Source: Candidatus Latescibacterota bacterium (GTDB lineage: Bacteria; Latescibacterota; UBA2968; UBA8231). Taken from it: a stretch of DNA of 64,000 nt. The notes under the pieces are model-generated. The model worked only from the letters and a program-made list of their open reading frames with translations, was not told the origin of the DNA and did not search any database. Numbering within the stretch: the first letter of the stretch is position 1; each line of letters begins with the position of its first letter. Below, piece by piece: positions 1 through 64,000 of the stretch. Both the position numbers and the translations under genes were made by a program. The stretch spans positions 480,001 to 544,000 of the forward strand of contig CBDETK010000013.1 of assembly GCA_965242865.1 (NCBI GenBank), in the 5' to 3' direction.

Positions 1-1
1 A

Positions 2-1297
2 AAGCAGACCCGATTCAAGCGGCTTGCCGTAGCCTTGGGCGCGGTGGCTCTTTTGATGTGGGGCATCATGTATGTTGGATCCCTGCTCACATCGGGCGAG
101 GGGGGCAACGCCCAAGACACCGAGGGCTGGACGCCGCTGCACGAAGCGGCGTGGGTGGATACCTCGGCACCGGCGATGGTACTGCTGGAAAACAGCACCA
201 ACGTAAATGCCCAAGGCACTGAGGGCTGGACGCCGCTGCACGAAGCGGCGGCAGCGGATGCTGTGGCGACAGCGACGGTGCTGCTGGAAAACGGTGCCGA
301 CGTAAACGCCCAAAACCTCAAAGACCGGACGCCGCTGCACGAAGCGGCGGCAGCGGATGCTGTGGCGACAGCGACGGTGCTGCTAGACAACGGAGCCGAC
401 GTAAACGCCCAAGACTACACGGACCATACGCCGCTGCACGGAGCGGCGCGGACGGATGCTGTGGCGACGGCGACGGTGCTGCTGGAAAACGGTGCCGACG
501 TAAACGCCCAAAACCTCAAAGACCGGACGCCGCTGCACCTAGCGGCGATAAAGGATGCTGTGGCGATGGCGGCGGTGCTGCTGGAAAACGGCGCCAACGT
601 AAATGCCCAAGACCTCAAAGACCGGACGCCGCTGCACCTAGCGGCGATAAAGGATGCTGTGGCGATGGCGGCGGTGCTGCTGGAAAACGGCGCCAACGTC
701 AACGCCCAAGCCAATAGGGACCAGACGCCGCTACACGAAGCGGCGCGGATGGATGCGGCGGCGGCGGCGGTGCTGCTGTTGGACAACGGTGCCGACGTAA
801 ATGCCCAAGACCACACGGACCAGACGCCGCTGCACGAAGCGGCACCAGCGGATGCTGTGGAGGCAACGGCGGTGCTGTTGGACAACGGTGCCGACGTAAA
901 TGCCCAAGACCACACGGACCGGACGCCCCTGTACCACGCGGCGGCAGCGGATGCTGTGGCGGCGGCGGCGGTGCTGCTGGAAAACGGTGCCAACGTCAAC
1001 GCCAAAAACATCAGGGGCCGGACGCCGCTACACGAAGCGGCGCGGACGGATGCTGTGGCGGCGGCGGCGGTGCTGCTGGACAATGATGCCAACGTAAACG
1101 CCCAAGCCAATAGGGACTGGACGCCGCTACACGAAGCGGCGGCAGCGGATGCTGTGGCGGCGGCGATGGTGCTGCTGGAAAACGGTGCCAACGTCAACGC
1201 CCAAGACACCGAGGGCTGGACGCCCCTGCACTGGGCGGAGTTTAAGAATGCGGCGGCGACAGCAGAGGTGTTGCGCCGCTACGGGGGGCGAAAGTGA
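2..1297 (+). CDS. Ankyrin-repeat protein with N-terminal membrane anchor (5' end outside the window), 12 repeats
   Basis: Twelve 33-aa TPLH-x-AA...LLENGAxVNA units. The frame is open from base 2 (KQTRFKRLAVALG), matching the leader of the next two paralogs. Confidence 0.95.
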   Translation, partial: KQTRFKRLAVALGAVALLMWGIMYVGSLLTSGEGGNAQDTEGWTPLHEAAWVDTSAPAMVLLENSTNVNAQGTEGWTPLHEAAAADAVATATVLLENGADVNAQNLKDRTPLHEAAAADAVATATVLLDNGADVNAQDYTDHTPLHGAARTDAVATATVLLENGADVNAQNLKDRTPLHLAAIKDAVAMAAVLLENGANVNAQDLKDRTPLHLAAIKDAVAMAAVLLENGANVNAQANRDQTPLHEAARMDAAAAAVLLLDNGADVNAQDHTDQTPLHEAAPADAVEATAVLLDNGADVNAQDHTDRTPLYHAAAADAVAAAAVLLENGANVNAKNIRGRTPLHEAARTDAVAAAAVLLDNDANVNAQANRDWTPLHEAAAADAVAAAMVLLENGANVNAQDTEGWTPLHWAEFKNAAATAEVLRRYGGRK

Positions 1298-1308
1298 AAG
1301 GAAAACCA

Positions 1309-2343
1309 ATGAAAAGCGTGGAGCAGGATGCGCCACCACAGGAGCAGCCAAAGCAGAGCCAATTTAAGCGGCTTGCCGTAGCCTTGGGCGTGGTTGCTCT
1401 CTTGGTGGGGGGCATCATGTATGTTGGATCCCTTGTAAAAGCCGAAAACACCGAGGGCTGGACGCCCCTGCACTGGGCGGCAGCGACGGATGCGACGACG
1501 GATGCGACGGTGACGGCGGCGGTGCTGCTGGAAAACGGCGCCAACGTCAACGCCAAAAACACCGAGGGCTGGACGCCCCTGCACTGGGCGGCGACGACGG
1601 ATGCTGTGGCGGCGGCGGCGGTGCTGCTGGAAAACGGCGCTGACGTCAACGCCGAAAACACCGAGGGCTGGACGCCCCTGCACTGGGCGGCGGCGGCGGA
1701 TGCGGTGGCAATGGCGGCGGTGCTGCTGGAAAACGGCGCTGACGTAAACGCCAAAAACAACAGGGACCGGACGCCCCTGCACGAAGCGGCGTGGGTGGAT
1801 ACCTCGGCGACAGCGGCGGTGCTGCTGGAAAACGGCGCTGACGTAAACGCCAAAAACATCAGGGGCCGGACGCCGCTACACATGACGGCCCGAAGGGATG
1901 GGGCGGTGACGGCGGTGGTGTTGCTGGAAAACGGCGCCAACGTCAATGCCCAAGACCACACGGACCGGACGCCCCTGCACGAAGCGGCGGTAGCGGATGG
2001 GGCGGCGACAGCGGCGGTGTTGCTGGAAAACGGCGCCAACGTCAACGCCCAAGACCACACGGACCGGACGCCCCTGCACGAAGCGGCGGTAGCGGATGGG
2101 GCGGCGACAGCGGCGGTGTTGCTGGAAAACGGCGCCAACGTCAATGCCCAAGACCACACGGACCGGACGCCCCTGCACGAAGCGGCGGTAGCGGATGGGG
2201 CGGCGACAGCGGCGGTGTTGCTGGAAAACGGCGCCAACGTCAACGCCCAAGACGTCGAGGGCTGGACACCGCTGACCTGGGCGGAGTTTAAGAACGCCGC
2301 GGCGACAGCGGAAGTATTGCGCCGCTACGGGGGGCGAAAGTGA
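1309..2343 (+). CDS. Ankyrin-repeat protein, 9 repeats, N-terminal TM helix
   Basis: TPLH repeats, hydrophobic LAVALGVVALLVGGIMYV segment, AAAGGAA RBS before ATG 1309. Confidence 0.95.
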   Translation: MKSVEQDAPPQEQPKQSQFKRLAVALGVVALLVGGIMYVGSLVKAENTEGWTPLHWAAATDATTDATVTAAVLLENGANVNAKNTEGWTPLHWAATTDAVAAAAVLLENGADVNAENTEGWTPLHWAAAADAVAMAAVLLENGADVNAKNNRDRTPLHEAAWVDTSATAAVLLENGADVNAKNIRGRTPLHMTARRDGAVTAVVLLENGANVNAQDHTDRTPLHEAAVADGAATAAVLLENGANVNAQDHTDRTPLHEAAVADGAATAAVLLENGANVNAQDHTDRTPLHEAAVADGAATAAVLLENGANVNAQDVEGWTPLTWAEFKNAAATAEVLRRYGGRK

Positions 2344-2354
2344 AAGGAAAACCA

Positions 2355-3188
2355 ATGGAAAGCGTGGAGCAGAATGCGCCACCACAGGAGCAGCCAAAGC
2401 AGAGCCAATTTAAGCGGCTTACCGTAGCCTTAGGCGTGGTTGCTCTCTTGGTGGTGGGCATCGTATATGTTGGATCCCTTGTAAAAGCCCAAGACACCGA
2501 AAACACCGAGACCTGGACGCCCCTGCACTGGGCGGCGCATCAGGATTCTTCTGCAAAGGCGATGGTGCTGCTGGACAGCAGTGCGGACGTCAACGCTCAA
2601 GACCACGAGGACCGGACGCCCCTGCACTACGCAGCGACAGCGGATGCCGTTGCGATGGCCAAGGTGCTGATAGAAAACGGCGCCAACGTAAACGCCAAAA
2701 ACAACTATGATCGGACGCCCCTGCACGAAGCGATATATAAGAATGCCGTTGCGACGGCCAAGGTGCTGATAGAAAACGGCGCCAACGTAAATGTCAAAAG
2801 CGATGTGGACCGGACCCCCCTGCACGAAGCGGCGTGGGTGAATGCCGCAGTGCTGGCGACGGTGCTGCTGGAAAACGGAGCGGAGGTAAATGCCAAAGAT
2901 ATAGAGGGCCAGACGCCCCTGCATTGGGCGGCAATGACGGATGCTACGGCGACAGCGGAGGTGTTGCTAGAGAACGGGGCGGACATAAGCCCCAAAGATA
3001 TAGAGGGGTGGACGCCCCTGCATCGGGCGGCGACGAAGGATGCCTCGGCACTGGCGACGGTACTGCTGGAAAACGGGGCGGAGGTAAACCCTAAAGACAA
3101 CGAGGGGTGGACGCCGCTGACGTGGGCGGAGTTTAAGAGTGCCACGGCGACAGTGGAGGTGTTGAGCCGGTATGGGGGGCAAAAGTAA
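2355..3188 (+). CDS. Ankyrin-repeat protein, 7 repeats, N-terminal TM helix
   Basis: Same leader and similar C-cap (WAEFK...RYGGxK) as the two upstream genes; ATG 2355 with the same RBS. Confidence 0.95.
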   Translation: MESVEQNAPPQEQPKQSQFKRLTVALGVVALLVVGIVYVGSLVKAQDTENTETWTPLHWAAHQDSSAKAMVLLDSSADVNAQDHEDRTPLHYAATADAVAMAKVLIENGANVNAKNNYDRTPLHEAIYKNAVATAKVLIENGANVNVKSDVDRTPLHEAAWVNAAVLATVLLENGAEVNAKDIEGQTPLHWAAMTDATATAEVLLENGADISPKDIEGWTPLHRAATKDASALATVLLENGAEVNPKDNEGWTPLTWAEFKSATATVEVLSRYGGQK

Positions 3189-3281
3189 GGGGACGCAGCA
3201 TTGCCGACCATGGCTTGCCCACCGCGGGTTGGCGGCGTAAATGGGCGGAGACCGCGTCGCCCAGCCGAATAGGAGAGGTTT

Positions 3282-3974
3282 ATGAGTGAGGACCAGCAGC
3301 ATCGTTTGGCTCTGCCGCAGGGGACGCGCATTCGGGACTTTGAGTTTCACCGCATCCTCGGCCACGGCGGCTTTGGCATGACCTATTTGGGCTGGAATCT
3401 GGCCTTGGATATTCCGGTGGCGATCAAGGAGTATCTGCCGGGCGACTTGGCTACCCGCGAACAAGACCTGTCCGTCGTCCCGCAGTCGTCGCAGGCCGCG
3501 TCGGACTTTCAATGGGGCTTGGAGCGGTTTCTGGACGAAGCCCGCACACTGGCGCGGTTCCAACATCCCAACATCGTCCGCGTCCATCACTTCTTTGAAG
3601 CGCATAGCACGGCCTATATCGCCATGGATTATGTCGAGGGCGAGACCTTGTCGGCGCATATCGAGCGCAAGGGGTCGCTGAGCGAAACGGAAATCAAAGG
3701 GATTCTGTATCCGCTGCTGAGTGCCTTGGAGGTGGTGCATGGGGCGGATTTTTTGCACCGGGACATCAAGCCGGGGAACATCGTCCTGCGGGATTCGGAT
3801 GGTTCGCCGGTGTTGCTGGACTTTGGGGCGGCGCGGCAGGCGATTGGGGCGAAGAGCCGGTCGGTTACGTCGATTGTGACGCCGGGGTATGCGCCGATTG
3901 AACAGTATTCGAGCCGGGGGCGTCTTGTAGGTATAGGTATGGGGACCATGAGTTTGGGCCTTCTTGCCTGTTGA
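3282..3974 (+). pseudogene. Hanks-type Ser/Thr protein kinase, C-terminally truncated
   Basis: GHGGFG, VAIKE, HRDIKPGN, DFG and TPGYAPIEQ are present. Similarity stops at about 3920 and subdomains IX-XI are absent. Confidence 0.85.
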
Positions 3975-4003
3975 CCGCCAGCCAGAACGTACCCGGAGAA
4001 ATT

Positions 4004-5629
4004 ATGAACAAACAACACCTGTTTTTCGTCGCGTATCTCACAATAGCTTGGCTCCTTTGCACAAGCTCGGTATCGGCGCAAATAGATGTGGATGTCGTCT
4101 CCGAAAGCGTCGTGCGGGTGCGCGCATACCACGATCACAAAGTTGCGGTTGAAGGAAGCGGTTTCGTCGTCGATGAACAGGGATACGTGCTGACGAATGC
4201 CCATCTCATCGCAAAAGCCGAAGGCTTGACCGTATTGTCCCTGAAAACCGGGGCCGAGCTCGTGGCACAACAGGTGTTTGCCAGCCGCGCCATGAATTTG
4301 GCCCTGTTGCACGTACAGGGCTTGAACCTGCCGCCCCTCCGCTTGTCCGGGCAGGGAGCCGCCGTAGGCCGCGCCGTGCAAACGCTGCAATTCGACGCGG
4401 CCGGAAAGATTCGGCTTGCTCGCGGGACGATTGGTGCCTACCAAGACCTCCGCGGCAAAAAAGCAAGCCATCCGGTAGCCCACCTGCTACAACACAACGC
4501 TCTGATAACGGCCCAAGCCTTCGGCATGCCCCTGCTCAACGAATGCGGCGACGTCGTCGCCATCAACCTGCCCGACCCGAGCCGCGGCTCGTGGCCGTTT
4601 CGCAAGGCAAAATCGCACGGAGCCATTTTTGCCCTGCGTAGCGGCGACATAATAGCCGCGCTCAAAGACCGAGAAATCGCCCATACCGTAGTGGAAGCCG
4701 AATGCCTGAGTGCGGTTGAGCGCGCTGAACGCGACAGAAAAGCGACCGCCGACAGCCTCCAAGCGGCCAAGGCGAAAGCTGACTCGGCCAGCCAAGCCGC
4801 AGAAAAGGCGCAAGCCCAGGCCGATGCCGCCAGCCAAGCCGCAAAAAAGGCCAAGGCCAAAGAGAAGGTCGCGCAGCGGGCCAAAGCGCGCGCCGATTCC
4901 GCAGAAAAAGCAGTGGCCGACAGCCTCCAAGCGGCTAGGGCAACCGCCGACAGCCTCAAGAGGGCGCAAGCACGCGCCGATTCCGCGAGTAAGGCAGCAG
5001 CCGACAGCCTCAAGATCGCGAAGGCCAAAGCTGATTCCGCGAGCAAGGCGACCGCCGACAGCCTCAAGGCCGCCCAAGCCCACGCCGACAGCCTCCAAGC
5101 GGTGGAAGCAAAGGCCGCGCAACAGTTGCAGTGGGGCCTTGCTGCGGGCGCGGGGCTGGTGCTGCTCGCCCTGCTCGGTTGGTGGCTTTCCGCGCGGCGC
5201 AAACAGGAGCAATTACAGCAAGCCGAGTCCCGCTTGAGCGAAGCCGAACATTCGGCTGAAGCCGCGCACCAAGCCGCGGCCAATGCCCCGCAACCCGCGC
5301 CTTTTAGATGTCTGTTGGAAGGCCAAGACCCCACGGGCCGGCCATTCGCCTTGACCCTATCGGCCTTGGCCTTGAGCGAGCGGGCCGGGGTGACGCTCGG
5401 AAGAAGCCCGGCCAACGCCGAATTTATCATTGACCACGAAGAGGTTTCCCGCGAACACGTCCGGCTGAGGTGTGCCGACGGCGAACTCTACGCCGAAGAT
5501 TTGAATGCCCTGAATGGCACCAAGGTAAACGGACGCCTGCTCAACCCCCGCCAACAGGTCCTGCTGCAAAACAACGATCGCCTCGAAGTCGGCCCCATCG
5601 TTTTTGTCGTGCGCTTGGTGCAGGAGTGA
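4004..5629 (+). CDS. Signal peptide + degenerate trypsin-like domain + Ala/Lys ADS-repeat stalk + TM + FHA domain
   Basis: GSGFVV and TNAH motifs, ADSL repeats, TM WGLAAGAGLVLLALLGWWL, FHA motifs LGR..VSREH..DLNALNGT; GGAGA RBS before ATG 4004. Confidence 0.85.
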   Translation: MNKQHLFFVAYLTIAWLLCTSSVSAQIDVDVVSESVVRVRAYHDHKVAVEGSGFVVDEQGYVLTNAHLIAKAEGLTVLSLKTGAELVAQQVFASRAMNLALLHVQGLNLPPLRLSGQGAAVGRAVQTLQFDAAGKIRLARGTIGAYQDLRGKKASHPVAHLLQHNALITAQAFGMPLLNECGDVVAINLPDPSRGSWPFRKAKSHGAIFALRSGDIIAALKDREIAHTVVEAECLSAVERAERDRKATADSLQAAKAKADSASQAAEKAQAQADAASQAAKKAKAKEKVAQRAKARADSAEKAVADSLQAARATADSLKRAQARADSASKAAADSLKIAKAKADSASKATADSLKAAQAHADSLQAVEAKAAQQLQWGLAAGAGLVLLALLGWWLSARRKQEQLQQAESRLSEAEHSAEAAHQAAANAPQPAPFRCLLEGQDPTGRPFALTLSALALSERAGVTLGRSPANAEFIIDHEEVSREHVRLRCADGELYAEDLNALNGTKVNGRLLNPRQQVLLQNNDRLEVGPIVFVVRLVQE

Positions 5630-5632
5630 ACA

Positions 5633-6937
5633 TTGCACCGCTTCAGACGCTGGGGTCTAGTCTTTTTTCTGCTCGTACTACTGCCGCGCTGCGCCGTGGC
5701 CGCGCCCGACTTTGACGCGCTCGAAAAGAGCGTGGTACGCCTCGTCCGGCAGACCGACCAAGGGCTTAGTGCTGGCACGGGATTTGCCATAAACGACCAA
5801 GGCCATATTGCGACCAACGTCCACGTCATCGCCGATGCCCACGCAATCCAAGCCATCCCGACCAACGCCAACGCCCTGCACGACGTGGAAGTAATCGCCA
5901 CGTCCCCAGAACTCGACCTCGCAATCGCCTATATCCCCGACCTAACCCTGCCGCCGCTCACGCTGTCGCTCGCCTCCGCCACAAAAGGGCAGAAGGTATG
6001 GGCCATAGGCTACCCCGGTGGGGCGGACCGCAACAAACTGGCGCACGACCCGACCGTGCAAGACGGCGTCATTGGGCGGATTTTTTCGGGCGCGTGGCAC
6101 ACCCAACAACTCAGAATTATCCAGCACAACGCGCCGACCAACCCGGGCAACAGCGGCGGCCCCCTATTGGACGATTGCAGCCGGGCCATCGGCGTCAATA
6201 CGCAGGCGTCGCTCGTGGTCATTAGCAGCCCGTCGAGCGGGCCGACGCGCGTGCCCCATGCCGCGGGCATTTACTGGTCCTCGCACATCGAGGAGTTGAC
6301 AACCCTGTTGGACGACCACGGCATTGCCTTCCAAGCGGACAGCGACGATTGTGTGGCGGCTGGGGGCACGGGGGGTGCGGGCAGTTCGGGCGCGGCGGAA
6401 AAGGCGCGGCGAGAAGCGGAAAAAGCGCGGCGCGAGGCCGAAGAAGCGAGCGATCGGTTTCTCGTCTGGCTGCTGTTGTTGAGTGGGGTCGCCTTGGTCG
6501 CCTTGGTCGTGGCCTTAAAGAAGCCGCGCCAGTTCGCCCAGCAGACCTTGGAGAAGCCGCGCCAGTTCGCCCAACACATCAGTCGGCGCGTGACCCGAAG
6601 GGAAGGGGCGGTTCGCGGCATCGCGCTGGCTGGTTTTGACGGGCGCGGCCACCGCGTCTGCATTGAGTTGTCGCCCGCCCAATTTGCCGGTCAACGCTTG
6701 GGGCTTTCGCTCGGCCGGCATCCCGAGTTGGTCGATGAAGTCGTAGCGGATGAAAACGTATCCCGACGGCACCTGCGAATCGCAGCTACGGGCGATCAAT
6801 TTTACGTCGAAGATTTGAACTCCAGCAACGGGACGTTTCTGAACGAGCAACGCCTAGTGCCCTTTAAGCCGGCGCGGTTGAATTACGGGGCCACCGTCGC
6901 GTTGGGCAATTTGGTCCTCATGGCGTCCAAACTTTAG
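5633..6937 (+). CDS. Trypsin-like serine protease + TM + FHA domain
   Basis: Complete triad TNVH / DLAI / GNSGGP, TM FLVWLLLLSGVALVALVVAL, FHA LGR..VSRRH..DLNSSNGT. Confidence 0.9.
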   Translation: MHRFRRWGLVFFLLVLLPRCAVAAPDFDALEKSVVRLVRQTDQGLSAGTGFAINDQGHIATNVHVIADAHAIQAIPTNANALHDVEVIATSPELDLAIAYIPDLTLPPLTLSLASATKGQKVWAIGYPGGADRNKLAHDPTVQDGVIGRIFSGAWHTQQLRIIQHNAPTNPGNSGGPLLDDCSRAIGVNTQASLVVISSPSSGPTRVPHAAGIYWSSHIEELTTLLDDHGIAFQADSDDCVAAGGTGGAGSSGAAEKARREAEKARREAEEASDRFLVWLLLLSGVALVALVVALKKPRQFAQQTLEKPRQFAQHISRRVTRREGAVRGIALAGFDGRGHRVCIELSPAQFAGQRLGLSLGRHPELVDEVVADENVSRRHLRIAATGDQFYVEDLNSSNGTFLNEQRLVPFKPARLNYGATVALGNLVLMASKL

Positions 6938-6948
6938 GGGTATTGGGC

Positions 6949-7836
6949 GTGAAAAAGCGCAGCCGCGAGCTCAACATCTTTAGCATGTCCGCGCTCGACC
7001 TGTTCGCCTCGGCTCTCGGTGCCTTCATCCTCATTACCATCGTGCTGCTGCCCTTTTTTCCGAATCTAAATCTGTCGGGGCATGAAAAGGCCGAGTTGGA
7101 GCAGGCCAAGGCCGAGTTGGAGCAGGCCAAGGCCGAGCTAGAAAAAGAAAAAGCCAAGCAGGCCAAGCTGGCGAGAGAGAAGGCCAGATTAGAGCGCGAG
7201 AAAGCCGAGCTGGAGCGGGCCAAGGCCAAAGCCCCGAAAACAAAAAGTCAGCTCGAAAAACGGGTGGAGGCTTTGCAACAGGAGATCGACGACACCACCG
7301 TTTTATTGGGCATTAAGACCAAGGCGAAAAAGTTCGCGTTTGTCATAGACATGTCGGGCAGCATTTACCAGCCATCGCACAACGATTATCGCCCGTTCAT
7401 AACATTATCCATCCAAGACATGCTCGCGGCCTTTACGTCGGAAATAGAGGTCTGTCTCATTGGTTTTCAAGGCTCGAATACGTTGCACTATTGGCCGCAA
7501 AGCAGAGGGTACTTTCAGGTAAAAAAGAATACGCGCAATCGCGTGGTCAAACAGGTGGAACGCTGGATGAGCTTGGTGAATGGCGGCACGCCCACGCGCA
7601 CCGCTTTGCTGGCGGCGATTGCATTGCACCCCGAAGAGATCATCCTATTGAGCGATGGCGCTCCCTCAGAGGATTGGAGCATGGTCGTGCGGGCTGTGAC
7701 GGCAGAAAACAGGCGGCGCATACCCATCCACGCCGTAGCCGTTGGTCATTACACGGCAGACCGGAACTTTATTGATTTTTTAGTGCAGCTAACCAAGCGG
7801 AACAAGGGGTATGTCGTGGGAGCTAAACCGGGTTGA
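6949..7836 (+). CDS. Membrane-anchored coiled-coil + VWA domain protein
   Basis: N-terminal SALDLFASALGAFILI anchor, AELEQAK heptads (21-bp tandem repeat 7087-7137), MIDAS DMSGS...GGT...LSDG. Confidence 0.85.
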   Translation: MKKRSRELNIFSMSALDLFASALGAFILITIVLLPFFPNLNLSGHEKAELEQAKAELEQAKAELEKEKAKQAKLAREKARLEREKAELERAKAKAPKTKSQLEKRVEALQQEIDDTTVLLGIKTKAKKFAFVIDMSGSIYQPSHNDYRPFITLSIQDMLAAFTSEIEVCLIGFQGSNTLHYWPQSRGYFQVKKNTRNRVVKQVERWMSLVNGGTPTRTALLAAIALHPEEIILLSDGAPSEDWSMVVRAVTAENRRRIPIHAVAVGHYTADRNFIDFLVQLTKRNKGYVVGAKPG

Positions 7837-7849
7837 TATAGCAATCTTT

Positions 7850-8598
7850 CCGCACGGTGCCCCGTCCGCCCCGGATCGAGCGATACCCCTGCTGTCGTCC
7901 ACTGTCGTTCGCCCAAGGGGCGAGGCCGACCCGCGCGGTCACCTTTTTGCCGCTCCACTGGCCTAATTCCGGCAGATACCCCACCAGCGTCGCCGCGGTC
8001 CGCTCGCCGACGCCCGGTACACTCTGGTATAGGGCCGCCGACGCGGCCAGCGAGCCGTTGTTTTTCAACGCCGCCCGGTGGGCTTCCTCCACCTGTGCAA
8101 TCTCTTCGTCGAGCCACTGGAGATGTCGCTCAATGGAGGTGCGGGCCTCTTCGGTCGGCCCTTTGTCCAGCCGCTGGTGCTCCTGCACCCGCTGTTGAAC
8201 CAACGGCTTACGCCGGCGCAGCAGGTCTTGGAGTTCCTCCCGATCGGCTTCCTTGGCCAACGGGCGCGGCATCGGGAAGACCGCCCCATACCGCGCCAGC
8301 ATATCCGGGCGTCCAAAGCGTCGGTCTTGGCCTGGTGACCGGCTGCCCGCACGAAGCGGCGCACGCGATTGGGGTGTGCTACGTGGACCGCCACCCCCAT
8401 GCGCTGCAACCACCGCACCGCCGCCCGCTCATAGCCCCCCGTCGGTTCGCACACCACCTCGGTCGCCCCCTGACGGGTCAACCATGCCCCCAAAACCGCA
8501 AAGCCCGTGGGGGTGTTCTCGAACCGACGCACCGGACCCGCCGACACCGACACGTCCAAACTCCTCTTGCCTACATCCATACCGGCAATGACTTTCAT
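7850..8598 (-). pseudogene. IS110 DEDD recombinase/transposase, frameshifted and 3'-truncated
   Basis: GMDVGK, CEPTGGYE and AKTDALDA in one frame; SVPGVG, VGLAP..NDSG and IRGGR in another. An extra AT at about 8301-8304 shifts the frame, and the usual C-terminal helices are absent. GGAGG RBS at 8607-8611. Confidence 0.9.
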
Positions 8599-8624
8599 AC
8601 GAATAGCCTCCTGGTTATAATGAT

Positions 8625-8812
8625 GCTGTCCTCCACACTTGTAATGCGGGCCTTGGGCCCCTGTATCCGTTCGGAGCGACAACAGGATGGCCGGGTGAGG
8701 GGTGTCGTACTCCCGCACGGTGCCGCTGTCCACACGGACCGCGCACCCAATGACGCACGACGCGCCCCTCACCCGGCCCCTCAGAGTGGCCAAGCGGAAA
8801 CCCGGCCGCAAC
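8625..8812 (-). ncRNA. Putative IS110 bridge RNA
   Basis: Perfect 14-bp stem 8689-8702/8765-8778 closes a loop with target-matching segments; a second loop has donor-matching segments (8638-8643, 8663-8670). Boundaries approximate. Confidence 0.75.
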
Positions 8813-8817
8813 ATACA

Positions 8818-8880
8818 AATGACCCTTAGAGTAGTCAGGCAAGACGAGACAAAAGCAACATGAGTGTTAAGAACGCTTCT
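8818..8880. repeat. 63-bp intergenic segment, copy 1 (copy 2 at 16081-16143)
   Basis: 57/63 identical by manual alignment. Confidence 0.9.
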
Positions 8881-8963
8881 TATGGTTTTGCCAAAGGTTC
8901 AGTGCCATTCTCGCGCTGTCCCTTGGCGTTTACTTTTTCCATTCCCTGAGGAGGTTACTAATC

Positions 8964-11060
8964 GTGTTGAAACTCGCCGTTGTTGCCGGCTTTATGGTAT
9001 GGAGTAGCCCGGCGGCGATCCGGTGGGACTTCGACGGAGAGACGACGCAAGGATGGGCGGCTAAAAAGAGCATCTCATCCGGTGGCCGGCACGTCTTTCA
9101 CCTATTGGCCAGTGAGGTCAAAGACAGCGTGTGGGTGATCGAGCCCTTTCGCTCGGATGACCACAATCCGAGTGTCGAAGTGATTTCTCCGACGATAGAC
9201 TACGATTCGCGTCTTTTCGACCGGGTGCGAGTGCGATTTCGGATCGCACATCATCGCCCTGCGTTGGGTTCCTTAGCCCTGCGCTGGACGAATCAACACA
9301 ACCGTACTTCTCCGGGTAGGGATCCTGAGCCATCGAAAGGTCGGTTTGGGATTCTCGTACAAGGCGACTTCGTTTATACGACCGAGTGGCAAGAAGTAGA
9401 AATTGACCTTGCCAGTCATCGCAAGGCTCTGTGGGATGGTATGTTACGGGATATTCGGCTGAGTTTTTCCTTGGATCGAGGTGAAACAGGAGTGCCCCGG
9501 CCGGCCGAGGAAAAAGTTGGCCGCTTGGCGATTGATTGGATTGAGTTGACCGGCGTGGAAGAGATCGTACAGGGGGAACTACCGCCGCCTCAAGCCGAGT
9601 ATTTTCGCTTTGAAGGAGGTCAGTACTTTGCTCAGCCAGTCTTTCTTCCTATTGTGCTAGGTTTAGGGGGGTTCTTCGTCTTCGATAGGGCTAGCGTTTT
9701 AACGGACTTGGATAGCGATGGCGACTTAGACCTTTTTTCTGCTTGGGAGGATACCCCACCGAGGAAGTGGCCTATCTCCGGTTGGGTTATGGCCCACAAC
9801 GACGGTAAGGGGTCCCTTGAGCCTGTACTCACAGCGGAGACGCCGGTCTCACCAAGGGTACACGCCGGCGATTTGACCGGCGATGGCCAAGACGAGATTG
9901 TGCTGGCTGGTTGGCCTGACATAGCAGTTGTGTCTATGGGATCAGACCTCGAGACCGAGGAGCTCGTGCAGATAAGCGATCGCTTATTTAAGGGCCTAGC
10001 GGATTGGGATGGTGACGGCGATGTCGAACTCTTTTCCACAGCACTCGAATACGATTCAAACGGATATCCAGCAGACGGAGAGGCCCATTTTGAAGTATGG
10101 GATGTAGCAAACGGGGTGTGGTCGGCTGCGCAATTGGCAAAACCTGAAAACGGCCCCCTCTACCTCTATCAGATCGGCGACCTTACCGGCAATGGGATGC
10201 TGGAGGGTCTATGGATGTCGGGCTTCGGCGACGCATCCACTTGGCAGGTGACTCGCTTGGGCGAAGTGCTCGTGGCGGGCGAACCATTGGCCTTTGAGTC
10301 GGGTGGTTGGCCTCTTTTTTTACAAGGGAACGATGTGGATGACGATGGGCAGGTAGAGTTGCTGACGGCCCTGCGCTACGACGGTGCTGAACAACGCAAG
10401 GGACTGGTTGTACAGAGCAGCCGCCCCGGCGGTGTTGTAGAGACGGAGGTGTTGTATGATGAGCGGCTGTTTTTGCGCTCGCCGGTGGTGGTGGGCGACT
10501 TAAATGCCGATGGGGTTGAGGACTGGGCGTTTGTCGGCGGCGATCGTGCGTCGGGCTTTGGGGTGTTCGTCGAATGGGGCGGAGGCGTGACCCCAACAGA
10601 AGACGTGGAAACGCATCGCTTAGAGGGCGATGGGGTACAGGTACTGCCGGGCGATATCGATGGCGACGGCGATGTCGATTTGGTGGTGTTGGATCCGGTC
10701 TTGGGCGGTGTGCATCTGCTCAAGAGTTCGCTGAGCGATCCGCTAACAGCGGTGCTAACGCCGACGGCAGCGCGACCGGCGCAATATCGGCTGGGCGACA
10801 GCTATCCCAACCCGTTCAATCCGGCGGTGGTGTTGCCGCTTGATTTGGCAACGGACGCGGCGAGCGTGTCGCTGACCGTGTACGACGTGTTGGGTCGTCG
10901 GGTGCGGCAGGTGTGGGACGGGCCGCTGGGGGCGGGGAGCCATCGGTTTACTTGGGATGGCCGCGACGAGGCGGGTAAGGCCGTGGCCGCGGGCGTGTAT
11001 ATCTATCGCGTCGAGATGGACGGGCGAGTCGAAGCGAAAAAGACGACGAAGCTGCCTTAG
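8964..11060 (+). CDS. Secreted FG-GAP/VCBS-repeat protein with FlgD-Ig/T9SS-like C-terminal domain, paralog 1
   Basis: Signal peptide, repeated DxDGDGDxD loops, C-terminal YPNPFNP...YDVLGRRVR...WDGRD...GVYIYR; GAGGAGG RBS. Confidence 0.88.
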   Translation: MLKLAVVAGFMVWSSPAAIRWDFDGETTQGWAAKKSISSGGRHVFHLLASEVKDSVWVIEPFRSDDHNPSVEVISPTIDYDSRLFDRVRVRFRIAHHRPALGSLALRWTNQHNRTSPGRDPEPSKGRFGILVQGDFVYTTEWQEVEIDLASHRKALWDGMLRDIRLSFSLDRGETGVPRPAEEKVGRLAIDWIELTGVEEIVQGELPPPQAEYFRFEGGQYFAQPVFLPIVLGLGGFFVFDRASVLTDLDSDGDLDLFSAWEDTPPRKWPISGWVMAHNDGKGSLEPVLTAETPVSPRVHAGDLTGDGQDEIVLAGWPDIAVVSMGSDLETEELVQISDRLFKGLADWDGDGDVELFSTALEYDSNGYPADGEAHFEVWDVANGVWSAAQLAKPENGPLYLYQIGDLTGNGMLEGLWMSGFGDASTWQVTRLGEVLVAGEPLAFESGGWPLFLQGNDVDDDGQVELLTALRYDGAEQRKGLVVQSSRPGGVVETEVLYDERLFLRSPVVVGDLNADGVEDWAFVGGDRASGFGVFVEWGGGVTPTEDVETHRLEGDGVQVLPGDIDGDGDVDLVVLDPVLGGVHLLKSSLSDPLTAVLTPTAARPAQYRLGDSYPNPFNPAVVLPLDLATDAASVSLTVYDVLGRRVRQVWDGPLGAGSHRFTWDGRDEAGKAVAAGVYIYRVEMDGRVEAKKTTKLP

Positions 11061-11112
11061 ACCGCTTGTCGATGTTGTTGTTCGGGTCGCCGCTACGGGA
11101 CCGCCGAGAGGA

Positions 11113-11231
11113 TATAGCAGTCCTAAATGACTCGAAAACATGGAATGTTGATCGGCACCGTCTTTTCTACCTATGAAAAGTCATTCCCGCAACAGCGGGA
11201 ATCCAGTCTTGAATGATGTAAGATTGCGATA
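11113..11231. mobile_element. MITE-like ~119-bp element with internal GTCATTCCCGC-N4-GCGGGAATC palindrome, copy 1
   Basis: Imperfect terminal inverted repeats (TATAGCAGTCCTAAATGA / ATGATGTAAGATTGCGATA); second copy at 61004-61120. Confidence 0.75.
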
Positions 11232-11243
11232 GGAGGTGCTGTC

Positions 11244-13424
11244 GTGTTGCTCATTTTCTTATGTGCAGGGATGGTGCTGTTGAGTAGCCCGGCGATGGCG
11301 ATCCGGTGGAATTTTGACGACGGGACGACCCAAGGATGGGGTGCCAAGAAACCTGGTAGTGCCGGGGGGGATCATCAATTTTACCCGTTGTCTGGGACGG
11401 TCGAAGCGGGGGTATGGCGGATTAGTGCCTTTCGCACCGATGGCCTCAGCGGATCCGGGGCCACCTTGATTTCTCCGACGATAGGCCATGATTCGCACCT
11501 TTTTGACCGAGTGCGAGTGCGGTTCCGCACAGTCCATCCCAGTCCGACGACCGGAGCCCTAATCCTCCTATGGACCAATGAGCATAACCTCATGTTTCCG
11601 GGAAATGACCCCTTACTAGGAAGGGGGCGATTTTCTCTTTCCGCAAACGGGACCTACGGCGAGTTGTTATACACGACCGAATGGCAGGAGTTCGAGTTTT
11701 CGTTGACCGACATGGAGGAGAACTCCTTTGGGTACTATCCCTTATGGGCGGGGCTGTTAGATGATATTCGACTGGATTTTGTCGTGGAGTTTATGATGGG
11801 ATCGCAGCCGGATCGCCCCGCTTCGACGAAGGTGTCGGCGTTGGAAGTGGATTGGATTGAGTTGACCGGGGTGGAAGAGGTGTTACAGGGCGAATTGCCT
11901 CGGCCGCCGGTGTTCGATATAGGCGTTGGAGGGCCGAAGGTTTTCGCGCCGCCGGTGTTCTACCCGATTGCGCCGGGCTTAGGCTTATTTCGTCTTTTAG
12001 GCGACGCCCAACAAGGGGTCTTGGCCGACTTGGATGGGGATGGTGACCTCGATTTGTGCTCCTTCTTCTGGTTGCTAGAGGAGCGCCTCGGCGGCTGGGT
12101 CATAGCGCGCAACGACGGGATGGGGGCGTTTGAAACCGTCCGCGTCGAGCCGGTGGACGACTTCGCGTATTATCCGAGGCTGTCTGTCGGCGATGTGACC
12201 GGCGATGGTCGCGCCGAACTGGTGCGGAGTCTCGAACGGTCGGACCTCGGGGTTTGGTCGGTCGGCTCGGAGTTCCAGTTGGAGCTCCTCGTGCAGAAGC
12301 CCAATCGTCGGTTGGTGGATTTAGCCGATTGGGATGGCGATGGGATGCTGGAAGTGTTTGCCCAACCTGTGGACGAGGACGAATCGTTTTTGGAAGGGTG
12401 GGACCTCGTAAACGGCGAGTGGACGTTCTCCGAGTGGCCGGTGCCCGCCTCGGCCTCCGGGCTGTCGTGGGCGCATCAGATCGGCGACTTTACCGGCGAT
12501 GGGACGCTGGAAGTGCTGTGGGGACCGCCCGCTTTTTGGGAGCCGGAGCTGTTTGAACAAGCCATCTCGTTGCGCGTGGCAGGCTTCGGGGCTGATCCGA
12601 CACAGGGGGTGCTGTTTGAAAGGGTCATGCCGCTTTCTCTCCTCGCGGGTCGAGCCGGCGATTTCGACAGCGATGGGCAGGTGGACTTGCTGGCCGGCTT
12701 CCGCGAGGACTTCCAAGAGCAGCGCAAGGGCTTGGCCGTGTGGAGCAGCCGTCCCGATGGCTTAACGCAAGAGGTGCTCTATGATGAGTATCTGTTCCTG
12801 CGCTCGTCGGTGGTGGTGCGCGATCTGAATGCCGATGGCTTGGACGATTGGGTGTTCGTCGGCGGGGACTATGCGTTGGGTTTTGGCGTGTTCGTCGCAT
12901 GGGGTGGCGGCTTGCATCCGAATAGAGCGGTGGAATGGCATCGCTTGGCTGGCGATGGGGTCGAGGGGGCTGTGCCGACGGGACTGGAGGGAAATGGCGT
13001 GGCAGTGCTGCCCGGGGACGTGGACAGCGATGGCGATGTGGATTTGGTGGTGTTGGATCATGCCTTAGGGGGCGTCCATGTGCTCAAGAATCCGCTGGGC
13101 GGGCAGATGACCGCGGTGTTGACGCCGGCGGCAGCGCGCCCGGCGCAACATCGGCTGGGCGACAGCTATCCCAATCCGTTCAATCCGGCGGTGGTGCTGC
13201 CGCTCGATTTGGCCGAGGACGCAGTGGAGGTATCGCTACGGGTACATGACGTGTTGGGTCGTCGGGTGCGTCAGGTGTGGGACGGGCCGCTGCGGGCGGG
13301 GAGCCATCGGTTTACTTGGGATGGCCGCGACGAGGCAGGTAAAGATGTGGCCGCGGGCGTGTATATCTATCGGGTCGAGATGGACAGACAGGTGGAAGCA
13401 AAAAAGACGACCAAGCTGCCGTGA
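11244..13424 (+). CDS. Secreted FG-GAP/VCBS-repeat protein with FlgD-Ig/T9SS-like tail, paralog 2
   Basis: Same architecture as paralog 1; AGGAGG RBS. Confidence 0.88.
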   Translation: MLLIFLCAGMVLLSSPAMAIRWNFDDGTTQGWGAKKPGSAGGDHQFYPLSGTVEAGVWRISAFRTDGLSGSGATLISPTIGHDSHLFDRVRVRFRTVHPSPTTGALILLWTNEHNLMFPGNDPLLGRGRFSLSANGTYGELLYTTEWQEFEFSLTDMEENSFGYYPLWAGLLDDIRLDFVVEFMMGSQPDRPASTKVSALEVDWIELTGVEEVLQGELPRPPVFDIGVGGPKVFAPPVFYPIAPGLGLFRLLGDAQQGVLADLDGDGDLDLCSFFWLLEERLGGWVIARNDGMGAFETVRVEPVDDFAYYPRLSVGDVTGDGRAELVRSLERSDLGVWSVGSEFQLELLVQKPNRRLVDLADWDGDGMLEVFAQPVDEDESFLEGWDLVNGEWTFSEWPVPASASGLSWAHQIGDFTGDGTLEVLWGPPAFWEPELFEQAISLRVAGFGADPTQGVLFERVMPLSLLAGRAGDFDSDGQVDLLAGFREDFQEQRKGLAVWSSRPDGLTQEVLYDEYLFLRSSVVVRDLNADGLDDWVFVGGDYALGFGVFVAWGGGLHPNRAVEWHRLAGDGVEGAVPTGLEGNGVAVLPGDVDSDGDVDLVVLDHALGGVHVLKNPLGGQMTAVLTPAAARPAQHRLGDSYPNPFNPAVVLPLDLAEDAVEVSLRVHDVLGRRVRQVWDGPLRAGSHRFTWDGRDEAGKDVAAGVYIYRVEMDRQVEAKKTTKLP

Positions 13425-13437
13425 GATTTGAACGAGG

Positions 13438-13550
13438 ATGAGACGGCATGAGACCGCCTAAGCATCCATTCATGGAAAGTTCCGTTGCGAAAGAATAGAA
13501 CCCTGCAAAGCTGCTTGGCGGTGTCGCTGGCCTTGCATCTGCTGGTGATT
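13438..13550 (+). pseudogene. Remnant copy of the 5' end of the DUF4159-like gene at 16197
   Basis: Near-identical to 16197-16290 (...AAGTTCCG.TGCGAAA.AATAGAAC..TGCAAAGCTGCTTGGCGGTGTCGCTGGCCTTGCATCTGCTGGTGAT) with a scrambled start. Confidence 0.8.
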
Positions 13551-13580
13551 ATCTTGACGGCGCAACCCGGAAAGTCGCGT

Positions 13581-13643
13581 AATCCACGGAAAATCGTGTA
13601 AAATCCACGGAAAATCGTGTAAAATCCACGGAAAATCGTGTAA
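13581..13643. repeat. Three perfect tandem 21-bp repeats AATCCACGGAAAATCGTGTAA
   Basis: Read directly; a degenerate fourth unit lies at about 13562-13582. Confidence 0.95.
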
Positions 13644-13760
13644 AGCCTTGCGCCACGGGCTGAGGCTGCCGCTCGTAAGAAGCCTTGTTCATTATTTTAA
13701 GTCTCATATTTTCAACCCTTTAGGTCAATCCTAGAAAATTTTTTGTGCATGTCCTGCTTT

Positions 13761-13777
13761 TTGGCACGCAATTTGCT
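13761..13777 (+). promoter_or_regulatory. Sigma-54 (-24/-12) promoter
   Basis: TTGGCACGCAATTTGCT matches TGGCAC-N5-TTGC exactly, about 33 bp before the start codon at 13810. Confidence 0.75.
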
Positions 13778-13809
13778 TATATAATCCGTAGAAGCAAGGA
13801 GGTGCTGGC

Positions 13810-16002
13810 GTGTTGCTCGTTTCTATTTGTACATGGATGGTGCTGTTGAGTAGCCCGGCCGCGGCGATCCGGTGGGATTTTGACGATGGGACGACGCAAG
13901 GATGGGGGGCCAAGAAACCTATTAGTGCCGGGGGGAATCACCTGTTTTTTTCGTTATCTGGGGCGGTCGAAGCAGGCGTGTGGCGGATTAATGCCTTTCG
14001 CACCGATGGCCTCAGCGGCTCTGGGGTGACCTTGATTTCTCCGACGATAGGCCATGACTCGCACCTTTTCGACCGAGTGCGAGTGCGATTCCGCACAGTC
14101 CATCCTAGTCCGACAACAGGAGCTTTACTTCTCCTATGGACCAATGAGCACAACCTCATGTTTCCGGGGAGTGACCCTCTACCGAAAAGGAGTCGGTTTT
14201 CTCTTAGTGCAAACGGGAACTACGGCGAATTGCTATATACGACCGAATGGCAAGAGTTCGAGTTTTCGTTGATCGACATGGAGGAGAGTTCCTTCGGGTA
14301 TCAGCGTTTATGGGAGGGACTGTTAGATGACATTCGGCTGATGTTTGTTGTGGAGTTTATGATGGGGTCGCTGCCGGACCGGCCGGCTTCGACGAAGGTG
14401 TCGGCCTTAGAAGTGGATTGGATTGAGTTGACCGGCGTTGAAGAGGTGTTACAGGGCGAATTGCCTCGGCCGCCGGTATTCGATCTGGGCGTTGAAGGGC
14501 CGAAAGTTTTCGCGCCGCCGGTGTTCTATCCGATTGTGCGGGACTTAGGTCCCTTTCGGCTCTTTGGCGCCGCCCAAGAAGAGGTTTTGACCGACTTAGA
14601 TGGCGATGGCGCCCTCGACCTGTTCGCCTTCTGGGGAGGGATCGAGGGCGGCTGGGTCATGGCGCGCAACAACGGACAGGGGGCGTTTGAAACCATACGC
14701 ATCGAGCCGTTGGACCAGCTAATGTATGATCGACGAGTGCGCGTTGGCGATGTGACCGGCGATGGCCAAGACGAAATCGTGCTGGGTTTCCAACGGGGGG
14801 AAATATGGGACCTCGGCGTTTGGGCGGTCTCAGCGGAGTTCCAGATCGAACCTCTCGTGCAGAAGCCCAATCGTCGGTTGGTTGACTTAGCCGATTGGGA
14901 TGGCGATGGGCAGGCGGAAGTGTTTGCCCAACCTGTGGACGGGAACGACTCGTTTTTGGAGGGGTGGGACTGGGAAAATGGCGAGTGGACGTTTGCTGAG
15001 TGGCCGGTGCCCGCCCCGGCCTCCGGGCTGTCGTGGGCGCATCAAATCGGCGACTTTACCGGCGATGGGACGCTGGAAGTGCTGTGGGGACCGGCCGCTG
15101 TGGAGTGGCCGGAACTGTTTGAACAAGCCATCTCGTTTCGCGCCGCTGTCTTAGGATCCGATCCGACACAGGGGGTGCTGTTTGAAAAGGTCATGCCGCT
15201 TTCTCTCCTCGCCGGGCGAGCCAGCGATTTCGACAGCGATGGACAAGTGGACTTGCTGGCCGGCTTCCGCGAGGACTTCCTAGAGCAGCGCAAGGGCCTA
15301 GCCGTGTGGAGTAGCCATCCCGATGGCTTAAAGCAAGAGGTGATCTACGATGAGAATCTGTTCCTGCTTTCGCCGGTGGTGGTGCGCGACCTGAATGCCG
15401 ACGGGTTGGACGATTGGGCGTTTATCGGCGGGGATTATGCGTTGGGTTTTGGCGTATTCGTCGTCTGGGGCGGCGGCTTGCATCCGCGTCCAGCGGTGGA
15501 ATGGCATCGCTTGAGCGGGGCGGGCGTGGAGCGTTTGGAAGCCGGGGATGTGCCGTCGGGCTTGGAAGGGAATGGCGTGGCAGTGCTGCCCGGCGATGTC
15601 GATGGCGACGGCGATGTCGATTTGGTGGTGTTGGATCGGGCTTTAGAGGGCGTCCATGTGCTCAAGAATCCGCTGGGCGGGCCGATGACCGCAGTGTTGA
15701 CGCCAGCGGCAGCGCGGTCAGCGCAGTATCGGCTGGGCGACAGCTATCCCAATCCGTTCAATCCGGCGGTGGTGTTGCCGCTCGATTTGGCGACGGACGC
15801 GAAGAGCATGTCGCTGGCGGTACATGACGTGTTGGGTCGTCGGGTGCGGCAGGTGTGGCAGGGGCCGCTGGGGGCAGGCAGCCATCGGTTGGTATGGGAT
15901 GGGCGCGACGAGGCAGGTAGGGCCGTGGCCGCGGGCGTGTATATCTATCGGGTCGAGATGGACGGACGGGTGGAAGCGAAAAAGACGACCAAGCTGCCGT
16001 GA
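13810..16002 (+). CDS. Secreted FG-GAP/VCBS-repeat protein with FlgD-Ig/T9SS-like tail, paralog 3
   Basis: Highly similar to paralog 2; AAGGAGG RBS. Confidence 0.88.
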   Translation: MLLVSICTWMVLLSSPAAAIRWDFDDGTTQGWGAKKPISAGGNHLFFSLSGAVEAGVWRINAFRTDGLSGSGVTLISPTIGHDSHLFDRVRVRFRTVHPSPTTGALLLLWTNEHNLMFPGSDPLPKRSRFSLSANGNYGELLYTTEWQEFEFSLIDMEESSFGYQRLWEGLLDDIRLMFVVEFMMGSLPDRPASTKVSALEVDWIELTGVEEVLQGELPRPPVFDLGVEGPKVFAPPVFYPIVRDLGPFRLFGAAQEEVLTDLDGDGALDLFAFWGGIEGGWVMARNNGQGAFETIRIEPLDQLMYDRRVRVGDVTGDGQDEIVLGFQRGEIWDLGVWAVSAEFQIEPLVQKPNRRLVDLADWDGDGQAEVFAQPVDGNDSFLEGWDWENGEWTFAEWPVPAPASGLSWAHQIGDFTGDGTLEVLWGPAAVEWPELFEQAISFRAAVLGSDPTQGVLFEKVMPLSLLAGRASDFDSDGQVDLLAGFREDFLEQRKGLAVWSSHPDGLKQEVIYDENLFLLSPVVVRDLNADGLDDWAFIGGDYALGFGVFVVWGGGLHPRPAVEWHRLSGAGVERLEAGDVPSGLEGNGVAVLPGDVDGDGDVDLVVLDRALEGVHVLKNPLGGPMTAVLTPAAARSAQYRLGDSYPNPFNPAVVLPLDLATDAKSMSLAVHDVLGRRVRQVWQGPLGAGSHRLVWDGRDEAGRAVAAGVYIYRVEMDGRVEAKKTTKLP

Positions 16003-16032
16003 GTTGAGCTAGTGATTCGGCTTGGTCCTTTG

Positions 16033-16086
16033 CTGGATTCCCGCCCCGTGTCGGAGCACGGGGTGACGTTCTTTTGCAGGAATGAC
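16033..16086 (-). repeat. Degenerate REP-like palindrome (GGATTCCCGC...GCAGGAATGAC) with inner CCCCGTG/CACGGGG hairpin
   Basis: Same family as the GTCATTCCCGC...GCGGGAATCC palindrome, in the opposite orientation; sits just downstream of a stop codon. Confidence 0.75.
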
Positions 16087-16143
16087 CGCTAGAGGCGTCA
16101 GGCAAGACGAGCCAAAAGCAATATGAGTGTTAAGAACGCTTCT
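16081..16143. repeat. 63-bp intergenic segment, copy 2
   Basis: Matches 8818-8880. Confidence 0.9.
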
Positions 16144-16196
16144 AAGCATTTACTGGATTTACTCCGGTTTAATCCGTTGCGAAGGGATGGGAGCCG

Positions 16197-17537
16197 ATGA
16201 GACGGCCGTGGAAAGTTCCGCTGCGAAAAAATAGAACGTTGCAAAGCTGCTTGGCGGTGTCGCTGGCCTTGCATCTGCTGGTGATCTTCGGCATCACGCA
16301 CCGCGAGCAAATCAGCCAATTCCCCGTCCTGCAGCCGATCATGGTGGAGTTTATCAAGCGTCCACCGCCGCAGCGGACGCTGACCCGTCGGCAACGCCCC
16401 CGGCAGCGTCCGTTGGTGCGCCGCCCCGCCCTGCAAGCAGCTCCGGTCGCCGCGGTGCGGCCAGCCCCCTCGGCCATGCGCCCCCTGCCGATGTTCAAGT
16501 CGTCGTCGCTCCGGTTGCCGATGGCGTCGCTGCCCGACCGGCTGGTGCTGCCGGTGCCGGACTTCCCGGCTCGGCACATTGGTCCGCAATTGCGGGCGGG
16601 GGCGTTAGAAGGGACGCGGCAGGGGGCCGACGAGATCGACTTGGGCATAGAGCTGATGGACGTGCAGGCCATGGACACCGGCCGGCACCGGGCGATGGTC
16701 GTAGTGGATCCCAACGATCGGCGCGAGCTCAAGGGATTCCTCTATATGTCCGGCGTCTATAGCCCTTCCATTGATCGGGCGGAGTACAGCCAACAGGCCG
16801 AAAGCATGAAGGTGCGCTGGTATCACCAGATGCCGCGCCAGATGGTCGAGCGGCGGATGCTGCAAGGGTTGGCCGATAAGATGGTCGCAAATACGCAGGT
16901 CCACGTCGAAGTGCGCGACGCGGTCTCGCTGGAGGATCCGAAGCTCTTGGAAGTCCCCTTCGTGTTGATGACGGTCGATACGCCCTTTGAGTTTACGGAC
17001 AGCGAGGCGGCCAACCTCGGGGCGTATTTGACCGCTGGCGGCTTCCTGTTTGTGGACATTGTCAGCCTGTTGTGGGATACGTATCGCGACGACGAATTAG
17101 ACATTCCGGCGGTGCGCTCCCTCATTCGCGCTGGCTTCCAAGCGGTGGGCTATCGAGAGTGGAAGGACTGGCAGTTTGCCCGGCTGGAGATAGGCCATCC
17201 GCTCTATCACTGCTTCTACGATGTACAGAGCCTGCCGCGGGGGATGCGCGACCTGCACTTTATCGCCGGCGAATACCCGCCGCGCACCCCGGATTATTTG
17301 GAGGGCATCATGGTAGGGGAGCAGTTGGTGGGCGTGTATTCGATGCGCAACTACGCTGATTTTTGGGCCGGTATCGGGCGGGAGCTGGTGGATTGGTCTT
17401 TGACTAATGGCGTGGTCAACCACGCGGGTATGGCCAGCGCCGAGGAGCCGTTGGTCTATAATTTGGGAGTAAATCTCGTCGTGTACGCCCTGACCCGCGA
17501 AGGGTCCTTAGCACGGCAACTAGTCCAAGTAGAGTAA
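16197..17537 (+). CDS. DUF4159-like protein with N-terminal TM and Pro/Arg-rich linker
   Basis: SLALHLLV anchor; EAANLGAYLTAGGFLFVD, HPLYHCFYD and LGVNLVVYALT motifs. Confidence 0.75.
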   Translation: MRRPWKVPLRKNRTLQSCLAVSLALHLLVIFGITHREQISQFPVLQPIMVEFIKRPPPQRTLTRRQRPRQRPLVRRPALQAAPVAAVRPAPSAMRPLPMFKSSSLRLPMASLPDRLVLPVPDFPARHIGPQLRAGALEGTRQGADEIDLGIELMDVQAMDTGRHRAMVVVDPNDRRELKGFLYMSGVYSPSIDRAEYSQQAESMKVRWYHQMPRQMVERRMLQGLADKMVANTQVHVEVRDAVSLEDPKLLEVPFVLMTVDTPFEFTDSEAANLGAYLTAGGFLFVDIVSLLWDTYRDDELDIPAVRSLIRAGFQAVGYREWKDWQFARLEIGHPLYHCFYDVQSLPRGMRDLHFIAGEYPPRTPDYLEGIMVGEQLVGVYSMRNYADFWAGIGRELVDWSLTNGVVNHAGMASAEEPLVYNLGVNLVVYALTREGSLARQLVQVE

Positions 17538-17555
17538 ATCGAGAGGAGGATTACC

Positions 17556-17849
17556 ATGATACGCATTGACACCTTAGAACGCTGCGGCACAACCCTGACC
17601 ATCGAGCTCTCGGGGTATATCAACAGGAGGGAGTTCGAGATCCTGCGCGACTGCCTGAAAGAGTACGCCGAGGAGGGGATAACCGAGGTTTGCATCGTGG
17701 CGAAAGAAGTGCGGAACTTCAACACAACGCTCGAGCGAGACGTAATCGCTTTGAAGCAACTGGGCCTGAAGCTGCGCTTCCAGCAAACGAGTGTTTTCCT
17801 AAGACACGTGTTAGACATTTGGGGTTTGGGGGACTGGCTAGATGATTAA
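17556..17849 (+). CDS. Small STAS-like protein
   Basis: 97 aa, strong GAGGAGG RBS, TIELSGYIN start and FLRHVLDIWGL end resemble anti-anti-sigma STAS domains. Confidence 0.55.
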   Translation: MIRIDTLERCGTTLTIELSGYINRREFEILRDCLKEYAEEGITEVCIVAKEVRNFNTTLERDVIALKQLGLKLRFQQTSVFLRHVLDIWGLGDWLDD

Positions 17850-19497
17850 CGCAATGCGGTATGGGATCGGCTTGGCCCTGCTCGGCTGCGCTCCGGCGCT
17901 GGCCGGCGAGTGGGTGCAGGTCGGGGCCGACAGCTTTGCCGGCGGCCTCTTTGCCGGCACGGAAATCAACCGCGCCGGGCAGGTGTCGCTGGCCTCCTTC
18001 CGCGGGGTCAATCTCGCCTTGGACGCGACCGCTTCCTCCGGGCCGAACACCTTGAGCGGCCGGCGCAGCGTCACCGACGGCAATGCCGACACCGAGTGGC
18101 GCTTTGACAACGAGGTCGAAGTGCTGGGCAAGTGGATTCAGATCGACTTGGGCGGCGACCGCGGCGTGAGCCAAGTGCGCCTGCTGCCGGGCAAGACCGT
18201 GGCCCAACGCCCCTTGTTTTTCGTCAAGGGCTACCGCCTCGAAGTGGCGCAGGAGGCCACGCCCGACGATTGGGTGTTGGTGGCGCAACAAGCGGAAAAC
18301 ATCCGCCCGACGGTCGATACATCCGCGGACTCAACGTGGATTGAGACCGGCACCGGCGGGGTGCCCCTGCCGGTGTTGGGCCGGTTTGTGCGCCTGCGCC
18401 TGACGCGAGAGGACCCGCCCAACTGGGTCTCCATCGGGGAGGTCGAAGTGTTCGGCGAGGGCTTTGGGGCCGAGGGGACGTTTGAGTCGGCCGTGTTTGA
18501 CGCCGGGCAGCCGGTCAACTTGGGGCGCGTGTGGTTTGCCGGGCAGACGCCGCCGGGCACGGTCTTGCGGGTGCAGTTCCGCACCTCGGCCGACGGGGAG
18601 ATGTGGCCCGAGTGGCACCGAGTGCCGGCGTGGGACTTGGCGGCAGTCGGCGCGGGCGTGGCCTTGGCCGAGCCGGAGCCAGCGCGGTTTTTGCAGTACC
18701 GGGCGGCCATGGAAACGCGCGACCCGTTGCGCACCCCGGGGCTGACCCAGGTGGCGGTGGCCTTTGGCGAGCAGCTTTTTGCGCAGGCGGTGGCCGGGGC
18801 GATTGCGCCGCAGCGGCCGGTCTTGGGCGCGGAGACGGTGTTCACCTACGCGCTCGACGTGGAAATCGGCCCGGACGATCTCGGGTTTGACCGAGTGCAT
18901 ATCGGCCTGCCGGGCGCGGTGCAGCAGGTGCGGTTCGACGGAGCGGTGCTGCCGGAGGACGGGTATGAGGCCGGGTGGGACGACGAGGGGCTTTGGCTGG
19001 CGTTGGCGGCCGAGCACCGCGTAGAGCGGTCCGGGCGGCTCGAAGTGGAGTTTGCGTCCGTGCTGTTGCGGCCCACGCTGGCGGTGCGCGCGGCCGTTGC
19101 CTTGGGCGATAGCACCAATCGGCAGAACGCGGGGCCGGCCGGGGAAGACGCTTGGACCTTGGTGGGAGAAGGAGTGGTAGGCCGCGCCCTGCCGCGCACC
19201 GGCGTGTCCGTGCAGCCCAATCCCTTTAACGCGGCCTCCGGGCCGACCCAAATCCAGATCGACTTGGCCAAGGTGCAGCACCCGCAGGCGTTGACAGTGG
19301 CCCTGTACGACTTGGCGGGCCGGCGGGTGCAGGTGCTGTGGGACGATCGGCCGGCTGCGGCCGGTCGCAAACGCTTGGCGTGGGATGGCCGCGACCGGAG
19401 CGGTCGGCTGGTCGCGCCCGGGCATTATCTGCTGCGCATCGAAATTGATGCGGACCGCGCCGATGTGTGGACCGGGCTGGTCGGGGTGGTGTACTAA
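17842..19497 (+). CDS. Secreted protein with discoidin/F5-8C-like domain and FlgD-Ig tail
   Basis: WIQIDLG, GRFVRL, IGEVEVFG; C-terminal PNPFN...YDLAGRRV...WDGRD. Confidence 0.78.
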   Translation: MINAMRYGIGLALLGCAPALAGEWVQVGADSFAGGLFAGTEINRAGQVSLASFRGVNLALDATASSGPNTLSGRRSVTDGNADTEWRFDNEVEVLGKWIQIDLGGDRGVSQVRLLPGKTVAQRPLFFVKGYRLEVAQEATPDDWVLVAQQAENIRPTVDTSADSTWIETGTGGVPLPVLGRFVRLRLTREDPPNWVSIGEVEVFGEGFGAEGTFESAVFDAGQPVNLGRVWFAGQTPPGTVLRVQFRTSADGEMWPEWHRVPAWDLAAVGAGVALAEPEPARFLQYRAAMETRDPLRTPGLTQVAVAFGEQLFAQAVAGAIAPQRPVLGAETVFTYALDVEIGPDDLGFDRVHIGLPGAVQQVRFDGAVLPEDGYEAGWDDEGLWLALAAEHRVERSGRLEVEFASVLLRPTLAVRAAVALGDSTNRQNAGPAGEDAWTLVGEGVVGRALPRTGVSVQPNPFNAASGPTQIQIDLAKVQHPQALTVALYDLAGRRVQVLWDDRPAAAGRKRLAWDGRDRSGRLVAPGHYLLRIEIDADRADVWTGLVGVVY

Positions 19498-19523
19498 TGA
19501 AACGGAAGAAGAAGGAGAGCCTT

Positions 19524-22145
19524 ATGAGCGGTCGACGATGGATGTTCGCGAGTGCCTTGCTGGTTGCCGGGGGGCCGCTGGCGGCAGACCTGCCGGACGC
19601 AGCCCCACCGCGCCACTTTCTGCGGCGGCCGCCCCTGAGCGCGTACACCAATTACGGCGAAGACCTCTACCGGCCCTATCGCCGCGAGATTCGCTTGGCC
19701 CCGCGCTACGACTTCCTCGGCCGCTTCCTCGCCGAAGGCTTCCTCGTCTATGAGTTGGACGAGCAGCGGCCCGGGGGCAGCCGCATCCTCAAGGACCGGC
19801 TCTACCGCTCGCTCAACAACCTGATCATCGCCCACGACAGCTACGGCCCGTGGCATTGGTCTTTGACTGTGGGCGACGAGGTGCGCACCGAGTTTACGCC
19901 GTTGACGTTTCGGCAGGCCGGCTTTAATGGCTTGCGCTGGGACGTGGTCTTTCCGGGCAACAAAATCACCTTGCTGACCACGCGCGGCTTTGACTCGTCG
20001 TTGTTCCCCACGCTCAACAGCTTTTCCGACCCGGTCGCCCAAGGGCGGGGGTCGCTGATCGACTACTTGGAGCGAATCGAGGAAAACCCGGTGTACAATC
20101 TCGCCGGGCACTGGCAGACCCGCATCGGCGATGTGCTGCGCTTTGGCGCGACCGTTGTCAACCAACACCAAGCCAATACGGCCCGGGGCAGCGCCGGCGG
20201 CTTTTTGCGCGGCGGCATTCCCTATCCGGCCATGCAGGCGCCGAGCGAGATTACCGTGCGCGTCCGCGACGACTCGCCGCAAAGCGACGAGGCCGGGGCC
20301 GTTGTGTACGACATCGTCGTCGAGTTGGAAGGGGAAGGGCCGGAGGGAGCGGCCACGATCAGCAGCGACTTGGCCGACGACCGCTTCGACCCGGTGCTGC
20401 AACCGGAGGTGCTGGGCGGGCGGCGCGGCGATGGCTTTCGCGAGGTGCGCGGCGAGGAGGTGGTGGAATACCTGTTTGTGGTGCCGGAAAACTTCGCGCC
20501 GCGCCGGGCGCGGGTGCGGGCGGTGGTGGCCAACGACTACCGCATTGAGGTGGCGCAGCAGCACCCCTTTTTCGACGCGCTGCGCAATCAGTTCACCCCG
20601 CGCAACACGTCCTTTGAGACGCGGGTGCGAGCGACCGGGGAGGTGCGCGATTTTTCCAACCGCCGGGCCGTGGAGTTTGAGCACGGCTTTTCCACCGGGC
20701 AGACGATTTTTGGCTTTGACGTGGAGGGGACGTTTGTGGGGCTGAAGGTGCGCGGCGAATACCAGCGCAACGTGCTCTACCGCAGCTTCCCGGTGCTGCG
20801 CGGCCGGCACGGCCGCCAACAGGCGACCGGGTGGTACTTCAACGCGCTCAAGGATGTCGGTCGCTTGGAGTTGGGCGGGGAAATTTTCCACATCGGGCCG
20901 CGCTACGGCGGCGGGTACGACAGTCGGCGCGGCGGGGTGCGGCTCTACACGGACTTGGGCGGAGAAAGCCAAGACCAACAGGTGCTGTCCGAGTTCCCCT
21001 TGGTCGACGACAACGACGACAACGACCGCTACGCGGACGACAATTTGCGCGATTACCCCAACGGCTCCGAGACCGAGTCCGGCGTCTTCCCGGGGCTGGA
21101 CGAGGACAACGACAACATCCCGGACGACGACAAAAACGCCAATGGCGTCCCGGACTTTGAGGAGCCGTTTTTGCTCTACTACTCGGACCCGCAGGAGTTT
21201 GTCTATGGCATTGACTTGAACAACAACGGCGTCATTGACGAGCGCGAAAACGACAACAAGCCCGACTACCCCTACGACCGCGACCGGCGCGGCCTGCACG
21301 GCTTTGTGGCCTTGCCGCGCTGGAGCGGCCTGTCGGCCGGGGTTGGGTACTATCGCCAAGACGAGATCGCCGGGCCGGGTCGGGCGGTGTCGCGCTACGG
21401 CCGGGTGTCCTATCGCTTTGACGTGCCGCGGTGGGGGCAAGTCCAGCTCGACCACGACAGCAAGCGGGTCGAAGACACCGTGCCGGACTCGGTGTACGTC
21501 TTTCGGGCTGGCGAGAACAACAACCCGGATCAGCCGCCCACGCCCGACGCCTTGCTGATGGCCGACTCCTGGGTGCATACCTCGTTTGTCGGCACCCGGT
21601 TTGCGCGGCTGGACCGGCTCCACCTTGAAAACAACGCGCAGTGGATCTTGAACCGGCAGTTGGCGGCTTCGGCCCGTCGGCAGACCTTCACGATGGTCAA
21701 CAAGGCCGATTACACCTACGAATTAGCCCGCTTGCGCGTCCACCTCATGATCAAGCACCTGTACAAGCACGTCACCGCCAGCGACCGGCGGCGGGCGGTG
21801 GAGTCGTGGAACCAGCTCGCGCCCATCGTGCGCGCGGATTGGCGGCTCACCGAGAATACCTTGGTGCAATTCGGCCAGCAGGGGCTGGGGGTGCCGTTCA
21901 CGCGCACGTTGTTGCCGGCGCTGGCCTTTCGCTTCTTTGACCGCGTCGATCGCGAGCGCGAGCTGCGCTCGGCCAGTTCGGTGCTGATGTTTACGGTGCG
22001 GGGCACGTACATCGGCTACACCATGGTTGCCAACACCGGAATCGAGCTGCGCCACGAGGAATTTGCCGACCCGGCCGTGGCGCGGACGCGCGACGGTGGG
22101 GTGTCGCGGTTTTTCATCTCAGTTATCGCAGGATACGAACGCTAA
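19524..22145 (+). CDS. Large exported/outer-membrane protein with acidic Ca-binding-like repeats
   Basis: AAGGAG RBS, signal peptide, DDNDDNDRYADD / DEDNDNIPDDDKNANG / DLNNNGVIDE loops, beta-rich C-terminus. Confidence 0.7.
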   Translation: MSGRRWMFASALLVAGGPLAADLPDAAPPRHFLRRPPLSAYTNYGEDLYRPYRREIRLAPRYDFLGRFLAEGFLVYELDEQRPGGSRILKDRLYRSLNNLIIAHDSYGPWHWSLTVGDEVRTEFTPLTFRQAGFNGLRWDVVFPGNKITLLTTRGFDSSLFPTLNSFSDPVAQGRGSLIDYLERIEENPVYNLAGHWQTRIGDVLRFGATVVNQHQANTARGSAGGFLRGGIPYPAMQAPSEITVRVRDDSPQSDEAGAVVYDIVVELEGEGPEGAATISSDLADDRFDPVLQPEVLGGRRGDGFREVRGEEVVEYLFVVPENFAPRRARVRAVVANDYRIEVAQQHPFFDALRNQFTPRNTSFETRVRATGEVRDFSNRRAVEFEHGFSTGQTIFGFDVEGTFVGLKVRGEYQRNVLYRSFPVLRGRHGRQQATGWYFNALKDVGRLELGGEIFHIGPRYGGGYDSRRGGVRLYTDLGGESQDQQVLSEFPLVDDNDDNDRYADDNLRDYPNGSETESGVFPGLDEDNDNIPDDDKNANGVPDFEEPFLLYYSDPQEFVYGIDLNNNGVIDERENDNKPDYPYDRDRRGLHGFVALPRWSGLSAGVGYYRQDEIAGPGRAVSRYGRVSYRFDVPRWGQVQLDHDSKRVEDTVPDSVYVFRAGENNNPDQPPTPDALLMADSWVHTSFVGTRFARLDRLHLENNAQWILNRQLAASARRQTFTMVNKADYTYELARLRVHLMIKHLYKHVTASDRRRAVESWNQLAPIVRADWRLTENTLVQFGQQGLGVPFTRTLLPALAFRFFDRVDRERELRSASSVLMFTVRGTYIGYTMVANTGIELRHEEFADPAVARTRDGGVSRFFISVIAGYER

Positions 22146-25100
22146 TGACTATTTGGCTTCCCTTGATGCTGGCCGGCTTGGTGACCGGCAGCCAGTTTGT
22201 GACCAATCCCGAGGATTTGGGCAAGCGCTTTGCGCGGGCGCAAAAGCTCTTGGCGACCGGCGACTTTGCTGGGGCGCAGCGGGTGTACGAGGGCGTGTTG
22301 GCCGTGCAGGATGGGCCGCTGATGCGCGCCTCACACGTGCGCGTAGTCGTGGATGAGTACGCGGTGGGCGTCCAAGCGGCCGCGCGCTACCAGTTGGCCA
22401 ACATGGCCCGCAAGCAGGCGCAGTTGTGGCGGCAGGAGGCTGCGTTGGCCGATTCGGCCACGGCCGATTCGCTGGCCGGGCGCGCGACGGCGTCCCTGCG
22501 GAAAGCGGCCGAGCGCTTTGCTGCGTTGCGCGACGAGCCCGGGTTTGAGCTGCGCGCGACGGCCGCGTACCTCGTGGTTGAGTGCTTTTTTGAGGCCGCG
22601 GGCTACGCAGAGGCGGCCGCGGCCGGGCAGGTGTTGTTGCGCCTGTTCCCCGAGGGGCGTTATGCCGAGCGGACGCGCTATACCCTCGGCTGGGCGTGGT
22701 TTTACCAGCAGGAATACGCCGCGGCCGTGGCGGCCTTTGCCGAGTACGTGCAGCGCGCACCGGCCGGCATTCGGGCCGACCGGGCGCAGTTGCAACTGGG
22801 GCTGGCGCTGGAGGAGTTGGGCCGCTATGCCGAGGCGCTCGCGGCGTTTGAGCCGCTGGCCCAGGCCTACGACCCGGCCGGCATGGGCGACGCAGAGAAG
22901 CGAGCCGTGGCCTTGGCCGGGTTGCGCGAAGGGCAGTCGCGGCGCGCGCTGGCGGCCAAGGCGTGGATCAAGTGCGGCGACATGCTCAAGGAGTTGGGCC
23001 GCTATGCTGAGTCGCTGGCCGCGTACAAGAAGGTCAGCCGCGACTTTCCGCAGGAGCCCCAGCTCGCCGAGCAGGCTTGGGTGCGGCAGGCCCTGTTGGC
23101 CCAGACCGCGCACGGGGTGGACGCCAGCTTGGACGTGTACCGCTATGCGGCCGAGCAGGCCGAGCGGCCGGCCTTTCGGGCGCGGATGCAGGCCGGGCTG
23201 ATGAGCCTGCTCTTTGACGAGGGCCGCTACCGGGAAGCGCTGGCGGCCCACCGGCTCTACCTAACTGCGTATCAGGCGTTTACCGACGAGGCCGGGGTGT
23301 CGATCGACGAGGCCGTGTTCCGCCAAGCCGAGTGTCTGCGGCTGCTGGGGGAAGAGAGCGCGGTCGCCGATAGCACCCAAGGGTGGTTTGCCGAGGCGCT
23401 GACCTTGTACGGGGAGGTGGGGTCGTACTTGGCGGCCGAGGCTTGGTTTTGGCAGGGCACCATTCATCAGGCCCTAAGCGACTCGGCCGCGGCCTTGGCC
23501 CAGTTTGAGCGAGTCGTGGGCGGGCCGGCCGGGCCGGAGTTGGCCTGTCGCGCCCTGTTGCAAATCGCCGGCCTGCGCCACGAGCAAAGCGACGCGCTCT
23601 ACGAACAGATTTTGGCCCAATGCGCCGACGAGGACGTGCGCGGGTTGGCCGCTCTGATGCTGGGCCGCCGCTATCGGCAGGCCGGGCGCGGCGAGCCAGC
23701 GCGCCGGATGCTGGAGTCCATCGGCCCGACCCAGCCCCAGTATCTCCACGCCCAGATGGAGTTGGCCCAGCTTTACGCCGCGGAGGGGGCGGACGACGAG
23801 GCCATCGCCCTAATTGCGCGGCAGGTGGAGCAGACGCCCAATGCCCAACTCACCGCGCAGTTGGGGCTGCTGCACCAAGGGCGCGGCGAGCACGAACAGG
23901 CCCTGCCCCTGTTGCGCCAAGCCCTGTCGCAGTTGGCCGGGAGCGAGGCGACCACGGCGCGGGTGGGCTTGGGCTGGAGCCTGTACAAGACCGAGCAGTA
24001 CGAAGCGGCGTGGGCGGCGTGGGCGGCCGCGTTGCAGGCCGGGGATTTGGCCGGCGACCCGCGGCGCGCCCTGTTGCAGGCGATGAGCGCGTGTGCCCAG
24101 ACCTTGGAGGACAGCGAGCGCATGGAAGCGGTCTATCGCGCCATGCTGACCAACGAAGCCACGCGCATTGAGGGCTCGTTGGGCTTGGCGCAGTGGTATC
24201 TAGCGCAGGATGAGGCCGCGCAGGCCGTGGCCCAAGTGCGTCCCCTGCTGGAGCGCGCGAACCGCGCGTGGCTCCTGCTGGGCCGGGCGTTGGTGGCCCA
24301 AGACAGCTTGGCCGCGGCGCGGGCGGTTTTGGCCGAGGGGTTGGCGCGGGCCGAGGGGCCAGCCACGGCGGCCGAATTCCACTTTGAGCTGGGCAATGCG
24401 GCCTTGGGCGAGCGCGATTACGCGGCGGCCGCGCAGGCGTTTGGCGCGGTCTTGCCGGCGACGCCGCGCCGGTCCATGCAGGCCGCGGCCCTGTTCTACT
24501 TGGGGCACAGCCGGCAAGCGGGCGGCGATCAGGCCGGGGCGCGGGCGGCCTTTGAAAAGCTGGTCGCCACCTATCCCGAGCAACCGCAGGCGTCCGAGGC
24601 CGAATTGCTGCTCGGGGAGCTCCACTACGAGGCCAAGGAATACGAGCAAGCGCTGGCGGCCTACCAGCGCGTGTTCGACGCGTACCCGGACAGCAAGGAT
24701 GCGCCCGAAGCCCTGTACGGCGCGGCGTGGTGCCAGTTGGAGCTGGAGCGGGTCGAGCCGATGCGCGACCTCTTTTTGCGCTTGGCGCGCGATTTTCCCC
24801 AGCACGAACGCGCCCATCAGGGGCTCATGCACATCGGCGATTACTACTACAACGGCCACCAGTTCCTCAAAGCGTCGCGGCTCTACGCGCAGGTGGTGGA
24901 TCGGTTCCCGGAGACGGCCGAGGCCTTGCAAGCGCGTCAGTTGCTGGCGTACCTGTCAGACGCGGAGGCCGACTCGCTCTACAGCAAGGGCATGGTGCTC
25001 TACGAGGAGGGCGAGTTTGCGCGGGCCATCGCGGTGTTAGAAGCGGTGATCGCCCAGTACCCCAACACCCCCAGCGAGGCCGCGGCCCGGTGCAACATCG

Positions 25101-25267
25101 GGGTTTCTTATTTCCAGCTAGCAGACTGGCGTCGGGCCGCACAAGCGTATGACGAGGCCATTGCGGCCTTAGAGGGGAGAGAGGAAGAATGGCGGGCTTT
25201 GGATTTTGCGCGCGGCAATCGAGAGCTGATTGGCCGCACGTACTTGGGCGAGGTGGCAACGGAATGA
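22145..25267 (+). CDS. Tetratricopeptide-repeat protein (YbgF/BamD-like repeats)
   Basis: Many helical-hairpin repeats ending in xxYP/FP; translationally coupled through TAATG. Confidence 0.85.
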   Translation: MTIWLPLMLAGLVTGSQFVTNPEDLGKRFARAQKLLATGDFAGAQRVYEGVLAVQDGPLMRASHVRVVVDEYAVGVQAAARYQLANMARKQAQLWRQEAALADSATADSLAGRATASLRKAAERFAALRDEPGFELRATAAYLVVECFFEAAGYAEAAAAGQVLLRLFPEGRYAERTRYTLGWAWFYQQEYAAAVAAFAEYVQRAPAGIRADRAQLQLGLALEELGRYAEALAAFEPLAQAYDPAGMGDAEKRAVALAGLREGQSRRALAAKAWIKCGDMLKELGRYAESLAAYKKVSRDFPQEPQLAEQAWVRQALLAQTAHGVDASLDVYRYAAEQAERPAFRARMQAGLMSLLFDEGRYREALAAHRLYLTAYQAFTDEAGVSIDEAVFRQAECLRLLGEESAVADSTQGWFAEALTLYGEVGSYLAAEAWFWQGTIHQALSDSAAALAQFERVVGGPAGPELACRALLQIAGLRHEQSDALYEQILAQCADEDVRGLAALMLGRRYRQAGRGEPARRMLESIGPTQPQYLHAQMELAQLYAAEGADDEAIALIARQVEQTPNAQLTAQLGLLHQGRGEHEQALPLLRQALSQLAGSEATTARVGLGWSLYKTEQYEAAWAAWAAALQAGDLAGDPRRALLQAMSACAQTLEDSERMEAVYRAMLTNEATRIEGSLGLAQWYLAQDEAAQAVAQVRPLLERANRAWLLLGRALVAQDSLAAARAVLAEGLARAEGPATAAEFHFELGNAALGERDYAAAAQAFGAVLPATPRRSMQAAALFYLGHSRQAGGDQAGARAAFEKLVATYPEQPQASEAELLLGELHYEAKEYEQALAAYQRVFDAYPDSKDAPEALYGAAWCQLELERVEPMRDLFLRLARDFPQHERAHQGLMHIGDYYYNGHQFLKASRLYAQVVDRFPETAEALQARQLLAYLSDAEADSLYSKGMVLYEEGEFARAIAVLEAVIAQYPNTPSEAAARCNIGVSYFQLADWRRAAQAYDEAIAALEGREEEWRALDFARGNRELIGRTYLGEVATE

Positions 25268-26001
25268 AAACTTGGGGATGGGGGACGCTCGCGCTGCTGG
25301 TGGCGGTCGGCTGCATTCGCTTTCCGCCCAACTTGCGCTACGCCGTCGGCGTCGCGCCGCAAGACGCCCTGTTGCAGGACGCCGCTTATTACTTCGACCC
25401 GGAAGACAGCACCACGGTGTTTGCCGACGAGGGCTTTCGCCTCAAGCTGCGCCACCTCGGCGATCCAGCCCTAAATCGGGAGTACGCCCGCTTTACCTTC
25501 CGCGAGCCAAACCTGAATCCCTTTACCTACGGCACGGACCGCGACTTGGACCGGGGGTACGCGCCGCCGCGCTTTACCGTGTTTGAGATGACGGTGGTCA
25601 ACCAAACCTATCCCAAGGTGCGGGTCGATCCGGCGAAGATGGTGTTGCACACCGACCGGGGCGGCGAGTACCGCTACTGGGATGTGCTCAAGCGCGACGC
25701 GGACAACAGTTTTGAGCACTACTACATGGAGCGGCGCGGCAAGGGCGGCAACGAAGATTACTACTATCAGGAGCGCATGGGCTTGGTGCGGCAGGCGTTG
25801 TTTCGGCGGCATACGTTTGTGTTTAAGGGGGATACGTATAGCGGCAAAGTGGTCTTTGCGCCCCTGCACGAACAGGTGCGAGCGGTCACGGTTGAGATCG
25901 AGGACATCGTCTTGCGGGTCGATCCGTTCGACCGCCCCAAGCAGGTGACCAAGGCCGCGTTTGCGTTTGCGGTGACGCACGAGATCGCCCCCCAGCCGTG
26001 A
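25264..26001 (+). CDS. Putative lipoprotein
   Basis: MKTWGWGTLALLVAVG-C lipobox-like leader; ATGA overlap with the TPR gene. Confidence 0.7.
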   Translation: MKTWGWGTLALLVAVGCIRFPPNLRYAVGVAPQDALLQDAAYYFDPEDSTTVFADEGFRLKLRHLGDPALNREYARFTFREPNLNPFTYGTDRDLDRGYAPPRFTVFEMTVVNQTYPKVRVDPAKMVLHTDRGGEYRYWDVLKRDADNSFEHYYMERRGKGGNEDYYYQERMGLVRQALFRRHTFVFKGDTYSGKVVFAPLHEQVRAVTVEIEDIVLRVDPFDRPKQVTKAAFAFAVTHEIAPQP

Positions 26002-26879
26002 TCCTCGCTCTCCCCACCGACAAGCTGACGCCGCGCACGGCCGACGAGCTCCTCGCGGGGTTTCTCGACTACGCGCACGGGGCCGTGCCCGGGCAGCCCC
26101 TAGAGGTCGATTTGCGCTCCTTGCACTTTATCGACCCCTACGGCTTGGTGGCCTTGTGCTTGATGGCGCGCTACGGAGACGCGCTCTCGTCGCGGGTGGT
26201 CTTTCACCTGCCCCACGCCTTTGCCCTGCGCACCTACTTGGGCCGGGTGCGGTTTGCCGCGGCCGTGGACGGGGCTGAGTTGGCCGGCCCGACGCTCATC
26301 GTGGATCAGGAGCGAGAAAAGGAAGCAAGCGAGGCCCTGTTGGAAATCACGCGGATCGAGGAGCGGGCGGACATCGAGACCGTGTTGGGCAAAATCGGCC
26401 AGCGCGTCGAGGCGATTCTGGCCGAGGAATTGCGCTACACCGAAGTAGAAATCAACCAGTTCAAAAACGTCGTCGCCGAGCTGTGCCACAACATTCTCGA
26501 CCACAGCGAGAACTGGGGCTACCTAACGGCCCAGCGCTACTTGGATTCGCGGGTGGGCAAAAAGTACGTGGTCATTGGGGTGGGGGACTTGGGGATCGGG
26601 ATCAAAAAGAGCTTGTCCGTGCGCTACGACGCGGCCAATTGGTCGCACGGCACGGCCATCGTCAACTCCCTAAAGAAGCACTTTTCCTGCGACCCAACGC
26701 GCGGCCTCGGGCTGTACATCGTCAATCAGATTTGCAGCCGCTACAACGGCTCCCTGCACATCCGCTCCGGCGATACGCGCGTGTACATTCGCGGTCGGGG
26801 GCACTGGGAACACACCTCCGTCCACTTCCCGGGCACCCAAATCTCCATCGCGCTCTACGAGCGGGAAGGCCGGTCCTAG
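25998..26879 (+). CDS. STAS-like + HATPase_c (GHKL) protein, anti-sigma/Ser-kinase type
   Basis: VDLRSLHFIDPYG at the N-terminus; N box ELCHNILDH, DLGIGI, RGLGL, PGT; no DHp His domain. Confidence 0.8.
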   Translation: MILALPTDKLTPRTADELLAGFLDYAHGAVPGQPLEVDLRSLHFIDPYGLVALCLMARYGDALSSRVVFHLPHAFALRTYLGRVRFAAAVDGAELAGPTLIVDQEREKEASEALLEITRIEERADIETVLGKIGQRVEAILAEELRYTEVEINQFKNVVAELCHNILDHSENWGYLTAQRYLDSRVGKKYVVIGVGDLGIGIKKSLSVRYDAANWSHGTAIVNSLKKHFSCDPTRGLGLYIVNQICSRYNGSLHIRSGDTRVYIRGRGHWEHTSVHFPGTQISIALYEREGRS

Positions 26880-26882
26880 CCG

Positions 26883-27017
26883 GTGTTTGGCGAGCGTCAC
26901 ACCCCGCCTAAGCCGCCGCGCTACGAGCCTTGGCTGCTGCTGGCCCTCGCGGTGCTCATCGCCGGCGTGGCCGTGGTTGTGTACGTGGCCGCGAGCGCGT
27001 TGTTTGCCGGCCCCTAG
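26883..27017 (+). CDS. Small single-TM protein (44 aa), below the ORF-track cutoff
   Basis: GTG start 4 nt after the upstream stop; MFGERHTPPKPPRYEPWLLLALAVLIAGVAVVVYVAASALFAGP; GC3-rich codons. Confidence 0.55.
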   Translation: MFGERHTPPKPPRYEPWLLLALAVLIAGVAVVVYVAASALFAGP

Positions 27018-27074
27018 CCCCAGCATATTGGGATTCGTCCCATTCCGCATCGCTCATTTGGTGGTAGAAATTGC

Positions 27075-27103
27075 TTGACAGCCGAGAAATATCCGCGTAA
27101 GTT
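27075..27103 (+). promoter_or_regulatory. Sigma-70-type promoter
   Basis: TTGACA-17 bp-TAAGTT in an AT-rich intergenic gap. Confidence 0.6.
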
Positions 27104-27157
27104 TCTTTAATTGGATACAGTTAAGCTATTTTTTTAACGACGAGAGAGGCGCGGCTC

Positions 27158-27748
27158 ATGGATTCAGCCGTTGAAGAGCGCGTACCACAACAGGCCATAC
27201 ACCAAGCCCCCGCATACCTTTTCGCCGGCGAACAGGGCATTCTCAGCGGGCGGCCTCGGGGGGCCGATTTGCTCAAAGACCTGATGCAGCACCTGCTCCG
27301 CGGCCCGGCCGACGCAGCCACGCCGCTCGACTTTTCCCGGGTTTCATTCATAGATGTCTCGTGCGCCGACGAAATGCTCAACAAGCTGCTGTTGCGCCTA
27401 GCCAGCGGGGAGATTGGGCGGCGCTACGTCTATATCGCCGACGCCAACATCTCGGTGCGCGAGACCATCGCGGCCGTGTTGCAGCTCCGCGACTTGGCCG
27501 CGCTGTACAAAGATGGCGGGCGCGTCGAGGTGCTCGGGGTGCTCAAGACGCCGATGCGCGAGGTGCTCGACGTGCTGCTGGTGCGCAAGTGCGCGACCTC
27601 GGCTGCGATCTCGGCCGCGCTCGGCAAAAACATCAACATCGTCTGCAACCGCCTCAACGCCCTGCAACGCCTCGGGCTGGTGTGCCGCCTGCGCGATGGG
27701 TCGGTCGCCGGAGGGGGGCGGCAATTCTACTATGTCTCGATTGTCTAA
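27158..27748 (+). CDS. DUF4325-like STAS domain + winged HTH regulator
   Basis: LDFSRVSFIDVSCADE; C-terminal TSAAISAALG..INIVCNRLNALQRLGLV..GGRQFYY. Confidence 0.75.
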   Translation: MDSAVEERVPQQAIHQAPAYLFAGEQGILSGRPRGADLLKDLMQHLLRGPADAATPLDFSRVSFIDVSCADEMLNKLLLRLASGEIGRRYVYIADANISVRETIAAVLQLRDLAALYKDGGRVEVLGVLKTPMREVLDVLLVRKCATSAAISAALGKNINIVCNRLNALQRLGLVCRLRDGSVAGGGRQFYYVSIV

Positions 27749-28400
27749 CTGCGCCCTCGGCGCGGTTTTGGTCGCGGCCTTGGCTTTGGGGGGGGTGGCG
27801 GCCAAGCTGCGCCGCGCCTCCACCTTTGAGGTCGAAGCGAGCGTGGAAAATTTTCGCGCCGCGCCCAACGGCACCAAGCTGGGGACGCTGCTGGCCGGCA
27901 CCCAGATCGAATCCATCGGCGAGGAGGGCCGCTGGGTGCGCTTCCGCGTCGAAGGCTGGGTGTGGGGGCCTTCGTTGGCTGGCTATGCCTCCGAAGAGGA
28001 GCGCGCTGAGCCAGAGGAAGAGCCGGTCCCGCCGCTGCAAGACGAGCGTCCCCGCATCCGGGAGTTGGTCAACGACTATGGGGTGTTCTACGGGGTGGGG
28101 CTAGACGAGGATTTGGGCCGGTTGTGGCTGCGCTTCCGCGTCCGCGATCTGGAGCGCGCAGCGTGGGAGCGGCGCGCCTTTGCCGTGCAGCGCGGCGTCG
28201 CCGACCTGTTGCAGGGCCGCGTTGAGTTCGAGGAAATCCGCATCGAGACCAACCGGCCCGACGGCAGCGGCGAGGTGGGCCGGTACGTGGCCGCGACCGC
28301 GGCAGCCGACTTGGCCCGTGCCGGGAGCGATTGGGCCGCTTGGCGCGACCGCACGCGCTTTTCAACGGACGGGGGCGAAACGTGGGAAGAGGCCGAATAA
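27732..28400 (+). CDS. Exported protein with bacterial SH3-like domain
   Basis: Signal peptide; ENFRAAPNG...GRWVRFRVEGWVW. Confidence 0.65.
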   Translation: MSRLSNCALGAVLVAALALGGVAAKLRRASTFEVEASVENFRAAPNGTKLGTLLAGTQIESIGEEGRWVRFRVEGWVWGPSLAGYASEEERAEPEEEPVPPLQDERPRIRELVNDYGVFYGVGLDEDLGRLWLRFRVRDLERAAWERRAFAVQRGVADLLQGRVEFEEIRIETNRPDGSGEVGRYVAATAAADLARAGSDWAAWRDRTRFSTDGGETWEEAE

Positions 28401-28451
28401 ATGCGCGCCTCTCGCCGCGGCCGCTCCCGGGCGGTGCGCAAGGCTAGTGCC

Positions 28452-29687
28452 ATGTTGGATCTGTACTCGGTAAAGACCCAAATCGACGGCATGGTGGCGG
28501 ACGAGCGCCGCGTCCAAGCGGACTTTCGCGCCAAGCTCGAATTGGCGTTGGCCCAATACCGGCGCTGGCGGCCCGAGTGGGAACGCTTGGCCCGCAAAAT
28601 CGACGACAGCCGCACCTCTTGGCTGTTGCCCGGGTTGAGCGAGGGCCTAGGCGGCGGCATCGACCCGCCGGCCCGCCCGCGCACCATCAGCATCGCGGCC
28701 ACGGACGGCTCGCAAATTTTCCCGGACCGCCACGAGATTTCGGCCTGCTTCCTGATCAATATCGGCTACATCTTGCTGCACTACGGCACCGGCGAGAAGC
28801 CCCTGATGAGCAGCAAGCCGCGGCTCTACTACCGAGCGGAGGAAATCTACGAGGAGTGGGGCGGAGCGCGGGTTTTTGTCAATCGCGAGCTCGTGGGCTT
28901 TAAGCGCGGCCTCATGGAGTTCACCGAGTTGGCCGAGTTGGCGTTGGCCGCCCACGCCGAGGGGCACCGGACGCTCGCGCTTTCCGACGGCACCCTGATT
29001 TTGTGGAACTTGGAGGGCAAGCCGCAGGACTTCCGCGCCGCCCACCTAGAGGCCACGTTGGCGGCCATGGACGAGTTGCGGGCGGCGCGGGTGCCGGTGG
29101 TGGGGTACATCAGCCAGCCGGGGAGCCAAGAATTGATCAACGCCCTCAAGCTGGGCCTGTGCCCGCTCGCCGCGGCCAACTGCGACCGCTGCCCCTACCA
29201 AGAAAAAAACCAACTCCACCTGAGCCGCGACGAGATCGACGCCCTGCAGGGGGATTTGTGGCAGGGCCACGGCTTGCCCTGCAGCCCCCTCGAAGGGCTG
29301 AACGACGCGGTCTTGGTGCGGCGGGTGCTCCGCGCTGGGCAGCGCACCCCGCTCTACCGCAGCGCGTCCAAAATCCTCGCCGAGTACGGGCCGCATCGCA
29401 TCTACTACTTTTACCTGCACGTCGGGGCCGAGATCGGCCGGGTCGAAGTCCCGGAATGGGTGGCGACCGACCGCACGTTGCTCGATTTGGTCCACGCCTG
29501 CTTGTGCGACCAAGCCGAAAAGGGCCAAGGCTATCCGGTCGCCTTGGCCGAGGCGCACGAGCGCGCGGTGGTGCGCAGCGCGGACCGCGAGGCGTTCTAC
29601 CGCTTTTTGCGCGACACCTTTGTCAAAAACGACCTGCAAACCCGCTTGTCAACCAAGAGCTTTAAGAAGCGCTACACCGGCATTTAG
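28452..29687 (+). CDS. nurA: NurA-family nuclease
   Basis: ATDGSQ, SDGTL, GRVEVP and GYPVALAEAHE motifs; alternative start at 28401. Confidence 0.9.
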   Translation: MLDLYSVKTQIDGMVADERRVQADFRAKLELALAQYRRWRPEWERLARKIDDSRTSWLLPGLSEGLGGGIDPPARPRTISIAATDGSQIFPDRHEISACFLINIGYILLHYGTGEKPLMSSKPRLYYRAEEIYEEWGGARVFVNRELVGFKRGLMEFTELAELALAAHAEGHRTLALSDGTLILWNLEGKPQDFRAAHLEATLAAMDELRAARVPVVGYISQPGSQELINALKLGLCPLAAANCDRCPYQEKNQLHLSRDEIDALQGDLWQGHGLPCSPLEGLNDAVLVRRVLRAGQRTPLYRSASKILAEYGPHRIYYFYLHVGAEIGRVEVPEWVATDRTLLDLVHACLCDQAEKGQGYPVALAEAHERAVVRSADREAFYRFLRDTFVKNDLQTRLSTKSFKKRYTGI

Positions 29688-29698
29688 GGGAGGTCCCT

Positions 29699-30355
29699 GT
29701 GGAAACCACTAAGGAGCGCGCGCCCGGCCCGCTGAGCCGCTTTTTGCCCGAGTCCCTGCCTCTGCCCGGCGAGGCCGGGGCCGAGCGGACCCACGTGGGC
29801 GAAGTGGTCGAGAGCAGCACCACCGAGTTGATCGCCCAAGCGTGCGAGCTGCACGGCGCGCCTTCGTTTGGGCAGTTCGTCCGCGTGGAGGCCGAGCAGC
29901 CGGTGGTCGGCATTGTGTTCAATGTCTTTACGCACTCCATCGAGCCAAACCGCCGGCCCACGGCCTACGGCAAGACCGAGGAGGAGCTGCGCCTAGAGCA
30001 GCCGCAAATTTTCGAGTTGTTGCGCACCGAGTTCCAAGCGCTCGTCATCGGCTACCTAAACGGCGATGCGTCCGTGCAGGTCTTGCCGCCGCAGCCGGCG
30101 CGCATCCACAGCTTTGTGTCCTTGTGTTCCGACGAGCAAGTGCGGTCCTTCACCCGCACCGACGACTATCTACGCAGCATCCTCAACACGTCCAAAATCC
30201 CCACTGACGAGCTGGTAATCGCCGTGTTGCGCCACACCGTGCGCGCCCACGCCCACGCGCCGTCCTATCTGGTGCAGGTGGGCAAGGAGCTGTCGCGCCT
30301 GCTCAGCGACGACTACGATCGGCTCAGCTCGATTATCCGACGAGTAGTCAACTGA
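29699..30355 (+). CDS. HAS-barrel domain protein
   Basis: GEVVESST..PSFGQFV..PQIFELLRTEF..LPPQP; lies between nurA and herA. Confidence 0.75.
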   Translation: METTKERAPGPLSRFLPESLPLPGEAGAERTHVGEVVESSTTELIAQACELHGAPSFGQFVRVEAEQPVVGIVFNVFTHSIEPNRRPTAYGKTEEELRLEQPQIFELLRTEFQALVIGYLNGDASVQVLPPQPARIHSFVSLCSDEQVRSFTRTDDYLRSILNTSKIPTDELVIAVLRHTVRAHAHAPSYLVQVGKELSRLLSDDYDRLSSIIRRVVN

Positions 30356-30357
30356 CC

Positions 30358-32019
30358 ATGGCAAACTACGCGGCCGGTCGCGGCCAGCAGATCGGGGTGA
30401 TCACCAAAGGCTCGCTGGTCGAGGGGCTGGAGATGAAGCTCGACCCCGAGCAAAACGTCGAGGACATGAAGGCCGGCAAATTCGTGGTCATCGAGGGCGA
30501 CAAAAACGACTTCTTCTCCATGGTCACCGACATGCGCCTCGACGCCAACAACCCAGAAATCCTCCTGCATCCCCCGAGCCAAGAAGACGCGCTCCTGCGC
30601 CAAGTGCTCGCCGGCACCAGCACGTACAACATCGTCTCGCTGCGGCCCATGCTGATGATGCCCCAAGACGCAACGGCCGAAGAAGGCCCGCGCCCGGTCA
30701 AGGCCATTCCGAGCCACTTCTCCGAGGTGCAAGAGGCCATGGCCGACGACGTGGCCAAGATCTTTGGCAGCGAGGGCGACGCCGAGGGCCGCTACTTCAG
30801 CATTGGCCACCCGCTCGACATGGACACGCAGGTCTGCCTCGACATGATCCGCTTTGCCGAGCGTTCCAACGGCATCTTCGGCAAGACCGGCACGGGCAAG
30901 TCCTTCCTGACGCGGCTGGCGTTGTGCGGGCTGATTCACTACGACAAGGCCGTCAACCTAATTTTCGACATGCACAACGAGTACGGGTTCAAGGCCATGA
31001 AGGAAAACGGCTCGACCACGACCTTCGTCAAGGGCCTCAAGCAGCTCTTCGGGGAGCGGGTGGCGATTTTTTCCCTGGACCCGCAATCGACCCGCGCCCG
31101 CGGCGTCCAGCCCGACCACGAGGTCTATATCTCCTACGACCAGATCACGGTTGAAGACATTGCCCCGCTGCAAGACGAACTCAAGCTCAACCCCACGGCC
31201 GTGGAGTCGGCTTACTTGGTATACGCGATTTACAAGGAGCGTTGGCTGAGCACGCTCTTAAAGTTGGAAGGCCCGGACGTGGAAGAGTTTGCCCGCGAGA
31301 TCGGCGCCCACGCCGGGTCGTTGGTGGCGCTGCATCGCAAGCTCAAGCGGCTGGAAAACTTTCCCTTTATGGTCTCCAAGCTAACGGACGGCGACGTGGT
31401 GGACCGCATCATGGAATACCTCGACAAGGGCATCAACGTGGTGCTGGAGTTCGGGCAGCAGACGAGTATGCTGTGCTATTTGCTGGTGGCCAACATCATT
31501 GCGCGGCGCATCCACGAGATGTACGTCAAAAAAAGCGAGCGGTTCTACGCCACCCAGCGGCCCGAAGACCAGCCGCGGCAGCTGATGATCACCATTGAGG
31601 AGGCGCACAAATTCCTCAACCCCCTGGCGGCCAAGCAGACCATCTTCGGCACCATTGCCCGCGAGATGCGCAAGTACTATGTCTCGCTGCTAGTCGTCGA
31701 CCAGCGGCCGTCGAGCATTGACGACGAGGTACTCTCCCAGATCGGCACGCGCATCACCGCCCTGCTCAACGACGAAAAGGACATTCAGGCCGTGCTCACC
31801 GGCGTCAGCGGCACCGAAGGGCTACGCAGCGTGTTGGCCAGCCTCGACTCCAAGCAGCAGGCCCTGATCATCGGCCACGCCGTGCCGATGCCGGTGGTGA
31901 TCAAGACCCGCGACTACGACGCCCAGTTCTACAGCGCGATGGGCTGCTTGGACGATTTGCCGGTTGAGGAGCGGCGGCAAAAGGTGGAGCGGGACGTGGC
32001 GGTGTTGTTTGGGGAGTAG
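30358..32019 (+). CDS. herA: HerA/DUF87 ATPase with N-terminal HAS barrel
   Basis: GKTGTGKS, FDMHNEYG, IEEAHKF, REMRK, DQRPS. Confidence 0.9.
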   Translation: MANYAAGRGQQIGVITKGSLVEGLEMKLDPEQNVEDMKAGKFVVIEGDKNDFFSMVTDMRLDANNPEILLHPPSQEDALLRQVLAGTSTYNIVSLRPMLMMPQDATAEEGPRPVKAIPSHFSEVQEAMADDVAKIFGSEGDAEGRYFSIGHPLDMDTQVCLDMIRFAERSNGIFGKTGTGKSFLTRLALCGLIHYDKAVNLIFDMHNEYGFKAMKENGSTTTFVKGLKQLFGERVAIFSLDPQSTRARGVQPDHEVYISYDQITVEDIAPLQDELKLNPTAVESAYLVYAIYKERWLSTLLKLEGPDVEEFAREIGAHAGSLVALHRKLKRLENFPFMVSKLTDGDVVDRIMEYLDKGINVVLEFGQQTSMLCYLLVANIIARRIHEMYVKKSERFYATQRPEDQPRQLMITIEEAHKFLNPLAAKQTIFGTIAREMRKYYVSLLVVDQRPSSIDDEVLSQIGTRITALLNDEKDIQAVLTGVSGTEGLRSVLASLDSKQQALIIGHAVPMPVVIKTRDYDAQFYSAMGCLDDLPVEERRQKVERDVAVLFGE

Positions 32020-32024
32020 GGGCG
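31841..32024 (+). repeat. 184-bp direct repeat, copy 1 (herA 3' end)
   Basis: Six mismatches against 36846-37029 by manual alignment. Confidence 0.95.
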
Positions 32025-32066
32025 GAAGGTGAAGTTCTAACTAGGCAGTGTTCAAAAAGGGGTCGT

Positions 32067-34001
32067 ATGGCTGAATCCAAAGAATCCGTGGCGGAAACCT
32101 CCCAGAATATCGTGGAAGAGCGCATTGAGCAGCTCAAAGCCTTGTTCCCGGAGGCTGTTAGCGAGGGCAAGGTGGATTTTGCAAAACTTCGCCAGTCCTT
32201 GGGCGCGATGGTAGATGAGCGGCCCGAGCGATACGCATTCACTTGGGCCGGTAAGAAAGACGCGATCCGGCTTTTGCAGACCCCGAGCCGTGCGACGTTG
32301 ACTCCTGCGATAGAGGAATCCGTCGACTTCGACGCGACTCGGCACCTCTTTCTCGAAGGCGACAATCTCGAAGTCCTCAAGCTCTTGTACAAGTCCTATG
32401 CCCGTCGCGTGAAGGTGATTTACATCGACCCGCCGTACAACACGGGCAAGGACTTCGTGTATCCCGACAACTTCGCCGATCCGCTGGATACCTATCTCAA
32501 GCTCACGGGCCAGAAGGACAATGACGGCAACCACCTTTCCAGTAATCCAGAGACGAATGGCCGCTATCATTCGGCTTGGCTTAGTATGATGTATTCCCGC
32601 CTCTTCGTCGCCCGCCAATTTTTACGAGAAGACGGTGTTATTTTTGTGAGTATTGATGATAAAGAGATTTACAACCTGAGAATAGTGATGAATGAGATAT
32701 TTGGCGAAGAAAATTTCGTATCGGAACTGGTGTGGAATCTCGGCACCGGGACTGAAGCCGGTCATTTTACCCGGTCGCATGAATACATACTTGTATATGC
32801 AAGAAGTAAGCCTACTGTGCCTTACTTTCCGACGAGTGACCGCACACCTATTAAACATGGTGCGCTTAAAAAAATCTCTCAGGCAAATCCGGCAAGCGAG
32901 ATCAATTTTCCAGCAGGAATAGGTTTTGAAGGTAAAGATGCTGTATTTTCGGGAGAGCTCGGAGGATCTGAAAAACAGATAATTGTAAGTGACGAGATGA
33001 TCTTTGAAAACGGGAAGCTCAAGGTCCCTGTGACCTTGAAAGCTGGTTGGGCCATGAAGAACCAAATACTGTCATGGCTCGCCGGTGAGGAGACTTTTGA
33101 CAGCAAAGGGCAGCGAGTCAAACAATTTTACTTCAATTCTCAGGGCATTCTCTGGTACGAAAAAGAAAGAGGGACCAGACACCCCAAAACGGCTATAAAC
33201 AACATTGCCAAAACAAAGGACGGGACGAATGAAATGAAATCACTCTTTGGACAGAGTTTGGTCGATTATCCCAAGCCTGTTGAGTTAATTAAGTTTTTGA
33301 TTAGCCTAAACACCCAGAGCAATGACCTCGTCCTCGACTTCTTCGCCGGTTCGAGCACGACTGCTCAATCCGTGCTCGAACTCAACCGCGAAGATGGCGG
33401 CAACCGACGTTTCATCATGGTGCAACTGCCCGAGGCTACGGACGAAAAAAAACCTGCCAAACAAGCCGGCTTTGACACCATTGCCGACATCGGCAAAGAG
33501 CGCATTCGCCGCGTCCTCGACAAGATGAAGAATGAGGAGCAAAATGGCAAACTCCCGCTCAAAGAGCGCACAGCCCCGGAAGATCTCGGCTTCAAGGTCT
33601 TTAAGCTGGCCGAGAGCCACTACCGTCAATGGGCCGGGGTAGAAGAAAAAGACTCCGAAAAGTATATCGAGACGTTGAAATTATTCGAGGAGCCATTCCT
33701 CCCGGACTGGAAGCCCGCAAACGTTATCTACGAGGTGGCCCTCAAGGAGGGCTATAGCCTCAACGCTACTATCGAAGAAATCAAACGGGTCGAGACGAAC
33801 ACTGTCCACCGCGTTGTGGATGCCGAAGAAGACCAGTTCTTCTTCATCTGCCTAGATCCCCAATTCGATCTCCAAACCGTCGAGTCGTTGGAACGGGAAC
33901 TGGGCTTGGGTCGAGACGACTTGCTCATTGTCCGCGACATATCCCTCACCGATTCGCTGGCTAACAATATCGTGCAGTACTGTCGGCTTAAGACGATATA
34001 G
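32067..34001 (+). CDS. mod: Type III R-M methyltransferase subunit
   Basis: EGDNLEVLK, YIDPPYNTG, HSAWLSMMY, DFFAGSSTT; AT-rich central target-recognition region. Confidence 0.93.
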   Translation: MAESKESVAETSQNIVEERIEQLKALFPEAVSEGKVDFAKLRQSLGAMVDERPERYAFTWAGKKDAIRLLQTPSRATLTPAIEESVDFDATRHLFLEGDNLEVLKLLYKSYARRVKVIYIDPPYNTGKDFVYPDNFADPLDTYLKLTGQKDNDGNHLSSNPETNGRYHSAWLSMMYSRLFVARQFLREDGVIFVSIDDKEIYNLRIVMNEIFGEENFVSELVWNLGTGTEAGHFTRSHEYILVYARSKPTVPYFPTSDRTPIKHGALKKISQANPASEINFPAGIGFEGKDAVFSGELGGSEKQIIVSDEMIFENGKLKVPVTLKAGWAMKNQILSWLAGEETFDSKGQRVKQFYFNSQGILWYEKERGTRHPKTAINNIAKTKDGTNEMKSLFGQSLVDYPKPVELIKFLISLNTQSNDLVLDFFAGSSTTAQSVLELNREDGGNRRFIMVQLPEATDEKKPAKQAGFDTIADIGKERIRRVLDKMKNEEQNGKLPLKERTAPEDLGFKVFKLAESHYRQWAGVEEKDSEKYIETLKLFEEPFLPDWKPANVIYEVALKEGYSLNATIEEIKRVETNTVHRVVDAEEDQFFFICLDPQFDLQTVESLERELGLGRDDLLIVRDISLTDSLANNIVQYCRLKTI

Positions 34002-34010
34002 GCCCTCATT

Positions 34011-36821
34011 ATGAAATTCAAATTCGATCCCAATCAAGCATACCAAGTCCAGGCGGTTGAGGCCGCCGTGGATCTTCTGCAAGGCCAACCCCGCTTTGAA
34101 GCCTCAGTGGAGTTCCAATTCGGCATCCTCTCGGCTGTGACCAATCATCTCGATTTAACCGGAGTAGATCTGCTCAAAAACCTCCAGCGAGTCCAATCCC
34201 GCAATCACATTACCCCGGACCAGACACTCAAGTACATCGAGGCGGAAATCGAGACCTCAAAAGGTAGCCGCACCGTGCGATTCCCCAATTTCTCCATTGA
34301 GATGGAGACTGGCACCGGCAAGACTTATGTATATCTGCGGACCATTTTGGAACTCCACAAACGCTATGGCCTACGCAAGTTCATTGTGGTGGTGCCGTCT
34401 GTGGCGGTGCGCGAAGGGGTACTCAAAACCCTAACCGTTACTCAGAACCACTTTGCCCGCTATTATAGCAACCCGGTCTTGCACTACTATCAGTACGATT
34501 CCGCGAATCTGTCCCAAGTGCGTCAGTTTGCCCTGTCGGATGCCATTGAAGTCATGGTTATGACTATTGACTCTTTTAACAGAGCGGCCAATGTCATCCG
34601 CCAGAGCATGGATAGGCTCCAAGGCGAGACCCCGCTCCACCTCGTCCAAGCCGCCCGCCCAATCCTTATTCTCGACGAGCCCCAGAACATGGAGAGCGCA
34701 AAGAGTATTGCGGCCCTCGCTTCGCTCGATCCCTTGTTCGCCCTGCGCTACAGTGCCACCCACCGAAATCCCTACAACCTCATCAGTCGGCTCACCCCGT
34801 ACGAAGCCTATCGCCAAGGCTTGGTTAAGCGCATTGAGATAGATGCTGTGGTCGCTGACGACGCCAACCAAGTCTTCATTCGGGTAGAGGATATCCAGAC
34901 TCGAAAACGGACTCTTACTGCGCGTCTAGCGGTACATCGGCTCATGCAAAGCGGGAAGGTCAAAGAAGTGGTGGTCACGGTCAAGCCCGGCGACTCGCTA
35001 AAACAGAAAACTAGCCGACCCGAATACCAAGGCTTTGAAATCGACGAAATCAACTTGGGTTTTGTCCGCTTTGCCAACAATGTCGAATTGCAATTGGGCG
35101 AAGAGCAGGGCTCGGACAAAGAAGCCATCTTCAAAGCGCAAATTCACCATACCATTAAGGAACACTTGAGAAAACAAGCTCGCCTCAGAGCACGGGGCAT
35201 CAAGGTGCTCTCGCTCTTCTTTATTGATCGGGTCGGCAACTACGTTGAGGAGGACGGCCTCATTCGCCAGATCTTCAATCAGTCTTTCACGGAACTCAAA
35301 GTGCATTATCCCGATTGGCAGAATGTAGAGCCGGAGGATGTGCAGGCAGGGTATTTTGCCCAGAAGCGGCGCAGAAGCGGGGCTGTTGAGATGCTGGACT
35401 CGTGGTCGGGCGAAACGAGGGAGGATGAGGCCGCCTACGATCTGATTATGAAGGACAAGGAATCCCTGCTTTCATTTCCAGCGGCGGGAGACGATGAGGA
35501 AACCAAACGCAAAAAGCAGGTGAGTTTCATTTTTTCCCACTCGGCCTTGCGCGAGGGTTGGGACAATCCCAATGTCTTCCAAATTTGCACCCTCAATCAG
35601 TCCGTCTCACCGGTCAAAAAGCGTCAGGAGGTTGGCCGAGGGGTACGCCTAGCCGTAAATCAGACCGGCGAGCGAATCCACGACGAGCAGATTAATATCC
35701 TCACTGTGATAGCCAATGAGAGCTACCTCCAGTACGCGGAAACCCTCCAGAGCGAGATTGCCTTTGAGTATCAAGAGGAGATCGAGGCTCGCTTTGGCAA
35801 GACCCTGATGAATTTGAGCGCGGAGGAACGGCGCAAGGTCGAAGAGGAATACGGCCAAGAGATTCTGCCGCCTCTGCCTCGGCAGGCCGGTGCCTCTAAA
35901 GCCAAGCTGCAAAAGGCACGGGTATTGAACCCCGAATTTGAGAAACTGTGGGAGCGGATCAAGCACAAAACCCGTTACGCTATTGCCATAGATACCGAAC
36001 AGCTTTTAGACGAGGTAGCGGCCGAGATCAATACAGTCGGCATCTCGGCTCCGCGTGTAACCATCACCAAGGGATCTGTTCATGTAGATGATCGAGCCAG
36101 CGTGTTTGAGGCCCTTCAGACGAGCGCAGTCAAGACCGTGGCCTATTTAGAGGGCCGTTTTCCTCTGCCCAATCTCATAGACGTCATGGTGAACCTGCTG
36201 GAGCATACCTCGCCACCCATCCGGCTCACGCGCCGCACCTTGCTCGAACTCATCCGTCGCGTTGAGGACCGACAGGCAGCCACAGAAAACCCGCACGAAT
36301 TTGCTACTGTGGCCGTTGCTACTTTGAAAAAGAAGCTAGCCGACCTCCTAGTTCACGGCATTCGCTATGAGAAGATCAACGAATGGTACGAGATGTCTCA
36401 GATATTAGACGAAGAAGAAATCGAACTTTTCAGCAAGCACACCCAAACTAGCCAAAAAGCACCTTACGACGTCATTCCCTGTGATTCAGAGGTCGAATCC
36501 AAGTTCGTCAAGGATCTGGATGGCAGGGGCGATGTGAAGCTCTACGTCAAGCTGCCGGCGTGGTTCACGGTGCCTACTCCAATAGGCGATTACAACCCGG
36601 ACTGGGCTGTGGCTATTGAAGACGAAAATGGCAAGGATACTCTGTGCATGGTCGCTGAAACCAAGTCTACTACTAACCTCGACGATCTCCGGCCAGATGA
36701 GCGTCGCAAAATCTACTGTGGTGCCGCTCATTTCGGCTCTACCCAGCCCTCAATCGCCCGCGACGGTGCCTTGGAGGGCGTCAACTACAAAGTCGTAACT
36801 TCTGCCGACGAACTGCCATGA
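34011..36821 (+). CDS. res: Type III R-M restriction subunit (helicase + PD-(D/E)xK nuclease)
   Basis: METGTGKT, DEPQ, YSAT, EGWDNPNV, QEVGRGVR, YNPDW...ETK. Confidence 0.93.
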   Translation: MKFKFDPNQAYQVQAVEAAVDLLQGQPRFEASVEFQFGILSAVTNHLDLTGVDLLKNLQRVQSRNHITPDQTLKYIEAEIETSKGSRTVRFPNFSIEMETGTGKTYVYLRTILELHKRYGLRKFIVVVPSVAVREGVLKTLTVTQNHFARYYSNPVLHYYQYDSANLSQVRQFALSDAIEVMVMTIDSFNRAANVIRQSMDRLQGETPLHLVQAARPILILDEPQNMESAKSIAALASLDPLFALRYSATHRNPYNLISRLTPYEAYRQGLVKRIEIDAVVADDANQVFIRVEDIQTRKRTLTARLAVHRLMQSGKVKEVVVTVKPGDSLKQKTSRPEYQGFEIDEINLGFVRFANNVELQLGEEQGSDKEAIFKAQIHHTIKEHLRKQARLRARGIKVLSLFFIDRVGNYVEEDGLIRQIFNQSFTELKVHYPDWQNVEPEDVQAGYFAQKRRRSGAVEMLDSWSGETREDEAAYDLIMKDKESLLSFPAAGDDEETKRKKQVSFIFSHSALREGWDNPNVFQICTLNQSVSPVKKRQEVGRGVRLAVNQTGERIHDEQINILTVIANESYLQYAETLQSEIAFEYQEEIEARFGKTLMNLSAEERRKVEEEYGQEILPPLPRQAGASKAKLQKARVLNPEFEKLWERIKHKTRYAIAIDTEQLLDEVAAEINTVGISAPRVTITKGSVHVDDRASVFEALQTSAVKTVAYLEGRFPLPNLIDVMVNLLEHTSPPIRLTRRTLLELIRRVEDRQAATENPHEFATVAVATLKKKLADLLVHGIRYEKINEWYEMSQILDEEEIELFSKHTQTSQKAPYDVIPCDSEVESKFVKDLDGRGDVKLYVKLPAWFTVPTPIGDYNPDWAVAIEDENGKDTLCMVAETKSTTNLDDLRPDERRKIYCGAAHFGSTQPSIARDGALEGVNYKVVTSADELP

Positions 36822-36845
36822 ATCTGATTGAGCTTACTAATAGTG

Positions 36846-37029
36846 GCCTCGACTCCAAGCAGCAGGCCCTGATCCTCGGCCACGCCGTGCCCATGCCAGT
36901 AGTGATCAAGACCCGCGACTACGACGCCCAGTTCTACAGCGCGATGGGCTGCTTGGACGATCTGCCGGTTGAGGAGCGGCGGCAAAAGGTGGAGCGGGAC
37001 GTGGCGGCGTTGTTTGGGGAGTAGGGGCG
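36846..37029 (+). repeat. 184-bp direct repeat, copy 2 (orphan herA 3' end)
   Basis: Encodes LDSKQQAL...ALFGE-stop, as in herA. Confidence 0.95.
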
Positions 37030-37133
37030 CGGTGCGATGCGTACAGGATCGGACGCTGTAATGACGCTCGGCTTGTTTCCGCCCAGCGGCGAGACGCCCA
37101 AGCCCTGACCCACACCTTTCGACGAAGGTTCTC

Positions 37134-37919
37134 ATGACGCCCGAACAAGCCCTAGCAAAACGCCAACAGTTATTACGCGACGGATTCTGCGTCGTCGATA
37201 CCGTGCTCTGCGACGAATTCTTACGGGAATTGCGCGACGAGACCGAGCGCATGATGGAGGACTGGGTGCCGCCGCCCGACTTCAAGTACCAAGGCCAGCA
37301 CGTCACCGCACGCGGCGAGGACAACCCGACTATCCAAAAATTGCTCGACTGGCCCCCCACGCGCCGTGCCCTCGACCAAATGGGCTTGGGCGACTTTGCC
37401 AGCACCGGCGGCATTATTCTGCTGACGAAAGACCCGGGCGAACCGGCCCTGTATTGGCACCAAGATTGGATGCAGTGGAACGATCCGCTGAGTTGTTCGC
37501 CGTGGCCGCAGATCATTTTTGTGTCCTACTACTTGAGCGACACCACGCCGGAAAACGGCTGTCTCAAGGTCATCCCCGGCACGCACCACAAGCGCATCGC
37601 GCTGCACGACGAAATGGTGCCGGCCCACGAGCAGGGGGCGCGGTTCATAGCCGAAGACCACCCGACCATGTTCAGCGATCACCCCGACCAAGTCGATGTC
37701 TGCGTCAAGGCCGGCGACTTGGTGCTGGCCGACGCCCGCGTGTTGCACTCGGCGTACCGCAACCAGACGGACGAGCGCCGCACGTTGGTATTGGCTTGGC
37801 ATCGCCGCCCCGAGACCGTGCCCGCGTATTGGACCGATCCCGTGCCAGCCATCATCGCCGCCCGCGATCCGAAGAAGGAATACCCGGGCTCGCGCATTCC
37901 GGGTGCGCTCTTGCAATAG
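37134..37919 (+). CDS. Phytanoyl-CoA dioxygenase (PhyH) family protein
   Basis: WHQD, GCLKVIPGTH, AGDLV..LHSA..N..R. Confidence 0.9.
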   Translation: MTPEQALAKRQQLLRDGFCVVDTVLCDEFLRELRDETERMMEDWVPPPDFKYQGQHVTARGEDNPTIQKLLDWPPTRRALDQMGLGDFASTGGIILLTKDPGEPALYWHQDWMQWNDPLSCSPWPQIIFVSYYLSDTTPENGCLKVIPGTHHKRIALHDEMVPAHEQGARFIAEDHPTMFSDHPDQVDVCVKAGDLVLADARVLHSAYRNQTDERRTLVLAWHRRPETVPAYWTDPVPAIIAARDPKKEYPGSRIPGALLQ

Positions 37920-37940
37920 CAAAATTTAGCATGGCCGCGG

Positions 37941-38738
37941 ATGAATCGATATTCTGTTGGATACGATGAGCGCACGGTCCGTTTCTTGGCGGACCGCACC
38001 GCTGAGACGCACGCTCAATTCCTGCTGGATTACCTTGCGCCCGGGATGGACCTGTTGGATGGGGGCTGTGGGCCTGGGAGCATAACCAAGGGACTGGCGG
38101 CGATTGTGACGCCGGGGCGCGTCGTAGGCGTGGACTGCGACCAGAGCCAAATTGCCCTAGCCCAGTCCCTCGCCGCTAGCTCCTCCGCGATTGAGTTCAG
38201 AACCGACGATCTTTGCAACCTGACTGCGGACGACGAGTCTTATGATGTCGTCTTTGTACACGGAGTCCTAGAGCACATCGCCGACCCAGCGAGAGCCATT
38301 CTTGAGATTCGCCGGGTGCTAAAATCGGGCGGACTGGTCGGCTCTAGACACGCCGACTTCGGCGGGTTCCTGCTCGAACCTGTGCCAGAGCCGCTCGGGC
38401 AGTTCGCCCCGTTATTCGTCGAGTTGATGAAACGCAACGGTGGAGACCCGTACTTTGGACGACGCCAGTTGGGGCTGTTCCGAGCGGCGGGATTCGAGAT
38501 GCTCAAGGTGTCCGCGTCGTACGACTGTTGGACGCAGGATGCGGACGCCACGCGGCGAAACGCGCACTTTCTCGCGGAATTGTGCGGGGGATCTGAGTTC
38601 TCGGAGCAGCTTGTGGAATACGGGCTGGCGGACCAACGAGTCTTGGCGCAGCTACAGTCCTCGTTCCGCAGGTGGGGGGAGCGGCCAGAGGCGTTTGCGG
38701 CCGAAGCGTGGGGGGAACTCGTCGCTAAGAAAGCGTGA
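37941..38738 (+). CDS. Class I SAM-dependent methyltransferase
   Basis: LDGGCGPG, YDVV, RVLKSGG. Confidence 0.9.
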   Translation: MNRYSVGYDERTVRFLADRTAETHAQFLLDYLAPGMDLLDGGCGPGSITKGLAAIVTPGRVVGVDCDQSQIALAQSLAASSSAIEFRTDDLCNLTADDESYDVVFVHGVLEHIADPARAILEIRRVLKSGGLVGSRHADFGGFLLEPVPEPLGQFAPLFVELMKRNGGDPYFGRRQLGLFRAAGFEMLKVSASYDCWTQDADATRRNAHFLAELCGGSEFSEQLVEYGLADQRVLAQLQSSFRRWGERPEAFAAEAWGELVAKKA

Positions 38739-38758
38739 GTTGGGTTTGAGAGGTGGAT

Positions 38759-39013
38759 ATGGAGCTTCTATTGGACATTGTCGGTGATGGCATTCCTGCT
38801 CTTTTCAGGCGAAACCTGCCCAAACCCATTCATCGCCTGCGGCTCGCAGCATGGACCGTCGCGATTGCTAGCGTATCACTATTCTTTTTGACGGATGTGC
38901 CATCGTTAGAAGCGCATAGACGGTTGCTCAAAGGCGCGGTCCTTGGCGGCTTGGTCCTCTTCGTCGCGATCTTGGTCGCCATCGTAGTCTGCAAAAAAAG
39001 AACTCAGACGTGA
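38759..39013 (+). CDS. Small two-TM hypothetical protein
   Basis: GAGAGG RBS; two hydrophobic segments. Confidence 0.5.
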   Translation: MELLLDIVGDGIPALFRRNLPKPIHRLRLAAWTVAIASVSLFFLTDVPSLEAHRRLLKGAVLGGLVLFVAILVAIVVCKKRTQT

Positions 39014-39016
39014 CCC

Positions 39017-39074
39017 AAAGGCGGGTTGTCCTGCGCGCTTTGCGATGCGCCAGCCCGAGGACAACCACGCCTTT
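39017..39074. terminator. Long hairpin between convergent genes, possible bidirectional terminator
   Basis: AAAGGCG-GGTTGTCCT ... AGGACAACC-A-CGCCTTTT. Confidence 0.55.
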
Positions 39075-39107
39075 TGATTGATTCAGCCGCGGCTAGCCGC
39101 GCTCGCC

Positions 39108-39698
39108 TTATTCTGCGTTGGCCTCGATCAGCACCTGAATTCTTACTTCATCCCCGAGCACGGCACTGAAGCGTTCCCAGCTATTGACCCCGTAATCCGA
39201 GCAGAGCACGGAAAAATTAGCTTCTAGGCCGATCTGCGCCTTGCCGTTGCGCGGATTGGTGCCGGTGCCGAGGATTTCGATCGGCAGGGTGACCTCTTTG
39301 GTGGTGCCGTGCATGGTCAGCTTGCCCTTCACGCTGAGGGTGTCTTCACTCGCGCTGGTCACTTCGGTCGATTCAAAGGTGATCGTCGGATAGTTTTCAG
39401 CGTCGAAAAAGTCGGCGTTTCGCAGGTGGCCGTCGCGGCGTTCGTTGCCCGTGTCAATGCTCTTGACCTGAATGGTGCCGGAGAAGGTCGAAGCGGCGGG
39501 CTTGGCCGCGTCGTAGCCGATGGTGCCGCTGAAGTCTCCGAAACGGCCCTTCGTGCGGCCGACGAGGTGGCGAATGCTGAAATCGACTGAGGAGTGCGAA
39601 GCATCGACCACATAGGTTTCTGCGAAAGTCGCCTCGGCGGTAAGAGCGACCGTCAGGGCGGCAACCCATGCAAAGCGAAGCGCGTTGGGACGAGTCAT
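39108..39698 (-). CDS. yceI: YceI-family periplasmic lipid/polyisoprenoid-binding protein
   Basis: DASHSSVDF, SIDTGNERRDGHLR..DFFD...YPTITF, LTMHGTTK. Confidence 0.92.
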   Translation of the reverse strand: MTRPNALRFAWVAALTVALTAEATFAETYVVDASHSSVDFSIRHLVGRTKGRFGDFSGTIGYDAAKPAASTFSGTIQVKSIDTGNERRDGHLRNADFFDAENYPTITFESTEVTSASEDTLSVKGKLTMHGTTKEVTLPIEILGTGTNPRNGKAQIGLEANFSVLCSDYGVNSWERFSAVLGDEVRIQVLIEANAE

Positions 39699-39880
39699 GG
39701 AATTCTCCTTGGCTATTGAGGTGAGAGTGAATCAGGCGTTTTGCCTCTGACAAATCTGGTGCAATAAGATGGGAACCTAGAGCGGTCGGGGCAAATTTTT
39801 GCGTTGCAGGATGGGTTTTCTTGACCGAGGCGACCCTATTGGGTTTATTTATACTACTTCAAAAAAGAAAGGAGACCGTC

Positions 39881-40111
39881 ATGCTGATCATTCGTGGAAA
39901 GACCGAGAGGGAAGCTCTTGAGGAGGTTCAGCGGCGCAGGAATACGCCGGAAGGGGCCGGGCTGATCTATAAAATCGTCGAATCGCGTTTTGGCACCGGG
40001 TTTGATATTGTGGCCATGGACCCAGATATGTACGTGGGTATGCTGACGGGCGAGTTGCCGACCATTCCCCAACTTAGAGGGAGCTCGCTGATGGGCAGGA
40101 TGACCCTCTGA
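39881..40111 (+). CDS. Small hypothetical protein
   Basis: AAGGAG RBS before ATG 39881; TGATG coupling to the next gene. Confidence 0.55.
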   Translation: MLIIRGKTEREALEEVQRRRNTPEGAGLIYKIVESRFGTGFDIVAMDPDMYVGMLTGELPTIPQLRGSSLMGRMTL

Positions 40112-40518
40112 TGGCTCCACGGTCTGACAAAGTCGACCGTCAGCGGCCAGAGGCGATTCCGACTGATGACAAACAATATAATCTTGCGGCCGACATAGTA
40201 GCCATACAGCGCGAACGGAATGAGCTTGCTGGTCGCTTCTTGGAAATTGGCCAACAAGAGAACCAACGCCATTACTCTTTTCTCTCCGAACAGCTAAAAG
40301 TACAAGACGAGCAGAACAAGAGATCGCACCGACTAGCGCGGCTGATCATTGGCGGCGTTGGGTTTGTGCTGTTGCTGCTACTGTACATGGTGTTTTTCGG
40401 GAGCGAGGCCCAAGTCGGCAAGGCCGAGAAAATACTGACCGAGGGGGCCAAAGCACTCGGCGGTGCTGGTTTTATATTTCTCGTATGGGGTGGCCTCAAA
40501 CGCCTCACTAATCGCTAA
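40111..40518 (+). CDS. Hypothetical coiled-coil + two-TM membrane protein
   Basis: Helical N-terminus and two hydrophobic C-terminal segments. Confidence 0.6.
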   Translation: MAPRSDKVDRQRPEAIPTDDKQYNLAADIVAIQRERNELAGRFLEIGQQENQRHYSFLSEQLKVQDEQNKRSHRLARLIIGGVGFVLLLLLYMVFFGSEAQVGKAEKILTEGAKALGGAGFIFLVWGGLKRLTNR

Positions 40519-40641
40519 TTCTCCGTCTATTATACTCCCTCATTGGCGTCCGATCCTATCGCAGGAGTGGCCGTTGATGGGGGTTATTTTTATCGACTAC
40601 GCGCTGTTCGGTGAGCCGGTGCTGCGAGCAAAGGGCGCAAA

Positions 40642-41487
40642 GTGAAGCTGGGGATTTTCCACAAGGTTTTTGCGCGGCCCACGCTGGAGGAAAGCCTCGA
40701 CCGAGTGCAGGCCGCTGGCTTGGAGGCCGTGCAGCTCGATTTGACGGTCGCAGGGATCGATCCGGCGGTGCTGACCGACGCCGATTGCGAGCACATTCGC
40801 GCCGCGCATGCAACGCGGGGTATTGAGATCGCCGCGCTGTCGGGGACCTTCAATATCATTGACCCTGACTTGGAAAAACGCCGCGCCGGGATGCGCTGGC
40901 TCGCTGCGCTGGCCGCTGTAAGCGGCAAGTTAGGTGCCGAATTGATCACTTTCTGCACGGGCACGCGCAATCCCGACTCTATGTGGGGAGGCCATCCCGA
41001 CAACAACACGCCGGCCGCTTGGGCCGAGATGGTCGCGGCCATGGAGGAAGCCGTGGCGGTCGCCGAGGCGCGGGGCGCGACCCTCGCGTTTGAGCCGGAG
41101 GTCAACAATGTGGTGGATTCGGCGCAAAAGGCGCGGCGCTTGCTCGACGCGGTGCAATCCAAGCATTTGCAGGTGGTTATCGACGGTGCCAACCTGTTCC
41201 ACGCCGGCGAGTTGCCGCGGATGCGTGCGGTCTTAGACGAGGCGTTCGACTGGCTCGGGGATTCGATTCGGCTGGCCCACGCCAAAGACTTGGACCGGGA
41301 TGGCGACGCCGGGCACCAAGCCGCGGGCACGGGTCGGCTCAACTACGATCACTACTTGGCGCTCCTGCGGCAGATAGGCTTTGACGGATCGTTGATATTG
41401 CACAGCCTCAAAGAGGAGCAAGTGGCGGCGTCCGCGGCTTTTGTGCGTGCGCGGATGAAACTTGAGAAAGGAACGAAAAATGTCTGA
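40642..41487 (+). CDS. Sugar phosphate isomerase/epimerase (xylose-isomerase-like TIM barrel)
   Basis: LAFEPE, DGANL, AHAKD, G.G.LNY. Confidence 0.88.
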   Translation: MKLGIFHKVFARPTLEESLDRVQAAGLEAVQLDLTVAGIDPAVLTDADCEHIRAAHATRGIEIAALSGTFNIIDPDLEKRRAGMRWLAALAAVSGKLGAELITFCTGTRNPDSMWGGHPDNNTPAAWAEMVAAMEEAVAVAEARGATLAFEPEVNNVVDSAQKARRLLDAVQSKHLQVVIDGANLFHAGELPRMRAVLDEAFDWLGDSIRLAHAKDLDRDGDAGHQAAGTGRLNYDHYLALLRQIGFDGSLILHSLKEEQVAASAAFVRARMKLEKGTKNV

Positions 41488-42508
41488 AGGCAAATTGCGC
41501 GCGGCCGTTATTGGCGCGGGCGTGGGTGGGGGCCATGGATACGCTTATGCCCGCGCCCCAGCATACGAGCTCGTGGCGGTCTGCGACATAAACCCGGAGG
41601 TGTTCGGCCGCTTTTACGAGCGGGCTGAAATCGAGCCGGGGTCGATCGCCGAATACGCAGATTACCGCGCCATGTTGGAGCGGGAATCGCTCGACGTGGT
41701 GAGCGTGGCCACCCCGGACCACCTCCACGCCGACCCGGTGTGCCACGTGCTGGCCGCGGGGGTGCGCGGCATTTTCTGCGAGAAGCCGCTGGCGACCACG
41801 GTGGAGGACGCCGATCGCATCATCGACGCGCTCGGCCGCCAAAACGCGGTGTTGTCGGTTGATCACACGCGCAGTTGGCTGCCTTCCTATCAGGCCGTGC
41901 GCGCGGCCATCCGCAGCGGCGAGATCGGCCACCTGACGAGAATTGTGGCGCATCTGGGAGGCCGGCGCGCCATGCTCTTTCGCAATGGGACGCACTTGGT
42001 GGATGCGGTGTGCTTTTTTGCGGACGCCGAGCCGGTGTGGGTGATCGCCGCACACGAGCGCGGGTTTGAAAAGTATGGCCCGGTGTACGACGGGCGGGGC
42101 GGCAAGGACCCGCAATTCGATCCCGGCTCGACGATCATCGTGGAGTTTGCCAATGGGGTGCGCGGGCTGATCAATTGCGCCAAGCGGACGCCGCAGCTAT
42201 TCGAGCTGGACCTACAGGGCATGGCCGGCCGCTTCTGGGTGACCGATCGGCAATGCACGGCTTGGAAGACGGCTACGGCAGAGGGGACGCCCGAGCCGGT
42301 GGCACCGCCGGCGGGCCGCGGGTATGCCAGTCCGTTTGGCGCGAACTTGATTCCGGCCGTCCAGGAGCTCGCGCTGGCGATGCGGGGCGACGCCGTCAGC
42401 TCGTCGCCAGCGGTGCGCGGCCGGCACGTGCTGGAGATCATGGTCGCGGCGCTGCGGTCGCAGGCCGAGGGCAGTGCAAAGGTGGAACTGCCGCTGCCGA
42501 GGCGGTGA
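41480..42508 (+). CDS. Gfo/Idh/MocA oxidoreductase
   Basis: VIGAG, VATPDHLH, CEKP, GTHLVD. Confidence 0.9.
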   Translation: MSEGKLRAAVIGAGVGGGHGYAYARAPAYELVAVCDINPEVFGRFYERAEIEPGSIAEYADYRAMLERESLDVVSVATPDHLHADPVCHVLAAGVRGIFCEKPLATTVEDADRIIDALGRQNAVLSVDHTRSWLPSYQAVRAAIRSGEIGHLTRIVAHLGGRRAMLFRNGTHLVDAVCFFADAEPVWVIAAHERGFEKYGPVYDGRGGKDPQFDPGSTIIVEFANGVRGLINCAKRTPQLFELDLQGMAGRFWVTDRQCTAWKTATAEGTPEPVAPPAGRGYASPFGANLIPAVQELALAMRGDAVSSSPAVRGRHVLEIMVAALRSQAEGSAKVELPLPRR

Positions 42509-42521
42509 CTAGGGCTGCGCG

Positions 42522-43517
42522 TTACCCAGCCTGTCGGCGCATCAGCGCCAAAAACCGCTGGGCGTTCCCGGCAAAGTGGTCTTCAATCTCCGCGGGCGTT
42601 AGTTGGAGCATCTCGGCCACTTGGCGCTCTTGGCGCAGTTGTTCGTAGATGACGAGCGTGACCCGCGAATCGCAGTGCGGGGTGCCAGCCTCGTCGCCCG
42701 GATAGAACAGCCAAGCGCGGCCGTAGGTGATGTACTTGCCGCGCGCACAGCCAGCGACCACGTTGTCCGACCCGAACATTACCCGCTTGCGGTCTTCGTG
42801 TTTCATCAGCACATAGTGCGCGTACAGGTCGTTCACCGCCGAGGTGTCGTACCATATATTGGGCAGGTCGCACAGGAAGTGGATGGCCTCTTCCATCATA
42901 AAGGAATTGAATGAGCGGGCGCAGTGGGCCAAAATCCACTGCGCGTTGGGGTATGCGCGGGTGTAGTGGGCTAAGTCGCGCTGGTTGTCCGGGTCGGCGG
43001 GGCCCGTGGGTTTGGCGAGGTGCATGGTGATGGCCAGCCTCTTGTGGTGAGCGACTTCGATGAGGGATTCCGGGAGGAAATCGCAGATGCGGGCGTCGAC
43101 CGGGTCAGGGGCAAAGGTGCGGTAGGGTTTGAATCCTAAGAAGCCGTGCTCCTCGACTTGGGCCGCCACGTATTCGGGCGTCATGTCTGGAGTGACCATC
43201 ATGTTGACCGCGGATTCGGGGTCGGCCGCCAGTTGGGCGGCCAGCCAAGCGTTGTGCCCGGCCGCGTCCATGCCCGGCATGGGGGTGCCCAAGGCCAGCA
43301 GATGGAAGGCCCGGCCCGGGTAGAGTTGGGCCGCCCAGCTGAGGTGGGCGCGGTAGTCGATCTCCATGCGGAGGCCGGTCGGCTCGCCCGTCAAGGAGCC
43401 GCGGTGATCCTCAGACCACAGGTGCGTGTGCATGTCGTACACTGTGGCGGGGACGAAGTCTTCGAGTTCTTGCTCCCAAAGCTGGCGGTCGAAGTCTCGA
43501 TAGCTAAAAGCGATCAT
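42522..43517 (-). CDS. Amidohydrolase-2 family protein
   Basis: DMHTH, GFKPY, ILAHCA, YDTS, MFGSD; start trimmed to ATG 43517. Confidence 0.85.
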   Translation of the reverse strand: MIAFSYRDFDRQLWEQELEDFVPATVYDMHTHLWSEDHRGSLTGEPTGLRMEIDYRAHLSWAAQLYPGRAFHLLALGTPMPGMDAAGHNAWLAAQLAADPESAVNMMVTPDMTPEYVAAQVEEHGFLGFKPYRTFAPDPVDARICDFLPESLIEVAHHKRLAITMHLAKPTGPADPDNQRDLAHYTRAYPNAQWILAHCARSFNSFMMEEAIHFLCDLPNIWYDTSAVNDLYAHYVLMKHEDRKRVMFGSDNVVAGCARGKYITYGRAWLFYPGDEAGTPHCDSRVTLVIYEQLRQERQVAEMLQLTPAEIEDHFAGNAQRFLALMRRQAG

Positions 43518-43549
43518 GGCGTGGTGCTCCCAAGCGGTGCGTTTGCCGG

Positions 43550-44332
43550 CTAAAGGGCGATCATTTCGCCCGACCAGTCGCGCCACATATCCTTTTGCGG
43601 CGGCTCCTGTTGGGTTTGTTCGATATCCTGCTTGCGAAAATCGTAGAGCACGGCTTGGCGCAGTTGGCGCGATGTGTTGGGGCTCGCCATGTGGCCGAGG
43701 CGGTGGTGCCAGAAGACGATATCGCCAGCCCGGCCGTGGGTATCGACGGGAGTGCGCTGGTTGAACTCGGCGCGCACTTTTTCGTAGGCGGCTTCGTCTT
43801 GGTCGCGGAGGTATTGCGAGGTGAAGGTCGGGTAGAAGGCGCGGTGGCTTTCGGGCCAGACCATGAAGCTGCCGCCGTTGGGCGGCACGTCGTCGATGTA
43901 GCCGACCACGCCGAGGTGGAAGGGATGGCCGTCGGTGTGGCAGCCGAGGGCTTGGGGGGGATGATCGCCGTAGGGCAGCGTGCAGTAGATGCCGCGGATG
44001 CGCTCGGGCTGGACGAGCTGGCCCTTGCCGAGCATTTGCTCGGCCATGGCCCACACTTTGGGCTCGGTAGCCAACAGGCGCACCATCCACTCCTCGCCGC
44101 CCGGCTCGCGGAAGTTCCAGCGAAAGCCGCGGCGGTGGTTGGCGCTGTCGAGGTTTTCTTCGTCTTGACGGAACGGGCCGACCCAAGTGGCGGGATCGTC
44201 GCGGCGGCGGCCCGGGGGTGCGCCGTCCCACAGCCGAGCGCGGGCGCGTTCCATGAGCGCAGGGTCGAGCACCCCTCGCTTGATGAGGTAGCCGTCGCGC
44301 TTGAAGAAGCGCATTTCGTCGGTCGTCAGCAT
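43550..44332 (-). CDS. PhyH-family dioxygenase
   Basis: FKRDGYL, CHTD, GGSFMVWPESH, AGDIVFWH..GH. Confidence 0.85.
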   Translation of the reverse strand: MLTTDEMRFFKRDGYLIKRGVLDPALMERARARLWDGAPPGRRRDDPATWVGPFRQDEENLDSANHRRGFRWNFREPGGEEWMVRLLATEPKVWAMAEQMLGKGQLVQPERIRGIYCTLPYGDHPPQALGCHTDGHPFHLGVVGYIDDVPPNGGSFMVWPESHRAFYPTFTSQYLRDQDEAAYEKVRAEFNQRTPVDTHGRAGDIVFWHHRLGHMASPNTSRQLRQAVLYDFRKQDIEQTQQEPPQKDMWRDWSGEMIAL

Positions 44333-44465
44333 GTTTTTATCCGTTAGAATGGACTGAGAAGGATAGGCAAAGAGCGTGCGCTTGGAAAGAGCAAAGCCGC
44401 GATGTGGCTGTAATGTACTGTTTATTTGGCGTCGGGGCAGCGGCAATCAGGCCGGGCGCGACCGC

Positions 44466-44494
44466 TTGACAGGTATCAGGTGAAAAAGTAGTAT
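44466..44494 (+). promoter_or_regulatory. Sigma-70-type promoter
   Basis: TTGACA-17 bp-TAGTAT. Confidence 0.65.
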
Positions 44495-44582
44495 AGCGGG
44501 TGCTTGTTTAACAAGCCGATAGCTAACGCGTAACCACTGTAAAAATAGGAAATTAGGAAATCATTCGCCTAGAGGGCAGAAC

Positions 44583-45695
44583 ATGGACAAGCATTTTTAC
44601 GAGCGGCTAAAAATTGAAAATTTCCGCGGCATCAAGTCGCTGGAAATCGACGACCTCGCACGGGTCAATCTGTTTGTCGGCAGGAATAATTGCGGCAAGA
44701 CCTCGGTGCTGGAAGCGGCATTTTTGCTGACTGGAATGTCAAATCCTACCTTGATTCTTAGGATAGAAAATTGGAGAGGACTGGCCCTCAACGAGAGTTC
44801 CGATCTGAAGAATTTCTTTTACGATCAAAAACACAATGAAGGGTTTATATTATCTGGGAGACAAAGAACAGAAGGCAGAGAACTCAATGTTCGCCCAGTA
44901 TATGGAGATTTTGATATTGAACAGGTAGCTTCTGCTCCGTCTAATGGTGGGGACATCATTAGAGAGGAAAACCCTACAAAATTCGCTGTTTTTAGCACTG
45001 CAATTGAGCAATCATTGACTGGGTTAAAGTCTAAGTTCGTTCTTTGGAGTCATGTCGATAAAAAAAACCGAAAAGGCCGTCAATATGAAGCTACAATACG
45101 CTTGGTAAAATCAGAGAATGCACAGTTTCAGATCGAAGTAGACAAAAAGTATGAAGAGCCTACATTAGCTCTATTTTTGCATGGTTTATACGATCCAAAT
45201 TCGGTTGACAGAATGCTTAATGAAAAGCGCAGGGACGACATCTTGAAATGGCTTCAATCCATAGAGCCGAAGGTGCAGGATATAAGGACCAGTACGAACG
45301 GTGTTGTGATGGTCGATATTGGAATGGACAACTTCCTGCCGATCAATCACCTTGGCGACGGAATAGTGCGTATTCTGAATATACTATCCTATATATATAG
45401 CGCCAGGAACGGGATTTTGATGATCGACGAAATTGAAAACGGCCTTCATGTTTCGTCGATAAAATATATGTGGGAGATGGTGCTGGAGTCTTCCAAGCAA
45501 AATAATACACAGATTTTCATGACAACCCACAGCAGCGACGTCATAAAGGGCTTGAGTCTGGCACTGAAGGACAAATCGGATTCCGTCGCCTGCTTCTGGC
45601 TGAGTAAGTTCGACGACGACCGAATCAAAGCCTACAGATATTCGCCGGATCGGCTGGAGAAAGCCTTAGATGCAGACATCGATATCCGCCAGTAA
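44583..45695 (+). CDS. ABC-type ATPase (AAA_15/AAA_21 family)
   Basis: IENFRGI, GRNNCGKT, LGDG signature, IDEIENGLH, TTHS; AT-rich. Confidence 0.9.
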   Translation: MDKHFYERLKIENFRGIKSLEIDDLARVNLFVGRNNCGKTSVLEAAFLLTGMSNPTLILRIENWRGLALNESSDLKNFFYDQKHNEGFILSGRQRTEGRELNVRPVYGDFDIEQVASAPSNGGDIIREENPTKFAVFSTAIEQSLTGLKSKFVLWSHVDKKNRKGRQYEATIRLVKSENAQFQIEVDKKYEEPTLALFLHGLYDPNSVDRMLNEKRRDDILKWLQSIEPKVQDIRTSTNGVVMVDIGMDNFLPINHLGDGIVRILNILSYIYSARNGILMIDEIENGLHVSSIKYMWEMVLESSKQNNTQIFMTTHSSDVIKGLSLALKDKSDSVACFWLSKFDDDRIKAYRYSPDRLEKALDADIDIRQ

Positions 45696-45696
45696 G

Positions 45697-46236
45697 ATGA
45701 CTGACAAAACCTTGATCGTTGTCGAGGGAAATGAAGATGAGAACTTTCTGAAGTCCTACATTAAGACTTTGGGCTATCCCGATGAAAGTTTTAGATTCTT
45801 GTCGATAAAAGGAAAGGATAAGCTCGAGGCCAGCGAATCCATAATTGAAGATGCCTTGAACAGAGGATCGAAAGTTTTAATTATCTTTGACGCGGACTTG
45901 GATTATCAAAAGAGCAGATCCAATATCGAGAATACTCTCAAAGGATTGGGCGTTAGTATCTTTCTTTTTCCCGACGACAATAGCAGTGGAACCCTCGAAA
46001 ATTTGCTAGAAAAAATAATAAACTCAGAACACGAAAGAATTTTTGCGTGTTTTGAGGAGTACAAGCAGTGCATAAGCAAGTGCCTGAGCGAATATGAGCT
46101 TCCCGGCATGAAAGCAAAGATATACGCGTACAAGCAAGCACTTGGCATTCTCAAAGACCCTTTCGACCCTCGTTACTGGGACTTTGAAAATACCGCACTG
46201 GCGCCGCTGAAGAGTTTTCTGGAGCGGAACTTGTAG
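45697..46236 (+). CDS. DUF3226-like TOPRIM-fold protein
   Basis: VVEGNED, IFDAD, FLFPD...GTLENLL, KAKIYAY. Confidence 0.75.
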   Translation: MTDKTLIVVEGNEDENFLKSYIKTLGYPDESFRFLSIKGKDKLEASESIIEDALNRGSKVLIIFDADLDYQKSRSNIENTLKGLGVSIFLFPDDNSSGTLENLLEKIINSEHERIFACFEEYKQCISKCLSEYELPGMKAKIYAYKQALGILKDPFDPRYWDFENTALAPLKSFLERNL

Positions 46237-46345
46237 AACGAGTTCGTCGCGTCTGGAGCACACCAACTTCCATACAGCCGGCGGCGGCTCGCACCCTATC
46301 GCTCAAAGCACTCGATCTTCTCCACCCCAATAGGAGCCATTAAAC

Positions 46346-47101
46346 ATGACTGAAGTAGAGCAATATCTGTTTGACCTCCAAGGCTATCTGATCGTCGAGG
46401 ACGTGTTGAAGGCGGAAGCGGTCGCCGAGTTGAACCGGCTGATTGACGCCCAAGCACTGGACGCGGATGTCGAGCAGGCGCGAGGGCGGCTGCACAGCGG
46501 TGGGTTTTTGACATGGGGGCAACCCTTTGTCGATTTGTTGGACCACGAGCGCGTTATGCCGCTGCTCAAAGTGATGCTCGGCGATGGCTTCCGCCTCGAC
46601 CACTACTATGCGATTTATCTGGAGGCCGGGGCCGAGCGGCTCGGGCTACACGGCGGCAACACCCCCTACGATCCGCCGGAATACTACCACTTCCGCAATG
46701 GACAGATGTACAATGGGCTGACGGTCATCGCTTGGAACTTGGCCGACACCGGGCCGACGCAGGGCGGCTTTTGCTGCATTCCGGGCAGCCACAAGGTCAA
46801 TTATCCCTGTCCGCAGGAAATCCGTGAGGCCCATGTTGAAGCTGGGTGCGTAGTGGTGCCGGAAGCCAAGGCTGGGTCGGTGGTGATTTTTACCGAGGCA
46901 CTCACGCACGGCACCGCGCCGTGGCGAGCTGCACACCAACGGCGCTCGCTGCTGTTCAAATACAGCCCCGGGCAGCAGTCGTGGTCCAAAAACCACATTG
47001 AGCCGCCCGACGGCGTCGCCTTGACCGAGCGGCAGGCCCTGCTTTTTGAGCCGCCGTATTTCCACGCCCGGGCCTCGCTTTTTGCCGAGGAGCAAGCCTA
47101 G
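46346..47101 (+). CDS. PhyH-family dioxygenase-like protein
   Basis: FDLQGYL, LHGG, GGFCCIPGSHK, TEALTHG, RRSLLFKY. Confidence 0.85.
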   Translation: MTEVEQYLFDLQGYLIVEDVLKAEAVAELNRLIDAQALDADVEQARGRLHSGGFLTWGQPFVDLLDHERVMPLLKVMLGDGFRLDHYYAIYLEAGAERLGLHGGNTPYDPPEYYHFRNGQMYNGLTVIAWNLADTGPTQGGFCCIPGSHKVNYPCPQEIREAHVEAGCVVVPEAKAGSVVIFTEALTHGTAPWRAAHQRRSLLFKYSPGQQSWSKNHIEPPDGVALTERQALLFEPPYFHARASLFAEEQA

Positions 47102-47144
47102 ATATGGAAGCGCTGTTTCGAGCTTTTATCCAAGGGAAGTCGCT

Positions 47145-48260
47145 ATGAAAATCGCAGAGATTCGGACGTTTTTGGTGGGCAGGTTTTTGTTGGTGCGGGT
47201 CTATACCGATGAAGGGATCGTCGGCAATGGGGAGGCCGGGTTGTGGGCGCATCACGGGGTAGTAAAAGAGGCACTAAGGGAACTGACCGAGTACTACGTG
47301 GGCAAGGACCCGCTCCACATTGAGCACCACTACCAGGTGGTGTCGAGGTCGGCGCACTTCATGGGCGCGGCGATGAGCGCGGCGATGAGCGCCATAGACA
47401 TCGCGCTGTGGGATATATTCGGCAAGGCGGTGGGCCTGCCCGTGCATCAGTTGTTGGGCGGCAAGTGCCGCGACAAGGTAAAGGTGTACGAAAACGTCGG
47501 CGGACAGACGCCCGCCGAAGTGCGGGAGAGCGCGCAGGCGCGGGTGGAGCAGGGCTTTACGTCGCTGCGGATGGGGCCGTTTGTCAGCGGGTTTGAGCAG
47601 CGCACCAGCACGGCCAATATCTCGACGGCCGTGGAATTGGTGGCCGCGGCGCGGGAGGCGATTGGGGACGGGGTGGATTTGGGGTTGGAAATCCATCGGA
47701 ACTTGCGGCCGGAGGAGGCGATCGCACTGGCCACGGAGTTGACGCCCTTTAAGATCCTGTACTACGAAGACCCGCTGCCGCCGCAGAGCTTGGAGGCCCT
47801 CGAATACGTCGCTCGGCACATCCACATTCCAATCGCCACGGGCGAGCGCTTTTACAATCCCTTCCAGTTTAAGGATTTGATCGATCGCCAGATCGTCAGC
47901 CTGATTCGGCCGGATGTGTCGTTGGCCGGCGGCTTTACGCAAGTGAAGAAAATTGCCGCGCTGGCGGAGCTGGCTTTCGTCGGGGTCTTTCCCCATCTGA
48001 TGGGCAGCCCGGTCAACAACGCGGCGTTCGCCCAGCTCGCCGCGGCCATTCCCAACTACACGCACACCGAGCACAATGCCCTCAACGGGCCGCTAGCCGA
48101 AATCGTCGATGAGCCGCTGCGGGTCGAAGGCGGCTATCGGCTGCTGCCCGACCGGCCGGGGATCGGGGTTGAAATCGTCGAGGACGCGCTGGCGAAATAC
48201 CCGTACGAACGCTGGGCGATCAAGGGCCATTTTCACGCCGACGGCTCGGTGGCGCACTAG
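47145..48260 (+). CDS. Mandelate racemase/muconate lactonizing family, galactonate dehydratase-like
   Basis: SAIDIALWDI.GK, EIH, EDP, ATGER, RPD, PGIG. Confidence 0.88.
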   Translation: MKIAEIRTFLVGRFLLVRVYTDEGIVGNGEAGLWAHHGVVKEALRELTEYYVGKDPLHIEHHYQVVSRSAHFMGAAMSAAMSAIDIALWDIFGKAVGLPVHQLLGGKCRDKVKVYENVGGQTPAEVRESAQARVEQGFTSLRMGPFVSGFEQRTSTANISTAVELVAAAREAIGDGVDLGLEIHRNLRPEEAIALATELTPFKILYYEDPLPPQSLEALEYVARHIHIPIATGERFYNPFQFKDLIDRQIVSLIRPDVSLAGGFTQVKKIAALAELAFVGVFPHLMGSPVNNAAFAQLAAAIPNYTHTEHNALNGPLAEIVDEPLRVEGGYRLLPDRPGIGVEIVEDALAKYPYERWAIKGHFHADGSVAH

Positions 48261-48275
48261 CACCGGGAGGCTCTC

Positions 48276-49970
48276 GTGTTTGAGAAAATCTATCTCGATC
48301 CACAAAACAGGTGTTTTGCCGAGCTCATGTCCAATAACAGGAGGTACATTGTACCGCTGTTTCAGCGAGACTATTCTTGGGAAGAGGAACAATGGGACGA
48401 GCTGTGGGAGGATATTGAGCAAATGCAGCAAAGCCAGACTCAGCACTTTATGGGCTATCTGGTCTTGCAGACCGAGGATGGCAAGAGCTTTCAAATCATC
48501 GACGGCCAGCAACGCATAACGACTATTTCTATTGTTATACTAGCAGTATTGAAAACATTGCAAGCATTAGTCGATGACCGGATCGACGAAGAGGCCAATC
48601 GGCAAAGGATAGAGGAATACAAAAGGACCTATATTGGGGTTTTTGACTCCATTACGTTGACGACAGCACCTAAGCTGGTGCTCAATCGACACAACAATCA
48701 GCACTTTCGGGCCATGGTGGAACGGTTGGAGGTCCCCACTAGGCGCAGGCTTACAAAGACCAATCGGGTATTAAACAGGGCGTTTGAGTTCTTCGTAAAT
48801 AAACTTTCTCCGCAGAGAAGAGATGGGAGAAAGCTGGCGACCTTAGTGGGGGATATAGCAGATGGCCTGCTCTTTACGGCGATTACCGTTAAAGACGATT
48901 TGAATGCCTATACTGTTTTTGAGACCCTCAACGCACGTGGCGTACATTTGGCAACTCCAGATTTGTTGAAAAACTACCTCCTCTCAACGTTTGCGAGTCA
49001 CCCGGCCTTTTTCACGGATGAAAACGTCGAAGACTTTGCCGGACGCTGGCAGATTATCATTGAGCAACTAGGCGAGACCGAGTTCACCAATTTTCTCCGC
49101 AGTCACAGGGGAATGACCGCTCCTCTTCCGCACAAGAGAGAACTTTACAAGTTGCTCCGGCGAGAGATCGATGCCGCCAAAAAAGTCTTTCCCTATCTTG
49201 AAAAACTCGAAAATCGGGCTCCAGTCTATGCCGCCCTGCAGGAACCCCACGACGATTTTTGGAAAGAACGACAAGGTCGATACACACAAGCACAGCCCCA
49301 TTTAGAAGCCCTTAAGCTGTTTGGCATTAAAACACCGCTCAGTCTGCTCATGGCAGGATACGAGAGGTTTTCGCCGCCAGAATTCATCAAGCTGCTACAC
49401 TGCATTGCCGTGTTGACGCTGCGCTACAATGTTATTTGCAATCTAGCAACCAATGACCAAGAGCGGATGTACAACCGTACCGCCAACCAGTTGATGAAGG
49501 AAGACTTATCGTTGCAAGGGGTAATGGATAGGCTAAGGCCGATCTATCCGCCCGATGCAGAGGTGCGCCAGCGGTTTAGTGCCAAGAGTATGCCCAGTCG
49601 CCGCAGCAGCAAAAAGGTTCTGTTTCTGTTGCGGGGAATTGAAGTGCATTTAAGCGGCCAAGCTCCCCAAAATCTGACGCTCGAACACGTGTTGCCGTAC
49701 AATCCCGGCGACGATTGGCAGGCTTATTTTGGCCGTGAGACATACGAAAATGCGATTGACCGCTTGGGTAACATGGCCTTGCTGCCTGCGTCGCAAAACA
49801 TGGGGCAGGAAGTTTTTGCACAAAAAAGAGAGCGGCTACAGGCTAGCGACTACTGCATCAATCAACACATCGCTGAGTACCCGGAATGGAACATGAACTG
49901 CTTAGAGGATCATCAAAGATGGTTGGCGAAGCAGGCAACCGCGGTGTGGAAAATATCGGAATACGCTTAG
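48276..49970 (+). CDS. GmrSD-like protein (DUF262 + DUF1524 HNH)
   Basis: PLFQRDYSW, IDGQQR, FETLNARG, LEHVLP, LGNMALL. Confidence 0.88.
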   Translation: MFEKIYLDPQNRCFAELMSNNRRYIVPLFQRDYSWEEEQWDELWEDIEQMQQSQTQHFMGYLVLQTEDGKSFQIIDGQQRITTISIVILAVLKTLQALVDDRIDEEANRQRIEEYKRTYIGVFDSITLTTAPKLVLNRHNNQHFRAMVERLEVPTRRRLTKTNRVLNRAFEFFVNKLSPQRRDGRKLATLVGDIADGLLFTAITVKDDLNAYTVFETLNARGVHLATPDLLKNYLLSTFASHPAFFTDENVEDFAGRWQIIIEQLGETEFTNFLRSHRGMTAPLPHKRELYKLLRREIDAAKKVFPYLEKLENRAPVYAALQEPHDDFWKERQGRYTQAQPHLEALKLFGIKTPLSLLMAGYERFSPPEFIKLLHCIAVLTLRYNVICNLATNDQERMYNRTANQLMKEDLSLQGVMDRLRPIYPPDAEVRQRFSAKSMPSRRSSKKVLFLLRGIEVHLSGQAPQNLTLEHVLPYNPGDDWQAYFGRETYENAIDRLGNMALLPASQNMGQEVFAQKRERLQASDYCINQHIAEYPEWNMNCLEDHQRWLAKQATAVWKISEYA

Positions 49971-51112
49971 ATAGGAGAACGCCACGGAACGACGCGGATT
50001 CCTTGGTGGATCGCCTCATCAGTGCCTCCATACACTAAGACGGGATCCACGGCGGCAGGCCCAGCAAGCCCTAGCCAGCGGTGCAGCCCCTTAAAAAAGT
50101 CGCGATTCAGGGTTTGCCCCGACTTGATCTCCATCGGCTGCAAACCGTCGCCGCGCTGGACTACGAGATCGATTTCATGGCCGCTGCGGTCGCGCCAGAA
50201 ATAGAGGTCGGCCGGCCAGCCCTGATTGTAGTGGGCTTTCAACAGCTCGCCGACGATGAGGGTTTCAAATAAAGCCCCCCGCTGGGCATGGGCATTGAGT
50301 TGGGCGGCATCGCGGATCGCGAGTAAATAGACGGCCAGCCCGGGGTCGCAGAAGTACAATTTGGGCGTCTTGATCAGCCGCTTGTTGAAGTTTTGGTGGT
50401 GCGGTTGGAGCAGATAGACGATATAGCTGGCTTCCAAAATGGAAATCCAAGCCCGGGCCGTGTTGGCGTTGATGCCGGCGTCCACGGCCAAGTTGGACAG
50501 GTTGAGCAATTGGCCAATGCGGCCAGCGCACAGGCGCACAAAGCGCTGAAAGACGCTCAGGTCGCGCACATGGACCAGTTGGCGCACATCCCGTTCAACA
50601 TAGGTCTGCAAATAGTTGGCGTACCAGATGCTCGGATTGAGTGCGCGGTCGTGGATAGGAGGATAGAGCCCGGTGAAGAGCACGTCGTCCAGCAAAGGGG
50701 CGGACCGGGCGTAGCACTCGCGCAAGCTAAAGGGCAGCAACTGCACCAGCGCAATGCGGCCGGCCAAGGATTGGGTAACGCCGGCCAGCAGCCCGAACTG
50801 CTGCGAGCCGGTCAGCACGAAGCGACCCGGGCGCGGGTCGGAGTCCACCAAGCCCTGCAAATAAGAAAAGAGGGCGGGACACCGCTGCGCTTCATCAAAG
50901 ACAGCCCCGTCGGGATAAGCCGCTAAAAAGCCTCTTGGGTCGTCTTGGGCCCGTTCGCGGTCGTCGGGGTCTTCTAGCGAGATGTAGGGTTTGTCGGCAA
51001 AGACGTGGCGGACGAGGGTTGACTTGCCGGATTGACGCGGGCCGGTGACGCCGATAACCGGATAGCCCCGGGCCAATTCCCGCAAAGTCTTTTCGGCGTG
51101 GCGCGGAATCAT
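49967..51112 (-). CDS. AAA_14 ATPase with DUF4143 C-terminus
   Basis: GPRQSGKS, DEAQ, LTGS, SLAGR, KTPKLY, EID..EIK. Confidence 0.9.
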   Translation of the reverse strand: MIPRHAEKTLRELARGYPVIGVTGPRQSGKSTLVRHVFADKPYISLEDPDDRERAQDDPRGFLAAYPDGAVFDEAQRCPALFSYLQGLVDSDPRPGRFVLTGSQQFGLLAGVTQSLAGRIALVQLLPFSLRECYARSAPLLDDVLFTGLYPPIHDRALNPSIWYANYLQTYVERDVRQLVHVRDLSVFQRFVRLCAGRIGQLLNLSNLAVDAGINANTARAWISILEASYIVYLLQPHHQNFNKRLIKTPKLYFCDPGLAVYLLAIRDAAQLNAHAQRGALFETLIVGELLKAHYNQGWPADLYFWRDRSGHEIDLVVQRGDGLQPMEIKSGQTLNRDFFKGLHRWLGLAGPAAVDPVLVYGGTDEAIHQGIRVVPWRSPI

Positions 51113-51207
51113 GGGATGGCTGGTTTTTGGGCTAATTGTGAATTGAATTCTTGATTAGCAAAGTAGAAAGCATACATTCGGAAGTCAATTTGACGCGGGA
51201 GAACGCG

Positions 51208-52119
51208 ATGATCGATCAGACTTTGCGCGACCAACTAAAAAACGTCCACGGCTATGCGCTGACCATTTACCAGCGCGGCGATCGCTGCGCCCTCGACTTG
51301 GACGGGTTTGCCCGCAATATGGCGTGGGCGGCCGACCGGGGGGTGCGGGTGTTCGTGGTGGCTGGCGGAACGGGCGAAAACGACGCGCTGGCCCCACCCG
51401 AGCGCGTGGCACTGGCCGAATGCGCCCTAGCAACGGTGGGCGACCGGGCGCTGGTGGTGCCGACCTTGCCTGGCAATTTGGGCGAGGCCGCCCAGTTAGC
51501 ACCGCGCTACGAGGCGTTGGGCTTGCGCGTGGCACTGGCAATGGCCCCCTACACGCGCCACGAGGCACCGGCCGATCCCGAAGGCGTGTATCAATACTAC
51601 GCAGCCTTGGGGACGCGGTCCGGGCTGGCGCTGATGCCCTACAATACGCAGGGCTGGTCGGCCGAGCTTTTCGAGCGGCTGGCCGTAGTGGAGCCGATCG
51701 CCGCGATCAAGGACCCCTGCGCGGACCCGCATCCCCTCTTCCGCGCCATCAAGCGGCTCGGCGACCGCTTCGTCTGGATCGGCAACAAGCGCCACGACCC
51801 GGGCGTGTTGCACTTCCGCTTCCAAGCCGGGATCGAGGGCTTTACCGCTGGTTTTGTCAACTTTGCCCCCCAGCTAGAGCTGGCGCTGTTTGCGGCCGCG
51901 CAACGGCAGGATTGGCCGCTGATGATCGAGCTACAAGAGCAGTTGGCCCCGTTGGAGCGGCTGCGTGCGCACTTTGACGACGCGGCCATGCTCAAGGCGA
52001 CGATGGAGCTGATGGGGCTGGCCGGCGGGGCGGTGCGCCCGCCGCGCATGGACGTACCGCCAGCGGGGCGCGAGGCCATTAAAAGGGAATTGCAGCACTT
52101 GGGGATTTTGGGCGCGTAG
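51208..52119 (+). CDS. Dihydrodipicolinate synthase/class I aldolase family protein
   Basis: GGTGE, PYN, AIKD, VRPP. Confidence 0.85.
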   Translation: MIDQTLRDQLKNVHGYALTIYQRGDRCALDLDGFARNMAWAADRGVRVFVVAGGTGENDALAPPERVALAECALATVGDRALVVPTLPGNLGEAAQLAPRYEALGLRVALAMAPYTRHEAPADPEGVYQYYAALGTRSGLALMPYNTQGWSAELFERLAVVEPIAAIKDPCADPHPLFRAIKRLGDRFVWIGNKRHDPGVLHFRFQAGIEGFTAGFVNFAPQLELALFAAAQRQDWPLMIELQEQLAPLERLRAHFDDAAMLKATMELMGLAGGAVRPPRMDVPPAGREAIKRELQHLGILGA

Positions 52120-52122
52120 GCA

Positions 52123-53937
52123 ATGCAATCGTTGCCCTTGTTGCCCATTACCTTGTTGGGGGTGGCCGTTGATCTGTGGCTGCGGCCCACGCTCGACTTG
52201 CGGCCTACGCAATGGGCGTGGTGGGGGCTGTCGGTGGGGTTCTCGCTGGCGCTGTGGCAGGGCCTTTTCGCGCTTAGCCGCCGGCAAGCGGCGTTGGTCC
52301 CCGTCGTCGGCACGGTGACCGCGACGCTGGCCGTGGTGTGGCTCGGCTTCCACGAGGTATTTTACTGCTGGCCGACGGCCTACGCGCTCGTACATTCGGC
52401 CGGCCATCCCCGCGAGGCGTGGGGATACATCCGCAATGAGGCCGATTGGGGCGATGCGGTCGTCTGGGTTGTTGTTGGGACCTTGGTCGTGGGCTGGTGG
52501 CACTACAAGCTCCGCTCGGACCGCCCGGGCGCACCCGGCAGAATGTGGGCCGCGCTGGGCTTGGCCGGGGCGGTGGCCTTTGGCGCGGTGCATCGCCACG
52601 CGAGCATCATGGTGCCGGACGCCGCGGCCGCGAAGCTGGCCATTGACCTCGCCGTCCACTCGCTCATCGGCGGGGTGCATGGGCGGTTGTTGCAAGCGAG
52701 CCGCCCGGCCGCGCCGGCCCTGTACAGCGGCGCGCCCGTAGATGCGAGCGCACCCAACCTCATCGTGGTAATCGGCGAAAGCGTCGCGCCCGGGCGCACC
52801 GGCCTCTACGGGTACGAGCGGCAAACCACGCCGCGGCTAGCAGCCGTGCGCCAAGCGCGACCGGCCGATTGGGTGCAGCTAAAAAAGGCCGTGTCCAATG
52901 CCACGGCGACCAAGGTGGCGCTGCCAGCCATGTTGACCGGGCTTTTTCCGTCGCGCCCGCCGGTGGACCAGCACACCTTCCCGCTGCTGTGGCACTATGC
53001 CCACGCCGCCGGCTATCAGACGGCCCTGATCTCGGCGCAGAGCTATGCTTGGAACAATCTCGAGGGATTTTTCGTGGATGACGCGCTGGACCACGTGTTC
53101 ACGCTCGAGCGCTCGGACGCTGCGATCGTCAATTCCGAGGGCATGGACGATAGCCGGATGATGGCCGAGGCCCTCGCCACCATCGACCGCTTGGCCGCCC
53201 GCGGCCCGTTTGTGGTGGCCCTGCAATTCAACTGCACGCACTATCCGGGGTACGCTCCGCCCGACTGGCAGCCGTGGCCGGACGCGCCCTACGACAATGC
53301 GGTCGCTTACATGGACCACCTGCTCGGACGGCTGTTCGACCACCTCGACGCCCAAGGCCTAGCGGCCAATACGAGCGTGATCTTTGTGGCCGACCACGGC
53401 GAGGACCTCGCCGGCGTCCACCAGCTCCACCGCACGGATTCGTATTACCAGACCGCCATTGCCATCCCGTTTTTTGCCGTGGTGCCCGAGCGGCACCGGC
53501 AGCGGTTGGGTGCTCGCTACGACCAGTGGCGGCAAAACGCGCCGGCGCGGGTCGCGCTGACGGACTTGGTGCCGACCGCGCTGGACCTGCTCGGGCTGTC
53601 GGCCGATTCCCTAGTCGGCGCGTGGCAGGAGCGCCTCGACGGCCGCTCGCTGCTGCGGCCGCTCGCCCCCGACCGCCTGCTCGTGGTGGTCAACACGGAC
53701 GAACACGTGCAGTGGTCGCGCAAAGGCTACGCGGTTGTGGCCGACGATTGGAAATACATCAACTACAGTTGGCGCGGCTCCATGCTGTTCGACTTGGCGA
53801 CCGACGCGCTGGAGCAGCGCGACTTGCTGGCCGGGGGCGAGCGGGTGCTGAGTGGGGCCGGGCAGCGGCATGTACGCCGCGTGCGCGCCTTGGTCGCCCA
53901 GACGCCGGCGCTGGCCGACATTCACGTAGAGTACTGA
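52123..53937 (+). CDS. Membrane sulfatase-fold phosphoethanolamine-transferase-like protein
   Basis: N-terminal TMs; IGES, YGYERQTTP, TATKVALP (putative catalytic Thr), YDNAV, ADHGE. Confidence 0.78.
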   Translation: MQSLPLLPITLLGVAVDLWLRPTLDLRPTQWAWWGLSVGFSLALWQGLFALSRRQAALVPVVGTVTATLAVVWLGFHEVFYCWPTAYALVHSAGHPREAWGYIRNEADWGDAVVWVVVGTLVVGWWHYKLRSDRPGAPGRMWAALGLAGAVAFGAVHRHASIMVPDAAAAKLAIDLAVHSLIGGVHGRLLQASRPAAPALYSGAPVDASAPNLIVVIGESVAPGRTGLYGYERQTTPRLAAVRQARPADWVQLKKAVSNATATKVALPAMLTGLFPSRPPVDQHTFPLLWHYAHAAGYQTALISAQSYAWNNLEGFFVDDALDHVFTLERSDAAIVNSEGMDDSRMMAEALATIDRLAARGPFVVALQFNCTHYPGYAPPDWQPWPDAPYDNAVAYMDHLLGRLFDHLDAQGLAANTSVIFVADHGEDLAGVHQLHRTDSYYQTAIAIPFFAVVPERHRQRLGARYDQWRQNAPARVALTDLVPTALDLLGLSADSLVGAWQERLDGRSLLRPLAPDRLLVVVNTDEHVQWSRKGYAVVADDWKYINYSWRGSMLFDLATDALEQRDLLAGGERVLSGAGQRHVRRVRALVAQTPALADIHVEY

Positions 53938-53945
53938 AGGGTAGG

Positions 53946-56069
53946 GTGCAGCGGTCCATTCCCAAGACATTTGCCTCCGCCCAATCTCGCCCAGCGGCCG
54001 CGCTGGGCGCGACTTGGCGCGGCTTTTGGACGGGCATCTTTCTCAGCTTCTTCCTCGCGATTGGCGCACCATACTCCAACATGGCCATGCATGCGACCTT
54101 CATGGCGTGGGACTTCAACACCCCGGGCGCGATCTTTTTGTTCCTCGTGCTCATCGGCCTGCTCAACGTCCTGTTCAAGGTGGTGGCGCGGAACGGAGTT
54201 TGGGCACTGGGCGCGGCCGCGATCTCCTTGGTGCTCTATCTGGCGCATTACCTGCCCCAACTCCAGATCGACCTGTTTGATCCGGGCCTGTGGTTGGCCT
54301 CCTTTTTGGTGGCTTCGGCCTTGCTCAACGCGGCCTTGGTCTGGCGCGGGGGGTCGCTCGCGCTGGGCCGCGCCGACTTGGTCTTGGTGTACCTCATGCT
54401 CTTGATGGTGTCGGGCCTGTGTACTATGGGCATGAGCCAGCAGTTGCTGCCCATTCTCGCGGCCTTTGCGTACTACGGGACGCCGCAAAACAAGTGGCAG
54501 GACCAGCTCGGCCCGCTCTTGCCCGAACACGCGATTTTGGTAGATGACGGAGCGGACAACCGCGCCTTTTTTGAGGGGGGAGCAATCCCTTATGGGGCTT
54601 GGGTCGAGCCGCTGGTGTGGTGGGCGGTGTTTCTCGTCGCGCTCTACGCGACGATGGTGGCCGCGGCCGTGATCTTGCGGCGGCAGTGGATGGACCGCGA
54701 GCGGCTGGCGTACCCGGTGGCGCAAGTGGGGGCGGCCATGGTGCAGGGCGAGGGCCGGGGTTTGGTCAACCGCTTTTTTAAGAGCCGGGCCGTCTGGTAT
54801 GGCTGCGCCATCCCGGTGCTGTGGGGGTCCCTTGAGGCCCTGCACCACTACGATCCGTCGATGCCCAATGTAAGCCTGCATTGGACTATGCCGTATTTCG
54901 GCCAGCGCTTGCAACTGCGAATAATTTTCGCGCTGGTGGGGTTTTCCTATTTGATCAACACCAGCATCTCGGCCGGCTTGTGGGTGTTTCAGCTCTTGGT
55001 GCGGGCCGAGTCCGAGTTCCTGCTGCTGCTGGGCATGACCTCCAAGCAGAAGTTTGTCTATGGCATTGCCTTCCAGCCCTATCTGGCCTATCAGGGCGGC
55101 GGCGCGTTGCTGGCGCTGGTGCTGGCCGGCTTTTGGGTGGGCCGCGAACACCTCAAGCGGGTGTTTCGCAAGGCGTTTGGCGGCACCCGCGACCTAGACG
55201 ACCGCGACGAGATCCTCTCGTATCGCGGCGCGGTGTGCGCCTTGCTGGCCGGCGTGGCGACGATGGTGGGGTGGCTGTGGCTGATGGGGGTGCAATTATG
55301 GGTGGCGGCGGTGTTTATTGGATTGGCACTGTTGATCTTTATCGGGATTAGCCGGATTGTGGCCGAGGCTGGGTTGGCGGCCGTGCGCTCGCCCATGATC
55401 GCGCCGGACTTGATGATCCACGGCCTGGGAGTCAACCTGCTCGGCACCAGCGGGGTGTTCAATTTGTCGCTGGCCTATATCTGGTGCGCCGACATCCGCA
55501 TCTTTGTGATGGCGCTGTTGGCCAACGGGCTCAAGCTGGTCGAGGACGTGACGCGGTCGAGTCGGCGGCTGGTGCTGTGGGGGGTGTGCTTGGCGATCTT
55601 GATCGGCGCGGCCGGCTCGTGCTGGATGGTGCTGCAGATGGCGTACCGGCACGGAGGAATCAATCTGGCGGGGTGGATCTTTAAGGGCGGGCCGTCCACC
55701 GTGTACAACTATGCGGTGCGCGGGCTGGAGCCGGCCGGCGTGGCCTGGGATGGACTCGCTTTTTGCGCCGGCGGTGGGGCGGTCATGCTCTTGCTGATGT
55801 GGGCGCGGCACTGCGTACTGTGGTGGCCGTTGCACCCGCTGGGCTTTGTGGTCGCGGCCAATCACCTGATGGACAAGATCTGGTTCAGCATCTTCATTGC
55901 GTGGGCGGTCAAGCGGCTCGTGCTGCGCTTTGGCGGGCCGGTGCTCTACGCGGCGAGTGTGCGCTTTTTCTTGGGGCTGATCATGGGCGAGAGCCTGTGC
56001 AACGGCCTGTGGATTGTCATTGACTACTTTACCGGCCAGACCGGCAACAAAGTGTTCATCATCGGCTGA
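53946..56069 (+). CDS. Multi-pass membrane protein (DUF6785/DUF6784-like)
   Basis: LRRQW...ERLAYP, WWPLHPLG and FFLGLIMGE motifs; many TMs; start approximate. Confidence 0.7.
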   Translation: MQRSIPKTFASAQSRPAAALGATWRGFWTGIFLSFFLAIGAPYSNMAMHATFMAWDFNTPGAIFLFLVLIGLLNVLFKVVARNGVWALGAAAISLVLYLAHYLPQLQIDLFDPGLWLASFLVASALLNAALVWRGGSLALGRADLVLVYLMLLMVSGLCTMGMSQQLLPILAAFAYYGTPQNKWQDQLGPLLPEHAILVDDGADNRAFFEGGAIPYGAWVEPLVWWAVFLVALYATMVAAAVILRRQWMDRERLAYPVAQVGAAMVQGEGRGLVNRFFKSRAVWYGCAIPVLWGSLEALHHYDPSMPNVSLHWTMPYFGQRLQLRIIFALVGFSYLINTSISAGLWVFQLLVRAESEFLLLLGMTSKQKFVYGIAFQPYLAYQGGGALLALVLAGFWVGREHLKRVFRKAFGGTRDLDDRDEILSYRGAVCALLAGVATMVGWLWLMGVQLWVAAVFIGLALLIFIGISRIVAEAGLAAVRSPMIAPDLMIHGLGVNLLGTSGVFNLSLAYIWCADIRIFVMALLANGLKLVEDVTRSSRRLVLWGVCLAILIGAAGSCWMVLQMAYRHGGINLAGWIFKGGPSTVYNYAVRGLEPAGVAWDGLAFCAGGGAVMLLLMWARHCVLWWPLHPLGFVVAANHLMDKIWFSIFIAWAVKRLVLRFGGPVLYAASVRFFLGLIMGESLCNGLWIVIDYFTGQTGNKVFIIG

Positions 56070-56087
56070 ACATCGTGCCGAAGGAAT

Positions 56088-56822
56088 GTGACCTCAGTGA
56101 TTGACCAAGTGCTTATTTTGGCGGCCGGCCATGGCTCGCGCCTGCGCGACCACGTGCCGGTGGAACACAAGGGGCTCGTCGAAATGGGGGGCGAGCCGCT
56201 CTTGGGGCGCACCTGCCGGGTGCTGGGCGAGCTGGGCGTGCGGGAGGCGATCGTAGTCACCGGGCACCAGGGCGCGGCCGTGCAAGCGGCCCTGCGCGGG
56301 CTGGGCGATTTGGGGATTGCGCTGCGCTTTGTGGAAAATCCGCAGTGGAAGCGGTCCAATGGGATTTCGGTGTTGGCGGCGACCGAGCTGCTCGCCGAGC
56401 AATTCCTCCTGCTGATGGCCGATCACCTCTTTGACCCGGCGATGGTCGCGGCGATGCGCGGCGTTAGCTTGCGGCCCGGGGAGGTGGTGCTGGCGGTGGA
56501 CCGCAAGCTGGACTCGATCTACGACATGGACGATGCCACGAAGGTGCGGCTGGAGGGCGAGCGCGTCGCGGCGATTGGCAAGGAGCTAACGGATTTCAAC
56601 GGCATTGACACCGGCCTGTTCGCTTGCAGCCGCGCGTTGCTGACGCCCCTGAGCGCGGTAAAAGCGCAGCGGGGCGATTGCAGCCTGACCGATGGGATGC
56701 GGGCGTTGATTGCGCGGGGCCGGTTGCGGGCGTTGGACATTGGCGCGGCGTGGTGGCAGGATGTAGATACGCTGGGGGCCTTGGCACACGGCGCACGGCT
56801 GCTGCAGGAACACGAGCGCTAG
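56088..56822 (+). CDS. Nucleotidyltransferase (phosphocholine/inositol-phosphate cytidylyltransferase-like)
   Basis: ILAAGHGSRL, MADH, DATKV, IDTGLF, WQDVDT. Confidence 0.85.
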   Translation: MTSVIDQVLILAAGHGSRLRDHVPVEHKGLVEMGGEPLLGRTCRVLGELGVREAIVVTGHQGAAVQAALRGLGDLGIALRFVENPQWKRSNGISVLAATELLAEQFLLLMADHLFDPAMVAAMRGVSLRPGEVVLAVDRKLDSIYDMDDATKVRLEGERVAAIGKELTDFNGIDTGLFACSRALLTPLSAVKAQRGDCSLTDGMRALIARGRLRALDIGAAWWQDVDTLGALAHGARLLQEHER

Positions 56823-57049
56823 GAGAGCGGCTCGCTCTTGCTTTGTTTGCGTTTGTTTTTGCGGCGGTACAGCAGGTAAAAGGGGTACGAGGCCACGAGC
56901 GCGGCTGCGATAACCACGGCCGCGACCCAGCCGAACATGCTGCCGACGGCGCCGATGATGATGATCGGGCCGATGTACGCTTGGGCCGCGCTGCTCAACA
57001 GGAGCACGAGCGCGCCGGCGAGGCTAATTCTCGACAAAGGGCAGGGCAT
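56819..57049 (-). CDS. Small membrane protein (AQAYIGP motif)
   Basis: Signal-like segment, one TM, basic tail; overlaps the 3' end of the arylsulfotransferase gene; start uncertain. Confidence 0.55.
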   Translation of the reverse strand: MPCPLSRISLAGALVLLLSSAAQAYIGPIIIIGAVGSMFGWVAAVVIAAALVASYPFYLLYRRKNKRKQSKSEPLS

Positions 57050-58343
57050 CTTGGGGTATCCTCTGGGCTTGGGTCATCATGCCGCGCAGGGGTTTGCCTT
57101 GGTATTCGGCGCGGTCCGGGTTGTAATACTCCCACACAATTTCGCCGGCCGGCGTGACTTCGAGCAAGCGGCCGCGTTGCGATTCCGTGATGAGGGTGTT
57201 GCCGTTGGGCAGGCGCTGTTGGGCGCCGCGGATCCAACTGTCGAACCGCTGGTCCGGGCTGGTGCCTTGGTACTGCCAGTAAATTTCGTGCGTAAAGAGG
57301 TCGATTTCGAGGACGCGGCTCGGGCCGAAGGGGTGGCCGCGCAGGCCCTGATTGTCGAAGAGCAGGACGCGGCCGTTGGGCAGCAGGTCGGGGTCGTGCT
57401 GCTGTTTCCAGATTCCTTCTCCATACCAGATCACTTGTTGCTCGCTGGGATCGACGATGATGAGGGCGTTGGGGTTGCGGAGGGAAATGAGCAGGTCGCC
57501 GGCTTTGATGCGCGGGACGCGGGCGGCCCACGCCGGCGGAATCAGCCGAATGGCGTTGGTGTGGGTGACTTCGCTGTGGCGGGTGGTCTGATAGCGGTCA
57601 AACACGCTGCGGTACGGCGAGTTTTTCAGGGCGCGAAAGATGGAAAAGCGCCGCTTCTCTTGGCCGGTTTGCCCGTCGATGACCACGGCAAAATCCTCGA
57701 TGTACGGGGGTTGGATGTTGCCGATGGGCGCAGTGCCGATTTCTTGCACCAGCGCGTAGATGTTGCCCTCGCCGTCGAGGTCGAAGTCGTGGTGGGCACT
57801 GCCGGTGTATTTCCAGATTACCTGTGAGTTTTTGTCCAGCTTGACGAGGCCGTAGCCGTAGGGGTAGTGGTTGACGTAATCGTGGTTGGCGAGCAGGTCG
57901 CCGTTGGGGTACAGGTGGGTGCGGTGCCAGTGCAGCATGTCGGGTTGCTGGGGGAAGGCGGCAAAGTCGTCTTCGTCAAAGGCGGCGGCAAAGTCGCATT
58001 GCCATTGGTGGACGATGGTGCCGAGGGAGTCCATGAGCACGGCCGCGGTGGCGTTTTTGGATACGAGGGTCAGCCCGGGCTGCATGGCGTCGGCGTTGTG
58101 GATGACGGCCCCGGACAGCGCGCTGGCGTCTTCAAACCACATAGTGCTGGTGAATTGGTTTTTGGTGTCGGTGAGGTGTTCGTAGAGATAGGCGAGGTGC
58201 CCGTAGGCGTTGACGGCCGGGATGCGGATGTCGGGCGCGGGGGCGAGGTGGAAGATCGCCGACACGACGCCGTAGATGTACGAGAGGAAGAGCAGGCAGC
58301 AGATTAGGGTGGCGATGTAGGCTTTGTGGAGGAAGGACGACAT
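57024..58343 (-). CDS. Arylsulfotransferase (ASST) family protein
   Basis: AHHD, THTNAI, QQHD..LPNG..LLFDN, AQQRLPNGNTLITE. Confidence 0.88.
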   Translation of the reverse strand: MSSFLHKAYIATLICCLLFLSYIYGVVSAIFHLAPAPDIRIPAVNAYGHLAYLYEHLTDTKNQFTSTMWFEDASALSGAVIHNADAMQPGLTLVSKNATAAVLMDSLGTIVHQWQCDFAAAFDEDDFAAFPQQPDMLHWHRTHLYPNGDLLANHDYVNHYPYGYGLVKLDKNSQVIWKYTGSAHHDFDLDGEGNIYALVQEIGTAPIGNIQPPYIEDFAVVIDGQTGQEKRRFSIFRALKNSPYRSVFDRYQTTRHSEVTHTNAIRLIPPAWAARVPRIKAGDLLISLRNPNALIIVDPSEQQVIWYGEGIWKQQHDPDLLPNGRVLLFDNQGLRGHPFGPSRVLEIDLFTHEIYWQYQGTSPDQRFDSWIRGAQQRLPNGNTLITESQRGRLLEVTPAGEIVWEYYNPDRAEYQGKPLRGMMTQAQRIPQDALPFVEN

Positions 58344-58392
58344 GGACTAGCTTATCGTAAATTCAACAGGATGGTATCGAGTGCGACCCGCG

Positions 58393-58599
58393 TCATCGGC
58401 TCGGTCTTCGCACCGCCCGTCTGGATTCGGCGATCACCTGTTCGATCTCTTCGGAGGGTATATCCTTAAAGCTCATGCGAAATCGCTCTACGGCTTCGCG
58501 GACATCTTCGCGGGGCTGATCCGGATCATCTTCCTCTATGCGAATGAAGGCCCTAACCTTGGTCTCCAAGAATCTCCTCCACTTTGCATTGGTCTCCAA
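58393..58599 (-). CDS. Small hypothetical protein or antitoxin-like fragment
   Basis: Short charged helical ORF overlapping the duplicated 3' end of the UPF0175 gene. Confidence 0.35.
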   Translation of the reverse strand: METNAKWRRFLETKVRAFIRIEEDDPDQPREDVREAVERFRMSFKDIPSEEIEQVIAESRRAVRRPSR

Positions 58600-58837
58600 G
58601 AATCTCCTCCACTCCGCAGTCGTTGATTGGGATTTGGCACTGGGAGAGGAGTGCCAGAAATGCGCGATAGGAGAGGCCCAACAGTTCGGCCCCTTTGCGA
58701 ATGGAGATGCGCCTTTGGCGGAAAAGGTCCAGCACCACGGCTTCTTTTATTGCGGCAGAGGCCGTGGCCGCGTCTGTCCAGAGGCCCTCGACTAGGGACT
58801 GGGGAAATTCTAGGGAAAGTTTGATCGTGTCTGCCAA
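58553..58837 (-). CDS. UPF0175-family protein
   Basis: LFRQRRISIRKGAELLGLS...FL; AGGAGG RBS. Confidence 0.75.
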   Translation of the reverse strand: MADTIKLSLEFPQSLVEGLWTDAATASAAIKEAVVLDLFRQRRISIRKGAELLGLSYRAFLALLSQCQIPINDCGVEEILGDQCKVEEILGDQG

Positions 58838-58897
58838 AATAGCCTCCTATCTACTTCTATGAGTATATAGCGGAGGGGTGCTTTTTGGCAACGGCGG

Positions 58898-59854
58898 CTA
58901 GCGCGGGTTGGGGGTGATGAGGACGGTGGCGGGGTCTATGTTGAAATTCTCAAGGAGCCAACAGGCGTTTTTGTGCATTTCAATTGCGCTGCCGAAAAAG
59001 GTCGCCAACCATAGCTCCCCGATTTCTTGCTTGTAATAGAACTTCTTGCCGGTTGCATGAATCGGTTCCGTGTGTACAAGGTATCGTCTTGACCCCGTCT
59101 TATGCACTGGGCAATTCTGGGCGGAGATTTTGCCCATTTCAATCAAGTGCTCGGCAACACTTTTCAACAGATCGACCCAATGTTTAATCGGTTTTGTACT
59201 CGAGTCTGGAAACCTGATCTTGGCGTTTGGCGGCGGTTTCTTCCCCTTTTCTATTTTCAATGACTTAATCAGCACCCAATCGCCGTTGTTGGACGGCTTA
59301 ACGATCTCCTTTTCGCTGCTTGGCTCAGGTTCGGGCGAGGATTTTGTCATTACGGGTGTCGCCGTCGCCTGTGGCTTGCCACTCGCCAAATTAGGTCGCC
59401 ATAGACCCAAAGCCTGCAACGCGCAAGCATAAGGCTCGTCTTGCGTCAGTTGGAATTCCATCAGGACGCGATCTTCGAGTTGACCTCTATCAAACACGCC
59501 GAACATTTGCCAATGGTCGCCGTTCGTGACGACCATATAGTCAATATCAGCCGTGTTAGCGTAGTTGAGTACCTGCATCGTTTCCGCCTCATCCAGCGGA
59601 GTCCCAAGAACTTTAGCTTCAATCACGGCTATCGGTTTATCGCTTCCCATCAGCGCGTAGTCAACCCGCTTTCGCTTGATCCCGTATTCGAGTTCGACGG
59701 AATCGGGATTTTCAACGTCCCAGCCTAGTGCGCGAAGCATGGGATCAATGAGTGCCTGCCGCGTCCGCGTCTCATAGCCTTCTAAGTATGCGCGATGCGC
59801 CTGAATGCGCTCTCGTAGCGTTTCGATGGTTGCTTTCAGATCGTCTAATGCCAT
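58898..59854 (-). CDS. Stand-alone HsdR-N-like PD-(D/E)xK nuclease with unknown C-terminal domain
   Basis: ETRTRQALIDP.L.ALGW, VDYAL..IEAK, Q..NY, TNG..W. Confidence 0.82.
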   Translation of the reverse strand: MALDDLKATIETLRERIQAHRAYLEGYETRTRQALIDPMLRALGWDVENPDSVELEYGIKRKRVDYALMGSDKPIAVIEAKVLGTPLDEAETMQVLNYANTADIDYMVVTNGDHWQMFGVFDRGQLEDRVLMEFQLTQDEPYACALQALGLWRPNLASGKPQATATPVMTKSSPEPEPSSEKEIVKPSNNGDWVLIKSLKIEKGKKPPPNAKIRFPDSSTKPIKHWVDLLKSVAEHLIEMGKISAQNCPVHKTGSRRYLVHTEPIHATGKKFYYKQEIGELWLATFFGSAIEMHKNACWLLENFNIDPATVLITPNPR

Positions 59855-59919
59855 TGGGGTAGCTCCTTTGCGGACGGGCGTCGCGCCATATATTGGTATG
59901 AATATCCTTTCAATAAGCC

Positions 59920-61008
59920 ATGCAAACGGATTTTAATCAAACGCGGCTGATGCGTTTTTTCGGCTGGCTGGTGCATGCGCATCCGAACTTTTGGATCGAT
60001 GTGGGCAAGCTGGAGACGCGGCTGCTCAAGGGGCGGCTGGCGGGCCGAGCGGTAAAAGCCCCCATTTACGTCACCGGCTTGGCCCGCGCCGGCACGACCC
60101 TGCTGCTGAACCTACTCGCGTCCCACCCGCGACTGACCTCGTTCAAATACTGCGATTACTACGGCGCGTTCACGCCATTTTGGGCCGACCGCCTCTTTCG
60201 CGCGGCCGGCGTGGGTGCGGCGCGCAAACAAGAGCGCGCCCATGCCGACGGCGTGCTGGTCAACGCATACAGCCCGGAGGCCATGGAGGAAATCCTGTGG
60301 ATGCAGTTTTTCGATTATCTACACGACCCGGGCGTGAACAACGCGGTCGAGCGGCAAACCAGCCACCCGGAATTTGAGGCTTTTTACGCGGCGACCTTGA
60401 CCAAGCTGCTGCTGGCCCGCGGCCGCGAGCGCGTCGTCTCCAAAAACAACTACAACATCACGCGAATCGCGTATCTGGCCAAGCTATACGAGGACGCGCG
60501 CTTCGTCATTGCGGTGCGCCATCCGGTCGCGCACATCGCGTCCATGGCGCGCCAGCACCAGCGCAACTTGGCCCATTTCTCGTCCGCGGCTCACCGCCAG
60601 TACCTACGCAACGCCGGCCACTTTGAGTTCGGCCCCGAGCGCATCCCCATTACCATTGACCCAGAGAAAACGCAACACATCCAAACGCTGTGGGACGAGA
60701 GACGCGACGCCGAGGGCTGGGCTGAATACTGGAATGCGATCTACGCTTGGACCTACGAGGAGGTGCTGCAACACGACGCGCTCAAGACGCGCTGTTTGGT
60801 GGTGCCGTTTGAGCACTTGTGCTCGGCACCGCGGGCAAAAATTGCGGACCTGCTGGCGTTTTGCAACTTGGACGCGGACGCGGCGCAGATGCAGGGTTTA
60901 GCCGAGCAAGTCGCGCATCAACCCCAATACGAAGCGGCGTTCAGCGCGGCCGAGCGCGACGCCATCCTGCAAATCTGCGGCGCGACCGCGAAGAATTATG
61001 GGCTATAG
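59920..61008 (+). CDS. PAPS-dependent sulfotransferase family protein
   Basis: IYVTGLARAGTT P-loop; VRHPVAHIAS. Confidence 0.88.
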   Translation: MQTDFNQTRLMRFFGWLVHAHPNFWIDVGKLETRLLKGRLAGRAVKAPIYVTGLARAGTTLLLNLLASHPRLTSFKYCDYYGAFTPFWADRLFRAAGVGAARKQERAHADGVLVNAYSPEAMEEILWMQFFDYLHDPGVNNAVERQTSHPEFEAFYAATLTKLLLARGRERVVSKNNYNITRIAYLAKLYEDARFVIAVRHPVAHIASMARQHQRNLAHFSSAAHRQYLRNAGHFEFGPERIPITIDPEKTQHIQTLWDERRDAEGWAEYWNAIYAWTYEEVLQHDALKTRCLVVPFEHLCSAPRAKIADLLAFCNLDADAAQMQGLAEQVAHQPQYEAAFSAAERDAILQICGATAKNYGL

Positions 61009-61120
61009 CTATCCTAAATGACTTGAAAGCACGGAATGTTCATCGACGCTGTTTTTTGCATAGAGTCGTCATTCCCGCGAACGCGGGAATCCAGTCTTGA
61101 ATGATGTAGAATTGTATATA
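61004..61120. mobile_element. MITE-like element, copy 2
   Basis: Colinear with 11113-11231; contains CGTCATTCCCGCGAACGCGGGAATCC. Confidence 0.75.
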
Positions 61121-61155
61121 ATTCGCAGTCGTCCCAAACCAACACGAGGTGACCC

Positions 61156-63120
61156 ATGACTACCGCTGATCCAACGCCATTGTGGACGTCCTATCTGCTG
61201 CCCCGGCCGCGCGAGATTCGCATTGCCGACAGCGTCCGCTGTAAGCCGGGCGAAGTGGGCATTGCGTTGCGAGACCAAGCCGGGCCGATTGAGCAGCAGG
61301 GGGCCGCCGAGCTAAAAGCCCTGTTCGTTGAAAAGGGAGGAGCAAGGCCGGATGGACAGGGCTTTACCATCGACATTGGCGTCGCGCCGGCCAACAGCGC
61401 GGCTATTGAACGGCTTCACGGCGCGAAGAACGAGGCCCAAGCCTATCTCATTGCGCCCCGAGGACGCGACCGACTGGTGCTGACCGGCGCAGACGAGCGA
61501 GGCGTGTACTACGCCTGCCAGACCCTGCTCCAGTTGCTCGCACCCGAAATGAGCCGAGACCAAGTTCACATCCCCTTGGCCGAGGTGCTGGACTGGCCCG
61601 ATATGGACGAGCGGGGCCTGTGGAATTTTCCCGAGCCCGCGGCTTGGATTCCGTGGCTGGCCGCGCTCAAATTGAACTACGGCAAAATGGCCTCGACCCA
61701 GTTGCACCCCATTGAACGAGGGCGGCGCAACCGGGCCACCATCGACCGCGAACTGTACGAAGCGGCGCGGCGGCGGGCGTTCAATTACCTGCCGTACATT
61801 CTGCATCTCAATTTCCTGCACGACTGCGGCCTTTTCAGGGCCTATCCCGAATTAGCTGGCCGGGGAGACGGGGCGCTGACCGGCCGCTATTTTGCCCACA
61901 AGGAAGGCAATCAGCACCGGGTTCCCTGCGCTTCGCAGCCGCTGTTGGTGCAGATTCTGCAAGAGTGGATGGAGGATATCGCCGAGCAGGGGGCCGAGGA
62001 GATAAGCTGCTGGCTGAGCGAGCGGCCCGGGCAGTGCGACTGTCTCGAATGCACGGCGGTGGGGCAGTTCGTGCTGGAGGCGCGGGCGTTTGTCGCCGCT
62101 TGGCAGCAGGCCCAAAAGCGCTATCCCCAGTTGCAAATTCGCATCTTTTTATCCACCACCACCACCGAGCGCGATTATCGGGTGCTCGACGAGTTGCCCC
62201 CAGCCGTGAAAATTGAGCGGGCCTGCGCGACCGAGCTGGAGCGGGTGCTGCACCGGCCGCGCGATTTAACGGCCAATCCCCTGCTAGACCACTATGCGGC
62301 CGAGGGACGCTGGATCGCCAGTTACGATGTGCCCATTGCGGCCAATGGCCGGGTCGATACGCCCGAGTTCAAGGTGCCGCAACGTTCGGCCCACCGCTTG
62401 CGAGATTACATCGGCCAACTGGTGCGGCGGGGGTATAGCGGGGCTTATGGCATGATGGCTTGGGGTGGCCCCGAGCGCCAGATCTGCAGCTTTAATATCC
62501 ACGCCGTGGCCGAGTGGACTTGGAATAGTCGAGGCCGCGACGAAGCGGAATTTGCCTTGGCGTGGGCCCGGCGAGAAGGCTATGCCCAGCCCGAGGCCGT
62601 GGCCGAGTGGGCGACCTTGATGGGGCCGGTGGAATTCGATGTGTACGATTCCGATTTCCCGATATGCTATTCTTGGGGCCAAGCCGCCGCGATGGTGCGG
62701 CAGCGGCAGCGGCCCTATTTGGGCGAGGGAATGTTCCGCTACTATCTCACGGCCGAGGACTTCGACGCCAAAGCAGCGGTCTGCGACCGAGCCTTGGCAA
62801 TGGTCAAGGGCCTCGGGGAAGCGGAGTTGGCCCACGAGACGCGGGTGGTGCGGTCCTATGTGGAATTGGCGCGCGGCGTCTATTGGGTCGCCGAGCAGGT
62901 GGCGACCCTCGACTTAGCGGAGCTAAAAAACCAAGCGCGGGTGCGCGCCAGTCTCGATCGGTTGCAAAAGGCGGGGCGGGACAACGCCGCGGCCATTCGG
63001 ACTTGGCGCGCCAGCTTGGGCGGTGAGCCGTGGCACTACCGGGTCCACGATGCCATTAAGGGCGCGGAGACGACCGTGGCGGCTATCGTCCAATGCGTGG
63101 CCGACCGTTACTTGTATTGA
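61156..63120 (+). CDS. Protein with GH20-type zincin-like N-terminal domain and uncharacterised catalytic domain
   Basis: LLPRPREI, QAYLI, GADERGVYYACQTLLQL, DWP..ERG, LKLN. Confidence 0.75.
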   Translation: MTTADPTPLWTSYLLPRPREIRIADSVRCKPGEVGIALRDQAGPIEQQGAAELKALFVEKGGARPDGQGFTIDIGVAPANSAAIERLHGAKNEAQAYLIAPRGRDRLVLTGADERGVYYACQTLLQLLAPEMSRDQVHIPLAEVLDWPDMDERGLWNFPEPAAWIPWLAALKLNYGKMASTQLHPIERGRRNRATIDRELYEAARRRAFNYLPYILHLNFLHDCGLFRAYPELAGRGDGALTGRYFAHKEGNQHRVPCASQPLLVQILQEWMEDIAEQGAEEISCWLSERPGQCDCLECTAVGQFVLEARAFVAAWQQAQKRYPQLQIRIFLSTTTTERDYRVLDELPPAVKIERACATELERVLHRPRDLTANPLLDHYAAEGRWIASYDVPIAANGRVDTPEFKVPQRSAHRLRDYIGQLVRRGYSGAYGMMAWGGPERQICSFNIHAVAEWTWNSRGRDEAEFALAWARREGYAQPEAVAEWATLMGPVEFDVYDSDFPICYSWGQAAAMVRQRQRPYLGEGMFRYYLTAEDFDAKAAVCDRALAMVKGLGEAELAHETRVVRSYVELARGVYWVAEQVATLDLAELKNQARVRASLDRLQKAGRDNAAAIRTWRASLGGEPWHYRVHDAIKGAETTVAAIVQCVADRYLY

Positions 63121-63126
63121 GAGGTA

Positions 63127-63195
63127 ATGACACTCCAGACCATGGAGCGCGCGGCGCGGGTGCTGGGCAAAAAACTCCGCATTGAATTGGTTTGA
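63127..63195 (+). pseudogene. C-terminal remnant of an XRE-type HTH/antitoxin gene
   Basis: MTLQTMERAARVLGKKLRIELV-stop resembles the last helix and strand of XRE antitoxins. Confidence 0.5.
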
Positions 63196-63391
63196 CCGTA
63201 CCAAACCCTTGTCTGTGGTCGCGTCCTCCTCAATTGGCCTCGCCGGCGGCCGCCCTCGGCGTCGAGTCGCGCTAAACCGGCATGGAGCGCGTCTTCTGCC
63301 GGGGCTGGCTCGCCGGCGTCTAGCTAAAGGCTCGTCGTAGAACATCCTCCCAGTCGGCGCGAACCTCATCCCCTAGAACTCAACGCTCCGC

Positions 63392-64000
63392 TCACGGCGC
63401 GAACCGATAGACCACCGGCAACTGCGCCGGTTCTGTAACGCTAGCGTCCGTGTGATGGTAGATGTTGATGCGCCCGGCGCCGCAGTCGCCGAAATCGTCG
63501 CAGGAGAGCGTACCGCTCAGGCCCTGAAAGCCAGTCGTCGCGCTTAGTTGCTGGCGCAGCGCAGCGCGGTCCACCAACAGCTTCCCGTCCTCGGCCTCGG
63601 CCACCGCTTCAATGGCGTGGAGCAGCAGCGCGGTCGCGTCGTAGGCATGGGCCCAGTACGGCGAGGTCGGCGATTCTCCGTAGGTAGCTCTGTATGCGGC
63701 GAGCACTTCGTCTGCGCTCTTGCCGGTGACCCCATTGACGTTTGCGCTGTGATCCGTTTCCGGCCCGGCAAAGTATATGCCCTCCGACTGGGGGGTGCCG
63801 AGGAATTCGGACACGAGCAGAGCCGCGCCCGTGATGAGCGTGGTGCCTTCCAAGCCATCGAACTCCCGCGCCTGTTGGGCAAAGGGCGAGCCTTCCACCT
63901 CAAAGAGCGGGAAGAAGATGCCGTCGGGACCAGCGGCTGCAATTTCTGCGAGGACCTCCGTCATGTCCGCGTCGCCTTTCTGGATCTGGGCGATGACCGC
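63392..64000 (-). CDS. Branched-chain amino acid ABC transporter substrate-binding protein (5' end outside the window)
   Basis: DMTEVLAEI...PDGIF, AHAYDA..LL.AI, FQGLSG.LS.D..GD. Confidence 0.85.
   Translation of the reverse strand, partial: AVIAQIQKGDADMTEVLAEIAAAGPDGIFFPLFEVEGSPFAQQAREFDGLEGTTLITGAALLVSEFLGTPQSEGIYFAGPETDHSANVNGVTGKSADEVLAAYRATYGESPTSPYWAHAYDATALLLHAIEAVAEAEDGKLLVDRAALRQQLSATTGFQGLSGTLSCDDFGDCGAGRINIYHHTDASVTEPAQLPVVYRFAP

What the first reader, a model, noticed from the sequence alone, without database searches (positions are those of the whole stretch)
8625..8823. IS110 bridge RNA whose guides can be read off and point to the genome's GTCATTCCCGC palindrome
Seen: on the minus strand, upstream of the IS110 recombinase, a small 5' hairpin is followed by a perfect 14-bp stem (8765-8778/8689-8702). 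The enclosed loop carries CGUCAUU (8755-8749) on one side and GCGGGA (8716-8711, complementary to TCCCGC) on the other; together they spell the target CGTCATT+CCCGC. That exact 12-mer occurs at 61067-61078, and GTCATTCCCGC occurs at 11180-11190. The actual left junction reads GGGTCA-TT-TGTAT, i.e. target-left, core, element end. A second loop carries ACGGAUAC (8670-8663) and UACAAG (8643-8638, complementary to the TTGTA end). Established: this is the order of the IS621 bridge RNA (5' hairpin, target loop, donor loop), whose donor also ends in TGTAT and whose target is a REP. Inference: this is an RNA-programmed recombinase targeting a different (dRS3-like) repeat family, apparently with a TT target core and a predicted CT donor core (ACGGATA-CT-TGTAT).
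Basis: partly seen in the sequence, partly recalled or inferred. Interest (0 to 1): 0.92.

Follow-up and report, generated by a model that had tools for sequence, protein, structure and literature searches.

The report
Dead IS110 copy with bridge RNA
A broken copy of an IS110-type jumping gene still carries an intact-looking guide ("bridge") RNA gene whose loops spell out the palindromic repeat that its intact relatives insert into; it is a clean new example of a known RNA-guided recombinase system, not a new kind.

Summary

Window ~7845-8817 (minus strand) is a decayed IS110-group insertion sequence:
- The left end encodes a ~190-nt RNA with a 5' hairpin, a target-binding loop and a donor-binding loop.
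- The recombinase gene has a 2-base frameshift and has lost its 3' part. The right end is missing.

Intact relatives in related genomes sit at GTCATT|...ACAGATACT|CCCGC, inside a GTCATTCCCGC-N4-GCGGGAATCCAG palindrome. That 11-mer occurs 89 times in this genome.

Right-end relics in this genome end in ACGGATACT|CCCGC, exactly as this copy's donor loop (ACGGAUAC) predicts.

A second IS110 subfamily (~40% protein identity) carries different guides at the same RNA positions. They match its different flanks: the right-target guide matches 7/7 for four different targets.

The left junction core is TT (36 of 37). The right junction core is CT (21 of 21).

No RNA or activity data exist, and this genome has no intact IS110 recombinase. 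The window copy is therefore a relic.

Verdict: a new member of a known kind, of moderate interest. The more novel lead is a set of recurrent deletion relics whose breakpoints fall at guide-like YT sites.

The parts
8818..8825 (-). Left flank: left target half GGGTCA (8825-8820) plus core TT (8819-8818)
   Evidence: Read. The same GTCATT lies before TGTATG in 36 of 37 genus junctions.
8813..8817 (-). Element left terminus, right-donor half TGTAT. A -10-like TATGTT lies at 8815-8810.
   Evidence: Homology among copies starts here. It lies 17 nt from the right-end TTGAC[ACG] once the ends are joined (read; promoter function is inferred).
8788..8807 (-). 5' hairpin of the bridge RNA
   Evidence: MFE fold. 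In homologues a longer hairpin at the same place has 3 pairs with compensatory changes (helix 1). The window and L002 use an alternative pairing.
8689..8778 (-). Target-binding stem-loop: outer 14-bp stem 8765-8778/8689-8702, internal loop, inner stem-loop 8719-8747
   Evidence: In one search, helices 2-4 have 8 pairs with changes on both sides.
8749..8755 (-). Left target guide (LTG) CGUCAUU, the same sense as the target left half plus TT core
   Evidence: It matches the flanks of intact homologues at the 5-7 positions nearest the core (6-7 of 9 overall; 4 of 9 in L023).
8708..8716 (-). Right target guide (RTG) GCGGGAG (8716-8710) plus handshake dinucleotide UA (8709-8708). Together they are complementary to TA-CT-CCCGC, the right junction.
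   Evidence: RTG matches 7/7 in 8 of 9 computed elements, across five different right targets.
8631..8676 (-). Donor-binding stem-loop: outer stem CUCC 8676-8673 / GGAG 8634-8631, inner stem-loop 8648-8660
   Evidence: helices 5, 6. The stems change compensatorily in subfamily 2 (alignments).
8663..8670 (-). Left donor guide (LDG) ACGGAUAC, matching right-end relics that end in ACGGATAC-T
   Evidence: Subfamily 2 has ACAGUUGC against a right end of ACAGTTGC-T.
8636..8643 (-). Right donor guide (RDG) UACAAG (8643-8638; CAAG conserved) plus handshake UG (8637-8636), complementary to CA-CT-TGTA
8305..8598 (-). Recombinase N-terminal fragment (98 aa, DEDD_Tnp_IS110). A ribosome-binding site AGGAGG lies at 8612-8607.
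   Evidence: Pfam E 1.9e-13.
8301..8305 (-). Frameshift: GATAT where intact homologues and own copy L002 read GAT (2 extra bases)
   Evidence: Comparison.
7845..8302 (-). Recombinase middle part (Transposase_20 domain, truncated). Homology to intact elements ends at about 7842-7848. The last ~60 codons and the right end are missing.
11180..11206 (+). Unoccupied target palindrome GTCATTCCCGC-AACA-GCGGGAATCCAG
61067..61094 (+). Unoccupied target palindrome CGTCATTCCCGC-GAAC-GCGGGAATCCAG (full 12-nt match to LTG plus RT)

Best explanation
Window ~7845-8817 (minus strand) is a decayed copy of an IS110-group insertion sequence. Its left end encodes a bridge RNA of the IS621 type: a 5' hairpin, a target-binding loop and a donor-binding loop.

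How the intact relatives work (inferred from IS621):
- The recombinase excises the element as a circle.
- Joining the ends puts a right-end TTGAC[ACG] 17 nt upstream of a left-end TATGTT, which would drive the RNA.
- The target loop reads the palindromic repeat. [quoted passage not shown] - The donor loop reads the joined ends. LDG AC(A/G/C)GAUAC pairs with the right end. RDG CAAG pairs with CT-TG of the left end.
- Exchange after the T of the core puts the element between GTCATT and CCCGC.

The first core base is not shared. It is T in the target and the left junction, and C in the donor and the right junction. It therefore travels with the left arm, as expected if the top strand decides the product.

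The window copy cannot move or be used. Its recombinase gene is frameshifted and 3'-truncated, its right end is gone, and no intact IS110 recombinase was found in this genome.

Shown: sequence anatomy, insertion-site specificity, structure covariation, guide-flank covariation. Inferred: RNA expression, base-pairing in vivo, chemistry and promoter.
For: Protein:
- The fragments hit DEDD_Tnp_IS110 and Transposase_20.
- The intact homologue P0003 matches the solved ISCro4 (9t56, E 4.5e-40) and IS621 (8wt6, E 1.5e-35) recombinases over residues 5-305.

RNA structure, on 10 subfamily-1 left ends:
- 38 pairs, 91.5% of cells paired, against 40-52% when the partner is slid.
- 11 pairs changed on both sides, against 1-5 in the slid controls.
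- A covariance model built from them finds the left ends of a ~40%-identical subfamily on the right strand and at the right place: L021 4e-6, L019 1e-5, L018 3e-4, L020 0.15.

Insertion sites:
- Left junction: 36 of 37 GTCA-TT-TGTATGT in 7 of 31 genus genomes.
- Right junction: 21 of 21 distinct junctions read GATA-CT, followed by CCCGC in 16, ACCGC in 4 and CTCGT in 1.
- Target 11-mer: 89 copies against about 4 expected, 83 of them inside the hairpin repeat.

Guides (9 of 11 elements computed, with L010 and L011 read by eye):
- RTG is 7/7 complementary to core+RT in 8 elements and 6/7 in 1, for five different RTs: CCCGC, TGTGG, TTCGT, ACGGC, TTTTC.
- LDG matches LD plus the first core base 8/8 in 6 of the 9 elements (all of subfamily 2 and L015) and 7/8 in the other three.
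- The handshake bases next to RTG and RDG covary with donor and target position 7 (U-A in subfamily 1, C-G or G-C in subfamily 2).
- This genome's own right-end relics end in ACGGATACT|CCCGC, matching this copy's LDG ACGGAUAC. Other genomes have ACAGATACT.

These features are the ones defined for IS621 in PMC11208160 (passages) and PMC11208158 (passages).
Against: - No RNA evidence. No RNA run holds the stretch, so nothing can be said either way. No Rfam family matched.
- No joined right-end/left-end sequence was found in 31 genus assemblies. So the donor circle and its promoter are inferred.
- No sigma-70-like site lies upstream of the RNA on the minus strand in the integrated state.
- Imperfect guide matches. 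LTG matches only 6-7 of 9 positions, and 4 of 9 in L023. The LDG third base is C against A in the G139 and G118 copies. The ninth LDG base never matches the core T. RDG matches beyond CAAG only in subfamily 1.
- RNAalifold and the MFE fold pair 2-3 bases of LTG with RTG.
- The window's 5' hairpin breaks several consensus pairs (helix 1).
- In G118, degenerate copies carry LTG alleles that do not match their own flanks.
Confidence: 0.9

Rival explanations
1. The structured left end is only a leader or attenuator for the recombinase gene, or an N-terminal coding extension, with no guide role. The loop-target matches would come from repeat DNA captured at the element end.
For: An open frame runs from ATG 8814 through the left end into the recombinase frame (ORF 8065-8814). 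A similar one exists in L002. The genome is 61% G+C, so long open frames are common.
Against: - Homologous left ends differ by 1-, 2- and 6-base indels, which would break any frame (alignment).
- A ribosome-binding site AGGAGG precedes the ATG at 8598, and the Pfam domain starts at residue 5 of that protein.
- Stems keep pairing through double changes.
- RTG is antisense to the target and lies 40 nt from LTG, so this is not a captured repeat.
- Subfamily 2 has different loops that match different flanks.
Confidence: 0.03
2. The window copy is still functional in trans: its bridge RNA is made and used by a recombinase encoded elsewhere in the cell.
For: All helices and all four guides of the RNA gene are intact in the window copy (175 bits against the family model). 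Bridge RNAs are reported to work in trans (PMC11208160, passage).
Against: - Only two DEDD_Tnp_IS110 matches exist in the 93.6%-complete genome. Both are the broken copies.
- The right end that supplies the -35 box is missing, and no promoter-like site was found upstream on the minus strand.
Confidence: 0.05
3. Site choice comes from protein or DNA-structure recognition of the palindrome, and the loop matches are a by-product. A sequence-structure gate of this kind is reported for ISPpu10.
For: The right target half CCCGC is the 5' arm of a hairpin in 83 of 89 target copies. A target stem-loop adds specificity for ISPpu10 (abstract and passages of 10.64898/2026.03.19.712850).
Against: - The other arm of the same palindrome (CTGGA-TT-CCCGC, 125 copies) has the same core, right half and hairpin but is not used in this genome. 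The discriminating bases are exactly those read by LTG (12 of 12 left junctions at GTCATT).
- Three subfamily-2 targets (L020, L021, L022) differ completely from one another and still match RTG 7/7. Whether they are palindromic was not tested.
- In ISPpu10 the stem-loop adds to base pairing and does not replace it.
Confidence: 0.02

Closest known systems
IS621 (E. coli) recombinase plus bridge RNA (Durrant et al. 2024, PMC11208160; Hiraizumi et al. 2024, PMC11208158)
   Same: - The recombinase has the same two domains and aligns over its full length (E 1.5e-35).
- The RNA is encoded in the left end, in the order 5' hairpin, target loop, donor loop.
- LTG and LDG are sense to the left halves. 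RTG and RDG are antisense to core plus right halves.
- Handshake bases lie next to RTG and RDG.
- The second core base is T.
- The target is a repetitive palindrome.
- The -35 box lies in the right end and the -10 box in the left end.
   Different: - Different phylum (the closest records are titled Candidatus Latescibacterota) and a different repeat.
- The target core is TT while the donor core is CT. LTG has UU, but RTG, LDG and RDG stay CT-type.
- The LTG match is shorter (5-7 nt).
- The window copy is dead.
- No experimental data.
ISPpu10 / ISPpu9 of Pseudomonas putida, IS110 elements in REP sequences (10.64898/2026.03.19.712850; PMC12288879, search listing only)
   Same: REP-targeting IS110 elements with a bridge RNA. 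Natural wobble pairs occur at guide-target interfaces, and the target lies next to a GC-rich hairpin.
   Different: There the hairpin is a 5' extension of the target. Here the right target half is itself the 5' arm of the hairpin. The core is CT in both partners there.
ISCro4 recombinase (PDB 9t56)
   Same: It is the best solved-structure match of the intact homologue (E 4.5e-40, residues 5-305).
   Different: Only the protein was compared.
IS1111-group elements (RNA in the right end)
   Same: Same recombinase family and the same guide logic (PMC11208160, passage).
   Different: There the RNA lies in the right end and the subterminal inverted repeats are long. Here the RNA lies in the left end, and the non-coding right end is only about 50 nt after the stop codon.
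Neisseria dRS3 repeats (ATTCCC-N8-GGGAAT), integration sites of Nf filamentous prophages (PMC3898611, passages)
   Same: The short-loop target repeat here, ATTCCCGC-N4-GCGGGAAT, fits the dRS3 pattern letter for letter. Both are abundant intergenic palindromes used as integration sites.
   Different: There is no evidence of common descent. The phylum, flanks and long-loop variant differ. That the Nf integrase is IS110-like is recalled, not tested here.

Membership tests
IS110-group insertion sequence with bridge RNA (IS621 type) | Recombinase with an N-terminal RuvC-like DEDD domain and a C-terminal Tnp domain bearing the catalytic serine | tested here: met
   PF01548 and PF02371 hit the intact homologue and the two window fragments. 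The homologue aligns full-length to the IS621 and ISCro4 chains. The motifs GxDVGK, CExTGGY, KTDAxDA and NDSG are visible in P0002, P0001 and P0003. Which residues are catalytic is taken from the papers and from recall. The window copy is frameshifted and truncated.
IS110-group insertion sequence with bridge RNA (IS621 type) | [quoted passage not shown] | tested here: met
   The left end is 219 nt before the ATG. The consensus fold shows this architecture with 11 of 38 pairs compensatory. Model R1 finds the same architecture in a 40%-identical subfamily.
IS110-group insertion sequence with bridge RNA (IS621 type) | First internal loop: LTG sense to left target plus core; RTG antisense to core plus right target | tested here: met
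   Coordinates. Flanks of intact elements. Table (RTG 7/7 in 8 of 9; LTG 6-7 of 9, but 4 of 9 in L023).
IS110-group insertion sequence with bridge RNA (IS621 type) | Second internal loop: LDG sense to the right-end terminus; RDG antisense to core plus left-end terminus | tested here: met
   LDG matches LD plus the first core base 8/8 in 6 of 9 elements and 7/8 in 3. RDG CAAG matches CT-TG in all 9. This genome's own right-end relics match the window LDG.
IS110-group insertion sequence with bridge RNA (IS621 type) | Loops covary with target and donor across orthologues | tested here: met
   Five different RTs have matching RTGs. LD ACAGATA against ACAGTTG is matched by the LDGs. Handshake position 7 covaries. 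Only two subfamilies and 11 elements were examined, and kin are not independent.
IS110-group insertion sequence with bridge RNA (IS621 type) | Identical CT core dinucleotide in target and donor | tested here: not met
   The second base T is kept. The first base is T in the target and left junction (36 of 37; GTCACTCCCGC 0 copies against GTCATTCCCGC 89) and C at the right junction (21 of 21). PMC11208158 states that the first core base is less conserved and that TT cores work for IS621. This is therefore a variant within the family's known tolerance, not an exclusion.
IS110-group insertion sequence with bridge RNA (IS621 type) | Promoter rebuilt across the joined right and left ends | tested here: inconclusive
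   TTGAC[ACG] ends 15 nt before the right-end terminus in 21 of 21 right ends, although G142 has TGGACG. TATGTT starts at base 3 of the left end. The spacer would be 17 nt, and subfamily 2 has the same geometry. No joined sequence was found and no transcript data exist.
IS110-group insertion sequence with bridge RNA (IS621 type) | RNA is made, binds the recombinase and is required for recombination | not testable with these tools
   This needs RNA-seq, binding and recombination assays.
Rfam RNA families | Match to a curated covariance model | tested here: not met
   No bridge-RNA family among the matches at E <= 10. Whether Rfam 15 holds such a family is unknown to me.

The most novel reading that the evidence does not exclude
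The genomes of this genus may preserve a natural record of off-register ('half-match') bridge recombination.

- In nine relics the exact right terminus partner (|CCCGC, or a decayed form of it) is joined to an internal left-end site ending in YT.
- Three of these, in three genomes, break exactly after the DNA that encodes the element's own left target guide (..GTCATT|CCCGC).
- That is the outcome expected if the recombinase-RNA complex treats the gene for its own guide as a left target half-site.
- Five others, in two genomes, break after GGCCA-CT or GGCCACT-CT in the 5' hairpin. One breaks after ATTC-CT.

Two further observations fit trans-acting guides and a top-strand-determined product seen in nature:
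- the TT (left) / CT (right) core asymmetry;
- in G118, the coexistence of two LTG alleles with two target types in mixed combinations.
Probability: 0.4. Interest if true: 0.55.

Novelty: new member of a known kind. Interest (0 to 1): 0.36.

Why it matters
It shows that bridge-RNA guides can be read directly from raw sequence and checked by comparative genomics alone.

It adds a documented IS110/bridge-RNA lineage from an uncultivated phylum, with these features:
- a defined 12-nt target;
- a defined donor;
- a natural target/donor core mismatch (TT against CT);
- at least one active-looking relative, with 15 left-end matches and 14 right-end matches in G123, most of them at contig ends.

The intact orthologues could be tested as additional programmable recombinases.

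The deletion relics give a genomic data set bearing on the current debate about half-match and top-strand-only recombination. They suggest a built-in hazard: the guide-encoding DNA mimics the target.

For annotating this window, the feature is an ordinary dead insertion sequence.

Tried and rejected
Rfam: only chance-level miRNA/lncRNA matches. No use.

Expression: no RNA holder is listed for window 8300-9000. Nine DNA or unknown-type runs from 3 studies hold part of it. Read laying was not used. This says nothing about expression.

Circle or tandem junction:
- A degenerate motif for the joined right end and left end was scanned in metagenome contigs.
- None of the 117 had bridge-RNA motifs downstream. 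Four had a TTGAC upstream by chance. With only 16 specified bases, chance matches swamp this scan, so it is uninformative.
- The stricter motif found 0 matches in 31 genus genomes.

Loose right-end pattern: 62 matches with a heavy background (the controls matched too).
- Only the 27 CT-CCCGC and 5 CT-ACCGC rows are relevant, and not all were checked for right-end context.
- Of the 2 TT-ACCGC rows, the one in this genome lies in unrelated sequence. The one in G139 was not checked.

G118 LTG alleles:
- I tried to read them as natural retargeting. L036 fits (CGUGGAU against flank GGTGGAT, 6 of 7), and G118 has 9 copies of GTGGATCCCGC.
- L042, L046 and L052 do not match their own flanks, and all four copies are degenerate.
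- This was left as a lead.

Other points:
- The MAFFT alignment of the two subfamilies was unreliable in the 5' half and was not used for pair counts.
- Model R1 missed L022 at E <= 1.
- Considered and rejected: a coding N-terminal extension, a captured repeat, and protein-only site choice (see the rival explanations).
- No structure prediction, complex prediction, protein-database search or atlas search was run. They were not needed.
- Supplements and figures of the papers were not visible. The IS621 wild-type donor sequence and the list of IS110 elements with predicted bridge RNAs (Supplementary Tables of PMC11208160) may bear on the 'TGTAT' claim and on whether this lineage was already catalogued.
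Full report
WHAT IS THERE

On the minus strand the window holds GGGTCA-TT (8825-8818) followed by TGTATGTTGC... (from 8817). After that come a 219-nt non-coding stretch, a ribosome-binding site (8612-8607) and an ATG at 8598.

The reading frame gives 98 residues of a DEDD_Tnp_IS110 domain. It then shifts at GATAT (8305-8301), where intact relatives and this genome's second copy read GAT. It continues for about 150 residues into a Transposase_20 domain. Similarity to intact elements is lost at about 7842-7848, right beside the stop codon of a convergent gene (6943-7836).

About 60 codons and the whole right end are missing. The genome (13 contigs, 93.6% complete) has only two matches to the IS110 recombinase domain. 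These are this copy and a second broken one at C13:3.61 Mb.

THE OBSERVATION

- the 14-bp stem 8778-8765/8702-8689;
- CGTCATT at 8755-8749;
- GCGGGA at 8716-8711, extended by G at 8710;
- ACGGATAC at 8670-8663;
- TACAAG at 8643-8638;
- the two target copies at 11180-11190 and 61067-61078.

Each of the four words occurs once and in the stated order. None of 200,000 shuffles of the 193-nt stretch held all four. The stretch folds better than its shuffles (z = -3.9).

RELATIVES

A collection scan with the recombinase fragment found intact elements in two records titled Candidatus Latescibacterota. Searches of the phylum and genus found more.

Six intact or nearly intact elements of the same subfamily are each 1137-1195 bp long: L009, L010, L011, L012, L015 and L023. 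They start TGTATGTTGC directly after ...GTCATT. They end ...ACAGATACT directly before CCCGC-N4-GCGGGAAT... or a long-loop form of the same palindrome.

Across the 31 genus genomes:
- The left-junction word GTCAYTTGTATGT occurs 37 times in 7 genomes, 36 times with TT and once with CT. The reversed control pattern gave 0.
- All 21 distinct right junctions with right-end context read GATA-CT, followed by CCCGC (16), ACCGC (4) or CTCGT (1).
- In G123 most matches to either end lie at contig ends (15 left-end and 14 right-end matches). That is the usual sign of a multi-copy, recently active element.

In this genome GTCATTCCCGC occurs 89 times (about 4 expected). Of these, 83 are the left arm of a hairpin repeat: 67 with a 4-nt loop and 16 with a long loop. 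The variant with a CT core, GTCACTCCCGC, occurs 0 times. The other arm of the palindrome reads CTGGA-TT-CCCGC (125 copies). It shares core, right half and hairpin but is not used in this genome. The bases that tell the two arms apart are the ones matched by the left target guide.

THE RNA

Ten left ends of the subfamily give a consensus fold:
- a 5' hairpin;
- a long stem enclosing an internal loop and an inner stem-loop;
- a second stem enclosing an internal loop and a short GGGCC/GGCCC hairpin.

On a hand-trimmed structure of 38 pairs, 91.5% of cells pair (40-52% when the 3' partner is slid by 1-3 columns). Eleven pairs show changes on both sides, against 1-5 in the slid controls and 8 of 500 shuffles reaching that number. 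The sequences are related and the structure was derived from them, so these figures support the fold but do not prove it.

The two donor-loop helices do not vary within the subfamily. They do vary between subfamilies. A covariance model built from the ten sequences finds the left ends of a second subfamily at the right place and strand (L021 4e-6, L019 1e-5, L018 3e-4, L020 0.15; L022 missed). Its recombinases are about 40% identical. In its alignments the outer stem changes from CUCC/GGAG to ACCC/GGGU or ACUC/GAGU, and the inner stem from GGGCC/GGCCC to GGGGU/ACCCC.

The guides lie in the internal loops. The energy models pair two or three bases of the left target guide with the right target guide. 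This is expected because both include the core.

GUIDES AGAINST FLANKS

The rules for IS621 are as follows (PMC11208160, passages):
- RTG and RDG pair with the top strand of core plus right halves.
- The core is included in all four.

In addition, two bases next to RTG and RDG ('handshake guides') pair after exchange with positions 6-7 of the incoming strand (PMC11208158, passages).

A script extracted guides by conserved anchors, and flanks by position, for 9 of 11 elements. L010 and L011 failed my right-end pattern because their -35 box reads TGGACG; I read them by eye.

| Comparison | Result |
|---|---|
| RTG against core+RT | 7/7 in 8 elements, 6/7 in 1, for five different RTs: GCGGGAG/CT-CCCGC, CCACAAG/CT-TGTGG, ACGAAAG/CT-TTCGT, GCCGUAG/CT-ACGGC, GAAAAAG/CT-TTTTC |
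| LDG against LD+first core base | ACAGUUGC/ACAGTTGC in all five subfamily-2 elements. ACAGAUAC/ACAGATAC in L015. ACCGAUAC/ACAGATAC (one mismatch) in the G139 and G118 copies |
| LTG against LT+core | 6-7 of 9, always the positions next to the core. 4 of 9 in L023 |
| RDG against core+RD | CAAG pairs with CT-TG everywhere. Subfamily 1 extends this to UACAAG/CT-TGTA |
| Base after RTG | Pairs with donor position 7: U-A in subfamily 1, C-G in subfamily 2 (9 of 9) |
| Base after RDG | Pairs with target position 7 in 7 of 9 |

For the window itself, RTG plus handshake (GCGGGAGUA, 8716-8708) is complementary to the whole right junction TA-CT-CCCGC. RDG plus handshake (UACAAGUG, 8643-8636) is complementary to CA-CT-TGTA.

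The window's LDG has G at its third base, where other genomes have A or C. This genome holds two right-end relics that end in ACGGATACT|CCCGC (C13:5117003 and C13:4936977) and one that ends in ACAGATACT|CCCGC.

THE CORE

The target and the left junction have TT. The donor end and the right junction have CT. LTG carries UU, whereas RTG (AG), LDG (C) and RDG (AG) are of the CT type. RTG therefore meets the natural target with a G.T wobble at position 8, and meets the incoming donor strand with a G-C pair.

PMC11208158 states that the second core base is nearly invariant, that the first is less conserved, and that TT cores work for IS621. Natural wobbles at guide-target interfaces are reported for IS621 and ISPpu10 (10.64898/2026.03.19.712850).

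The first core base stays with the left arm at both junctions. This fits a product decided by the top strand, which is cut after position 9. It holds whether bottom-strand mismatches are repaired (discussion passage of PMC11208158) or only the top strand is transferred (10.1101/2025.10.25.684509, passages; abstract of 10.64898/2026.08.31.748434). My data cannot separate these two. I found no paper that describes a natural element whose target and donor cores differ, but I made only one targeted search and could not see supplements.

PROMOTER

In all 21 right ends, TTGAC[ACG] ends 15 nt before the terminus. The left end has TATGTT from its third base. Joined, they would give a 17-nt spacer, and subfamily 2 has the same geometry. 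This matches the promoter described across the joined ends of IS621 and ISPpu10. It remains inferred, because no joined sequence was found. In the integrated window copy no promoter-like site lies upstream on the minus strand.

VERDICT ON KIND

All defining features that can be tested in silico are met, except an identical CT core in target and donor. That exception lies within the tolerance reported for the family. This is an IS110-group element with a bridge RNA: a new lineage in a phylum without cultured members, targeting a new repeat. The window copy is a fossil. The finding is not a new mechanism.

WHAT ELSE THE GENOMES SHOW

This genome is a graveyard of the element. It has 12 left junctions, three right-end relics and no intact copy. 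Many relics are not random fragments.

- In three genomes the left end runs up to the DNA that encodes the left target guide and then continues with the right target half...GTCATT|CCCGC-loop-GCGGGAAT. These are G000 L005, G130 L037, and a decayed, complex case in G118 L089. This was 3 of 76 family genomes, with the control giving one match in one other genome.
- In G000 (three loci) and G139 (one locus) a 33-bp remnant TGTATG...GGCCACT is followed directly by CCCGC (CCCAC in one), inside otherwise different repeat copies. A fifth locus, in G139, breaks two bases later, after ...CCACTCT.
- One G000 relic breaks after ATTC-CT (C13:3060902).
- One right-end relic joins GTCATT to an internal ..CGCCATT|GCCCAG site, which matches LTG in 6 of 7 bases (C13:5117003).

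In all of these, one breakpoint is the exact element terminus. The other follows a YT dinucleotide, with 1-3 bases of shared sequence. Random deletion would not place an end at the exact terminus each time.

The simplest reading is recombinase-made deletion between a cognate junction and a pseudo-site, with the guide-encoding DNA itself as the best pseudo-site. This fits the 'half-match' activity recently reported for IS621 (abstract only). Microhomology-mediated deletion, or spread of a mini-element, cannot be excluded. I put this reading at about 0.4.

In G118 two LTG alleles (CGUCAUU and CGUGGAU) and two flank types (CGTCATT and GGTGGAT) occur in mixed combinations in four degenerate copies. 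The genome also holds 9 copies of GTGGATCCCGC. This would fit guides acting in trans on any copy's circle, but it is thin evidence.

LIMITS

- There are no RNA, binding or activity data.
- Kin are not independent, and only two subfamilies were compared.
- E-values of model R1 are rough.
- Figures and supplements of the papers were not visible.

Noticed in passing
L005/L091 (G000:C13:1172876-1172956), L037/L090 (G130:C1:1612791-1612865), L089 (G118:C43:8215-8237): Left-end relics stop exactly after the DNA that encodes the left target guide and continue with the right target half (..GTCATT|CCCGC-loop-GCGGGAAT). They occur in three genomes with different flanks. This is as expected if the guide-encoding DNA was used as a pseudo left target. 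The G118 case is decayed and complex.
   Followed up: partly
L094, L096, L097 (G000:C13:119351, 5268139, 5334151); L093, L095 (G139:C1:1854876, 3366065): Inserts of 33-35 bp consist of the first bases of the left end (TGTATG...GGCCACT or ...GGCCACTCT) and sit precisely between GTCATT and CCCGC of otherwise different repeat copies. The breakpoint is the same in two genomes whose left-end sequences differ.
   Followed up: partly
L092 (G118:C77:66123-66162): A 35-bp mini element made of about 20 bases of the left end plus about 14 bases of the right end (..ACAGATACT), followed by CCCGC.
   Followed up: no
G000:C13:5117003, 4936977, 1415212: Right-end-only relics. GTCATT is joined to the last 85-110 bases of the element, which ends in ACGGATACT (twice) or ACAGATACT before CCCGC. 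One junction lies at an internal CGCCATT that matches the left target guide in 6 of 7 bases.
   Followed up: partly
G000:C13:1142370, 2640422, 4129341, 900514: Four loci share one chimera: GTCATT, then about 24 bases of left end, then the usual upstream flank of the repeat (..TCGGCACGGTCTTTT..TAT), then GTCATTCCCGC. The left-end stub seems to have been copied along with a larger repeat unit (MITE-like; the flanks contain inverted AGAAGCGTTCTTAA-type arms).
   Followed up: no
L036, L042, L046, L052 (G118): Four degenerate copies carry left-target-guide alleles CGUGGAU, CGUCAUU and CGUGGUU. They sit at GGTGGAT(T) or CGTCATT in mixed combinations. G118 holds 9 GTGGATCCCGC and 17 GTGGATTCCCGC. This may be natural retargeting with guides acting in trans.
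   Followed up: partly
L079-L082 (G123): Four independent right junctions read CT|ACCGC instead of CT|CCCGC. The first base after the cut differs, while the rest of the palindrome is normal. GTCATTACCGC is rare in G000 (2 copies). Not explained.
   Followed up: no
L035 (G123:C80:134-146): The single left junction with a CT core (GTCA-CT-TGTATG), out of 37.
   Followed up: no
L018-L022, L027 (G140, G145, G103, G041, G063, G125): A second IS110 subfamily (~40% identity) has right end ..ACAGTTGCT, left end TGTAT(G/C)TTG and individually different targets. Two members sit in a GGGGCGCCCCT|TGTGGGCGCCC-type palindrome.
   Followed up: partly
window 6943-7836 (+): The gene that abuts the truncated end of the element encodes a protein with an N-terminal membrane segment and tandem EQAKAEL-type repeats. 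It was not analysed. The deletion that removed the right end of the element ends within a few bases of its stop codon.
   Followed up: no
window 8065-8814 (-): A 249-codon open frame runs from the ATG inside TGTATGTTG through the whole RNA gene into the recombinase frame. Indels of 1, 2 and 6 bases among homologues show it is not conserved as coding sequence.
   Followed up: yes

Follow-up and report, generated by a model that had tools for sequence, protein, structure and literature searches.

The 63 bp that adjoin the left end of an IS110-family element at w8818 and recur at w16081 are very probably the right arm of a MITE (MITE-A below), the core palindrome of which is the target of a decayed RNA-guided IS. 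The second copy is a paralogous model of the unoccupied target and not the ancestral allele of the w8818 locus. Coordinates preceded by w refer to the window, i.e., the whole 64-kb stretch of DNA analyzed, and those preceded by C13 to a contig of the genome it belongs to (G000, 6 Mb, "own genome" below). Other G-numbers denote congeneric genomes, and X1, X2, X4 and X5 are sequencing runs. The features discussed are as follows.

w6943-7836, plus strand: VWA-domain gene (Pfam VWA, E 7e-5; 23.6 bits, slightly short of the cut-off at 23.8)
w7837-7845, plus strand: 9-nt left-end stub of MITE-B, TATAGCAAT, with the remainder deleted and the truncated IS next
w~7851-8598, minus strand: IS110-family transposase pseudogene, amino acids 1-102 and 99-254 of 313, in two frames
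w8599-8817, minus strand: IS left end with a predicted bridge-RNA-like non-coding RNA (consensus fold of 17 left ends)
w8638-8644, minus strand: putative right donor guide TTACAAG, in which TACAAG is complementary to CT+TGTA of the left end
w8663-8669, minus strand: putative left donor guide CGGATAC of the window copy, second loop
w8710-8716, minus strand: putative right target guide GCGGGAG, complement of CTCCCGC (first loop, 3′ side)
w8749-8755, minus strand: putative left target guide CGTCATT, equal to left flank plus core (first loop, 5′ side)
w8818-8879, plus strand: right arm of MITE-A copy 1, with the inverted end ..TTAAGAACGCTTC as its terminus; the corresponding left arm lies at C13:367043-367107 (minus strand)
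w8880-8882, no strand: TTA duplication of the copy-1 MITE-A; its counterpart, also TTA, stands in front of the left arm (C13:~367108-367110)
w8964-16002, plus strand: three tandem FG-GAP/FlgD-Ig paralogues, the distal part of an array of which the rest lies inverted at C13:367-408 kb
w16013-16142, plus strand: MITE-A copy 2, 5′-truncated, core unoccupied (from alignments)
w16037-16083, no strand: long-form core palindrome of copy 2, with ATTCCCGC at w16037-16044 and GCAGGAAT at w16076-16083

The earlier note on this DNA had described w8818-8880 and w16081-16143 as identical at 57 of 63 positions, which an ungapped alignment confirms and which BLAST against the own 6-Mb genome reports as 90.5% over 63 nt (E 2.7e-18). 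DNA to the left of w8818 is IS110-type, whereas to the left of w16081 it is the remainder of the palindrome, without IS DNA; as the earlier note had also stated, the minus strand of copy 2 reads GGTCATT-CCTGC. The possibility of a two-copy repeat was ruled out by 23 additional BLAST matches to the 63 bp in the own genome. A longer query (w15980-16200) returned 72 loci there, a few of them gene-end matches only, and the junction region is common to ~63 junction-anchored loci of the same genome.

Alignment of 25 copies with their flanks gives the layout of the repeat: a left arm, the core palindrome GGATTCCCGC-loop-GCGGGAATGAC and a right arm containing the 63 bp, with outer ends that are inverted repeats of each other. 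MITE-A measures 132-162 bp, has a 15-bp inverted end (GAAGCGTTCTTAAAA) and is accompanied by a 3-bp TNA duplication. When the own genome was scanned for the 15-nt end with at most two mismatches, 72 sites were found, which form 17 convergent pairs (14 short and three of 924 bp). The 14 short pairs span 132-162 bp, their 3-bp flanks are identical in 10 and TNA stands on both sides in 12. Inverted ends and a TNA duplication in paired copies thus identify the repeat as a MITE; it is short, non-coding, multicopy and flanked by a duplication, as MITEs are. In copy 2 the first ~29 nt are gone, the left inverted end among them, and the element starts directly past the stop codon of the FG-GAP gene w13810-16002.

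The three 924-bp pairs (C13:4813285-4814208, 5378781-5379704 and 5598671-5599594; 96-97% identical, TNA flanks) are IS5-family elements, each encoding a 271-aa protein with DUF4096 and DDE_Tnp_1 domains. Their ends match those of MITE-A at 13 of 15 positions, which makes them a candidate mobilizing partner. TNA duplication is typical of some IS5 subgroups (ISfinder). MITE-A resembles bacterial IS5-derived MITEs in being small and non-coding, in its inverted ends, TNA duplication and many copies, and in that the own genome also holds larger elements which encode a DDE transposase and have similar ends. It differs from them in that its interior holds a REP-like palindrome common to unrelated MITE families, and in the occurrence of interfamily hybrids. 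The palindrome is also found in MITE-B, which has different arms, ends beginning TAGCAAT and a TA duplication as judged from the empty VWA-FHA site, and in further repeat contexts; a hybrid of a MITE-B left arm and a MITE-A right arm, without IS, lies at C13:4534243. One of the 924-bp IS5-family elements is situated 7 bp from a MITE-A right arm that bears an IS110 left-end remnant.

The center of the palindrome is an 11-mer, GTCATTCCCGC (GTCATT^CCCGC on the minus strand), with 89 exact occurrences in the own genome compared to 4.3 expected from base composition. Of the 89, 82 are in palindromic frame; the loop is 4 nt long in 67 of these and 31 nt long in 15. What sets the long form apart from the short form is an inserted hairpin of 27 nt that includes a T run and is terminator-like. 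Copy 2 has this insert (w16042-16075), and its ~96% identical paralogue at C13:~395060 (minus strand) is without it; in a simple scan, the inner hairpin w16042-16065 of copy 2 together with its T run appears terminator-like. As a high-copy extragenic imperfect palindrome (82 exact cores) the element is REP-like. A REP-associated tyrosine transposase flanked by the core palindrome was not found in the own genome, where the single Y1_Tnp match (30.5 bits, C13:3384741-3384935) has only one half-site nearby; since this sole Y1_Tnp gene is not flanked by the core, the palindrome falls outside REP elements in the strict sense.

The IS at w7851-8817 is a dead copy of an IS110-family element targeting this palindrome. 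A tblastn search with the intact protein of G023, together with translation, shows that it is frameshifted and that ~60 C-terminal residues and the right IS end are missing. Its transposase fragments still match DEDD_Tnp_IS110 (PF01548, E 6e-14) and Transposase_20 (PF02371, E 1e-7), and the intact G023 recombinase has both IS110 Pfam domains. The other transposase-bearing copy, at C13:3611555, is 90% identical to the window IS and likewise frameshifted and truncated. No intact IS copy exists in the own genome, only these two broken ones, neither with the intact gene of a functional element. Intact 1.2-kb copies occur in G023 (two copies, 99.9% identical over 1208 bp) and in G014, and it is from such relatives that we infer the activity and guide use of the IS at the level of sequence. 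The nearest relatives are in records titled Latescibacterota, Dehalococcoidia/Chloroflexota and Poribacteria.

Junctions of the intact G023 and G014 copies lie inside the same palindrome, reading GTCATT/TGTATG on the left and GATACT/CCCGC on the right (the slash marks the junction). In the own genome, the left junction was found at 13 IS-derived places among 14 pattern matches; the 14th, C13:4812140, was judged a chance match, no IS sequence following it. The right junction was found in three IS remnants, and all junctions are within the palindrome. The left junction always carries TT and the right always CT, and the uninterrupted target GTCATTCCCGC overlaps both by one T. Insertion falls between GCGGG and AATGAC of the palindrome, i.e., at the TT of GGTCATT on the minus strand, which in copy 2 predicts an insertion point between w16080 and w16081. 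TT on the left and CT on the right place the crossover at that dinucleotide; the TT crossover proposed in the earlier note is thus borne out by the 13 IS-derived left junctions and those of the intact relatives, with the nuance that the donor core is CT. As expected of IS110 elements, there are no terminal inverted repeats and no multi-base duplication, and one fixed target sequence is used.

To examine the left end as a possible RNA, 17 left ends were aligned, four from G000, five from three congeners and eight from more distant records. RNAalifold predicts a structure of 37 pairs, 15 of them compensated on both sides, comprising a 5′ hairpin and two stems, both of which contain an internal loop as well as an inner hairpin. 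The guides sit in the unpaired loop sides of this predicted RNA. The second loop has (A)CAGATAC on its 5′ side, identical to the final bases of the IS; the left donor guide ACAGATAC corresponds to the last right-end bases in G023 and G014 with the second core base mismatched, and in the right donor guide TTACAAG the first T is unpaired. Target guides covary with the flanks. On the right, GCGGGAG accompanies CCCGC, and GCCGGAG accompanies CCGGC in the Chloroflexota copies, both at sequenced right junctions; for the Dehalococcoidia guide CTCGGAG, for which no right junction was recovered, a CCGAG target is suggested by GTCATTCCGAG copies in neighboring flanks. On the left, GTGGAT accompanies GTGGAT in G008a and CACCTGT accompanies CACCTAT in L059. 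The exceptions are G008b and G008c, each of which is in the other's target type; this genuine exception is read as bridge RNAs acting in trans on copies with the same ends. G008 (L004, L008, L009) holds three copies of two IS variants, with left target guides GTGGAT and GTCATT, and two of the three copies occupy the target type of the other variant.

A predicted left-end RNA with two loops, covarying target guides and donor guides matching the IS ends are all characteristic of IS110 elements. An Rfam scan of w7700-9000 returned no bridge RNA family, only sub-threshold chance matches to microRNA and lncRNA models. Judged from these sequence patterns, GTCATT^CCCGC is the putative bridge-RNA-encoded target of the IS110-family element, which, guided by the bridge-type RNA of its left end, would insert between GCGGG and AATGAC of the core.

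Copy 2 was regarded in the earlier note as the pre-insertion state of the w8818 locus, and in this respect the note needs correction. It does give a true picture of an unoccupied target of the IS110-family element. It is, though, a paralogous, 5′-truncated member of a ~24-copy family with other flanking genes; as a same-locus empty site it fails, the orthologous flanks being absent and the neighbors unrelated. Its palindrome was either never hit or vacated. When the flank of an insertion belongs to a repeat family, the second copy of that flank is no empty site, and guide-mismatch arguments drawn from a paralogous repeat copy are unsafe. The note had suggested acceptance of a target with mismatches to the guides, and this survives on one side only. 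On the right, the true target half at the w8818 locus, as seen in the X5 allele, is CCCGC, a perfect match to the right target guide. The CCTGC of copy 2 is a minority variant (GTCATTCCTGC, three times in the own genome), and since it is private to copy 2 no right-side mismatch can be read from that copy. On the left there is a mismatch at position -7, where the flank is GGTCATT in the window, at C13:3611555 and at C13:1975313 compared to the guide CGTCATT; at C13:5378709 and in both G023 copies the flank is CGTCATT, without mismatch. MITE-A arms mostly start AATGACC and MITE-B arms AATGACG. MITE-A would then be a slightly imperfect target, although a change after insertion is possible, the G000 copies being old and decayed.

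The true history of the w8818 locus can be followed in orthologous alleles. A search for VWA orthologues gave 14 loci, of which eight (L094-L101) were examined and L102-L106, partial paralogue matches, were left out. An FHA-domain gene lies directly 3′ of the VWA gene in all eight congeners (G046, G043, G004, G013, G001, G005, G006 and G008). In the four junctions read as sequence, the VWA stop and the FHA start are one base apart (TGATATG); in the other four, BLAST coordinates place the start of FHA homology at the VWA gene end. G046, the closest relative at 92% protein identity, has a complete MITE-B between VWA and FHA; the long-form core of this MITE-B is intact, and no IS is present. A 5441-nt X5 contig from a sponge metagenome of another study is ~97% identical over w6900-7845. 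Past w7845 it has 37 nt in which the left arm of MITE-B is completed, along with the left half of a short-loop palindrome. From w8749, exactly the DNA encoding the left target guide, it follows the window again and ends at w8825, only 8 nt past w8817. The X5 sister strain has thereby kept the palindrome together with a 69-nt stub of the IS left end. The MITE-B core at the VWA-FHA place is of the long form in G046 and of the short form in the X5 allele. Both orthologous alleles, the near-IS-free X5 and the IS-free G046, have the palindrome beside the junction, and the earlier note's view that an allele free of the IS would retain it there is upheld. Contigs of runs X1, X2, X4 and X5 were compared with w6900-9700. 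Short-read contigs of X1 and X2, possibly from the assembly's own sample, match w6900-8125, w8654-8879 and w8851-9700 without difference. In X4, a loose end at w8818 shows 23 nt of uninterrupted core; its locus is ambiguous, and because ~24 copies share the arm it cannot be assigned to w8818.

In the own genome, the FHA gene is not 3′ of VWA and runs from C13:367041 to 364102 on the minus strand. Immediately upstream of it is a clean hybrid, in which a short-loop core joins the left arm of MITE-A (inverted end and TTA flank included) to a right arm of MITE-B; the terminal TA of the latter arm contributes to the FHA start codon. It is here, ~122 kb away (C13:367043-367107), that the w8818 MITE-A has its missing left half, and TTA flanks both separated MITE-A halves (w8880-8882 and 367 kb). 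The hybrid is preceded by the 3′ end of another FG-GAP paralogue, whose G046 orthologue (91% identical) is directly upstream of the genes best matching w8964-13424; the order of FG-GAP paralogues differs between G046 and the window, so that members of the array cannot be paired as orthologues with certainty. All of the ~13 FG-GAP paralogues at C13:367-408 kb have minus-strand orientation, in contrast to the plus strand for the three of the window. The FG-GAP/FlgD-Ig array of ~16 paralogues is split into two oppositely oriented blocks, and G046 has a similar large FG-GAP array at C1:2.17-2.19 Mb.

The location of the left MITE-A half at C13:367 kb implies inversion through the palindromes. Comparison of the sequences makes a single inversion of ~121.8 kb (C13:~367,042-488,817), with both breakpoints in MITE-B/MITE-A cores, probable; the comparison uses one assembly and other species of the genus, which carry further rearrangements, and the breakpoint is placed only within the shared core of ~26 nt. 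Exchange within the palindromes would have left hybrid MITEs at both inversion ends. The order of events may be reconstructed as follows. The VWA and FHA genes were adjacent at the outset, as they are in the congeners. MITE-B then inserted at the TA between them, the state seen in G046, and the IS entered a core palindrome, where its remains are found today. The ~122-kb inversion would have come next, by exchange within the palindromes of that MITE-B and of a MITE-A situated among the arrayed FG-GAP genes; the comparison documents its outcome, and exchange is the presumed mechanism. Finally, the IS decayed differently in two strains, as its remains in the window and in X5 differ. The locus is a rare stepwise natural record of empty site, MITE, IS, inversion and two alternative decays in sister strains.

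Two other accounts of the 63 bp have to be weighed. In the reading suggested by the earlier note, they may form a two-copy promoter module upstream of w8964 and w16197, with copy 2 as the pre-insertion state, and indeed both window copies are 54-84 nt upstream of a co-oriented start codon. The intergenic w15960-16210 is also ~96% identical (hand count) to C13:394927-395140, against 80% for the surrounding 2.2 kb; this high identity around copy 2 could reflect constraint or gene conversion. Against a promoter module stand the 23 other genome copies, the unrelated flanking genes of the two copies (FG-GAP vs DUF4159) and the true left half of copy 1 at C13:367 kb. Moreover, a gene start lies ahead of the right arm in no more than 12 of 24 cases and a gene end in the other 12, orientation being a crude measure taken from the longest ORF in the next 100-700 nt of 24 right arms, without gene calls. 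No sigma-70-like hexamer pair was found inside w8818-8880 or w16081-16143, although promoter types of the host may differ; the only sigma-70-type match is within the IS, upstream of the transposase and on the opposite strand. We consider the two-copy module improbable, and a dedicated promoter role of the 63-bp arm is unlikely. The other account, in which the 63 bp are an extended left end of the IS itself and the remaining copies are solo ends left after IS decay, draws on three sites where arm and IS DNA are directly adjacent (the window, C13:1975308 and C13:5378704). It is scarcely credible, given that the intact IS of G023 and G014 stop at TGTATG, with unrelated DNA past the 7-nt target, that the IS copy at C13:3611555 has a different arm as its flank, and that ~20 arms continue without interruption through the palindrome into a left arm, the inverted end and TNA duplication of which match. 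These observations leave the right arm of MITE-A as the preferred identity of the 63 bp.

For the rearrangement, ordinary homologous recombination between 26-57-bp cores or an assembly artefact could have produced the hybrids, with the IS landing later and playing no role. We regard this as a real possibility, if short of an even chance. The IS-free hybrid at C13:4534243 (MITE-B left, MITE-A right) favors ordinary recombination; every such core is a target of the IS, so that an IS at a breakpoint is little surprise, and the breakpoint can be placed only to the ~26-nt shared core. On the other hand, repeats of 26-57 bp are poor substrates for homologous recombination, which weakens the ordinary-recombination account. 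The window junctions are backed by independent short-read contigs (X1 and X2), and both reciprocal junctions are present with matching TTA duplications. The clean hybrid at 367 kb is the exact product expected of a crossover at the IS core dinucleotide. The exchange may have been made by the recombinase, by two IS copies or by host recombination. It is possible, though doubtful, that the bridge recombinase itself reshaped the chromosome by half-site reactions, with a one-step ~122-kb inversion and solo-end scars as aberrant excisions. An integrated IS junction would recombine with an inverted second target at the core dinucleotide to yield the inversion, which would split both the VWA-FHA gene pair and the FG-GAP tandem array; in the excisions that would yield scars, guide-coding DNA or another internal site would replace the left junction.

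Solo left-end scars were observed at C13:5268133(+), 5334145(+), 119345(+) and 1172956(-), at G046:C1:1854871(+), and in X5 as the joint of w7845 to w8749. Their stubs are either 33 nt, ending at GGCCACT, or 69-70 nt, ending exactly at the DNA encoding the left target guide. In every case the stub passes precisely into CCCGC of the target; the flanks are unrelated, the stubs derive from two IS lineages, and on the right the deletion always stops at the exact end of the IS. Stub patterns were searched in 31 genomes of the genus as exact patterns with no mismatches, so that counts are lower bounds: the 47-70-nt pattern was matched at least three times, in G000 only, and the 33-nt pattern at least twice in G000 and at least once in G046. 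A 47-nt insert between GTCATT and a second GTCATT/CCCGC was seen at C13:900516(-), 1142368(+), 2640420(+) and 4129339(+); its first 19 nt come from a left end of the C13:1975313-type IS, and it could be a mini-element or another scar class.

IS621 is reported to undergo half-match recombination, with excision depending on the donor arm (Xie et al., 2026; 10.64898/2026.08.31.748434). This offers a possible frame for the solo-end scars and for the junction-by-second-target recombination proposed here. The scars would differ in requiring that a left-target look-alike, the guide-coding DNA, be recognized, a purely inferential step. The locus gives candidate natural traces of off-pathway bridge recombination.

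It is already well known that IS110 elements insert into extragenic palindromes; the unusual by-products here are inversion through target sites and stereotyped scars. IS621, with its bridge RNA, uses REP elements of E. coli as insertion sites (Durrant et al., 2024; PMC11208160). IS621 shares with the present system a DEDD recombinase with Transposase_20 and a left-end non-coding RNA with two internal loops. The left guide equals left target plus core and the right guide is complementary to core plus right target in both, and both have a fixed position in a high-copy extragenic palindrome and a donor core CT. There are also differences: the host differs at phylum level, the target is GTCA-TT-CCCGC here and ATCAGGC-CT-AC in IS621, the target core here is TT while donor core and right target guide read CT, and the window copy is dead. 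A type 1 association of IS110-family elements with REPs has been reported for ISPa11, ISPpu9, ISPpu10 and ISRm19 (Tobes and Pareja, 2006; PMC1525189), and the present case is of this known type; these elements share with ours the same palindrome position in every IS copy and joined flanks that rebuild the repeat. They differ in that the palindrome here is embedded in MITEs with their own inverted ends and duplications. In ISPpu10, a target stem-loop adjoins the base-paired target (Na et al., 2026; 10.64898/2026.03.19.712850), and the present target resembles it in having a hairpin beside the paired bases. A further difference is that no link of the palindrome to a REP-associated tyrosine transposase was found here. 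In the titles and opening lines of abstracts examined, no IS110 target embedded in MITEs is described. Our findings add a bridge-recombinase lineage from sponge-associated, uncultured bacteria. With guides, target, donor ends and natural guide variants readable from genomes alone, it could serve as a further bridge-recombinase orthologue.

Two other repeats were observed in the window. At w1-3200 there is an array of 99-bp tandem units, with at least 24 copies of 60-87% mutual identity, the sequence of which suggests ankyrin-type repeats in a coding region. Another dispersed repeat of ~120 bp lies between the first two FG-GAP genes (w11112-11231) and has more than 20 matches in G046 at 83-90% identity.
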